Program-made: the position numbers and the translations under genes
Source of the DNA: a virus
Lineage: Duplodnaviria; Heunggongvirae; Uroviricota; Caudoviricetes
Direction: 5' to 3' (one strand)
IMG/VR virus record: IMGVR_UViG_2695420698_000011
DNA: 9,294 nt
Shown: positions 1 to 9,294 of the stretch, piece after piece
Position numbering within the stretch: the first letter of the stretch is position 1
How the letters are laid out: every line of letters begins with the position of its first letter
The notes under the pieces: generated by a model
What the model was told of the DNA's origin: nothing
Databases searched by the model: none
Seen by the model: the letters and a program-made list of their open reading frames with translations, nothing else

Positions 1-5
1 TGGTA

Positions 6-230
6 GTGTCCGCTATTGCCAGTACACCTCATCCATCACCGAAAAAAATTGGCTTTTACACCATTGGCGATAAAAGCATTTACCTGTATGACCTACGCCG
101 CATGGATGAAATCATGGAGGCTCTTGATAATCGTTCGTCGATGGATTGGTGTGTTGCTGTTCATGATATGAATGCAGGGTTTGATGAAAAGATTTTGTTC
201 CCCTCATCAGTTGAAAGCACTGCGGGTTAA
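6..230 (+). CDS. hypothetical phage protein (74 codons from GTG at 6; frame is open to the window edge, so the true start may lie upstream)
   Basis: Open frame from window start to TAA 228-230; sits directly upstream of a coupled gene string; no family recognised. Confidence 0.35.
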   Translation: MSAIASTPHPSPKKIGFYTIGDKSIYLYDLRRMDEIMEALDNRSSMDWCVAVHDMNAGFDEKILFPSSVESTAG

Positions 231-240
231 GGAGTAACAC

Positions 241-408
241 ATGACCACTATTACCAAAGAACGTATTGAATTGTTCATTAAAAACCCGCTTGAAAACGGG
301 CTTACCCGTGGTGAACAAATGGAACTGGCACGGATTGCGCTGGCATCGCTGGAAGCAGAGCCGGTTGTGTTCTGGTTTGAAAAATATCAAGAAGGGGCTA
401 CGGCATGA
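241..408 (+). CDS. small hypothetical phage protein, 55 aa
   Basis: ATG 241 preceded by AAGGAGT at 227-233; stop TGA 406-408 overlaps ATG 405 of the next gene (ATGA coupling). Below the 60-aa ORF-track cutoff, read by hand. Shares an IAL-SL-AEP motif with the next ORF. Confidence 0.5.
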
Positions 409-749
409 CGACTTTTACCAGAGAGCAGTTAATAGCTCACGCAGAGGAGACTATTGAAGCACAGAGACTGTGCATACCGGGCACAATCGACCATGACATC
501 ATCCGCACATATAAGATGGATATTGCTGTTCTGGAAATCGCACTGGTATCGCTGGCAGCAGAGCCAGCCGGTAAATTGCATGAATACAAACCAGTGGGAT
601 ATCAGCGTCTGGTCGATGAGTTAACCATGCTGGTAAAGCAGTTAACCTGGCAACTGAGGAAAGCGAAGCCAGACTGCAAATTACCGGATAAGGCGATGAG
701 TTATCTGGAGCGGAACGGACTGATAAGCGTGGAGGATATTTTACGATGA
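405..749 (+). CDS. hypothetical phage protein, 114 aa
   Basis: ORF track; ATG 405 with GAAGGGG upstream; stop overlaps next ATG at 746. N-terminus [15 protein letters not shown] resembles the N-terminus of the ORF at 3225. Confidence 0.55.
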
Positions 750-829
750 CCTGGCCTGAAGCATTAACAACGGTAGGAATTGCGATGGCGGTGGCGCTGG
801 TGGTGTATTCGATTTGCCGCTGGGGATAA
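746..829 (+). CDS. small hydrophobic peptide, 27 aa ([27 protein letters not shown]), possible membrane peptide
   Basis: ATG 746 overlaps stop of upstream gene (ATGA); GGAGGA at 729-734; one hydrophobic stretch. Hand-read, short, unverified. Confidence 0.3.
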
Positions 830-1040
830 AAACGGTTTGCGGGAAAAGGAGAGTTAAGTAGAATTGCAGCGGGTGCTTGAGGCTATCTGTCTCAGGCATG
901 AACACCAAAAGGCAGATAGAGAAAAGCCCCAGTTAACATTACGCGTCCGGCAAGACGCTTAACATTAATCTGAGGCTCAATCTATGAACGGCAAATCTAG
1001 GTTAGCCTCTTACGTGCCGAAAGGCAAGGAGAAGCAGGCT

Positions 1041-1196
1041 ATGAAGCAGCAAAAGGCGATGTTAATCGCCCTGATCGTCATCTGTTTAACCGTCATAGTG
1101 ACGGCACTGGTAACGAGGAAAGACCTCTGCGAGGTACGAATTCGAACCGGCCAGACGGAGGTCGCTGTCTTCACAGCTTACGAACCTGAGGAGTAA
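1041..1196 (+). CDS. hokD: Hok/Gef-family membrane toxin, 51 aa (HokD/RelF-like)
   Basis: Translation MKQQKAMLIALIVICLTVIVTALVTRKDLCEVRIRTGQTEVAVFTAYEPEE: N-terminal TM helix plus conserved Hok C-terminal region; matches my recollection of E. coli HokD/RelF. AAGGAG at 1027-1032, 8 nt before ATG 1041. The track ORF 984..1196 is an in-frame upstream extension. Confidence 0.8.
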   Translation: MKQQKAMLIALIVICLTVIVTALVTRKDLCEVRIRTGQTEVAVFTAYEPEE

Positions 1197-1266
1197 GAGA
1201 CCAGGCGGGGGAGAAATCCCTCGCCACCTCTGATGGGTCAGGCATCCTCAATGCACCCACACTTAA

Positions 1267-1290
1267 CCCGCTTCGGCGGGTTTTTGTTTT
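1267..1290 (+). terminator. rho-independent terminator after hok (CCCGC-TTCG-GCGGG plus T-run)
   Basis: GC stem 1267-1271/1276-1280 followed by TTTTTGTTTTT; preceded by a longer imperfect hairpin at about 1204-1225 that could be the hok mRNA 3' fold-back. Confidence 0.7.
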
Positions 1291-1416
1291 TATTTTCAAC
1301 GCGTTTGAAGTTTTAGATGGTGCCGGAATAGAATCAAAAATACTTAAGTAGCGCGCAGGGAGAAGAGGGATGGACCCCGAACAGGGGAGTGCTATTTATC
1401 TGGAAGGATTCTGTTG

Positions 1417-1698
1417 ATGAAAATCGAAGAATTACGTGAAATTTTTAGTGAAGATGGCCTCTATACTGTGCGCGTTGAGAATGGCGCTATTGTCAGCCAC
1501 TGCCTTCCAGACTACACAATTCTGATAATTCAGCCGTCTTTGCCAGCAGGCACGGGCGGCGCTCTCACGCATTTAAATCTGATTGGTACCAGCATCCCCC
1601 ATGCACTGAAGAACAGGCCGAATGGCTCATTCAGTGTTACCGCAGGCGCGGATGCGAGGTTAAAAAAGCCCTTAGCCTCGACTACCGTCACTGGATAA
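1417..1698 (+). CDS. hypothetical protein, 93 aa (rem-like by position between hokD and ydfU as I recall for the Qin prophage)
   Basis: ORF track (TTG 1414 / ATG 1417); AAGGA at 1404-1408, 8 nt before ATG. C-terminal half is low-complexity, so the 3' end may be unreliable. Assignment is by synteny only. Confidence 0.45.
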   Translation: MKIEELREIFSEDGLYTVRVENGAIVSHCLPDYTILIIQPSLPAGTGGALTHLNLIGTSIPHALKNRPNGSFSVTAGADARLKKPLASTTVTG

Positions 1699-1773
1699 TC
1701 TCCGTCAGGCTCCCTTACTCCGAACGGCCAACGCGTCCGTCCCGCACATTCCAGCAACGGATCTGGAGGTAAT

Positions 1774-2832
1774 GTGCGGGTATTACTTCGACCTGTTCTG
1801 GTACCGGAACTCGGTCTGGTTATCGTTAAGCCAGGCCGTGAATCAATGTCAGCATTCCATAACGGCAGAATACTGGTGGAGCCGGAACCAAAAAGCATGC
1901 GTAATCTGCCGTCCGGGGTCGTTCCTGCCGCTCGCCAGCCGCTGGTGGAAGACAAAACATTGCTGCCGTTTTTCAGTAACGCACGGGTGATTCGTGCTGC
2001 TGGTGGTGCTGGTGCATTGTCTGACTGGCTGTTGCGCCATATTAAATCCTGCCAGTGGCCACACGGCGATTATCATCACAGCGAAACCGTCATTCACCGT
2101 TATGGTACCGGCGCAATGGTGTTGTGCTGGCACTGCGACAACCAGCTGCGTGACCAGACATCCGAATCACTCGAGCAACTTGCTCATCAAAACCTGTCAG
2201 CATGGATGATTGACGTCATCGGTCACGCAATAAGCGGTACGCAGGAGCGTGAATTATCTCTGGCTGAATTATCCTGGTGGGCGGTCCGCAATCAGGTGGC
2301 GGACGCGCTACCGGAAGCGGTATTACGTCGTTCGCTGGGGTTGCGTGCGGAAAAAATTCGCTCTGTGTACAGTGAAAGCGACATCATACCGGGAGAGCAG
2401 ACAGCCACCAGCATACTGAAGCAGCGCACAAAAAATATTGCGTTACTGCCTCACGTCCACCAGCAACAGAACCCACCACAGGAAAAGACGGTGGTCAGCA
2501 TTGCCGTTGATCCGGAGTCACCGGCTCAGTATCTCCAGCGCCAGAAATCACAACGGGAAGAGATGCCTGTATACACGCGCTGGGTAAAAACGCAGAAATG
2601 CATGACGTGTGGCAATCAGGCAGATGATCCGCATCACATCATTGGTCATGGACTGGGAGGGATGGGAACAAAGGCTGATGATTTGTTTGTTATTCCGTTA
2701 TGCCGTAAATGCCGTAACGAACTACATGCCGGAGTAAAAGATTTTGAAGAGAAACACGGCAGTCAGCTGTTGTTGCTGATTCGTTTTTTAATGCACGCGA
2801 GAAATTCGGGTGTTCTGAAGTGGAAAGCATAA
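1774..2832 (+). CDS. ydfU: DUF968-family phage protein (YdfU-like), 352 aa, with C-terminal CxxC...HH...CxxC HNH-like zinc motif
   Basis: Long ORF; GGAGG at 1765-1769 (short spacing to GTG 1774, so start is uncertain). C-terminus KCMTCGNQADDPHHIIGHG...LCRKCRNELH looks like an HNH/zinc-ribbon nuclease fold. Lies upstream of rusA and Q as in Qin-like prophages. Confidence 0.75.
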   Translation: MRVLLRPVLVPELGLVIVKPGRESMSAFHNGRILVEPEPKSMRNLPSGVVPAARQPLVEDKTLLPFFSNARVIRAAGGAGALSDWLLRHIKSCQWPHGDYHHSETVIHRYGTGAMVLCWHCDNQLRDQTSESLEQLAHQNLSAWMIDVIGHAISGTQERELSLAELSWWAVRNQVADALPEAVLRRSLGLRAEKIRSVYSESDIIPGEQTATSILKQRTKNIALLPHVHQQQNPPQEKTVVSIAVDPESPAQYLQRQKSQREEMPVYTRWVKTQKCMTCGNQADDPHHIIGHGLGGMGTKADDLFVIPLCRKCRNELHAGVKDFEEKHGSQLLLLIRFLMHARNSGVLKWKA

Positions 2833-2926
2833 ATGACCGAGCGCATAGAATTTGTTTTACCTTACCCGCCGACGGTGAACACTTACTGGCGTCGTCGTGG
2901 CAGCACATATTTTGTATCAAAAGCCG
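2833..2926 (+). pseudogene. 5' fragment of a second rusA allele (MTERIEFVLPYPPTVNTYWRRRGSTYFVSKA), cut off by a 7-N gap
   Basis: ATG 2833 directly follows the ydfU stop (TAA 2830-2832); the 31 codons parallel the start of the intact rusA at 3467 (LPYPPTVNTYWRRR...YFVSKAG) with nucleotide differences; sequence ends at N 2927-2933. Confidence 0.6.
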
Positions 2927-2933
2927 NNNNNNN
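2927..2933. other. 7-nt N run (assembly gap/join)
   Basis: Literal n characters; sequence on either side is not contiguous in reading frame or content. Confidence 0.95.
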
Positions 2934-3037
2934 ACAATTGCGATCTTTTCCTGTGTGGTACGCCGTCTGCGTTTCTCCGGCCCTAAGACATCAATCATCT
3001 GTACTCCAATGACTAGTCTAAAAACTAGTATTAAGAC

Positions 3038-3057
3038 TATCACTTATTTAAGTGATA
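3038..3057. promoter_or_regulatory. perfect 9-2-9 palindrome TATCACTTA-TT-TAAGTGATA, candidate protein-binding (operator-like) site
   Basis: Arms are exact reverse complements; half-site TATCAC resembles lambdoid operator half-sites; preceded by two ACTAGT palindromes at 3012-3017 and 3024-3029. No U-tract follows, so it is unlikely to be a terminator. Confidence 0.3.
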
Positions 3058-3224
3058 CTGGTTGTCTGGAGATTCAGGGGGCCAGTCTACGGACATTTTC
3101 TGCCTGTGGACCAGGAAAGTGCACGGGTGCTTTCCACTCCCATGAAGCCCGGCAATCCGCGCAGATACAGTAATAAACGAACTGACAGCAGTAAGATGGA
3201 GCGTTTCTTTTGAACAACCAGACA

Positions 3225-3467
3225 ATGACTTTTACCCCTGAACAATTGCGTAAACACGCGCAGGAAATGCTGCGTCATGCTGAACAACTCGAAAAAACGG
3301 GCATAACAAAAGACGCTATCCGTAAAGATATGGTACCCGCGCTTCGGGAACTGATGCAGGCGAAGCATCGCGCACAGAAAGCAGTAGATGAGCTGGTGGA
3401 CTGTGTGGCAGAGCTGGAAACCAGAGTCGGAAAGTTTGAAAAACTGGTGCAGGAGGTGCTGCGCTGA
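3225..3467 (+). CDS. hypothetical small coiled-coil-like protein, 80 aa from ATG 3225 (the track starts at TTG 3210)
   Basis: ORF track; stop TGA 3465-3467 overlaps rusA ATG 3467; N-terminus MTFTPEQLRKHAQE is paralogous to the ORF at 405. No clear SD. Confidence 0.5.
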   Translation: MTFTPEQLRKHAQEMLRHAEQLEKTGITKDAIRKDMVPALRELMQAKHRAQKAVDELVDCVAELETRVGKFEKLVQEVLR

Positions 3468-3841
3468 TGCGCCATGAGTTTATTTTACCTTATCCGCCGA
3501 CGGTGAATACTTACTGGCGACGTCGTGACAACACATATTTTGTATCAAAAGCCGGTGAGCGTTATCGCCGGGATGTGGCGCTTATTGTCCGTCAGCAGCG
3601 ACTGAAATTAAGCCTGTCCGGAAGACTGGCGATAAAGATTATTGCAGAGCCACCGGATAAGCGCCGTCGTGACCTGGACAATATCCTGAAAGCACCACTG
3701 GATGCACTGACACATGCGGGAGTGTTAATGGACGATGAGCAGTTTGATGAAATCAATATCGTTCGTGGTCAGCCAGTATCTGGTGGACGTCTGGGGGTGA
3801 AGATTTACCCCATAATGCATGAAGAGCAGGTCAAAAAATGA
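3467..3841 (+). CDS. rusA: RusA-family Holliday junction resolvase, 124 aa
   Basis: Translation has the RusA hallmarks as I recall them (LPYPPTVNTYWRRR..., RRDLDNILKAPLDALT, GVLMDDEQF) and typical size; stop overlaps the Q start at 3838 (ATGA). Confidence 0.85.
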   Translation: MRHEFILPYPPTVNTYWRRRDNTYFVSKAGERYRRDVALIVRQQRLKLSLSGRLAIKIIAEPPDKRRRDLDNILKAPLDALTHAGVLMDDEQFDEINIVRGQPVSGGRLGVKIYPIMHEEQVKK

Positions 3842-4398
3842 AACTGGAAGATTTACCGAAATACTACTCCCCAAAATCCCCTTGCCTGACCGATGCATCG
3901 GCCTCAACGTCAAAAGATGCGCTGAGTATCACTGATGTGATGGCCGCGCAGGGCATGACACAGAATCGGGCTGAGATGGGGTTTTCTGCGTTCCTGGGGA
4001 AAATGGGCATCAGTATGAATGACAGGGCGCGGGCAACAGAATTACTGGCAGATTATGCACTCAGTCGGTGCGATCGTGTGGCGGCGTTGAGAAAACTTCC
4101 GGCAGAAATAAAACCGGTAGTGATGCGCATTATGGCTTCGTACGCTTTTGAGGATTATGCCCGCAGCGCAGCGAGTAAAAAGCAGTGCCCTTGTTGCTAT
4201 GGGGAAAAATTTATTGAAAGCGTAGTTTTTACAAACAAGGTCCAGTATCCGGATGGTAAGCCGCCGGTATGGGCAAAGTGTACGAAAGGTGTGTATCCGT
4301 CTTACTGGGAAGAATGGAAAAAAGTCAGGGAGGTGGTAAAAGTTGCCTGTCCGGAGTGTGGCGGAAAGGGTGAGNTTCCTTGGGAAAATGGGCATTAG
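3838..4398 (+). pseudogene. Q antiterminator copy A: N-terminal 179 codons intact to 4374, then frame runs through an ambiguous base (4375) into a diverged repeat
   Basis: ATG 3838 coupled to rusA stop; translation identical to the 4672..5427 ORF over the shared region up to CPECGGKGE; base 4375 is n and the downstream sequence restarts an internal part of the same gene. Confidence 0.6.
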
Positions 4399-4623
4399 TA
4401 TGAATGACAGAGAGCGGGCAACAGAATTGCTGACAGAATATGCACTCAGTCGGTGTGATCGCGTGGCGGCGTTAAGAAAACTCCCGGCAGAAATAAAACC
4501 GGCAGTGATGCGTATTATGGCTTCGTATGCGTTTGAAGATTATGCCCGTAGCGCGGCGAGCAAAAAACAGTGCCCCTGCTGTCACGGAAAAAAATTTATT
4601 GAAAGCGAGGTTTTTACAAACAA
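4376..4623 (+). repeat. diverged internal Q-gene fragment (copy B), bounded by single n at 4375 and 4624
   Basis: Aligns to 3991-4238 of copy A with scattered substitutions (protein ARATELLADY to ERATELLTEY, CYGEK to CHGKK); looks like an allele from another prophage. Confidence 0.7.
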
Positions 4624-4671
4624 NCCGATGCATCGGCCTCAACGTCAAAAGATGCGCTGAGTATCACTGAT

Positions 4672-5427
4672 GTGATGGCCGCGCAGGGCATGACACAGAA
4701 TCGGGCTGAGATGGGGTTTTCTGCGTTCCTGGGGAAAATGGGCATCAGTATGAATGACAGGGCGCGGGCAACAGAATTACTGGCAGATTATGCACTCAGT
4801 CGGTGCGATCGTGTGGCGGCGTTGAGAAAACTTCCGGCAGAAATAAAACCGGTAGTGATGCGCATTATGGCTTCGTACGCTTTTGAGGATTATGCCCGCA
4901 GCGCAGCGAGTAAAAAGCAGTGCCCTTGTTGCTATGGGGAAAAATTTATTGAAAGCGTAGTTTTTACAAACAAGGTCCAGTATCCGGATGGTAAGCCGCC
5001 GGTATGGGCAAAGTGTACGAAAGGTGTGTATCCGTCTTACTGGGAAGAATGGAAAAAAGTCAGGGAGGTGGTAAAAGTTGCCTGTCCGGAGTGTGGCGGA
5101 AAGGGTGAGGTTTCCACCGCCTGTAAGGATTGCCGTGGGCGTGGTGTCGCCATTCATCGTGAAGAGTCGGTAAAACGTGGTATGCCTGTTATCAGAGACT
5201 GCCAGCGTTGTGGTGGTCGTGGCTATGAAAGACTACCATCAACGGAGGCATTTAATGCTATATGCGAGGTGACAAACCAGATAACACGCGCGTCATGGGA
5301 AAAAACAGTTAAGAAATTCTATGATGCGCTGGTGACTCGGTTTGATATTGAAGAAGCATGGGCTGAGCGGCAGTTAAAAAAGGTAACTAGGTTGATTTTT
5401 CCGGAATCTGTGGTAAATTCGTCATAA
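4672..5427 (+). CDS. Q-like late antiterminator, 251 aa ORF (copy C), with four CxxCxGxG-type zinc-finger repeats
   Basis: Intact ORF to TAA 5425-5427 immediately upstream of a lambda-like PR'/pause element; sequence from 4625 repeats copy A 3888-4374 exactly as far as I can read. The authentic protein probably starts at ATG 3838 (about 283 aa if the duplication is artifactual). Family call rests on position and size. Confidence 0.7.
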   Translation: MMAAQGMTQNRAEMGFSAFLGKMGISMNDRARATELLADYALSRCDRVAALRKLPAEIKPVVMRIMASYAFEDYARSAASKKQCPCCYGEKFIESVVFTNKVQYPDGKPPVWAKCTKGVYPSYWEEWKKVREVVKVACPECGGKGEVSTACKDCRGRGVAIHREESVKRGMPVIRDCQRCGGRGYERLPSTEAFNAICEVTNQITRASWEKTVKKFYDALVTRFDIEEAWAERQLKKVTRLIFPESVVNSS

Positions 5428-5431
5428 CGAT
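5392..5431 (+). promoter_or_regulatory. PR'-like late promoter with sigma70-dependent pause element (-35 TTGATT, extended -10 TGgTAAATT, then AACGATGGG at about +1..+9)
   Basis: TTGATT 5392-5397, 16-nt spacer, TAAATT 5414-5419 preceded by TG, then 6 nt and AACGAT 5426-5431. This matches my recollection of lambda PR' (GGGTAAATT-6nt-AACGATGGG). Confidence 0.65.
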
Positions 5432-5466
5432 GGGCGTTTTATGCCTGACGTTAGAAGAGTTTCTAC

Positions 5467-5490
5467 AACCCGCCGCCGAGCGGGTTTTTT
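5467..5490 (+). terminator. rho-independent terminator (tR'-like): AACCCGC-CGCCGA-GCGGGTT plus TTTTTT
   Basis: GC stem 5469-5473/5480-5484 with a 6-T run 5485-5490, about 40-65 nt downstream of the proposed PR' start. Confidence 0.75.
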
Positions 5491-5610
5491 ATGACTGAAA
5501 TCGCGTCAGTACAGTAAACGCGCTGGTGGCGGTGAATACCTGTCTTTCAGCTTGCTGGCTTTTTCGACAAGAGTTATTGGTGTGTCACGTTAACCGGAAA
5601 AGGAAAAGAC

Positions 5611-5808
5611 ATGCTAAAACAGCAGGATATGACAGAAACCGCCAGAGTGGTGTTTAATGAATTAAGCGTTACCGAACCGGCGACAGTCGGGGAGATAGCG
5701 CAGAATACTTACCTTTCACGCGAACGCTGCCAGTTAATACTGACCCAGCTGGTTATGGCGGGTCTGGCAGACTATCAGTTCGGTTGTTACAGACGCCTTC
5801 CGCAGTGA
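5611..5808 (+). CDS. small winged-helix-like DNA-binding protein, 65 aa
   Basis: ORF track; AAGGA 5600-5604, 6 nt before ATG 5611; segment ATVGEIAQNTYLSRERCQLILTQLVMAGLADY looks like an HTH recognition helix plus wing; stop lies inside a terminator hairpin. Confidence 0.55.
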   Translation: MLKQQDMTETARVVFNELSVTEPATVGEIAQNTYLSRERCQLILTQLVMAGLADYQFGCYRRLPQ

Positions 5809-5820
5809 AGGCTTTTTTAT
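5795..5820 (+). terminator. rho-independent terminator: GCCTTC-CGCAGT-GAAGGC plus TTTTTTATTT
   Basis: Perfect 6-bp GC-rich stem with the stop codon in the loop, followed by a T-run. Confidence 0.7.
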
Positions 5821-5866
5821 TTGTGGTAAATGGGCGGCTGGTGGGTGTTAGGGGCACCCACCAGCC

Positions 5867-6364
5867 NNNNNNNNNNNNNNNNNNNNNNNNNNNNNNNNNN
5901 NNNNNNNNNNNNNNNNNNNNNNNNNNNNNNNNNNNNNNNNNNNNNNNNNNNNNNNNNNNNNNNNNNNNNNNNNNNNNNNNNNNNNNNNNNNNNNNNNNNN
6001 NNNNNNNNNNNNNNNNNNNNNNNNNNNNNNNNNNNNNNNNNNNNNNNNNNNNNNNNNNNNNNNNNNNNNNNNNNNNNNNNNNNNNNNNNNNNNNNNNNNN
6101 NNNNNNNNNNNNNNNNNNNNNNNNNNNNNNNNNNNNNNNNNNNNNNNNNNNNNNNNNNNNNNNNNNNNNNNNNNNNNNNNNNNNNNNNNNNNNNNNNNNN
6201 NNNNNNNNNNNNNNNNNNNNNNNNNNNNNNNNNNNNNNNNNNNNNNNNNNNNNNNNNNNNNNNNNNNNNNNNNNNNNNNNNNNNNNNNNNNNNNNNNNNN
6301 NNNNNNNNNNNNNNNNNNNNNNNNNNNNNNNNNNNNNNNNNNNNNNNNNNNNNNNNNNNNNNNN
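5867..6364. other. 498-nt N run (masked or unsequenced)
   Basis: Literal n characters; hides the 5' part of the methyltransferase gene and anything between the terminator and that gene. Confidence 0.95.

Positions 6365-9294: not shown

What the first reader, a model, noticed from the sequence alone, without database searches (positions are those of the whole stretch)
830..1290. hokD-like toxin without visible relBE or an obvious sok; in-frame upstream start would give an N-terminally extended Hok
A near-canonical Hok toxin sits after three small phage genes rather than after relBE. An in-frame ATG at 984 (with GAGG upstream) could add 19 residues (MNGKSRLASYVPKGKEKQA), unlike the out-of-frame mok arrangement of classical hok/sok loci. 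The 5' leader (830-1040) has inverted repeats (e.g. CTATCTG at 885-891 with CAGATAG at 913-919) and the 3' end has a fold-back-like hairpin. Whether an antisense Sok-like RNA is made from the minus strand is unknown.
Basis: partly seen in the sequence, partly recalled or inferred. Interest (0 to 1): 0.45.

Follow-up and report, generated by a model that had tools for sequence, protein, structure and literature searches.

The report
Intact prophage hok/mok/sok toxin-antitoxin locus
This is an ordinary, complete copy of the well-known hok/mok/sok RNA-controlled toxin-antitoxin module carried by lambda-like prophages of E. coli. The "missing" antitoxin RNA gene is present, and the in-frame upstream start is the known mok reading frame.

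Summary
Window 851-1290 is a complete hokD/hokW-type type I toxin-antitoxin cassette in the nin region of a lambdoid prophage.

- **Toxin:** the 51-aa Hok ORF (1041-1196) is identical to K-12 HokD.
- **Leader:** the Rfam hok/sok model matches 871-1046 end to end (112 bits; family threshold 59).
- **ATG at 984:** this is the mok start codon. Phage 933W annotates the same 70-aa in-frame mokW with hokW and antisense sokW. K-12 mokC/hokC are also in frame.
- **Sok gene:** it maps to 992-922 on the minus strand. Its promoter (-35 TTGCCT, 17 nt, -10 TAACCT) is base-identical to that of 933W/Sp5, where sokW was shown experimentally to neutralise HokW.
- **Folding:** the predicted structures reproduce the plasmid R1 scheme (tac/fbi end-pairing, ucb masking the mok SD, and an SD/dcb target hairpin).
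- **K-12 relBE-hokD:** this is the truncated derivative. Its homology to the window starts only at about 1027.
- **Frequency:** the cassette is present in about 72% of complete E. coli genomes.

One side observation may deserve follow-up. The Sok 5' tail / mok codons 2-5 form a hypervariable patch in otherwise near-identical loci.

The parts
859..864 (+). -10 box (TAGAAT) of the hok mRNA promoter. The -35 region is weak (TTTGCG at 836-841) and is not conserved between loci.
   Evidence: TAGAAT lies 7 nt before G871, which is position 1 of the Rfam model. Homology between loci begins at about 851-856, and the sequence upstream of that is variable. This is a sequence reading, not a mapped promoter.
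871..1290 (+). Full-length hok (mok-hok) mRNA transcription unit.
   Evidence: The Rfam sok/hok-leader model starts at 871. The terminator is at 1265-1282 plus a T-run. Fold dG is -169.2 kcal/mol, z=-6.8.
871..882 (+). tac element, the mRNA 5' end. It pairs with fbi in the full-length RNA and with ucb in the processed RNA.
   Evidence: MFE pairs run 871-882 with 1258-1246. The Rfam consensus pairs 871-878 with 924-930. The sequence is invariant in 80/80 relatives.
883..919 (+). Conserved 5' leader hairpin.
   Evidence: The A885:T917 to G:C double change is seen in 5 distinct sequences.
924..930 (+). ucb (anti-SD) box AAGCCCC. It masks the mok SD in the closed form.
   Evidence: MFE pairs run 925-930 with 977-972. 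Conserved in 79/80 relatives.
922..992 (-). Sok antisense RNA gene: a 14-nt single-stranded 5' tail (992-979) followed by a long hairpin and a U-rich end.
   Evidence: These are the coordinates of the annotated sokW of 933W transferred through the alignment. Fold dG is -29.9 kcal/mol, z=-4.9, with an unpaired 14-nt tail.
999..1027 (-). Sok promoter: -35 TTGCCT (1027-1022), 17-nt spacer, -10 TAACCT (1004-999). The start site is near 992.
   Evidence: Read from the minus strand. The sequence is identical to 933W/Sp5 over 999-1040. The R1-type plasmid has TTGCCT-17-TATCCT at the same place. The generic promoter scan misses it because the -10 box matches only 3 of 6 positions. Hexamer diversity in relatives is low, pi about 0.06.
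972..975 (+). mok Shine-Dalgarno sequence (GAGG).
   Evidence: It is homologous to the GAGG mok SD of R1 (PMC9841398).
984..1196 (+). mok reading frame (70 codons). It starts 57 nt before hok and is in frame with it.
   Evidence: It is homologous to mokW, to mokC and to orf74 of VT2-Sakai.
979..1003 (+). Sok target hairpin around the mok start (sokT). Its loop and upper stem, at about 977-998, are hypervariable between loci.
1005..1009 (+). dcb box (GCCTC). It pairs with the mok SD in the processed, open form.
   Evidence: Shown by the Rfam consensus pairing and by the constrained fold. Conserved in 79/80 relatives.
1041..1196 (+). hok toxin gene (51 aa, identical to HokD). Its SD (GGAG) is at 1028-1031.
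   Evidence: In the predicted full-length fold the SD is paired.
1204..1225 (+). 3' UTR stem-loop, the likely road-block that defines the processed 3' end.
   Evidence: A 9-bp stem in the folds. The role is inferred by analogy with R1 (PMC1635323 and PMC9841398).
1246..1258 (+). fbi element (CCTCAATGCACCC), complementary to the mRNA 5' end.
   Evidence: Diversity is low, pi=0.026.
1265..1290 (+). Intrinsic terminator of the hok mRNA.

Best explanation
Window ~851-1290 is an intact hok/mok/sok type I toxin-antitoxin cassette of the hokD/hokW subtype, sitting as a self-contained module in the nin region of a lambdoid prophage.

Proposed mechanism, by homology with plasmid R1 hok/sok and phage Sp5 hokW/sokW:

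1. A stable roughly 420-nt mRNA is made from 871.
2. In the full-length form its 5' end (tac) pairs with the 3' fbi box. The ucb box masks the mok Shine-Dalgarno sequence and the hok SD is also paired, so nothing is translated.
3. Slow 3' trimming back to the 1204-1225 stem-loop removes fbi.
4. tac then pairs with ucb, and the mok SD moves into an SD/dcb hairpin.
5. That hairpin is either bound by the short-lived antisense Sok RNA (992-922, minus strand), with the duplex cut by RNase III, or, if Sok is depleted, translated from the mok ATG at 984.
6. mok translation opens the hok start, and the membrane-depolarising 51-aa Hok is made.

Because mok lies 57 nt upstream here, ribosomes starting at 984 would also read through into a 70-aa Mok-Hok product. 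That is a by-product of the spacing, not a special feature of this locus.

Shown here: all the sequence elements, their homology to known loci, and the predicted alternative folds.

Inferred, not shown: transcription, processing, translational coupling and toxicity in this particular element. The biological role is also inferred. Candidates are prophage retention, help with lysis on induction as reported for Sp5, or exclusion of other phages.
For: - Hok is identical to HokD and matches Pfam HOK_GEF at 3e-23.
- Rfam RF01794 covers 871-1046 over the full model, at 112.4 bits against a threshold of 59.
- The 933W record annotates mokW (in frame), hokW and sokW at the homologous positions.
- The window is identical to 933W over 999-1040, which includes the Sok promoter. 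933W is identical to Sp5/VT2-Sakai over 490 nt.
- Experiments on Sp5 show that HokW is toxic. sokW expressed from its own promoter neutralises it, mutating that promoter restores toxicity, and sokW is detected on northern blots (PMC8621323).
- Predicted folds: 12-bp tac/fbi pairing, ucb paired with the mok SD, hok SD paired, z=-6.8.
- In the 3'-truncated RNA, the tac/ucb plus SD/dcb 'open' fold is isoenergetic with the MFE (-137.0 vs -137.5 kcal/mol).
- Sok folds as a 14-nt tail plus hairpin, like the R1 Sok described in PMC1635323.
- tac, ucb, dcb, fbi and the promoter hexamers are nearly invariant across 80 distinct relatives.
- The cassette is found at >=80% coverage in 3908 of 5426 complete E. 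coli genomes.
- K-12 relBE-hokD shares only window ~1027 onward.
Against: - Nothing was measured for this element.
- The Sok -10 box (TAACCT) matches the consensus at only 3 of 6 positions, and the generic promoter scan reports no minus-strand promoter.
- The hok -35 region is weak and not conserved.
- The MFE of the truncated RNA shows the metastable 5' hairpin rather than the tac/ucb stem. The open form is only isoenergetic with it.
- Chromosomal hok loci tested earlier did not mediate post-segregational killing (cited in the bioRxiv survey).
- The window Sok differs from sokW in its 5' tail, so the Sp5 results transfer by homology only.
Confidence: 0.9

Rival explanations
1. The in-frame ATG at 984 makes a functional N-terminally extended 70-aa Hok that is selected as a protein, for example with altered targeting or toxicity. 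On this view it is not just a leader frame whose translation matters.
For: - The 57-nt in-frame spacing holds in most relatives (about 85 of 100 loci; all 80 best IMG/VR matches).
- It also holds in 933W mokW and K-12 mokC.
- The extension residues 6-19 (RLASYVPKGKEKQA) are well conserved.
Against: - Near-identical loci have 56-nt (14-16 loci), 58-nt and 59-nt spacings. These break the fusion while keeping Hok and all the RNA elements.
- Codons 2-5 are the most variable part of the locus.
- The conserved codons 6-19 overlap the dcb box, the Sok promoter and the hok SD, which explains their conservation at the RNA/DNA level.
- In R1, mok translation is required but the Mok product is not (PMC9841398).
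Confidence: 0.1
2. The locus is a decayed, non-functional hok relic like K-12 hokD, lacking a working antitoxin or working regulation.
For: - The generic scan finds no minus-strand promoter.
- PGAP annotates only hokD here, with no mok or sok.
- K-12 chromosomal hok loci are reported to be inactive (PMC1635323).
Against: - The Rfam match is full length.
- The Sok promoter and body are conserved and identical to the experimentally active Sp5 locus.
- There are no stops, frameshifts or IS insertions.
- All the interaction boxes are nearly invariant in 80 relatives.
- The truncation seen in K-12 starts at about 1027 and is absent here.
Confidence: 0.05
3. The molecular parts are the same, but the main role is not prophage addiction. 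Instead the module acts as a lysis helper on induction, as reported for Sp5, or as an abortive-infection defence against other phages. Read-through from the phage early operon would supply hok mRNA.
For: - Sp5 lacking hokW-sokW released about half as many phage. Mitomycin C lowered sokW and raised HokW in a RecA-dependent way (PMC8621323).
- R1 hok/sok excludes T4 (cited in PMC10305079).
- The cassette lies in the same orientation as the flanking nin-region genes.
Against: - Nothing in the sequence discriminates between these roles.
- The cassette has its own -10 box and its own terminator, so it does not need read-through.
Confidence: 0.4

Closest known systems
hokW/mokW/sokW of Shiga-toxin phages 933W and Sp5 (VT2-Sakai)
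   Same: - Same cassette: about 92% identical over window 746-1268.
- Same 57-nt in-frame mok.
- Identical Sok promoter, dcb box and hok start region.
- Same kind of host element, a lambdoid prophage.
- Experimentally confirmed as a type I TA system (PMC8621323).
   Different: - Different location in the phage genome. In 933W it is near the right end, next to L0136/L0139. Here it is in the nin region, before rem-ydfU-rusA-Q.
- Different Sok 5' tail and mok codons 2-5 (MNGKS here, MLNTC in 933W).
- Hok C-terminus is FTAYEPEE here and FVDYESEK in 933W.
- The sequence after about 1264, including the terminator, is different.
relBE-hokD (relF) of the E. coli K-12 Qin prophage
   Same: - Identical 51-aa HokD protein.
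- Identical 3' UTR, fbi box and terminator.
- Same downstream genes (rem, ydfU/DUF968).
   Different: K-12 shares nothing upstream of window ~1027. tac, ucb, mok, Sok and most of the Sok promoter are replaced by relBE sequence. K-12 is the truncated form and the window is the intact one.
hok/sok (parB) of plasmid R1 and R1-type plasmid loci
   Same: - Same architecture and the same named RNA elements: tac, ucb, mok SD GAGG, sokT hairpin, dcb, fbi.
- Sok promoter at the same position, with the same -35 TTGCCT.
- 19 mok codons lie before hok.
   Different: - mok-hok spacing is 58 nt, so mok is out of frame and is named DUF5431 by PGAP.
- Hok is only about 39% identical.
- The R1-type locus is plasmid-borne and has a proven post-segregational killing role.
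hokC(gef)/mokC/sokC of the E. coli K-12 chromosome
   Same: - mok is in frame: mokC is 69 aa and contains HokC.
- Hok is 82% identical.
- The leader 5' end is the same (GGGTGCTTGAGGCT).
- The SokC 5' end overlaps the first 9 nt of mok, as in sokW.
   Different: - It is a core-chromosome locus with IS186 about 20 bp downstream of hokC in K-12.
- The mok N-terminal half and the Sok -10 region have diverged.

Membership tests
[quoted passage not shown] | Small (~50 aa) Hok/Gef-family membrane toxin ORF | tested here: met
   Pfam PF01848 at 81.6 bits, E=3e-23. NCBIfam Hok subfamily hit, below its cutoff. The protein is identical to HokD, WP_000813254.1.
[quoted passage not shown] | Conserved structured 5' leader of the hok mRNA (tac, ucb, mok SD, Sok-target hairpin, dcb) | tested here: met
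   Rfam RF01794 hits 871-1046 on the + strand, model positions 1-157 of 157, at 112.4 bits against a threshold of 59. The boxes are nearly invariant in 80 relatives.
[quoted passage not shown] | Overlapping mok frame with its own SD, starting about 57-58 nt upstream of hok | tested here: met
   GAGG at 972-975 and ATG at 984, 57 nt before hok. This is positionally homologous to mokW, mokC and R1-type mok.
[quoted passage not shown] | Cis-encoded antisense Sok RNA gene with its own promoter, overlapping the mok start | tested here: met
   Tested at the sequence level only. The promoter is -35 TTGCCT / 17 nt / -10 TAACCT, and the RNA (922-992, minus strand) has a 14-nt tail plus hairpin. The region is identical to the annotated and experimentally active sokW promoter. 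The generic promoter scan is negative.
[quoted passage not shown] | Long-range 5'-3' end pairing (tac/fbi) in the full-length mRNA, and an alternative tac/ucb fold after 3' trimming | tested here: met
   Prediction only. There are 12 bp between 871-882 and 1246-1258. In the truncated RNA, the tac/ucb plus SD/dcb fold is -137.0 kcal/mol against an MFE of -137.5.
[quoted passage not shown] | Translational coupling of hok to mok, 3' exonucleolytic activation, and RNase III cleavage of the Sok duplex | not testable with these tools
   Known for R1 (PMC9841398, PMC1635323). RNase III and Hfq dependence is known for sokW (PMC8621323). It needs experiments on this locus.
[quoted passage not shown] | Toxicity of Hok and its neutralisation by the cognate Sok | not testable with these tools
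   HokD was used as a toxic positive control in the bioRxiv survey. HokW/sokW was shown directly. This allele pair has not been tested.
K-12-type relBE-hokD operon | hokD directly downstream of relB-relE, co-transcribed with them and lacking its own leader | tested here: not met
   There is no relBE in the window. K-12 homology begins only at window ~1027.
R1-type (out-of-frame mok) arrangement | mok start 58 nt upstream of hok, in the +1 frame, ending inside hok | tested here: not met
   The spacing here is 57 nt and in frame. R1-type plasmids and hokB have 58 nt. The in-frame type is that of mokW and mokC.

The most novel reading that the evidence does not exclude
The one feature I could not find described is a hypervariable patch at about 977-998. 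It covers the 14-nt single-stranded 5' tail of Sok together with the loop and upper stem of its target hairpin, which are also mok codons 2-5.

- The patch is about 10 times more diverse than the rest of these otherwise near-identical prophage cassettes (pi 0.32 vs 0.03-0.08).
- At least a dozen alleles exist.
- Every allele keeps the hairpin and its stability.

The most novel reading is that these are specificity ('immunity') alleles. Co-resident or competing prophages would then carry mutually orthogonal hok/sok pairs, as in antisense-RNA incompatibility groups of plasmids. The window carries the commonest allele, MNGKS.

Two cautions apply. The alternative, patchy gene conversion among hok paralogs without selection for orthogonality, is not excluded. 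Only 3 same-genome pairs could be checked, and 2 of them differed.
Probability: 0.35. Interest if true: 0.45.

Novelty: already known. Interest (0 to 1): 0.1.

Why it matters
As a finding it matters little. The locus is a textbook system, annotated in phage 933W as mokW/hokW/sokW and characterised experimentally in Sp5 in 2021. It is present in most E. coli genomes.

Three practical points follow:

- Standard pipelines label these loci only 'hokD' and omit mok and Sok, so intact, regulated cassettes look like orphan toxins.
- The K-12 relBE-hokD reference is the atypical, truncated form and should not be used as the norm.
- In-frame mok is a normal variant and is not evidence for an extended toxin.

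The allelic variation in the Sok recognition tail could be worth a dedicated population-level and experimental test of cross-neutralisation.

Tried and rejected
- **Generic sigma-70 scan of 600-1500.** It reported no minus-strand promoter. I rejected this as evidence of absence, because its threshold needs 4 of 6 matches in each hexamer and the homologous, experimentally active sokW promoter has the same TAACCT.

- **DNA pattern AAGGAGAAGNNNGCNATGAA in genome contigs.** The pattern was too unspecific.

- **K-12 mokA as a further in-frame example.** Rejected, because the annotated pseudogene is cut by IS150 and its frame cannot be read.

- **NCBIfam.** It gave only sub-threshold Hok hits and has no Mok model.

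- **Weak Rfam hits over the 3' UTR.** isrK at 25.7 bits and rsmX at 23.3 bits are well below their thresholds and were dismissed.

- **YUNR U-turn motif in the target loop.** It is not consistently present across alleles, so I make no claim about it.

- **Literature search for mokC/hokD frame statements.** It found nothing useful in the open library. The older primary papers (Poulsen 1991; Pedersen and Gerdes 1999) are not held there, and I cite them from memory only.

Full report
**1. What is in the sequence**

The region holds a 51-codon ORF at 1041-1196 whose product matches Pfam HOK_GEF (E=3e-23). The product is the same RefSeq protein as K-12 HokD, WP_000813254.1. An in-frame ATG at 984, preceded by GAGG at 972-975, extends the frame to 70 codons.

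There is no relBE upstream. The neighbours are small phage ORFs (241-408, 405-749 and an unannotated 27-codon ORF at 746-829). Downstream lie rem, a DUF968/ydfU gene, rusA, Q, a DNA methyltransferase and tRNA genes. This is the nin-to-Q segment of a lambdoid prophage.

The 3' end carries a 9-bp stem-loop (1204-1225), a box complementary to the 5' end (1246-1258), and an intrinsic terminator (1265-1282 plus T-run).

**2. The leader is a complete hok/mok/sok regulatory region**

The Rfam family RF01794 is called 'sok', but it models the plus-strand hok leader and ends at the hok AUG. It matches 871-1046 over all 157 model positions at 112.4 bits (threshold 59, E=1.4e-25).

The GenBank record of phage 933W annotates three features at the homologous place:
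- mokW, 213 nt, with the same stop as hokW and therefore in frame, giving 70 aa;
- hokW;
- an antisense sokW RNA.

Transferring the sokW coordinates through the alignment puts Sok at window 992-922 on the minus strand.

Read on the minus strand, the Sok promoter is TTGCCT (1027-1022), a 17-nt spacer, then TAACCT (1004-999), with the start about 7 nt downstream. The window is base-identical to 933W over 999-1040. 933W is identical to Sp5/VT2-Sakai over 490 nt. An R1-type plasmid has TTGCCT-17-TATCCT at the same place.

For Sp5, Takada et al. 2021 (PMC8621323) showed four things:
- HokW is toxic.
- sokW expressed from its own promoter neutralises it.
- Mutating that promoter restores toxicity.
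- sokW is seen on northern blots.

So 'no obvious sok' does not hold. The generic promoter scan misses the promoter only because its -10 box matches 3 of 6 positions.

**3. Predicted RNA mechanics match the R1 scheme**

In the full-length RNA (871-1290; dG -169.2 kcal/mol, z=-6.8), three pairings are predicted:
- 871-882 pair with 1258-1246 (tac/fbi);
- the ucb box 925-930 pairs with the mok SD at 972-977;
- the hok SD (1028-1035) is paired.

I then folded the RNA trimmed to 1238 and forced the tac/ucb stem that the Rfam consensus shows. This costs nothing (-137.0 vs MFE -137.5 kcal/mol). It places the mok SD in a hairpin closed by the dcb box at 1005-1009, which is the Sok target.

Sok folds into a 14-nt unpaired 5' tail plus a long hairpin (z=-4.9). 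This matches the description of R1 Sok, whose 11-nt tail recognises a loop in the truncated mRNA (PMC1635323). The R1 pathway itself is summarised in PMC9841398. These are predictions, not measurements.

**4. The in-frame start is mok, and the frame is incidental**

The spacing from the mok ATG to the hok ATG differs between loci:

| Locus | Spacing | Frame |
|---|---|---|
| This window | 57 nt | in frame |
| 933W mokW | 57 nt | in frame |
| VT2-Sakai orf74 ('gef homolog') | 57 nt | in frame |
| K-12 mokC/hokC (same stop; MokC contains HokC) | 57 nt | in frame |
| R1-type plasmids and hokB/mokB | 58 nt | out of frame |

I surveyed 107 hok leaders pulled from IMG/VR by a leader motif. Most had 57 nt, but 14-16 near-identical loci had 56 nt, and single loci had 58 or 59 nt. 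Hok and all the RNA boxes were intact in these variants.

In R1, what is required is translation of mok up to the hok start, not the Mok product (PMC9841398).

The conserved part of the extension (codons 6-19) overlaps the dcb box, the Sok promoter and the hok SD. Codons 2-5 are the most variable part of the locus. A selected 70-aa toxin is therefore unlikely (about 0.1), although ribosomes starting at 984 would make such a product here.

**5. Relation to K-12 relBE-hokD**

K-12-type genomes match the window only from about 1027 onward (query position 198; alignment). The junction lies inside the Sok -35 box.

Downstream of the junction, the hokD coding sequence, 3' UTR, fbi box, terminator, rem and ydfU are shared. 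K-12 hokD is therefore the truncated derivative, having lost tac, ucb, mok and Sok. The window shows the intact form.

**6. How common is it**

The 471-nt region is found at >=80% coverage in 3908 of 5426 complete E. coli genomes. Genomes that have it carry a median of 2 and up to 9 places. It also occurs in 83 phage records and in hundreds of IMG/VR contigs, and more than 25 of those encode the identical 70-aa frame.

Homology between loci starts at about 851-856 and ends at about 1284-1290. The unit therefore behaves as a discrete cassette with its own -10 box and terminator.

[quoted passage not shown] It also states that Mok and Sok were not analysed because they are hard to predict (bioRxiv 10.1101/2025.08.07.668861). 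PGAP labels these loci only 'hokD'.

**7. Side observation: a hypervariable patch**

Within otherwise near-identical cassettes, positions about 977-998 are hypervariable. Nucleotide diversity across 80 distinct sequences is:

| Region | pi |
|---|---|
| Sok 5' tail (979-992) | 0.32 |
| Six bases upstream of the Sok start (993-998) | 0.29 |
| Sok body | 0.08 |
| Sok promoter hexamers | 0.06 |
| hok coding sequence | 0.03 |

There are at least 18 sequence variants and about a dozen Mok N-termini, including MNGKS (this window), MSHKC, MLYTR, MLNTC and MLDTC.

Every allele keeps the SD/dcb outer stem and an inner hairpin of similar stability (-13.2 to -14.7 kcal/mol). This patch is exactly the element that initiates Sok-mRNA recognition in R1, so the alleles may set specificity.

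Only three same-genome pairs were available; two differed and one was identical. That is too few to decide. The sample is also biased, because one set was chosen for identity to the window and the other by a leader motif.

**8. Verdict**

It is wrong on the two points that made the finding look interesting: sok is present, and the in-frame start is the ordinary mok of the hokC/hokW type.

The locus is an already known system, a new copy of hokD/hokW-mok-sok. Interest is low (0.1).

The biological role in this prophage stays open. The candidates are addiction, help with lysis on induction as in Sp5, and exclusion of other phages.

Noticed in passing
window 977-998 (both strands): There is a hypervariable patch in otherwise near-identical hok cassettes. 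It covers the Sok 5' single-stranded tail plus the bases just upstream of its start, which are also the mok SD-ATG spacer and mok codons 2-5. Diversity is pi 0.29-0.32 against 0.03 in the hok coding sequence. About a dozen alleles exist, and all keep the target hairpin. These may be Sok specificity alleles.
   Followed up: partly
L211-L330 (IMG/VR loci), region homologous to window 984-1041: The mok-to-hok spacing is not fixed within this clade. It is 57 nt (in frame) in most loci and 56 nt in 14-16 loci, with 58 and 59 nt once each. In the 56-nt type, mok ends after 19 codons, just past the hok ATG in the +2 frame.
   Followed up: yes
window 1026-1027 vs L002 (K-12 JM109) ~1500: The junction between relBE-derived sequence and hokD in K-12 falls inside the -35 box of the Sok promoter. 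K-12 hokD has therefore lost tac, ucb, mok, Sok and the Sok promoter in a single event.
   Followed up: yes
window 851-856 and 1284-1290: Homology between hok cassettes in different phages starts and stops at these points, and the flanks are unrelated. The cassette behaves like a discrete insert (a 'moron') that sits in different phage contexts: the nin region here, and near the right end in 933W.
   Followed up: partly
window 2841-2926 / 3469-3554; 3890-4189 / 4275-4574 / 4625-4924; N runs at 2927-2933, 4375, 4624, 5867-6364, 8121-8242, 8613-9192: The rusA 5' end and pieces of the Q antiterminator gene are repeated (100%, 68% and 88% copies), and the repeats are interrupted by single or short N runs. 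Three long N runs mask parts of the methyltransferase gene, a stretch before the last tRNA, and 580 nt after the STnc100 hit. This looks like an assembly or masking artefact, or a mosaic. I did not resolve which.
   Followed up: no
window 7171-7420 and 8257-8333: There are four tRNA genes downstream of Q and the methyltransferase: anticodons CAT, Arg-TCG and Arg-TCT, then a second Arg-TCT. The closest complete genome also has tRNA genes here, though only two (Ile and Arg).
   Followed up: no
window 8410-8599 (+): A strong Rfam match to the sRNA family STnc100 (123.6 bits, threshold 47, full length) lies directly before a 580-nt masked run.
   Followed up: no
window 746-829 (+): A 27-codon hydrophobic ORF ([27 protein letters not shown]) has a start that overlaps the stop of the upstream gene (ATGA). 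It is not annotated in the closest complete genome. It could be a small membrane protein.
   Followed up: no
phage record PP818812.1 (hit H1), matching window 700-1288: A record named 'Actinobacillus phage vB_Apl-pPE4' (host Actinobacillus pleuropneumoniae) is 96.9% identical to this E. coli prophage segment, including the hok cassette. That is an unexpected host label for an enterobacterial lambdoid sequence.
   Followed up: no
window 1205-1286 (+): A weak, sub-threshold Rfam hit to isrK (25.7 bits, threshold 50) covers the hok 3' UTR and terminator. I treated it as chance or as shared terminator-like structure.
   Followed up: no

Follow-up and report, generated by a model that had tools for sequence, protein, structure and literature searches.

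A DUF968/YdfU-family prophage protein with a predicted C-terminal His-Me finger domain and an altered active-site position

The open reading frame at positions 1774-2832 of the window (the whole 9,294-nucleotide stretch of prophage DNA that was analyzed) encodes an ordinary member of the widespread prophage protein family DUF968/YdfU. In the reading that best explains the evidence, to which we assign as a whole a probability of about 0.62, this is a three-part protein with a C-terminal nuclease domain, and the present copy is a probable relic. The first two parts would be a Cys/His domain at the N-terminus and a helical middle region with a disordered linker behind it; the third, at the C-terminus, would be a nuclease domain of the beta-beta-alpha-metal (His-Me finger/HNH) type, homologous to DUF1364/YbcO.

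The assignment to HNH, the neighborhood of RusA and Q and the hypothesis of a recombination nuclease have been in print since 2017: Jablonska et al. 2017 placed DUF968/YdfU together with DUF1364/YbcO in group 7 of the His-Me fingers, listed RusA, Q and antirepressor genes as neighbors, and proposed a nuclease acting in recombination (PMC5714182). YbcO has itself been predicted to be a nuclease, its His superimposing on a catalytic His (PMC4999995). The preliminary description of this locus had called the function of the family uncharacterized, which holds for experiment, as our literature search retrieved no report of nuclease activity for any DUF968 or DUF1364 protein, but not for the assignment and the hypothesis, both of which are in print (PMC5714182). 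New here are the dispensability of the CxxC pairs alongside a conserved core, the Arg at position 314 in this copy, and a census of neighbors across 79 species. The finding rediscovers a published bioinformatic assignment, and this copy, in a Shigella prophage undergoing decay, has probably been damaged in its active site.

The DUF968 gene and its immediate surroundings

The gene and its nearest neighbors in the window are as follows:

1765..1769, plus strand: ribosome-binding site GGAGG, 4 nt 5' of the GTG start, read directly from the sequence
1774..2832, plus strand: DUF968/YdfU-family gene, 352 codons plus TAA, start GTG, from the list of open reading frames
2833..2926, plus strand: 5' part of rusA, 31 codons, truncated by a scaffold gap (N run at 2927-2933)
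3467..3841, plus strand: second rusA, intact, 124 aa; Pfam RusA E=1.8e-16, 92% identical to the rusA of locus L002

The upstream open reading frame ends with a TAA at 1770-1772, just 3' of the GGAGG, and the RefSeq annotation of E. coli gives the gene an equal length of 1059 nt. Its TAA stop (2830-2832) abuts the ATG of rusA (2833), whose product begins MTERIEFVLPYPPTVNTYWRRRGSTYFVSKA and is a RusA resolvase. Promoter and terminator scans around the gene yielded nothing relevant above chance, and hok and other morons lie nearby. In complete genomes with identical DNA, rusA is intact, encodes 126 aa and is followed by Q; in L002, for example, the intact 126-aa RusA lies at 9060-9440, with Q next. 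The DNA 5' of the second rusA matches prophages in which the order is DnaB helicase, hypothetical, RusA/Q; this second copy belongs to another prophage contig, joined by scaffolding, and is not the partner of the DUF968 gene. We rejected a true rearrangement, with a broken rusA, an IS end, a second rusA and three copies of Q, as an explanation of the downstream region, because the window is a draft scaffold with gaps in which several prophages are collapsed into one; the complete genomes simply read DUF968-rusA-Q.

Family membership is unambiguous. The protein matches Pfam DUF968 (PF06147) at residues 160-344 (E=2.6e-62, 210.3 bits against a cut-off of 27.8) and PHROG 96, named 'HNH endonuclease', over its full length (residues 1-349, E=1e-162), and each large search returned more than 1,000 homologs at E<=0.001. 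PHROG 11007, a separate family of unknown function, covers residues 2-135. The match to HNHc_6 (PF16784) at residues 261-328 is marginal (28.0 bits against a cut-off of 26.6) and partial, spanning model positions 113-184 of 204; the same model is matched by 13 of 49 diverse DUF968 members (E<=0.01). The NCBIfam search gave no match, the PADLOC defense-protein models gave none at E<=0.01, and the Pfam search detected neither DUF1364 (E<=1) nor NinG in the protein. Among complete E. coli genomes, 4,540 of 5,426 match the DUF968 gene, and members of the family are also carried by prophages of Enterobacterales, Vibrio, Aeromonas and Pasteurellaceae.

Domain architecture and the conserved core

Along the coding sequence we distinguish three regions and, within the last of them, six sites:

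1774..2163, plus strand: N-terminal domain, aa 1-130, with the motif LCWH(H/C)DN and a putative metal site (C93, H101, C118, C121)
2164..2535, plus strand: middle region, helical at aa 131-220 (LSxxELxWWA), with a disordered linker at aa 225-246, from AF2 and the alignment
2536..2829, plus strand: predicted C-terminal His-Me finger (HNH-like) domain, aa 255-352, from HNHc_6, 3g27, hhalign and AF2
2599..2610, plus strand: first CxxC, C276-M-T-C279, putative structural zinc ligands
2632..2637, plus strand: H287-H288, predicted metal ligand and general base, end of beta-strand 1
2680..2682, plus strand: D303, where H-N-H has its structural Asn, 15 residues past H288
2701..2712, plus strand: second CxxC, C310-R-K-C313, read from the sequence
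2713..2715, plus strand: codon 314, CGT (Arg), at a conserved His position that is a predicted catalytic-metal ligand
2725..2727, plus strand: H318, the second conserved helix His, one turn past position 314

The C-terminal motif first noted at this locus, CMTCG...DPHHIIGHG...LCRKCRNELH, is present in the translation as C276-M-T-C279-G, D285-P-H287-H288-I-I-G-H-G and L309-C310-R-K-C313-R314-N-E-L-H318. It does not occur by chance, because the protein matches DUF968 and, over its full length, PHROG 96; a fortuitous CxxC/HH/CxxC/H arrangement in an unrelated protein is refuted by a block conserved throughout the family and by matches to curated HNH models. The order CxxC, HH, CxxC, H is likewise there, although it omits the His that the family places after the second CxxC and that is Arg in this copy.

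The emphasis originally laid on the CxxC pairs did not survive comparison. All four Cys (C276, C279, C310 and C313) are present in the window copy; across the DUF968 family, however, these pairs appear from the alignments to be dispensable, and a His/Asp/Lys set is the conserved feature instead. C279 is replaced by Thr in 68 of 73 homologs of the Vibrio/Aeromonas branch, where C310 is variable and C313 is Ala or Glu, and His stands at the position of C313 in 67/79 species loci. By contrast, H287 and H288 are His in every full-length homolog compared, a single one of the 460 homologs covering D303 has a residue other than Asp there, and H318 does not vary in alignments A3 and A5 and is His in almost every homolog of the census. 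H287, H288, K300, P308, H314 and H318 are kept in all homologs of the Yersinia set, the Vibrio/Aeromonas set and the species loci that cover them, which gives a conserved core of H287-H288...K300..D303....P308.....H314...H318. With residues of catalytic type kept and zinc cysteines replaceable, the pattern is one that suits an enzyme and does not suit a zinc ribbon of purely structural function.

The C-terminal ~95 residues are supported as a His-Me finger (HNH-like) domain by profile comparison and structure modeling, in agreement with the HNH-like C-terminus of the preliminary description, for which HNHc_6, PHROG 96, YbcO/3g27 and a predicted beta-beta-alpha arrangement (pLDDT ~90) all speak. 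The full-length AF2 model, built from 49 sequences, has a pLDDT of 80.5, with blocks of ~85-95 in the C-domain, and predicts strands at 285-288 and 306-309 and a helix at 311-319, a reading of secondary-structure order only. H288 closes the first of these strands and aligns to YbcO H32, and position 314 pairs with YbcO H58. Searches of the PDB by sequence gave 3g27 (YbcO) as the best match, at borderline significance (the single sequence giving E=0.88 and the C-domain profile E=0.049), and hhalign of the C-domain against YbcO gave E=1.2e-4 at a probability of 55%; 3g27 was recovered weakly and from the isolated C-domain only, as the full-length sequence and the full-length profile found nothing in the PDB. 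Foldseek with the full-length model returned nothing significant from the PDB, the best match being the CBASS protein Cap5 (E=1.5), with the HNH-containing IscB also listed at low probability. Against BFVD, the matches were only stand-alone DUF968 C-domain proteins and uncharacterized phage proteins; the stand-alone phage homologs superpose on the model with TM 0.6-0.8, normalized to the target.

In the middle region, a conserved motif, VDPEsPAxxxxxxK, follows the disordered linker in the alignment. Nearly all homologs that cover the N-terminal domain have Cys at positions 93 and 118 and either Cys or His at 101 and 121; in the model, residues 105-118 form a hairpin and 119-125 a helix (pLDDT ~90). 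The N-domain had no fold match, a Foldseek search with a separate model (pLDDT 85.6) returning noise only. Its SCQ-x6-(H/C)...LCWH(C/H)DN resembles the CQ-x6-C...CSACH of YbcO, with a hairpin and helix in the AF2 model. We considered a second His-Me finger here, for which hhalign was not significant (E=0.044 against YbcO, E=0.14 against the C-domain); H108, the His ending strand 1, is not conserved, and a second finger at the N-terminus is an unproven lead. Among domain fusions, the sole one that seemed meaningful joins a LexA-type wHTH to the HNH C-domain (P0204); fusions of the N-domain to tail-tip or tail-fiber domains (P0146, P0174, P0176) look like products of prophage deletion or chimeric assembly and were disregarded.

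An arginine at position 314

Position 314 is His in 120/120, 117/117, 72/72, 79/79 and 65/71 of the homologs compared (453/459 in total), and Arg in none of these 459; in this comparison Arg occurs in the window copy only. Stated by motif, the residue after the second CxxC is His in 120/120 close and nearly all distant homologs (CRKCHNELH), so that a predicted metal-binding His/Asn on the helix at this point is kept by the family and not by this copy, in which H318 remains. A CAT to CGT change would account for the replacement of His314 by Arg. The open reading frame is 100% identical to that of S. sonnei chromosomes; in complete genomes it is flanked by transposases of the IS1 and IS3 families, and gene calling turned up neither replication nor repressor genes in these flanks. 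The R314 allele also occurs in E. coli MLI121 and 600029, and its open reading frame is intact and found in thousands of assemblies.

By analogy with a characterized HNH enzyme, the R314 copy is most likely a relic whose catalytic activity is abolished or severely reduced, and not a working nuclease/recombination module. Inactivity is probable because 453/459 homologs have His at this position and none has Arg; the reading as a dead relic rests further on the loss of activity when the equivalent imidazole is removed, the H320A substitution of HpyAV, at the position equivalent to 314, leaving <0.1% activity (PMC2816704), and on the location of the gene in an S. sonnei prophage remnant disrupted by IS1 and IS3. 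The proposal of a nuclease/recombination module is borne out for the setting, as the gene sits in the nin region in close array with rusA and Q; at this locus such a module is doubtful, because the conserved His314 is missing. Since the allele is intact, present in thousands of assemblies and shared by at least two E. coli strains, the R314 form may still have its function, or an altered or non-catalytic one.

Neighborhood, relatives and rival explanations

We compared the neighborhoods of DUF968 genes at 79 species loci. Q, the late antiterminator, lies within the first two downstream genes in 76/79. DUF968 has a fixed place ahead of Q, in the last or next-to-last delayed-early (nin-region) slot, and its distance from rusA is usually below 3 kb. 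The flank contains RusA in 49/79 loci and lacks it in 30/79, and K-12 Qin lacks it too; RusA lies upstream in 46/79 and directly downstream of DUF968 in only 3/79, all of the E. coli/Shigella type. The adjacency to rusA remarked on at the outset is therefore real here, as the TAA/ATG junction attests, but is confined to this subtype; elsewhere rusA lies upstream, and the constant neighbor is Q. DUF968 keeps its synteny with Q across three Q families that are not related to one another, which speaks against a partnership specific to Q. Across genera, DUF968 is co-localized with RusA and with a Phg_2220_C-domain protein, which we take to be replication-related. No homologs of NinG, NinB or YbcO were found within 4 kb of the 79 loci. 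The linkage to RusA may be mere nin-region synteny, with functional coupling not required.

One of the closest known loci is ydfU of the K-12 Qin prophage. YdfU (349 aa) belongs to the same family, has the same three-part architecture and aligns with the window protein end to end, sharing SCQWP.GDYHH...LCWHCDN in the N-terminal and DDPHH.IGHG.GGMGTKA.DLFV.PLCRK.HNELH in the C-terminal part. Its gene occupies the same slot, after hokD and rem and before Q. The two differ in that YdfU has H314 (CRKHHNELH) where the window copy has R314, and in that Qin lacks a rusA between ydfU and Q, which the S. sonnei locus possesses. YbcO (DLP12/phage 82; DUF1364; 3g27) is the best, and the only credible, relative of the C-domain with a solved structure, H..G.GTK..D....C..CH aligning residue for residue. 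In DLP12, ybcO is immediately upstream of rusA, which it overlaps, in the nin region. It is unlike DUF968 in being a 96-aa, single-domain protein without the N-terminal and middle domains, and sequence comparison indicates that DUF1364/YbcO is a related family of which the window protein is not a member.

In phages of Listeria and Staphylococcus, the Orf-HNH proteins (HNHc_6; Curtis et al. 2014) have the same predicted role, that of an HNH protein associated with phage recombination. The Orf-like N-domain reported for them is undetectable here: when profiles of the N-terminal part, the middle part and the full length were compared with lambda NinB by hhalign, the results were E=0.02-0.11 at probabilities <3%, and an Orf/NinB-like N-domain, as has been claimed for 'DUF968' proteins from Gram-positives, was rejected for this protein. 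The HNH endonuclease Rap/NinG of lambda (PF05766), which is branch-specific and was assigned to the same superfamily as DUF968 (PMC5714182), has the same niche, in the nin region shortly before Q. Only a 12-residue R.xPCxxCG knuckle aligns between the two (hhalign E ~1e-3, probability 20%), the domain architectures are unlike, and the functional analogy is one we infer; the lack of NinG within 4 kb of the 79 loci is consistent with alternative cassettes.

With the colicin E9/E7 DNases, DUF968 has in common the spacing HH...(15)...N/D...(9-11)...H...(3)...H, of which the fourth His is presumably the counterpart of ColE9 H131. In DUF968 the order is H-H, 15 residues, D, 11 residues, H; in ColE9 it is H102-H103, 15, N118, 9, H127, residues that serve as the general base, as ligands of the metal and as a brace for the hairpin (PMC2816704). 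The residue at the hairpin-brace position is Asp, not Asn, at a spacing equal to that from ColE9 H103 to N118, and roles for H287/H288 can be proposed by analogy with His102/His103 (PMC2816704). Enterobacterial DUF968 members further differ in an extra, putative CCC(C/H) zinc site, sequence similarity is undetectable outside the motif, and the window copy has Arg at 314.

On these grounds the DUF968 protein of functional phages would be a divalent-metal-dependent DNA endonuclease, with H288 as general base, H287, H314 and H318 holding the catalytic metal, and D303 bracing the hairpin. Its substrates would be branched or single-stranded replication or recombination intermediates formed during lytic growth, its role that of lambda Rap/NinG in NinG-carrying phages, exercised alongside RusA, and its non-nuclease domains might recognize DNA or structure.

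We consider it unlikely that the protein is instead a non-catalytic zinc-finger or treble-clef DNA-binding protein, such as one that regulates late transcription together with Q, in which the HNH-like motif is a structural relic. Q nearly always follows the gene directly, the annotation of one family member is 'phage transcriptional regulator', P0204 couples the C-domain to a wHTH, solved nucleases give no significant structural match, and a copy without His314 persists as an intact open reading frame in many genomes. Yet the predicted catalytic residues are kept and entire branches have lost zinc cysteines, where a structural zinc finger would be expected to behave the other way round; sequence groups the family with nuclease families, and the synteny extends over three unrelated Q families. 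Phage HNH genes are often homing enzymes or terminase helpers, and the PHROG name says merely 'HNH endonuclease'; a free-standing selfish or packaging-associated enzyme is nevertheless very improbable for a gene that keeps a single syntenic slot in the nin region before Q in 76/79 species loci, is neither beside terminase nor inside another gene, encodes two additional conserved domains and was seen in no intron or intein context.

A nuclease of conflict, degrading host or competitor DNA in superinfection exclusion or anti-defense and not the phage's own intermediates, is quite improbable. Many stand-alone His-Me fingers are toxins or defense effectors (PMC5714182), the top, non-significant PDB fold match is the CBASS effector Cap5, and hok and other morons are close by. 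PADLOC, however, found no match, no small immunity-like gene is consistently adjacent, and co-localization across genera is with RusA and the putative replication gene (Phg_2220_C). A doubtful extension of the preferred reading, the three-part nuclease, would make DUF968 a two-module branched-DNA nuclease. Its N-terminal, treble-clef-like Cys/His domain (C93, H/C101, C118, C/H121, with CWHHDN), unrecognized until now, would be a YbcO-type finger that has degenerated into a non-catalytic copy and senses DNA structure on behalf of the catalytic finger at the C-terminus, and with RusA the protein would take the place of Rap/NinG in a large class of lambdoid phages. If true, this would make the R314 allele fixed in S. 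sonnei a ready-made catalytic-site mutant; less likely still, the R314 protein would be a domesticated variant with DNA binding only.

The R314 copy is useful as a natural mutant and not as a new system. The families to which it leads, YdfU and YbcO, are recurrent companions of the RusA resolvase in the lambdoid nin region, including that of Shiga-toxin-phage-like prophages, and knowing the substrates of DUF968 and YbcO would be part of understanding how lambdoid phages process their replication and recombination intermediates.

The C-terminal domain of the DUF968 protein

The DUF968/YdfU gene appears in the ORF list as a single long ORF behind a ribosome-binding sequence:

1765-1769, + strand: ribosome-binding GGAGG, 4 nt before the GTG start of the DUF968 gene
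1774-2832, + strand: DUF968/YdfU gene, 352 aa

RefSeq holds an E. coli gene of equal length (1059 nt) under the label 'DUF968 domain-containing protein'. The translation includes C276-MT-C279-G, D285-P-H287-H288-IIGHG and L-C310-RK-C313-R314-NEL-H318, and thus contains every residue of the CxxC, HH, CxxC, H motif quoted in the preliminary description.

Several independent lines of evidence agree on an HNH / His-Me finger C-terminus. Pfam DUF968 spans aa 160-344 (E=2.6e-62), Pfam HNHc_6 ('putative HNHc nuclease') spans aa 261-328 at 28.0 bits versus a cut-off of 26.6 and is also matched by 13 of 49 diverse DUF968 relatives, and PHROG 96 ('HNH endonuclease') matches the full-length protein (E=1e-162). 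For the C-terminal 100 residues, the only credible match among all PDB sequences is YbcO (3g27), the DUF1364 protein of the DLP12 prophage, at E=0.88 with the single sequence, E=0.049 with a 23-sequence domain profile and E=1.2e-4 (probability 55%) with hhalign. The alignment pairs H288 with YbcO H32, the two GTK..D blocks with each other, and position 314 with YbcO H58; YbcO itself has been placed among the His-Me fingers on structural grounds (PMC4999995; PMC5714182). In an AlphaFold2 model built from 49 sequences (mean pLDDT 80.5; about 85-95 in the C-domain), the predicted order of strand 285-288, which ends in H288, strand 306-309 and helix 311-319 is that of a beta-beta-alpha element. 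A Foldseek search of the model against the PDB gave no significant match (best E=1.5, the CBASS effector Cap5); IscB was among the matches at low probability. The spacing HH-15-D-11-H-3-H resembles that of H102, H103, N118 and H127 in ColE9, which act there as metal ligands (His102 and His127), general base (His103) and hairpin brace (Asn118) (PMC2816704).

We compared 459 homologues (120 close E. coli/E. albertii sequences, 149 representatives at 50% identity, 117 from a Yersinia-dominated set and 73 from Vibrio/Aeromonas/Oceanisphaera/Actinobacillus) and a further 79 DUF968 genes, one genome per species. The conserved residues are C276, H287, H288, K300, D303, P308, H314 and H318. C279 is replaced by Thr in 68/73 Vibrio/Aeromonas-branch sequences, C310 is variable in that branch, and C313 gives way to His in 67 of the 79 species loci and to Ala or Glu in the Vibrio/Aeromonas branch. 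Because the predicted catalytic set is kept while structural zinc ligands are lost, an enzyme is favored over a mere zinc ribbon. The HNH-like reading proposed from the sequence alone is supported for the C-terminal domain, but the CxxC pairs on which it drew are not the conserved feature.

The HNH assignment of DUF968 is itself already known, and its recognition here is a correct re-discovery, since it was published in 2014-2017 and is carried by databases (PHROG 96; some UniProt entries named 'HNH nuclease domain-containing protein'). Curtis et al. (2014) described DUF968 as having a zinc-finger HNH motif and as occurring fused to Erf, Rad52 and RusA (PMC4118853). Jablonska et al. (2017) placed DUF968 (YdfU) and DUF1364 (YbcO, 3g27) in His-Me finger group 7, gave RusA, Q and antirepressor genes as neighbors, and hypothesized a nuclease for recombination/repair, similar to NinG and Ref (PMC5714182). 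Our literature search found no paper testing DUF968 function.

The N-terminal and middle regions

The N-terminal 130 residues (window 1774-2163) are conserved as a unit of their own: PHROG 11007 spans aa 2-135, and many database proteins consist of this part alone. In nearly every covering homologue (about 460), C93 and C118 are Cys, and positions 101 (H) and 121 (C) are Cys or His. In the AlphaFold2 model, a hairpin (105-118) is followed by a helix (119-125) with the motif C118-W-H-(H/C)-D-N at its beginning. These positions look like a putative treble-clef-type metal site, and the pattern C-Q-x6-(C/H) ... C-x2-(C/H) resembles the ligand pattern of YbcO. Homology of the N-domain to YbcO was not significant with hhalign, Foldseek with a dedicated N-domain model returned only noise and no known fold, and the His at the would-be general-base position is not conserved. 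The window protein shows no detectable counterpart of the Orf/NinB-like N-domain reported in Gram-positive 'DUF968' proteins (PMC4118853). Residues 131-220 are helical in the model, with a conserved LSxxELxWWA, and residues 225-246 are disordered.

In three database proteins (P0146, P0174, P0176) the DUF968 N-domain is attached to tail-tip J or tail-fibre domains; these are probably chimeras produced by deletion or by assembly. Another, P0204, pairs the DUF968 HNH domain with a LexA-type winged-helix DNA-binding domain, plausibly a natural 'DNA-binding plus nuclease' variant.

The R314 allele and its source locus

The window protein departs from the family at a conserved position:

2713-2715, + strand: codon 314, CGT = Arg

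Across the compared sets, this residue is His in 120/120, 117/117, 72/72, 79/79 and 65/71 sequences, and the window protein alone has Arg; a typical E. coli copy that is 98% identical has His. The allele is not limited to S. sonnei, because E. coli MLI121 (Mali) and 600029 (Bangladesh) have the same Arg codon in genes 99.7-99.8% identical; in their prophage, NUDIX and HAD hydrolase genes lie upstream, where S. sonnei has IS elements. In HpyAV, the H320A mutation, which takes away the imidazole at the corresponding position, leaves activity <0.1% (PMC2816704), and on this basis we think that the window copy has lost all or most of its catalytic activity.

An identical 352-aa protein occurs in >3,000 blocks of the collected assemblies, and window 1-2926 is 100% identical to complete chromosomes carrying it, including CP179977 from Shigella sonnei isolate 623218 (PMC12511311). 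The gene order in the finished genomes is hok, rem-like ORF, DUF968, rusA (126 aa, intact), Q (273 aa) and DNA methyltransferase. The early region of this prophage has been replaced by IS1 and IS3-family transposases, so the S. sonnei locus is a prophage remnant. Together, R314 and the erosion of the prophage by IS elements suggest that the gene at this locus is a relic.

The GTG start lies 1 nt past the TAA of the preceding ORF, and the DUF968 stop TAA (2830-2832) abuts the ATG of a RusA-like ORF beginning MTERIEFVLPYPPTVNTYWRRR, bearing out the reported adjacency to a resolvase gene. Just 5' of DUF968 (~1417-1772), public annotations give two incompatible gene calls, a Rem-family ORF at about 1417-1698 (PF27490) and a 90-92-aa ORF that stops at 1772, a single base ahead of DUF968, and for which the mechanical ORF list has no ATG/GTG/TTG start. 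Farther upstream, a 70-aa Hok/Gef family toxin ORF (984-1196; Pfam E=3e-23), with a strong terminator-like hairpin and T run on its 3' side (1265-1282), represents the hokD-like type I toxin module that this prophage region typically carries.

Contiguity with the S. sonnei locus is limited to window 1-2926:

2927-2933, 4375, 4624, 5867-6364, 8121-8242, 8613-9192: N runs
3838-4398, 4343-4660, 4672-5427: overlapping Q antiterminator copies/fragments (Pfam Antiterm PF03589 and a DnaJ-type CXXCXGXG zinc region)

We conclude from these N runs, and from the 92-100% matches of the pieces beyond the first gap to differing regions or copies of lambdoid prophages, that the window is a gapped draft scaffold in which several such prophages are collapsed. 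A real duplication of rusA and Q was rejected in favor of assembly artefacts, given the N runs and the simple order in finished genomes. The three Q fragments, parted by single-N gaps and 92-100% identical to the S. sonnei Q, are collapsed Q alleles from different prophages. The second rusA (start 3467) is 92% identical to the true DUF968 neighbor. One piece of the DNA beyond the first gap matches prophages ordered DnaB helicase, hypothetical, RusA/Q, a type in which RusA has no preceding DUF968. Another, on the minus strand (2934-~3089), has what we take to be the InsC N-terminus of an IS2-like end and, as scaffolded, lies ~380 nt 5' of the second rusA copy; rus mutants of E. coli K-12 owe their rusA activation to IS2 and IS10 insertions upstream of the gene. 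An 85-aa ORF (3210-3467) 5' of this rusA matches only C-terminal positions 121-203 of 204 of PHROG 2565 (function unknown) and is probably the remainder of a gene cut off by the IS2 end or at the contig boundary. Downstream of the DNA methyltransferase gene, a prophage tRNA cluster (7171-7420 and 8257-8333) comprises a CAT-anticodon tRNA (Met per ARAGORN; its homologue Ile per RefSeq), tRNA-Arg(TCG) and tRNA-Arg(TCT); the repeat of the last after a gap is probably another scaffold duplication.

Genomic neighborhood and the possible role of DUF968

Our survey took one locus from each of 79 species-level genomes, nearly all of them Enterobacterales, and found Q as the first downstream gene in 71 and within the first two in 76; the Q genes belong to three unrelated families (PF06530, PF03589, PF06323). 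No NinG, NinB or YbcO homologue lies within 4 kb of any of these DUF968 genes; in lambda, NinG is three genes before Q. From the Q synteny and the absence of NinG, DUF968 is therefore a nin-region gene in the slot of lambda Rap/NinG. RusA is found in the flank at 49 loci and not at the other 30; it is directly upstream of DUF968 at 13, second upstream at 31, usually separated from it by an antirepressor gene (Rha/KilAC or KilA-N), and third upstream at 2. Only 3 of the 79, of the E. coli/Shigella/E. albertii type, have it directly downstream as in the window, so the link to rusA is frequent and not obligatory, and the tight DUF968-to-rusA coupling is a subtype feature. In K-12 Qin, Q comes straight after ydfU and rusA is absent; in DLP12, ybcO, the small homologue, overlaps rusA. 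Of the nuclease/recombination module envisaged beside RusA, the nin-region position and the frequent link to rusA are borne out; the window's own arrangement is rare, and R314 suggests a relic here. Overall, the feature is real and its initial interpretation was partly right. What we add is modest: a census of conservation residue by residue, the finding that the CxxC pairs are dispensable, the H314R lesion of the S. sonnei allele, a quantified DUF968 neighborhood and an unproven N-terminal metal-site lead.

A non-catalytic DNA-binding protein, a selfish or terminase-helper HNH, and a conflict nuclease are all less well supported as accounts of the family than a phage recombination nuclease. 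Building on the observed family, domain and context, and inferring chemistry and substrate from homology and neighborhood, we propose that DUF968 probably serves functional phages as a metal-dependent endonuclease expressed from the delayed-early transcript. DNA cleavage would fall to the C-terminal finger, in which H288 would be the base, H287, H314 and H318 would bind the metal and D303 would brace the hairpin; the remaining domains would recognize substrates. The enzyme would probably act on branched or single-stranded replication and recombination intermediates, working parallel to RusA and in place of Rap.

What the first reader, a model, noticed from the sequence alone, without database searches (positions are those of the whole stretch)
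2833..3467. Truncated second rusA allele abutting a 7-N join; two nin-region variants spliced together
ydfU is followed immediately by a rusA start (2833..2926) that breaks off at NNNNNNN. After about 290 nt of unrelated sequence and a small ORF, an intact but diverged rusA begins at 3467. One prophage variant therefore has ydfU-rusA directly coupled, while the other has small ORF-rusA-Q. The window appears chimeric between at least two lambdoid prophages.
Basis: seen in the sequence. Interest (0 to 1): 0.5.

Follow-up and report, generated by a model that had tools for sequence, protein, structure and literature searches.

The report
Scaffold join between two prophage copies
The "truncated rusA" is the end of one assembly contig glued by seven Ns to a contig from a second, similar prophage that lies about 670 kb away in finished Shigella sonnei genomes, so it is an assembly artefact and not a biological junction.

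Summary
The first 94 nt of a rusA gene (2833-2926) follow ydfU/DUF968 and stop at NNNNNNN (2927-2933). An intact 124-aa rusA starts at 3467.

- **Left flank:** 1-2926 is 100% identical to "prophage A" of closed Shigella sonnei genomes (hokD-DUF968-rusA126-Q273-methylase). There the rusA is intact in 10 of 10 loci.
- **Right flank:** 2934-4374 is 100% identical to "prophage B" (IS2 remnant, 3' end of a helicase gene, 85-aa ORF, rusA124, Q284). It starts exactly where an IS21 copy ends in those genomes.
- **Distance:** A and B lie about 670 kb apart in the same chromosomes.
- **Rest of the window:** it shows the same pattern. Single-N joins at 4375 and 4624 bracket a 248-nt A-allele Q fragment, set between two 100%-identical 485-nt copies of the B-allele Q. 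Every N-free 100-nt tile matches A or B perfectly.

The "unrelated ~290 nt" is 157 nt of an IS2 end plus the last 123 nt of a dnaB-type helicase gene. There is nothing novel here, and interest is low.

The parts
1774..2832 (+). ydfU-like DUF968 gene (352 aa) of prophage A
   Evidence: Pfam DUF968, 210 bits. The exact protein is found in closed S. sonnei chromosomes, always followed by an intact rusA.
2833..2926 (+). First 94 nt (31 codons) of the prophage-A rusA allele (126 aa when complete), cut off by the end of a contig
   Evidence: Window 1-2926 is 100% identical to L006 6228-9153. In 10 of 10 closed loci the sequence continues GGGAGCGTTATCGCC... into an intact 126-aa RusA.
2927..2933 (.). 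7-N scaffold join between a prophage-A contig and a prophage-B contig
   Evidence: The flanks map to loci about 670 kb apart in CP104423.1 and CBDDMI010000001.1.
2934..3090 (-). Terminal 157 nt of an IS2 copy, including the first 21 codons of its first ORF (2998 down to 2936). The contig begins where an IS21 copy interrupts this IS2 in closed genomes.
   Evidence: 100% identical to sequence annotated as IS2 family transposase in many E. coli records. IS21 matches end, and IS2 matches begin, at the position equivalent to window 2934.
3091..3213 (+). Last 123 nt, with the TGA stop, of a dnaB-type replicative helicase gene of prophage B. The gene is truncated by the IS2 insertion.
   Evidence: Annotated as replicative DNA helicase under the match in E. 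coli genomes. Window 3091 corresponds to L004 9001, and the CDS ends at L004 9123.
3210..3467 (+). 85-aa ORF of unknown function, upstream of rusA in prophage B
   Evidence: Annotated as a hypothetical protein (WP_001064800.1). No Pfam match above cut-off.
3467..3841 (+). Intact prophage-B rusA (124 aa), a Holliday-junction resolvase family member
   Evidence: Pfam RusA 61.3 bits. 1Q8R 80 bits, with D69/D71/D90 aligned to D70/D72/D91. The exact protein occurs in closed S. sonnei genomes.
3838..4374 (+). First 537 nt of the prophage-B antiterminator Q gene, up to the end of contig 2
   Evidence: Pfam Antiterm 78.9 bits. 100% identical to L016.
4375..4624 (+). A 248-nt prophage-A allele fragment of Q (4376-4623), bracketed by single-N joins at 4375 and 4624
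   Evidence: 100% identical to L006 9590-9837 and 88% to the flanking B allele.
4625..5109 (+). Exact 485-nt repeat of 3890-4374: an unmerged overlap of two contigs
   Evidence: 100% identity over 485 nt.

Best explanation
The window is a short scaffold from a draft assembly of a Shigella sonnei-like genome. In it, contigs from two paralogous, IS-riddled lambdoid prophage remnants have been strung together. Contig 1 (1-2926) is prophage A: hokD, rem-like gene, DUF968/ydfU, and the start of rusA. It ends 94 nt into rusA, inside the first 24-nt stretch that the A and B rusA alleles share exactly. Contig 2 (2934-4374) is prophage B. It starts at the edge of a multi-copy IS21 element that sits inside an IS2 copy. 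It then runs through the IS2 end, the 3' remnant of a helicase gene, an 85-aa ORF, an intact rusA and the first two thirds of Q. The seven Ns are a scaffolder's gap, not seven unread bases of one molecule. In the real chromosome the A rusA is complete and is followed by its own Q, and the B locus lies roughly 670 kb away. Shown here: the identity of each flank, their separation in closed genomes, the intactness of rusA-A there, and the redundancy at the other N joins. Inferred: that the source strain has the same arrangement as the closed genomes, and that both prophage-specific left arms were linked to the same shared downstream sequence and so were placed in series.
For: (1) Window 1-2926 is 100% identical to prophage A in closed genomes, and 2934-4374 (1441 nt) is 100% identical to prophage B. 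Contig 2 is found as an exact string in 8 of 10 B loci.
(2) Both loci occur in the same chromosomes, about 671 kb apart in CP104423.1 and about 666 kb apart in CBDDMI010000001.1, in the same orientation. HE616528.1 and CP019689 are S. sonnei 53G and 75/02.
(3) In 10 of 10 closed A loci the sequence after ...AAAGCCG continues as an intact 126-aa rusA and a 273-aa Q.
(4) Contig 2 starts at the IS21/IS2 boundary. IS21 matches in E. coli genomes stop, and IS2 matches start, within 5 nt of that point, and all the closed B loci that hold contig 2 have the IS21 end there.
(5) Contig 1 stops 1 nt before the end of a 24-nt stretch shared exactly by both alleles, just before the next A/B SNP.
(6) The same artefact recurs. 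3890-4374 equals 4625-5109 at 100% over 485 nt, and the two copies are separated by N + a 248-nt A-allele Q fragment + N.
(7) Every N-free 100-nt tile of the window is 100/100 identical to A or to B.
(8) None of 5,426 complete E. coli genomes holds 2934-3466 as one piece, and none holds rusA nt 1-94 next to IS2. The junction pattern with 7 free bases is absent from 185,579 species-representative genomes.
Against: No reads or long-read data of the source assembly were available, so adjacency in the source strain cannot be excluded directly. The source record itself was not identified. A gap estimate of 7 is not what simple geometry predicts: on prophage-A coordinates contig 2 overlaps contig 1, so the scaffolder's logic is not reconstructed. 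Two N-free contigs (4625-5866 and 6365-8120) switch between A and B inside identical stretches. These switches could be chimeric contigs, but they could also be real gene conversion in the source strain. The source may therefore not be identical to the closed genomes.
Confidence: 0.93

Rival explanations
1. The junction is real. In the source strain an IS-mediated rearrangement or deletion fused prophage A, inside rusA, to the IS2/IS21 cluster upstream of prophage B. This left a truly truncated rusA next to a second intact one, and the 7 Ns are a few unresolved bases.
For: S. sonnei prophage remnants are full of IS1, IS2, IS21 and IS3-family copies, and IS-mediated rearrangements are common in Shigella (general knowledge). 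A and B lie in the same orientation, so a deletion between them is geometrically possible.
Against: The join abuts an internal point of IS2, 157 nt from its end, and not an IS terminus. That point is exactly where IS21 continues in closed genomes, as expected for a contig break at a repeat. A fusion would delete about 670 kb of chromosome. The A-allele Q fragment (4376-4623) and the A-type methylase and tRNA segments are present in the same scaffold, so the part of prophage A downstream of rusA still exists. The other N joins are demonstrably redundant overlaps.
Confidence: 0.03
2. The two alleles come from two different strains, through a mixed culture or contamination. Each strain would carry one variant at the same locus, rather than one genome carrying two loci.
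For: Interleaved alleles with short alternative contigs can also arise from mixed samples (general knowledge).
Against: Both variants are present together, at different loci, in single closed S. sonnei chromosomes. No second strain is needed. Both sets of segments are 100% identical to those loci.
Confidence: 0.02
3. The N runs are masks laid over otherwise contiguous real sequence, so the flanks are truly adjacent in one molecule.
For: Some collections mask stretches with N, as the tool description for genome contigs states.
Against: The flanks of the 7-N run and of both single Ns are not collinear in any closed genome examined: A 9153 | B 5468; B 6908 | A 9590; A 9837 | B 6424. A mask cannot create a 485-nt exact duplication around a 248-nt alternative allele. 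The 498-N run replaces 385 nt of prophage A (L006 10739-11123), so N lengths are estimates and not masks.
Confidence: 0.02

Closest known systems
Scaffold misjoin or collapsed-repeat artefact in short-read draft assemblies of IS- and prophage-rich enterobacterial genomes
   Same: There are N runs at contig joins, and contig ends fall at repeat edges (the IS21 edge, and a stretch shared exactly by both alleles). Unmerged identical overlaps and short alternative-allele contigs are interleaved. The flanks are non-collinear in finished genomes.
   Different: Nothing distinguishes it from the ordinary case. Only the read-level proof is missing.
RusA Holliday-junction resolvase of lambdoid prophages (E. 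coli DLP12 rusA, PDB 1Q8R/2H8C), in the nin region upstream of Q
   Same: The intact copy (3467-3841) matches Pfam RusA and the solved E. coli RusA, with the three acidic residues aligned. It sits directly upstream of, and overlaps, an antiterminator Q gene, as in other lambdoid prophages.
   Different: It is 124 aa rather than 120 aa, and only moderately similar to K-12 RusA (80 bits). The 31-codon piece at 2833 lacks all catalytic residues, but it is only a contig end.
Qin-type nin region, hokD-rem-ydfU (DUF968)-rusA-Q, as in many E. coli prophages (e.g. strains MLI121 and TUM10008)
   Same: Gene order is the same and identity is 96-97% over DUF968-rusA-Q. Prophage A of S. sonnei is a member of this group.
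   Different: In the window the A-type rusA 3' part and most of the A-type Q are missing, because they were not assembled or placed.
Helicase-85-aa ORF-rusA-Q nin region, as in E. coli FDAARGOS_944
   Same: 99.8% identity over 1284 nt as one contiguous piece.
   Different: In the S. sonnei copy the helicase gene is cut 123 nt before its stop by IS2, which is itself interrupted by IS21.

Membership tests
Scaffold join / assembly artefact | An N run lies exactly at the discontinuity | tested here: met
   NNNNNNN at 2927-2933.
Scaffold join / assembly artefact | The two flanks are not adjacent in finished genomes of the same lineage, and each continues differently there | tested here: met
   The left flank continues as intact rusA-A in 10 of 10 loci. 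The right flank is preceded by IS21 in all 8 closed B loci that hold contig 2 as an exact string (8 of 10 examined). The loci are about 670 kb apart.
Scaffold join / assembly artefact | Contig ends coincide with repeat boundaries | tested here: met
   Contig 2 starts at the IS21 edge. Contig 1 ends inside the 24-nt stretch shared exactly by the two rusA alleles.
Scaffold join / assembly artefact | Redundant or overlapping sequence lies on both sides of other joins in the same record | tested here: met
   3890-4374 equals 4625-5109 at 100%, and a 248-nt alternative allele sits between single Ns.
Scaffold join / assembly artefact | No read or read pair spans the join | not testable with these tools
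   Reads of the source assembly are not available.
RusA family (PF05866): intact copy 3467-3841 | Full-length match to the family profile above the curated cut-off | tested here: met
   61.3 bits against a cut-off of 22.8, profile positions 1-123 of 124.
RusA family (PF05866): intact copy 3467-3841 | Conserved acidic residues corresponding to D70, D72 and D91 of E. coli RusA. That these are the catalytic residues is recalled from the literature. | tested here: met
   The alignment to 1Q8R places RRRDLDN and DD opposite the same residues of the solved protein. Their catalytic role was not checked in a paper here.
RusA family: fragment 2833-2926 | Holds the catalytic core | tested here: not met
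   Only 31 codons are present and there is no Pfam hit. They are identical to the N-terminus of the intact 126-aa protein of closed genomes. The fragment is a contig end, not a gene.
Real IS-mediated junction | The junction lies at an IS terminus, with or without a target-site duplication | tested here: not met
   The join abuts IS2 157 nt inside its end. The true IS2 terminus is at 3090/3091, against the helicase remnant.

The most novel reading that the evidence does not exclude
The source strain really carries hybrid A/B prophage segments made by homologous recombination or gene conversion between its two prophage remnants. The B-to-A switch within 5338-5428 and the A-to-B switch within tRNA-Arg(tct) at 7344-7412 lie inside N-free contigs. 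If those switches are real, some of the mosaic would be biological even though the 7-N join itself is an artefact.
Probability: 0.08. Interest if true: 0.12.

Novelty: not a real feature. Interest (0 to 1): 0.04.

Why it matters
It matters only for annotation quality. An annotator working on this record would call a truncated rusA pseudogene, a duplicated or fragmented Q gene and a tandem pair of nin regions, none of which exist in the chromosome. The underlying biology is already visible in finished genomes: two IS-degraded lambdoid prophage remnants in S. sonnei, each with its own rusA-Q module. The case shows that short N runs (1-7 N) in draft scaffolds of Shigella and E. coli can hide joins between loci hundreds of kilobases apart.

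Tried and rejected
- **Junction scans.** I scanned the species-representative genome collection for the IS2/helicase junction and for the rusA-N7-IS2 junction with seven free bases. Both gave no hits. That collection holds one genome per species, so it does not hold the source, and the negative result is weak.
- **IS between DUF968 and Q in complete E. coli genomes.** H3 and H4 have an IS3-family element, but it lies inside Q and not at rusA, so it is irrelevant.
- **Pfam on the short pieces.** The 31-aa rusA start, the 40-aa helicase tail and the 21-aa IS2 ORF start gave nothing. They are too short, and their identity rests on DNA matches instead.
- **IS21 insertion signature.** I looked for a clean IS21 insertion inside IS2, with an inverted repeat of the right end and a target duplication. 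I found none. Only 39 nt separate IS2-derived sequence from the istA ATG, so the left junction is irregular. I did not pursue this.
- **Assembler and k-mer size.** I tried to infer them from where contigs end. Contig 1 fits a break at a shared 23/24-mer, but the 248-nt contig (4376-4623) starts and ends between SNPs. No single model fits, and I make no claim.
- **Metagenome scan.** I did not run it. S. sonnei isolate junctions are unlikely to be there, and the result would not change the verdict.

Full report
**1. What the sequence shows**

The 352-aa ORF at 1774-2832 is a DUF968/ydfU-type protein (Pfam PF06147, 210 bits). Its TAA stop is followed directly by an ATG at 2833 and 94 nt that encode MTERIEFVLPYPPTVNTYWRRRGSTYFVSKA. 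The sequence then becomes NNNNNNN at 2927-2933.

An intact 124-aa ORF at 3467-3841 is a RusA family protein. Pfam gives 61.3 bits against a cut-off of 22.8. It scores 80 bits to the solved E. coli RusA 1Q8R, with RRRDLDN and DD aligned to the same residues of that protein. The two 5' ends are 91% identical over 79 nt, E = 7e-27.

The window has five further N runs: 1 N at 4375, 1 N at 4624, 498 N at 5867-6364, 122 N at 8121-8242 and 580 N at 8613-9192.

**2. What lies between the two rusA starts**

- 2934-3090 is 100% identical to the end of IS2. It is annotated as "IS3-like element IS2 family transposase" in thousands of E. coli records. The first 21 codons of the IS2 first ORF read on the minus strand from 2998.
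- 3091-3213 is the last 123 nt, including the TGA stop, of a dnaB-type "replicative DNA helicase" gene.
- 3210-3467 is an 85-aa hypothetical ORF that overlaps the helicase stop.

In E. coli FDAARGOS_944, helicase, 85-aa ORF, rusA and Q are one contiguous piece, 99.8% identical to window 3091-4374. The right flank is therefore a natural nin-region architecture, here with IS2 inserted in the helicase gene.

**3. Where the two flanks come from**

Exact-sequence look-ups of the DUF968 protein and of the 124-aa RusA both land in closed chromosomes of 4.8-4.9 Mb. Among them, HE616528.1 is Shigella sonnei 53G and CP019689 is S. sonnei 75/02 (PMC5447701).

"Prophage A" has this order: IS, small ORFs, hokD, rem-like ORF, DUF968, rusA (126 aa), Q (273 aa), 65-aa ORF, N6/N4 methyltransferase, tRNAs, IS. 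Window 1-2926 is 100% identical to it (L006 6228-9153).

"Prophage B" has this order: IS2 interrupted by IS21 (istA/istB), helicase remnant, 85-aa ORF, rusA (124 aa), Q (284 aa) and onwards. Window 2934-4374 is 100% identical to it over 1441 nt (L016 5468-6908). It is present as an exact string in 8 of 10 such loci.

In the two assemblies that appear in both look-ups, the loci are about 671 kb apart (CP104423.1) and about 666 kb apart (CBDDMI010000001.1), in the same orientation.

**4. Why the contigs end where they do**

In 10 of 10 closed A loci, the bases after the last base of contig 1 (...TATCAAAAGCCG) are GGGAGCGTTATCGCC..., that is, an intact 126-aa rusA. Contig 1 stops 1 nt before the end of a 24-nt stretch (CACATATTTTGTATCAAAAGCCGG) that the A and B alleles share exactly, immediately before the next A/B difference. 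This is the first shared stretch of 20 nt or more reached when walking from the A-specific ydfU into rusA.

Contig 2 begins at ACAATTGCG. In every closed B locus that holds it, this is preceded by ...CATCGTGGCGTTGAC, the end of an IS21 copy. In E. coli genomes, IS21 matches stop and IS2 matches start within 5 nt of that point. Both contig ends are thus at repeat boundaries, as expected for short-read contigs. Neither is at an IS terminus, as a real IS-mediated junction would require.

**5. The same artefact elsewhere in the window**

3890-4374 and 4625-5109 are 100% identical over 485 nt. Between them sit N, a 248-nt piece and N. The 248-nt piece is 100% identical to the prophage-A Q allele (L006 9590-9837) and only 88% identical to the B allele on either side. 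No functional or plausible natural structure has Q(1-537), Q'(154-401), Q(53-end). It is an unmerged overlap of two B contigs with an A contig slotted in.

I painted the window in 100-nt tiles. Every N-free tile is 100/100 identical to A or to B:
- A for 1-2926
- B for 2934-4374
- A for 4376-4623
- B then A for 4625-5866
- A then B for 6365-8120
- A for 8243-8612

The last N-free segment, 9193-9294, fell outside the tile grid. A separate BLAST shows it is 100% identical to B (L016 8762-8863).

The two within-contig switches fall inside stretches identical in both prophages. One is 5338-5428. The other is 7344-7412, which is tRNA-Arg(tct). The 498-N run replaces 385 nt of prophage A (L006 10739-11123), so N lengths are estimates and not masks.

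**6. Explanation**

The window is a small scaffold in which contigs of two paralogous prophage remnants were linearised one after another. The rusA-Q modules of the two remnants are 92.5% identical, with long identical stretches. The likely cause, which is inferred, is that both prophage-specific left arms link to the same shared downstream sequence.

The 7-N run is a contig join. The "truncated rusA" is an intact gene cut by a contig end. The "two nin variants spliced together" are two loci about 670 kb apart. I put this at 0.93.

Three rivals are each at 0.03 or below: a real IS-mediated fusion, a mixed culture, and masked but contiguous sequence. The reasons are that the join is internal to IS2, that downstream A-type segments are still present in the scaffold, that both loci coexist in single closed chromosomes, and that the flanks of all short N runs are non-collinear.

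**7. Limits**

The source record and its reads were not available, so adjacency in the source strain is excluded by inference and not directly. Scans for the two junctions in the species-representative genome collection found nothing, but that collection would not be expected to contain the source. I could not reconstruct the assembler or the reason for a gap estimate of exactly 7.

**8. Comparison with what is known, and verdict**

All components are well known:
- a RusA resolvase upstream of Q in lambdoid nin regions
- the Qin-type hokD-rem-ydfU module, 96-97% identical in many E. coli
- IS2 and IS21
- the IS-degraded prophages of S. sonnei

The junction itself is not a biological feature. 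Novelty: not a real feature. Interest: 0.04.

Noticed in passing
window 3838-5427 (N at 4375 and 4624): The antiterminator Q gene is represented three times. B allele nt 1-537 comes first, then a 248-nt A-allele fragment between single Ns, then the B allele again from nt 53 to the stop. 3890-4374 and 4625-5109 are 100% identical. This is an unmerged contig overlap plus an interleaved paralogous contig.
   Followed up: yes
window 4625-5866: This N-free contig carries B-specific variants up to 5337 and A-specific variants from 5429 on. The switch lies in a 91-nt stretch identical in both prophages. It is either a chimeric contig or real gene conversion in the source strain.
   Followed up: partly
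window 6365-8120: This N-free contig is 100% prophage A (methyltransferase 3' part and tRNAs) up to about 7343 and 100% prophage B from about 7413. The switch lies inside tRNA-Arg(tct) at 7344-7420.
   Followed up: partly
window 7171-7420 and 8257-8333: There is a prophage tRNA cluster downstream of Q and the methylase: tRNA with anticodon CAT (ARAGORN calls it Met; RefSeq annotates the homologous gene as tRNA-Ile), tRNA-Arg(tcg) and tRNA-Arg(tct). A second tRNA-Arg(tct) at 8257-8333 belongs to the interleaved prophage-A contig.
   Followed up: partly
window 5784-7130 (N run 5867-6364): An N6/N4 DNA methyltransferase gene is interrupted by 498 Ns. The corresponding stretch in closed prophage A is only 385 nt (L006 10739-11123), so the gap sizes in this record are estimates.
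   Followed up: partly
window 1-31: The first 31 nt match, in reverse orientation, two other places in the prophage-B loci next to IS3-family transposase genes (L016 1000-970 and 9246-9216). In closed genomes an IS3-family element ends just upstream of the position equivalent to window 1. The window therefore starts at an IS edge, consistent with the whole window being a short scaffold bounded by repeats.
   Followed up: partly
L016 3380-3440 and 5400-5470 (closed S. sonnei prophage B): The IS21 copy that interrupts IS2 has an irregular left junction. Only about 39 nt separate IS2-derived sequence from the istA start codon, and no inverted copy of the right end was found. The IS21 left end, and possibly some IS2 sequence, seems to be deleted.
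   Followed up: no
window 984-1196 and 1414-1698: A hokD (Hok/Gef family toxin) ORF and a rem-like ORF lie upstream of ydfU. This is the typical Qin-type module. It is identical to closed S. sonnei prophage A.
   Followed up: no

Follow-up and report, generated by a model that had tools for sequence, protein, structure and literature searches.

The closest described system to the locus considered here is the left end of the insertion sequence IS2, a member of the IS3 family. Its left inverted repeat (IRL) is 42 bp long and serves as the transposase-binding and recipient end, and the tetramer TGAT at IS2 nt 48–51 marks the start of P_IRL, a weak promoter of the extended −10 type from which the IS2 proteins are expressed (Lewis et al., 2012; PMC3299598). 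Hydroxyl-radical footprinting with a transposase preparation that contained both OrfAB-GFP and OrfA showed strong protection of nt 39–42 (TTAA) and nt 43–48 (ATAAGT), a 10-bp stretch that includes the proposed docking site, 5'-TAAATAA-3', of the 14-kDa OrfA (InsA) repressor; the published footprint and docking site thus comprise nt 39–48 and TAAATAA, and not the whole of the 20-bp dyad described below (PMC3299598). OrfA has been reported to bind this IRL site, to compete with the transposase, and to repress P_IRL (Hu et al., 1994, cited in PMC3299598). Autoregulation of a similar kind is described for IS1 InsA and for a truncated IS30 transposase, in each of which a short HTH protein with the transposase DNA-binding domain binds a terminal repeat that overlaps the promoter, represses transcription, and competes with the transposase; these belong to other IS families and involve other sequences, while repression of this kind is not exerted by the OrfA of IS911, another IS3-family element (PMC3299598).

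Dyad-symmetric repressor sites that overlap a promoter are also found at OR and OL of lambda, where CI and Cro bind 17-bp sites arranged as tandem triplets between cI and cro. Operators of P22 are built from ATTTAAG-type half-sites.

The window analyzed here is the entire 9,294-bp NCBI scaffold CXCP01000164.1 (assembly GCA_001257415.1), in which seven contigs are joined by six runs of N (2927–2933, 4375, 4624, 5867–6364, 8121–8242, and 8613–9192), two of them a single N. An initial annotation, made from the sequence alone, had described an operator-like palindrome within a 290-nt stretch of this window that it considered otherwise unassigned. That stretch proves to be fully assignable, with the left end of IS2 at 2934–3089 and the 3'-terminal part of a prophage helicase gene at 3090–3213; the 7-N run at 2927–2933, which the initial annotation did not mention, sits within it. 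For annotation purposes, the supposedly unassigned DNA reads as a scaffold gap, followed by an IS2 end, followed by a truncated helicase gene. We consider it close to certain that the stretch is the left end of an IS2 copy that lies on the minus strand and interrupts a prophage replicative helicase gene 124 nt ahead of its stop codon. The main value of the analysis is in this correction: what appeared to be an orphan phage operator is almost certainly the left end, with its regulatory sites, of an insertion sequence that is very common.

Identity and anatomy of the IS2 left end

Querying complete Escherichia coli genomes with positions 2934–3209 (megablast) returned 21,121 matching places in 4,698 of 5,426 genomes, and these places fall under genes annotated as "IS3-like element IS2 family transposase." In alignments to two IS2 copies from unrelated surroundings, one at glmS-pstS and the other in a type VI secretion locus, a near-perfect match with one or two mismatches ends exactly at 3089, beyond which only random similarity is seen. 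The window therefore contains the first 156 bp of IS2 (2934–3089, minus strand), with IS2 nt 1 at window position 3089 and nt 156 at 2934. This fragment is 100% identical to a copy on a Shigella sonnei plasmid and 98.7% identical to the IS2 of the F plasmid, in each case over all 156 nt, above the threshold of about 95% nucleotide identity taken to define the same element. The terminus is likewise that of IS2, with a 42-bp IRL that opens with TAGACTGG and similarity that stops at 3089. One of the two aligned loci supplied a complete IS2 copy of 1331 bp, with IRL, right inverted repeat (IRR), and a 5-bp target duplication, TGCCC; its left end reads TAGACTGGCCCCCTGAATCTCCAGACAACCAGTATCACTTAA and its right end TGGATTTGCCCCTATATTTCCAGACA..TTATCACTTAA. 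At nt 32 and nt 87, the copy in the window has G and T, respectively; Shigella flexneri and E. coli copies with this variant were also seen.

A full IS2 element carries orfA and orfB joined by a programmed −1 frameshift (A6G), a DDE transposase domain, and a 41-bp IRR, and it is flanked by a duplicated target site of 5 bp. In the window, assembly covers no more than the first 156 bp, and the frameshift site, orfB with its DDE domain, the IRR, and the second copy of the target site lie beyond the N run at 2927–2933; the 5 bp adjoining the IRL are CGGAC (3090–3094). Over the part that is present, the window shares with reference IS2 the terminus, the positions of the dyad, extended −10, ribosome-binding site, and orfA start codon, as well as the OrfA N-terminus, and the two show no difference of substance. 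A left end with P_IRL and an OrfA/InsA operator is already known for this element.

At the center of the feature is the palindrome at 3038–3057 (IS2 nt 33–52), which the initial annotation had correctly described as a perfect 9-2-9 inverted repeat. Its arms, TATCACTTA at 3038–3046 and TAAGTGATA at 3049–3057, are 100% complementary across a 2-nt spacer; the palindrome is single in the window even when up to three mismatches are allowed, and none of 200 shuffled sequences gave a match. It is centered on the inner boundary of the IRL (3048–3089, minus strand; IS2 nt 1–42), as located by comparison with the complete 1331-bp element and its IRR. The outer half-site (nt 33–41) corresponds to element III, a conserved part of the IRL; just inside the IRL follows the inner half-site (nt 44–52), its mirror copy, which overlaps the −10. 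The half-site TTATCACTTAA recurs in the IRR, which makes the inner half-site a third, mirrored copy.

Read inward from 3089, the layout begins with the 42-bp IRL, the binding site of the transposase OrfAB, followed by the 20-bp dyad TATCACTTA-AA-TAAGTGATA, formed by the innermost IRL element and its mirror copy. The weak extended −10 of P_IRL, TGATAGTCT (3034–3042, minus strand; IS2 nt 48–56), comes next, overlapping the inner half of the dyad. Beyond it lies a short leader with the two ACTAGT hexamers (3024–3029 and 3012–3017, minus strand; IS2 nt 61–66 and 73–78) and the GGAG ribosome-binding site of orfA (3004–3007, minus strand; IS2 nt 83–86), and then the orfA start codon, ATG at 2998–2996 (minus strand; IS2 nt 92–94). 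The two ACTAGT palindromes stand where the initial annotation had placed them, ahead of the 9-2-9 repeat.

The position of orfA, about 91 nt inside the left end, is that expected in IS2 for the gene of the HTH protein. Its first 21 codons (2934–2998, minus strand), encoding the N-terminal part shared by the HTH repressor and the transposase, are present before the N run cuts the gene, and the encoded peptide is identical to the N-terminus of IS2 OrfA. Full-length OrfA matches the Pfam family HTH_Tnp_1 (E = 1.8e-19), and the product is named "IS2 repressor TnpA" in some database records. Between 2800 and 3500, neither a two-hexamer promoter scan nor a terminator scan gave a hit; the former does not recognize P_IRL, as is expected for a promoter of the extended −10 type that lacks a −35 element. 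Nothing in 2900–3250 matched Rfam at the gathering score.

Two further repeats were observed here. The decamer TAGACTAGTC (3010–3019; IS2 nt 70–79) includes the second ACTAGT and matches the IS2 terminus TAGACTGGCC at 8 of 10 positions. Additionally, TAGTCT, the −10 hexamer, and AGACTA form a further inverted pair that flanks the first ACTAGT.

The dyad as a candidate OrfA operator

The residues of the published footprint, docking site, and −10 match the window base for base, and TAAATAA is the center of the palindrome. The site thus occupies the position described for the OrfA/InsA operator of IS2, nt 39–48 overlapping the extended −10 TGATAGTCT. Judged from the sequence together with the published binding data, the palindrome is very probably a protein-binding operator. 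In the mechanism that the literature suggests, the 14-kDa HTH protein OrfA (InsA) would act at the dyad by competing with the transposase and repressing P_IRL, and would thereby keep transposase synthesis low. We infer that two OrfA subunits, as a dimer, would place one HTH in each half-site, and that their binding would occlude RNA polymerase.

It is quite possible, as a tentative proposal, that the OrfA operator of IS2-group elements extends beyond the TAAATAA core to the whole dyad, read by an OrfA dimer, and that this architecture has been kept by compensatory evolution across IS2, ISEc27, ISEcl2-like, and Aeromonas elements. Members of the last three groups resemble IS2 in having an IRL of about 42 bp, an innermost element that forms a dyad with its mirror copy, an invariant TAGTCT abutting that dyad, a leader, and orfA. 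ISEc27-type elements are about 85% identical to IS2 in DNA; the segment just outside the dyad is wholly different (AACCA to GTTGG), and TATCACT...AGTGATA, the −10, and the leader are invariant between the two. In more distant relatives the half-sites themselves differ from those of IS2, with CTCTTA or CCTCTTAA in place of ATCACTTA and spacers among IS2 relatives of 1–3 nt. An ISEcl2-like element (OrfA 78% identical) has the dyad CTCTTA-AAA-TAAGAG, and in Aeromonas elements, whose OrfA is 82% identical, the dyad is perfect and reads CCTCTTAA-C-TTAAGAGG. In both the ISEcl2-like and the Aeromonas relatives, the IRR half-sites shift in the same direction, to TCTCTCTTA and TCCCGCTTA. In an alignment of 11 sequences, 86.7% of arm cells were complementary, as compared with at most 59% when the partners were slid; two dyad positions had changed on both arms, and the −10 hexamer TAGTCT was invariant in all relatives aligned. 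As only about three independent lineages are represented, this covariation is suggestive rather than decisive. The retention of the dyad through mirrored changes is suggestive of recognition by a dimeric OrfA, to which it lends modest support.

An alternative is that the dyad is no repressor operator, and that its symmetry is a by-product of an outer half that serves as a transposase-binding IRL element and an inner half that serves the −10 or DNA bending. The published footprints, which were obtained with a mixed OrfAB/OrfA preparation and cover nt 39–48 and not the whole dyad, are compatible with such a reading, as is the overlap of the inner arm with an extended −10 that is itself under selection. 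However, lineages with another IRL half-site (CTCTTA, CCTCTTAA) show the mirrored change in the inner arm and an unaltered −10 hexamer, so that the symmetry itself appears to be selected; OrfA has, moreover, been reported to bind and repress at this site (Hu et al., 1994, cited in PMC3299598). We regard the by-product explanation as unlikely. A whole-dyad OrfA operator, if true, would refine the known biology of IS2 by a small step and would not be specific to this window.

A further possibility is that the palindrome, the ACTAGT twins, or both act as RNA hairpins in read-through transcripts or in transcripts from the minicircle-junction promoter, and so modulate translation of orfA; this would be compatible with an operator role for the palindrome. 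Transcripts starting upstream of P_IRL would include both inverted repeats, and the ACTAGT pair does fold into a 7-bp stem. The twins are invariant in IS2 and ISEc27-type elements; one relative has a 1-nt deletion between them, and this deletion is confined to the loop. However, the folding energy of the pair is no better than that of shuffled sequences (z = −0.79), and the ISEcl2-like and Aeromonas lineages, which lack the twin hexamers and show ACTATG..ACCAGT in their place, neither keep nor covary them. Neither stem touches the GGAG ribosome-binding site. An RNA-level function is accordingly rated as improbable, and the role of the ACTAGT twins is probably minor.

In addition to the mirrored evolution of the dyad, the two central nucleotides of the palindrome vary among IS2 copies. 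Among the matches listed from viral contigs, the center is AA in 97 copies, TT in 19, and AT or TA in none; the center also varies among copies in S. flexneri and E. coli ECMA0423. This pattern resembles a flip of the center in a single step more than a pair of point mutations, and hints at palindrome-mediated template switching. Mirrored dyad evolution across the IS2 subgroup and the AA/TT dimorphism are only mildly new, and concern IS2 in general and not this locus.

Two other observations arose from the same comparisons. One viral contig contains, around position 6662, two IS2 left ends arranged head to head and fused exactly at the palindrome center, so that the combined palindrome reaches 80 bp or more; the arrangement reflects either a rearrangement mediated by the palindrome or an artifact of assembly. 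Additionally, IS2 or ISEc27-type elements occur alone on contigs of 558–1543 bp in assemblies labeled Streptosporangium, Paenisporosarcina, Lamprocystis, and Brevibacterium, with OrfA 95–100% identical to that of IS2. These four cases are most simply explained as enterobacterial contamination.

The palindrome compared with phage operators

The palindrome had initially been proposed as a prophage operator of lambdoid or P22 type, whose repressor would be encoded elsewhere in the prophage. The resemblance that underlies this proposal is real, as TATCAC and GTGATA are the outer hexamers of the lambda OR3/OR1 half-sites and are common to lambda OR/OL and the IS2 dyad, and the surroundings are lambdoid prophage DNA, with DUF968, rusA, Q, and helicase genes. 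However, the geometry is not that of lambda. The palindrome is IS2 nt 33–52, a single 20-bp site in a transposable element with its hexamers 8 nt apart, whereas lambda OR1–3 are 17-bp sites with hexamers 5 nt apart; the comparison with lambda operators that the initial annotation had called for found no 17-bp TATCAC-N5-GTGATA arrangement in the window at up to two mismatches, and a lambda-type operator was rejected as a candidate. What we take to be one P22-type heptamer, ATTTAAG at 3046–3052, is without a partner at the right spacing.

The genomic setting also differs from that of an immunity region. In place of tandem operators between divergent repressor genes, there is one copy with no tandem set, in the replication and late-regulation region rather than between cI and cro, and its neighbors are IS2 orfA, the helicase 3' end, rusA, and Q. 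Intact versions of the interrupted helicase gene do not contain the palindrome. The view that no repressor gene lies nearby is not upheld either, as the palindrome lies 40 nt from the start of orfA (2998, minus strand); the gene was out of view because the scaffold gap cuts orfA after 21 codons.

The distribution of the palindrome points the same way. Its sequence belongs to IS2, and chromosomes and plasmids carry it at thousands of places outside phage DNA. Alongside the 21,121 E. coli places, nearly all of the listed viral matches are IS2: the palindrome occurrences listed fall on at least 120 viral contigs, with 116 of 121 in a clear IS2 context and four more in variant or truncated copies derived from IS2; the remaining one of the 121 is an unrelated AT-rich sequence. 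The initial annotation had held that the palindrome's being common in unrelated contexts would count against it, and so it does for a prophage operator, which we consider to have a negligible probability. As the palindrome is common because it is carried on a mobile element, this abundance does not refute operator function as such. A full-text literature search for the palindrome sequence matched only an unrelated Shigella phage-resistance paper.

The interrupted helicase gene and the scaffold

On the other side of the IS2 terminus, positions 3090–3213 (plus strand) are the last 124 nt, with 40 codons and the stop, of an IS2-truncated prophage replicative DNA helicase gene. A prophage of E. 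coli VL7S7 carries an intact helicase gene of 1392 nt, whose 3' end they match with 100% identity, and the frame 3091–3213 translates to the helicase C-terminus. Disruption of the replicative helicase probably leaves the prophage defective. Both sides of the 3089/3090 junction are on a single contig, and the junction is real. The exact junction has no match in species-representative genomes, and no place in the 5,426 E. coli genomes covers at least 80% of 2934–3209. As the junction is found in neither set, the insertion is private to the source assembly.

The GGAAAG..CTTTCC hairpin, which the initial annotation had associated with the palindrome, falls within this helicase remnant. The motif is present, with arms at 3114–3119 and 3130–3135, so that it spans 3114–3135 and not 3112–3133 as first given; it is incidental helicase coding sequence and no part of IS2 or of the palindrome's feature. 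Its RNA fold is not more stable than those of shuffled sequences (z = −1.07).

The 54-codon ATG open reading frame at 3009–3173, the inner part of a listed frame at 2820–3173, had been judged probably not real, and we concur that there is practically no chance of its encoding a small protein: the frame is uninterrupted from ATG to stop, but it is a chimera that runs antisense through the IS2 leader and IRL and crosses 3089/3090 into the wrong helicase frame, and the absence of this junction from the 5,426 E. coli genomes and the species-representative set means that it cannot be a conserved gene.

Some IS3-family elements target sequences that resemble their inverted repeats. In the flank at 3211–3242, three 8-mers are inverted matches to the IS2 IRL (3058–3080), including ACAACCAG and CCCCTGAA, as compared with 0.5 expected (P ~0.04, mononucleotide shuffling). 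These 8-mers are not collinear with the IRL and are probably due to chance, and an IR-like target site was rejected.

The 7-N gap at 2927–2933 separates two contigs and hides the rest of IS2. On its other side, the left-hand contig ends with the 5' 94 nt of rusA (2833–2926, plus strand), which follow a DUF968 gene (1774–2832) and lie outside the IS2 feature. The 23 nt that precede the gap recur without change at 3538–3560, inside a complete rusA at 3467–3841, and pieces of a Q antiterminator gene recur at 3476–4377, 4376–4623, and 4627–5866 when compared with one reference Q. These rusA and Q repeats across contigs indicate that the scaffold is a patchwork over repeats common to lambdoid prophages. 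The partial rusA (2833–2926, as compared with 3467–3560) fits a contig break at a repeat common to two lambdoid prophages better than a real rusA::IS2 junction, and the adjacency of rusA and IS2 is probably a scaffolding join. Gene order across the scaffold gaps is not to be trusted.

Other features were also observed in the window. A hok/sok type I toxin-antitoxin locus is present at 871–1196 (Rfam sok, 112 bits; Pfam HOK_GEF, E = 3e-23). A prophage tRNA cluster (Met-CAT, Arg-TCG, Arg-TCT) lies at 7171–7420, and a second tRNA-Arg(TCT), which may be a scaffold duplication, lies at 8257–8333 after an N run. The sRNA STnc100 is found at 8410–8599 (124 bits).

Follow-up and report, generated by a model that had tools for sequence, protein, structure and literature searches.

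Lambdoid prophages of Shigella sonnei and Escherichia coli carry a single-copy gene for the antitermination protein Q (Pfam family PF03589), and a related gene in the Stx2a phage LC567834.1 is annotated quuQ. Lambdoid prophage alleles may be mosaic, and recombination between co-resident or related lambdoid phages is known to leave sharply bounded patches of divergence. A second precedent concerns draft assemblies, where scaffolders such as ABySS, SSPACE, and ALLPATHS-LG mark an overlap that they cannot resolve with one N. In ALLPATHS-LG scaffolds, overlapping contigs are reported as negative gaps (PMC5368935), and scaffold regions with a lone N gave no PCR product and were taken to be misassembled (PMC6907397). 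The literature supports the single-N convention only indirectly, no formal statement of it having been found.

Here we analyze a 9,294 nt window (the whole stretch of DNA of IMG/VR virus record IMGVR_UViG_2695420698_000011, to whose first letter all coordinates refer), in which Q is written as two exact copies of one segment (A and C) flanking a diverged internal copy (B), with a single ambiguous base at each junction. Comparison of its letters with those of complete chromosomes and N-free contigs leads us to conclude that this arrangement is very probably a scaffolding artefact, in which two similar prophages of one genome have been strung together at N's, and that the true Q gene is single-copy.

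Results

A string comparison of the window with itself showed that copy A (3890-4374, plus strand), which forms the last 485 nt of scaffold piece 2, has the same letters as copy C (4625-5109, plus strand), which opens piece 4. The two are therefore a direct repeat of 485 nt at 100% identity and an offset of 735 (repeat family D1 in the window repeat search), which is far beyond chance. The initial annotation had described this repeat as 3888-4374 and 4625-5111; the repeat itself is real in the letters, but each segment was given an end that is 2 nt off, and as written the two are not identical. Copy B (4376-4623, 248 nt, plus strand) is scaffold piece 3. Its gap-free alignment to 3991-4238 has 29 mismatches (88.3% identity), which bears out the earlier description of B as a diverged interior of the same gene and replaces the count of about 20 substitutions that had been made by eye. 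When the differing codons were read in B's native frame, 20 were synonymous and 7 were non-synonymous. The only non-ACGT characters in the Q region are the N at 4375 and the N at 4624, and they lie exactly on the two junctions, as had been noticed from the sequence.

Neither junction preserves the reading frame. The frame of A leads to a codon start at 4375 and the native frame of B to one at 4376, so that A and B are out of frame; the frame of B leads to a codon start at 4625 and the native frame of C to one at 4624, which agrees with the initial annotation that B is out of frame with C. As written, the region contains three ORFs on the plus strand: 3838-4398 (186 aa), a truncated Q; 4343-4660 (105 aa), a Q fragment; and 4672-5427 (251 aa), which begins at a GTG. 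The 251-aa product has no entry in the public protein collection.

When one copy of the repeat and B are removed, 3838-4374 joins to 5110-5427 in an 855-nt ORF for a 284-aa protein. This protein is identical to a public entry, "antitermination protein [Shigella sonnei]", that is present in at least 1000 contigs. It matches Pfam PF03589 (Antitermination protein Q) in two stretches with a score of 183.6 bits (E = 7e-55; the gathering threshold is 26.7), and it has a sub-threshold match to the DnaJ-type CXXCXGXG zinc finger. The pieces that flank B thus overlap exactly, and collapsing them restores a known intact gene. The collapsed gene is no different from the single-copy PF03589 genes of S. 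sonnei and E. coli lambdoid prophages, and its 284-aa product is identical to the Shigella entry, whereas in the window as it stands the gene falls into three out-of-frame pieces.

The surroundings of the collapsed gene are those expected of a late regulator. Directly upstream lies rusA (3467-3841; Pfam RusA), which overlaps Q by 4 nt. The Q stop codon (5425-5427, plus strand) falls within piece 4, and a consensus scan, which is the sole basis for this feature, placed an intrinsic-terminator-like hairpin and T run at 5467-5486 (plus strand), 40 nt downstream of Q. By analogy with the organisation of lambdoid phages, the position of this hairpin would fit that of a late-operon terminator acted on by Q. 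With rusA upstream and the terminator-like hairpin downstream, the product of the collapsed gene is predicted to be an antiterminator in its usual late-regulatory context.

The window contains six N runs (2927-2933, 4375, 4624, 5867-6364, 8121-8242, and 8613-9192), which, apart from the two single N's, are 7, 498, 122, and 580 nt long. The 498-N run at 5867-6364 corresponds to just 385 nt in three N-free contigs (L080, L097, and L106), which indicates that the N runs are gap sizes estimated by a scaffolder and that this estimate was too large. We also considered that the N runs might be database masking, and this was rejected, because intact relatives have only 385 nt in place of the 498 N's. 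The same run sits within a gene for an N6/N4 DNA methyltransferase.

We then compared the window with complete chromosomes, and found that its pieces belong to two prophage loci, which we call P1 and P2. An exact match to the RusA protein retrieved P1 from ten complete chromosomes of 4.8-5.0 Mb (loci L001-L010), and an exact match to the DUF968 protein encoded at 1774-2832 of the window retrieved P2 from ten complete chromosomes (loci L131-L140). The gene order in P1 is IS21, an 85-aa ORF, rusA (124 aa), and Q (284 aa); that in P2 is DUF968, rusA (126 aa), Q (273 aa), a 65-aa ORF, and the N6/N4 methyltransferase. A single 273-aa Q was called in 10/10 P2 loci and a single 284-aa Q in 9/10 P1 loci; in the remaining one (L003) a 1-nt indel prevented the call, and the single-copy alignment is the same. 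Two assemblies appear in both lists, CP104423.1 and CBDDMI010000001.1, the latter having the same loci, of which P1 shows slightly more mismatches. CP104423.1, a complete chromosome that looks like S. sonnei, carries P2 (L131) at 1.857-1.868 Mb and P1 (L001) at 2.527-2.540 Mb, about 670 kb apart and both free of N.

The pieces between the N runs switch back and forth between the P1 and P2 loci of CP104423.1. Piece 1 (1-2926) has its best match in P2, at 100% identity (L131:3228-6153; L097:7385-4460). Piece 2 (2934-4374, plus strand), which contains the 85-aa ORF, rusA, and Q up to its nucleotide 537 (3838-4374), is 100% identical to P1 in L001 (5468-6908) and in nine other complete chromosomes. 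Piece 3, that is, copy B, is on the plus strand an internal Q fragment of P2; it is 100% identical to L131:6590-6837 and to L097:4023-3776, where it lies inside a single, N-free 273-aa Q. The first part of piece 4 (4625-5866), from 4625 to 5492 on the plus strand, matches P1 (L001:6424-7291) with one mismatch, at 5429, and its last part, 5400-5866, matches P2 exactly. Piece 5 (6365-8120) is 99.5% identical to P2 and 96.6% identical to P1 of CP104423.1 and 100% identical to L106; because it is imperfect on both loci of CP104423.1, the source must differ from that strain or have a third paralogous prophage. Piece 6 (8243-8612) is 100% identical to P2 (L131).

The two single N's are therefore the sites of scaffold joins between loci. 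At 4375, piece 2 (P1) is joined to piece 3 (P2), and the Q sequence jumps back from position 537 to position 154; at 4624, piece 3 (P2) is joined to piece 4 (P1), and it jumps back from position 401 to position 53. Both junctions lie on gap placeholders within a demonstrable scaffold. B is an exact copy of a paralog that CP104423.1 carries about 670 kb away from its P1 locus, and the segments on either side of B, 2934-4374 and 4625-5492, fall on overlapping coordinates of L001 (5468-6908 and 6424-7291). The IMG/VR contig L097, which is N-free, contains piece 1, B, and piece 6 with order and orientation kept, around one 273-aa Q; in L080, also N-free, the P1 path is contiguous and has one Q.

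Two details of the P1-type pieces were noted in these alignments. Piece 2 starts at 2934 (L001:5468), and in the complete chromosomes an IS21-type istB gene ends about 60 nt before that point (at L001:5409), which suggests a contig break at an IS copy, as is typical for short-read assemblies. Piece 4 is P1-type up to the site of an 8-nt indel at 5389 and exactly P2-type over 5400-5866. L001 differs from the window at 5429 and is without 5493-7130 altogether, and in the complete chromosomes examined the Q of P1 is not followed by a methyltransferase, while L072 and L080 are arranged like the window; piece 4 thus looks either chimeric or different by strain.

We searched other sequences for the two junctions with 51-nt queries (25 nt, the N, and 25 nt), whose halves alone cannot reach E = 1e-5. 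The A-to-B and B-to-C queries had zero matches in 5,426 complete E. coli genomes, whereas the positive control, a 51-mer within B with a central N, had matches in 2,493 of the 5,426. As a pattern in which the N is a wildcard, the A-to-B junction was absent from 32 million genome contigs, 2.9 million viral contigs, and 241 million metagenome records, and the B-to-C junction was absent from the 32 million genome and 2.9 million viral contigs; the wildcard matches a literal N locally, and these collection scans exclude only junctions with a defined base. Within the collections as scanned, the junctions thus occur in no independent assembly.

Alignment of longer stretches gave a similar picture. 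Against the 5,426 complete E. coli genomes, 4300-4700 aligned as three pieces that fold onto 488 bp of one gene among the matches listed, and in the phage collection it again aligned as three pieces on one gene among the matches listed. Megablast records, among the matches listed, span about 1678 bp per 2403 query bases, which is suggestive of no tandem. Among 125 loci that matched A, B, or C, more than one copy of any of them was found only in L072. A genuine tandem duplication should have defined bases at its junctions and recur in related genomes; the window has no defined base at either junction, and in the collections searched we found no recurrence.

We also compared the A-type Q with the Q of L072 that carries the B-type patch. 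All 31 differences between them fall in 3982-4240 (259 nt); on both sides of this patch the two are identical, upstream over 3400-3981 (about 580 nt) and downstream from 4241 to the position that corresponds to 5318 (about 340 nt). B, which corresponds to 3991-4238, lies within this divergent patch. In 630 complete E. coli records, a gene named "antitermination protein" matches the B-type sequence at 99% identity or more, and at 100% in 25/25 of the matches listed. The P2 allele (L097/L131 type) has further differences from the A type: in rusA, at 3882, 3883, 3891, and 3912, and at 5389, where it has an 8-nt insertion.

The patch at 3982-4240 suggests that Q genes of prophages have recombined or undergone gene conversion with one another in the past. 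It resembles the mosaic alleles of lambdoid prophages in being bounded (259 nt), in its 31 differences, and in the mostly synonymous character of those within B; it differs from what is written in the window in that the patch belongs to two separate genes and there is no tandem array. This sharply bounded patch is ordinary lambdoid mosaicism, and it is the sole biology that remains in the finding. This patch between near-identical Q alleles would also be the cause of the assembly confusion, and because B lies inside the patch, with identical flanks, it behaves like one branch of a bubble in an assembly graph.

The other repeats in the window, at rusA (2841-2926) and tRNA-Arg (8243-8346), likewise adjoin N runs. 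A 5' fragment of a second rusA, of P2 type (2833-2926, plus strand), ends piece 1 and runs into the 7-N join at 2927-2933, which cuts it after 94 nt; it is 88% identical to 3469-3554. In L131 and L097, the 126-aa rusA runs on uninterrupted and is followed by the 273-aa Q. The fragment at 2833-2926 ends at the switch from P2 to P1 and is another artefactual "pseudogene".

A 104-nt repeat of 94% identity was observed between 7330-7433 and 8243-8346, the second copy starting right after the 122-N run, and each copy contains a tRNA-Arg (tct) gene (7344-7420 and 8257-8333). In the N-free contig L080, both tRNA-carrying pieces fall on overlapping coordinates, 3629-3731, and the tRNA-Arg duplication is probably a scaffolding artefact that mixes paralogous prophages.

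Discussion

The initial annotation favored a mis-joining of paralogous Q genes, and our results uphold that reading: the pieces alternate between P1 and P2, the collapsed protein is a known one, B is an exact piece of the second prophage, and the junctions were absent from the collections searched. The join resembles the lone-N and negative-gap joins of ALLPATHS-LG, in which a single N stands between overlapping or unrelated pieces; the overlap here is 485 nt.

We infer that the artefact arose as follows. The source would be one genome, sequenced as a short-read draft and most likely that of S. sonnei or a very close relative, with at least two lambdoid prophage remnants whose late-regulatory regions are near-identical. 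Q itself would be mostly near-identical between the two loci, the main internal difference being the patch of about 260 nt (3982-4240). From such a genome, an assembler may have produced a contig ending in P1-type Q (at 4374), a contig starting at the equivalent of 3890, and a short contig of the P2 patch (B). Both P1 contigs would pass through the A-type interior, which would account for their 485-nt overlap, and B would be the alternative interior. Read pairs would tie all three contigs to the same shared flanks, and the scaffolder may then have set them in a row, missing both the 485-nt overlap and the nature of B as an alternative branch, and put one N at each join, where contact or overlap was expected and none was found. 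The true locus would hold one 855-nt Q (3838-4374 plus 5110-5427), and B's place would be about 670 kb off, in the other prophage. The length of the overlap counts against this sequence of events, as 485 nt exceeds the overlap of k-1 expected from a plain de Bruijn assembler. The imperfect match of piece 5 to both loci of CP104423.1 is a second point against it. The contig ends (3890 and 4374, with those of B lying 9 nt and 2 nt inside the outermost allele differences) gave no consistent k-mer size.

The same artefact could instead have come from a mixed sample, such as two strains, a contaminated culture, or a metagenome bin, with the P2-type pieces contributed by a second strain. The B-type Q is common in E. 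coli, as its at least 99% identity in the 630 complete records attests, and piece 5 is perfect on neither locus of CP104423.1; both observations would suit such a mixture. A second strain is needless, however, since CP104423.1 alone holds both loci, with window pieces that match them at 100%, and CBDDMI010000001.1 is nearly alike. We consider a mixed sample improbable, and if it were the source, there would still be no real structure.

That the window records a real rearrangement, in which a partial tandem duplication of Q and the insertion of a paralogous Q fragment inactivated the late regulator and the N's are low-quality calls, is formally compatible with the sequence as written and with the propensity of lambdoid prophage Q regions to recombine (compare the patch at 3982-4240), but we regard it as scarcely credible, because it requires at least two independent illegitimate events that both fell on the sole two ambiguous bases of a 2.9-kb stretch, because flanks that are 100% identical over 485 nt around an insert that is an inter-paralog patch are characteristic of assembly graphs rather than of recombination, because both junctions are absent from the 5,426 complete E. 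coli genomes and the large contig collections, because Q is single-copy in 20/20 loci from complete chromosomes, and because two distant loci alternate in the remainder of the scaffold as well. The fallback offered in the initial annotation, a partial tandem duplication and recombination hotspot in the late regulator, thus found no support, its junctions occurring nowhere else in what we searched and complete chromosomes having a single Q. Were the structure real, it would be a modest case of prophage decay in which the late regulator is rearranged, with the illegitimate recombination that silences Q caught midway.

Under the scaffolding explanation, the arrangement is not a real feature, and its significance is one of quality control only. 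Gene callers applied to this scaffold would list a truncated Q, an orphan fragment of Q, and a Q shortened at its N terminus, and scaffolds of this kind would inflate copy-number and pseudogene statistics for prophage regulators. Lone N's in draft scaffolds of Enterobacteriaceae flag collapsed or interleaved lambdoid prophage paralogs, and draft scaffolds should be cut at lone N's ahead of any analysis of duplication or recombination.

The lone-N artefact appears to recur in public draft assemblies, as in L072 and L064, which are IMG/VR contigs from isolate drafts. L072, itself a scaffold, has lone N's at 1952 and 4268, exactly where the alignments of its Q paralogs end, and chains three rusA-Q segments. 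L064 has a lone N at 1610, exactly on the 8-nt indel that separates P1 from P2.

One minor feature of piece 1 concerns the P2 prophage itself. The 70-aa ORF at 984-1196, which adjoins a Rem-family ORF, is the gene that carries a Pfam HOK_GEF match in L131-L140 (at about 4211-4423 of the locus), and it is predicted from this match to be a hok/gef-type toxin gene of the P2 prophage.

Follow-up and report, generated by a model that had tools for sequence, protein, structure and literature searches.

The window analysed here, a stretch of 9,294 nt from a Caudoviricetes virus record (IMGVR_UViG_2695420698_000011), carries a Q antiterminator gene whose 3' end overlaps a promoter-like region, followed on the same strand by two intrinsic terminators, a small wHTH ORF, a DNA methyltransferase gene and three tRNA genes. 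Coordinates of all features are given in Table 1.

Table 1. Features of the Q locus and the downstream region, in window coordinates; positions relative to the predicted start site carry a sign
Feature	Position	Strand	Remarks
Q codons 1-18	3838-3889	+	split from codons 19-284 by scaffold duplication
Scaffold duplication	3890-4624		between Q codons 18 and 19
Q antiterminator gene, codons 19-284	4625-5427	+	Pfam PF03589, E = 2e-49
8-nt deletion junction	5383-5391	+	one unit of tandem AGGTAACT/AGGTAACA repeat lost; alignment with mEp460 and L017
-35 hexamer TTGATT	5392-5397	+	-34 to -29; aligns with lambda TTGACT
16-nt spacer TTTCCGGAATCTGTGG	5398-5413	+	candidate Q-binding element (QBE)
Extended -10 TG	5411-5412	+	inside the 16-nt spacer
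-10 hexamer TAAATT	5414-5419	+	-12 to -7; identical to lambda PR'
6-nt segment CGTCAT, -10 to start site	5420-5425	+	counterpart of lambda TGACTC
In-frame TAA stop of extended Q ORF	5425-5427	+	overlaps predicted start site
Predicted transcription start	A5426	+	by homology with lambda PR'
Pause element AACGATGGG	5426-5434	+	AACGAT (-10-like, +1 to +6) and GGG; predicted sigma-dependent; identical to lambda
Predicted 5'-terminal RNA hairpin	5426-5452	+	AACG pairs with CGUU, GGGCGU with AUGCCU
Intrinsic terminator AACCCGC-CGCCGA-GCGGGTT and T run	5467-5492	+	stem-loop 5467-5486, T run to about 5492
65-aa wHTH ORF	5611-5808	+	first gene past terminator; weak TrmB match, E = 0.0026
Second intrinsic terminator	5795-5818	+	overlaps stop codon of wHTH ORF
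DNA methyltransferase gene	6072-7130	+	start in masked stretch, inferred from 1,059-nt homologues
Promoter-like site TTGAAG-17-TATTAT	7133-7161	+	ahead of tRNAs; homologous to 933W pT
tRNA genes, anticodons CAT (ileZ-type), TCG, TCT	7171-7420	+	annotated ileZ, argN, argO in relatives

The Q gene and its extended 3' end

Judged by its sequence, the gene upstream of the promoter is a lambda-family Q of the quuQ subtype, which is normally 273 aa long. It could be aligned end to end with lambda Q (31% identity over the full length), from the torus region at the N-terminus to the L..VTR motif at the C-terminus, and it matched the Q-lambda chains of PDB 7UBM with E = 2.8e-40. An apparent pair of tandem Q genes (3838-4398 and 4672-5427) was dismissed as an artefact of scaffolding. 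Segment 3890-4374 repeats 4625-5109 with 100% identity, and this exact duplication of 485 nt flanks a 248-nt alternative allele with single-N joints. The same kind of scaffold joint occurs in L131, and an unbroken 284-aa Q ORF is found in L128-L133 as well as in E. coli TK3889.

In the preliminary description the promoter region was said to start at the Q stop codon. This had to be revised, as the TAG at 5388-5390 does not lie in the Q frame, which runs on through the -35, the spacer and the -10 to the TAA that overlaps the predicted start site. Q reads into its own promoter because an 8-nt deletion removed the usual stop. In the rest of the quuQ class, as far as the Q ORF is assignable, that stop ends 5 nt upstream of the -35 and 39 nt upstream of +1. 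The deletion adds 11 promoter-encoded codons and thereby extends the protein from 273 to 284 aa. Its junction recurs in 6 other IMG/VR contigs and, among 1,247 complete E. coli genomes, in 4, indicating a rare allele, and a metagenome scan for the junction gave 0 matches. An assembly error as the source of the deletion was ruled out by these 6 contigs and 4 finished genomes.

Promoter and pause element in the window and behind other Q genes

The elements TTGATT, 16 nt, TG-TAAATT, 6 nt and AACGATGGG were all recovered where the preliminary description had placed them. The parallel it had drawn to lambda PR' and the AACGAT pause element was borne out by alignment to the lambda region, which matched hexamer for hexamer: lambda PR' has the same -10 TAAATT and the same AACGATGGG, with the same 6-nt gap between them. 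The composite motif TTGAYT-N15-18-TAAATT-N6-AAYGAT occurred once in the window and in 0 of 200 shuffles. Compared with the sigma70 consensus the promoter scored 8/12, and a generic sigma70 scan of the window (threshold 9) did not call a promoter at 5392-5419; the case for the promoter thus rests on its homology to lambda and not on consensus strength. At lambda PR', AACGAT occupies +1 to +6 and induces a sigma70-dependent pause of RNA polymerase at +16, and the GGG resembles a discriminator (PMC4005639). The QBE of lambda lies between the -35 and the -10, the same position as the spacer here (10.1101/2022.03.25.485794).

Further likeness to the lambda Q/PR'/6S RNA/tR' cassette was seen in the homologous Q directly upstream, the TTGAYT -35, a class-specific conserved spacer at the QBE position, and an intrinsic terminator followed by late genes. 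The two cassettes differ in several details. Lambda Q is without the 68-residue CXXCXGXG zinc-finger insertion that is present ahead of the zinc-ribbon arm in the 273-aa Q (284 aa here). The spacer measures 16 nt here and 17 nt in lambda, with a different sequence, and an extended -10 TG replaces the good -35 of lambda. The leader after the GGG is 10 nt shorter than that of lambda, and the terminator ends at about +65 instead of +194. The distance from the Q stop to the -35 is 5 nt in the quuQ class, compared with about 40 nt in lambda, and in the window Q overlaps the promoter. Upstream of its pause element, lambda also has a -35-like TTGACT at the place of CGTCAT here; this element is not conserved at 5420-5425, and the details of Q loading may therefore differ from lambda.

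An unbiased sample of 29 distinct Q loci, chosen by Q peptide motifs alone, was used for the survey of related loci. Exact AACGATGGG was found within 130 nt of the Q stop in 22 of them (expected about 5e-4 per locus), and at these protein-chosen loci it lies 6 nt past a -10-like hexamer. Most of the loci also have a terminator 30-110 nt further on; among 28 diverse relatives, about 25 show a hairpin with a U run no more than about 110 nt past the pause element. The same layout was observed behind Q in Enterobacter, Erwinia, Kosakonia and Edwardsiella and in the K-12 Qin prophage. All 42 lambda-type promoters stand behind a lambda-type Q, whose stop ends 77 nt before +1 in 41 cases, and quuQ-type promoters stand behind a 273-aa Q wherever the Q ORF is assignable. 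Members of the quuQ class hardly differ in the -35, in the spacer or from +10 to +35, none of which the search pattern contained, and they vary at the 3' end of the Q coding sequence. The -35 TTGATT is the same in all 34 distinct sequences of the class; CGTCAT is the most variable part of the cassette. The spacer is kept as TTTCCSGAAnCTGTGG behind Qs sharing 50-58% identity with the quuQ-type query, and other conserved spacers take its place in the Qin and lambda classes. Conservation within each Q class and difference between the quuQ, Qin and lambda classes is what would be predicted for a QBE.

The cassette of the K-12 Qin prophage resembles that of the window in its lambda-family Q (ydfT, quuQ; 250 aa), a -10-like TAAAAT followed after 6 nt by AACGATGGGC, the 27-nt hairpin frame and the terminator. 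It differs in that its Q is only about 44% identical, its spacer, the candidate QBE, reads TTCAAAAAATATGG, and cspF and cspB lie downstream. Overall, between about a quarter and a half of complete E. coli genomes contain a quuQ-type cassette, in many cases within defective prophages such as Qin. Sakai Sp6 carries one as well, with the counterpart of A5426 at NC_002695.2 position 1,554,209. The quuQ promoter type is not defined in a comparison of pR' regions published in 2018 (PMC6266700).

Predicted leader RNA, terminators and downstream genes

If A5426 is +1, the first terminator spans +42 to +67 and the predicted RNA is ~65 nt long. Five of the 7 pairs in the terminator stem are G-C, and folding gave -11.2 kcal/mol with z = -2.6; the same segment doubles as a mosaic joint. 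At the second terminator the stem is invariant among relatives and the loop is variable. The preliminary description had called the first terminator strong and placed it about 40-65 nt downstream, and its position was confirmed. Its strength is less certain. Phage 933W has a hairpin with the same stem (AACCCGC/GCGGGTT) at a similar distance from PR', and in the Stx phages of strain Sakai the 3' end of the PR' RNA was mapped at +258, this RNA of 258 nt being processed to the 74-nt StxS (PMC7547250). Since a hairpin with this stem is read through in 933W-type phages, the terminator at 5467-5492 may terminate only partly and need not be strong.

The 5' end of the predicted RNA folds into a hairpin (-8.6 kcal/mol, z = -2.2). 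Across 25 distinct 27-mers, 92.8% of cells were paired, with one-sided changes only; a covariation test within the 27-nt class accordingly found no double changes, and its shuffle control was uninformative. All 17 of the diverse leaders compared have a closing helix; for a single sequence, a helix of 4-5 bp is expected by chance with P about 0.1-0.4. Conservation of the hairpin, as judged from these alignments, is suggestive only.

The first gene past the terminator has a counterpart in phiP27 that is annotated as a TrmB family regulator, and homologues of the methyltransferase carry the annotation DNA methylase in L002, L124 and L125. The late genes proper lie outside the window; in relatives the same cassette is followed by stx2AB, holin and lysis genes. 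Stx2_EH1910 has the same Q, promoter, terminator, wHTH ORF, methylase and tRNAs, then stx2AB, and E. coli strain 64 has the same cassette and genes, then holin and lysis genes. This synteny agrees with the earlier proposal that the wHTH gene, the methyltransferase, the tRNAs and the cargo belong to one Q-dependent late transcript. The proposal needs to be qualified for the tRNAs, as the promoter-like site ahead of them matches the annotated 933W pT, and a start site for the tRNAs was detected there by dRNA-seq in Sakai (PMC7547250), suggesting that they are probably not purely Q-dependent. The tRNAs probably have a promoter of their own besides the Q-dependent transcript.

The 933W and Sakai Stx phages share with the window the order Q, PR', terminator(s), tRNAs ileZ/argN/argO and cargo at the stx site. 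The annotated pR' of 933W likewise overlaps the 3' end of Q, its tRNA promoter pT is conserved at 95%, and its first hairpin has the same stem. In contrast, the Q of these phages belongs to an unrelated protein family (Q82-family), and the promoter, qut site and leader differ. In the comparison with the 933W PR' region suggested in the preliminary description, promoter and leader were unrelated, the leader sharing only the hairpin stem, and a megablast search returned no 933W match.

A probable lambda-like late switch and its alternatives

Together with the homology of Q, the sequence elements observed, their conservation and their identity to lambda indicate that this locus very probably serves a lambdoid prophage, one with a quuQ-subtype, lambda-family Q, as its late regulatory cassette. 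By analogy with lambda, host sigma70 RNA polymerase would start constitutively at about A5426 from TTGATT / TG-TAAATT, after which sigma region 2 would re-bind the non-template AACGAT(GGG) at +1 to +9 and the polymerase would pause at about +16 to +17. Without Q, transcription would mostly stop at the first hairpin and its U run, yielding the short RNA. When present, Q would bind the spacer as candidate QBE and load onto the paused complex, and the Q-loaded polymerase would pass both terminators. Read-through would then reach the wHTH gene, the methylase, the tRNAs and the cargo and extend past the window into the lysis and structural genes.

It is very improbable that the resemblance to lambda is a coincidence and that the hairpin merely terminates the Q (early right) operon, with no promoter present. 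The weak match of the hexamers to the consensus and the formally coding status of the region in the window would fit such a reading, but the composite motif was absent from all shuffles, the region is non-coding in almost all relatives and more conserved than the adjacent coding sequence, and the same architecture lies behind Q in many genera. A broken switch in this particular copy deserves more weight, though we consider it rather unlikely. Here the promoter would fire, the 284-aa Q would be unable to form an antitermination complex, only terminator leakage or promoters of their own would serve the downstream genes, and the locus would be a decaying remnant. The 11-residue tail comes directly after the invariant VTR of the C-terminal L..VTR motif, whose counterpart in lambda Q, residues 195-207, refolds and contacts the flap-tip helix of RNA polymerase and the Q torus; substitutions of lambda L202 and T206 abolish antitermination. 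By this analogy, Q-dependent read-through may be impaired in the 284-aa copy. The rarity of the allele points the same way, as does a change of the pause element from AACGAT to AACTAT, seen in 5 of the 6 further deletion-bearing contigs. Against decay, a C-terminal extension need not disturb the helix, and the allele is tied to at least 2 different downstream modules and is found as an intact 284-aa ORF in finished genomes, indicating that it has persisted and recombined.

The locus might also be mainly a small-RNA gene, in which a stable ~65-nt RNA acts in trans like StxS or IsrK and antitermination is secondary. We regard this as a possible but doubtful primary role, and the two readings are compatible, as for StxS. 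Regulatory short RNAs running from PR' to a terminator are known, namely StxS (PMC7547250) and IsrK (cited in PMC7547250). IsrK of Gifsy-1 and HnrS of Sakai Sp9/10/12 are likewise short, terminator-ended RNAs of prophage late regions; IsrK has an antitermination-regulated promoter, and HnrS, at 66 nt, comes close to the predicted size. The transcribed +1 to +35 is nearly invariant in the quuQ class, and the RNA folds into three hairpins, the last being the terminator with its U tail (-21.4 kcal/mol, z = -2.1). The retention of the 5' hairpin across the family and the frequency of the module among complete E. coli genomes, many copies being in defective prophages, are also consistent with a role of the RNA itself. 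On the other hand, the pause element alone accounts for the conservation of +1 to +9, and comparison with isrK, StxS and HnrS revealed no homology to a known sRNA. The Rfam isrK model (RF01394) scored 16.2 bits against a gathering threshold of 50, Trp_leader reached a sub-threshold 22 bits against 41 with the terminator part only, and no StxS-like sequence was found in the window, the 933W leader being unrelated except for the hairpin stem. HnrS was examined as a candidate in Sp9, the sole host prophage checked (50 kb including Q and the late region), which has a 176-aa Q, another leader and no AAYGATGGG; HnrS is therefore unlikely to be the RNA predicted here.

Related to this is a more speculative idea, to which we give little credence: that the RNA of the pause element, with AACG(A) at +1 pairing to a (U)CGUU 20-29 nt downstream, forms one half of a functional 5' hairpin kept across the whole Q-lambda family, lambda included. 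Such a hairpin, folding behind the polymerase, could aid pause escape or Q loading, or it could protect the short PR' RNA for regulation in lysogens. If this were true, between roughly one quarter and one half of E. coli genomes would have the 5'-hairpin RNA.

As a late-gene switch, the cassette in the window is an ordinary lambda-like one of a common subtype, and it adds little conceptually to the textbook lambda model. Its 284-aa allele represents a natural Q variant with a C-terminal tail. In lambdoid prophages the Q/PR' switch times the expression of lysis genes and of cargo such as Shiga toxin, and the quuQ-type cassette is used by at least one Stx2a phage.

Promoter, pause element and upstream Q gene

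Alignment to the lambda genome (NC_001416) demonstrated that lambda PR' and the window share a -35 element (TTGAcT and TTGAtT, respectively), GGTAAATT, a gap of 6 nt and AACGATGGG. The parallel with the lambda PR' promoter and its AACGAT element, drawn in the preliminary description, was thus borne out, and the motifs read as they had been described there. The composite promoter/pause pattern had a single occurrence in the window and did not arise in any of 200 shuffles. A generic sigma70 scan did not call the promoter, which matches 8 of 12 consensus positions; the argument for this putative promoter is carried by homology, not by consensus strength.

Features of the late-promoter region in the window, and class patterns used for comparison
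Feature	Sequence	Position	Strand	Remark
-35 hexamer	TTGATT	5392-5397	+	
Spacer, 16 nt	TTTCCGGAATCTGTGG	5398-5413	+	TG at 5411-5412 in extended -10 position
-10 hexamer	TAAATT	5414-5419	+	
6-nt segment	CGTCAT		+	Between -10 and pause element
Pause element	AACGATGGG	5426-5434	+	Same sequence as in lambda PR'
Terminator stem-loop	AACCCGC-CGCCGA-GCGGGTT	5467-5486	+	T run to ~5492
Second terminator		5795-5818	+	Overlaps stop codon of 65-aa wHTH ORF
Promoter-like site	TTGAAG-17-TATTAT	7133-7161		Just before tRNA genes
Lambda class, around start	TTGACTTwTTGAATAAArTTGGGTAAATTTGACyCAACGATGGGTTAATTCG...			
quuQ class, around start	TTGATTTTTCCsGAATCTGTGGTAAATT-N6-AACGATGGGCGTTTTATGCCTGACGTTAGAAG...			Then terminator
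Spacer, quuQ class	TTTCCSGAAnCTGTGG			Includes Qs only 50-58% identical to query
Spacer, Qin class	TTCAAAAAnnnTGG			
Spacer, lambda class	TTGAATAAnATTGGG			

The ORF upstream encodes a lambda-family Q (Pfam PF03589, E = 2e-49) in which a zinc-finger stretch of the DnaJ type, CXXCXGXG, was recognised. In end-to-end alignment, its relatives of 273 aa (phage mEp460, Stx2_EH1910) are 31% identical to lambda Q, which has 207 aa. They also match the Q-lambda chains in PDB 7UBM (E = 2.8e-40): residues 1-113 pair with lambda Q 1-113, and 182-273 with 116-207. By this correspondence, the 273-aa Q has 68 additional residues inserted before the zinc-ribbon arm. A reading of the window as carrying two tandem Q genes was rejected, and region 3838-5427 is regarded as a scaffolding artefact of the assembly. 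Positions 3890-4374 and 4625-5109 are 100% identical, and the single Ns at 4375 and 4624 enclose 248 nt from another Q allele (88% identical), which matches that of Stx2_EH1910. Single-N joints of this kind also occur in the near-identical IMG/VR contig L131, which has ~1.2 kb where the window has 7 Ns (2927-2933). In the compared sequences L128-L133 and in the finished E. coli TK3889 genome, Q is a single uninterrupted ORF of 284 codons.

Late-gene cassettes of this kind comprise a Q gene, PR', a Q-binding element (QBE), a sigma-dependent pause element and a terminator (10.1101/2022.03.25.485794). In lambda, AACGAT spans +1 to +6, serves as a binding site for sigma70 region 2 and precedes a discriminator-like GGG; AACGAT induces a pause at +16, which is required by Q (PMC4005639). 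By analogy, +1 in the window would be A5426, the terminator would span +42 to +67, and the PR' RNA would be ~65 nt. Lambda 6S RNA, in contrast, has a length of 194 nt. Lambda PR' also has a -35-like TTGACT just 5' of the pause element, which is not conserved in the window, the corresponding segment being the most variable part of the cassette. In the proposed mechanism, sigma70 holoenzyme would initiate at ~5426, sigma would re-bind AACGAT-GGG with a pause near +16/+17, spacer-bound Q would load onto the paused complex as in lambda, and the Q-modified polymerase would then pass both terminators. U17-G18 together with G8 of the predicted RNA fits the elemental pause rule, G-10 Y-1 G+1.

Conservation and pairing with Q type

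When viral contigs were scanned with the pattern, the promoters fell cleanly into two classes, lambda and quuQ, the latter named for the Q subtype that normally has 273 aa. Promoter type tracked Q type: lambda-type promoters followed a lambda-type Q in 42 of 42 cases, with the Q stop ending 77 nt before +1 in 41 of them, and each quuQ-type promoter with an assignable Q ORF followed a 273-aa Q whose stop ended exactly 39 nt before +1. Across the quuQ class (34 distinct sequences), the -35, the spacer and +10 to +35, none of which were used in the search pattern, were almost invariant; variation fell in the Q coding 3' end and the 6 nt preceding +1.

As a guard against motif ascertainment, a second sample of loci was picked by Q peptide motifs alone, with one genome per species. 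The genera included Enterobacter, Dryocola, Chimaeribacter, Kalamiella, Erwinia, Edwardsiella, Franconibacter, Atlantibacter, Kosakonia, Buttiauxella and Entomohabitans. Exact AACGATGGG was found ≤130 nt from the Q stop in 22 of 29 distinct loci (two more had one mismatch), sitting 6 nt 3' of a -10-like hexamer, and a hairpin with a U run was present within ~110 nt in ~25 of 28. The K-12 Qin prophage has the same layout. The spacer is class-specific, which matches the prediction for a Q-binding element and makes it a candidate QBE. The quuQ-type cassette is common: among 5,426 complete E. coli genomes, ~2,600 had a match to region 5300-5560 (261 nt) and 1,247 to the 101 nt surrounding the promoter.

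Q extension and the predicted leader RNA

The promoter had been described as starting at the Q stop codon. This did not hold, as the TAG at 5388-5390 is out of frame and the Q frame passes through the -35, spacer and -10 to a TAA at 5425-5427, ending ...KKVTRLIFPESVVNSS. Relatives read ...AAGGTAACTAGGTAACAAGGTTGATT at the Q 3' end and the window reads ...AAGGTAACTAGGTTGATT (5383-5427); one unit of the tandem 8-mer AGGTAACT/AGGTAACA was lost, the TAA stop went with it, and 11 promoter-encoded residues, LIFPESVVNSS, were added to Q. The same junction was observed in six IMG/VR contigs, five of which also carry AACTAT in place of AACGAT and a different downstream module, and in 4 of 1,247 complete E. 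coli genomes, whose annotation gives the gene a length of 855 nt. Accordingly, the deletion is real, rare and old enough for recombination to have occurred. In lambda Q, refolding of residues 195-207 lengthens the C-terminal helix, which touches the flap-tip helix and then the Q torus, and substitutions at L202 and T206 abolish antitermination. The equivalents of this region, L268, T272 and R273, were invariant in four aligned Q proteins, and by analogy the 11 extra residues after R273 could plausibly weaken Q.

The first 27 nt of the predicted RNA (5426-5452) fold as a hairpin (-8.6 kcal/mol), in which AACG, the RNA copy of the pause element, pairs with CGUU and closes GGGCGU/AUGCCU. Across 25 distinct 27-mers, 92.8% of cells were paired; all variation was one-sided (G-C to G-U), with no double changes. 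A helix of 4-9 bp, with a loop of variable length, closes the 5' end onto (U)CGUU at +20 to +29 in 17 of 17 diverse Q-lambda-family leaders, lambda included (L134-L186 and L001), and two variants appear compensatory: AACAA/UUGUU in Pectobacterium and AAUGAUGG/CUGUCAUU in Yokenella. Such a helix is not rare by chance in a single sequence, and the leaders are related; the hairpin is kept only as a lead.

Short RNAs that run from PR' to a terminator form an established class (lambda 6S, StxS, IsrK). The predicted RNA had no Rfam match at threshold, and we found no experimental mapping of a quuQ-type cassette. Identity with StxS was rejected, the 933W leader being unrelated apart from the hairpin stem; HnrS is unlikely, because its host prophage Sp9 has a different Q and lacks the pause motif in the 50 kb fetched. 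Sakai prophage Sp6 does carry a quuQ-type cassette (L203 14170-14275; NC_002695.2 ~1,554,170-1,554,275), with the predicted +1 at 1,554,209.

Terminators, downstream modules and proposed late transcript

A strong terminator had been placed about 40-65 nt downstream, and the stem-loop (-11.2 kcal/mol, z = -2.6) with its T run at 5467-5492 agrees with this. Its strength is less certain: 933W has a same-stem hairpin, AACCCGC-CGATGC-GCGGGTTTTTTT, ~30-50 nt after its own unrelated PR' (L200 1227-1249), yet in Sakai the 3' end of the PR' RNA maps to +258 (PMC7547250), so a hairpin of this type can let polymerase through. Basal expression of the wHTH ORF is possible. The stem AACCCGC/GCGGGTT is common to late-promoter cassettes of unrelated Q families (933W, phiP27, PPyecE; L200, L126, L124, L125). 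Megablast against phages located a recombination joint between Q-PR' modules and downstream modules at this terminator: Q, promoter and terminator to ~5492 are common to mEp460-like phages, and the terminator and everything downstream from 5467 are common to Stx2 phages and phiP27. Those examined among the downstream sharers (PPyecE_EH1910, phiP27, Stx2a_1447) carry other Q types. In the viral-contig set, at least six different sequences were seen immediately following the T run of the same Q-PR'-terminator unit.

The genes beyond the terminator had been assigned to a Q-dependent late transcript. Synteny supports this: in Stx2_EH1910, stx2AB comes after the same series of Q, promoter, terminator, wHTH ORF, methylase and tRNAs, and lysis genes lie downstream of the cassette in E. 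coli strain 64 and Sakai Sp6. The tRNAs are probably also expressed independently of Q, given the pT-like site ahead of them; the stretch around it is 95% identical to a 933W region annotated 'pT; putative tRNA promoter', and Sakai dRNA-seq has a start site driving the tRNAs (PMC7547250).

Between the second terminator and the methylase gene, a conserved non-coding element (5815-5866; masking of the window begins at 5867) is made up of TTTGTGGTAAATGGGCGG, which has TGTGGTAAAT in common with the PR' -10 region, followed by an inverted repeat CTGGTGGGTG...CACCCACCAG; in the Kosakonia prophage L155 it is present after the PR' terminator. Further downstream, the tRNA-Arg(TCT) gene occurs together with its 13 preceding nt as near-exact duplicates (7331-7425 and 8243-8340) flanking an AT-rich stretch (41% G+C), which suggests that recombining argO copies brought about the insertion or exchange of cargo. 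Behind the second copy lies a strong terminator (8348-8365). The 117-aa AT-rich cargo ORF (7531-7884) had no Pfam match; the best matches listed were 99.6-99.9% identical. It is unannotated in the two RefSeq genomes inspected with the region (strains 64 and TK3889), where a 43-aa DUF3927 ORF (7920-8051) is the sole annotated ORF; in strain 64 this is followed by iraM on the opposite strand and then lysis genes.

The preliminary description correctly identified a late promoter, pause element and terminator of the lambda type, and they belong to the quuQ subfamily of Q. The quuQ-type cassette is mechanistically textbook, and its only two mildly unusual points are that Q, in this allele, reads on into its own promoter and that the 5' hairpin is conserved.
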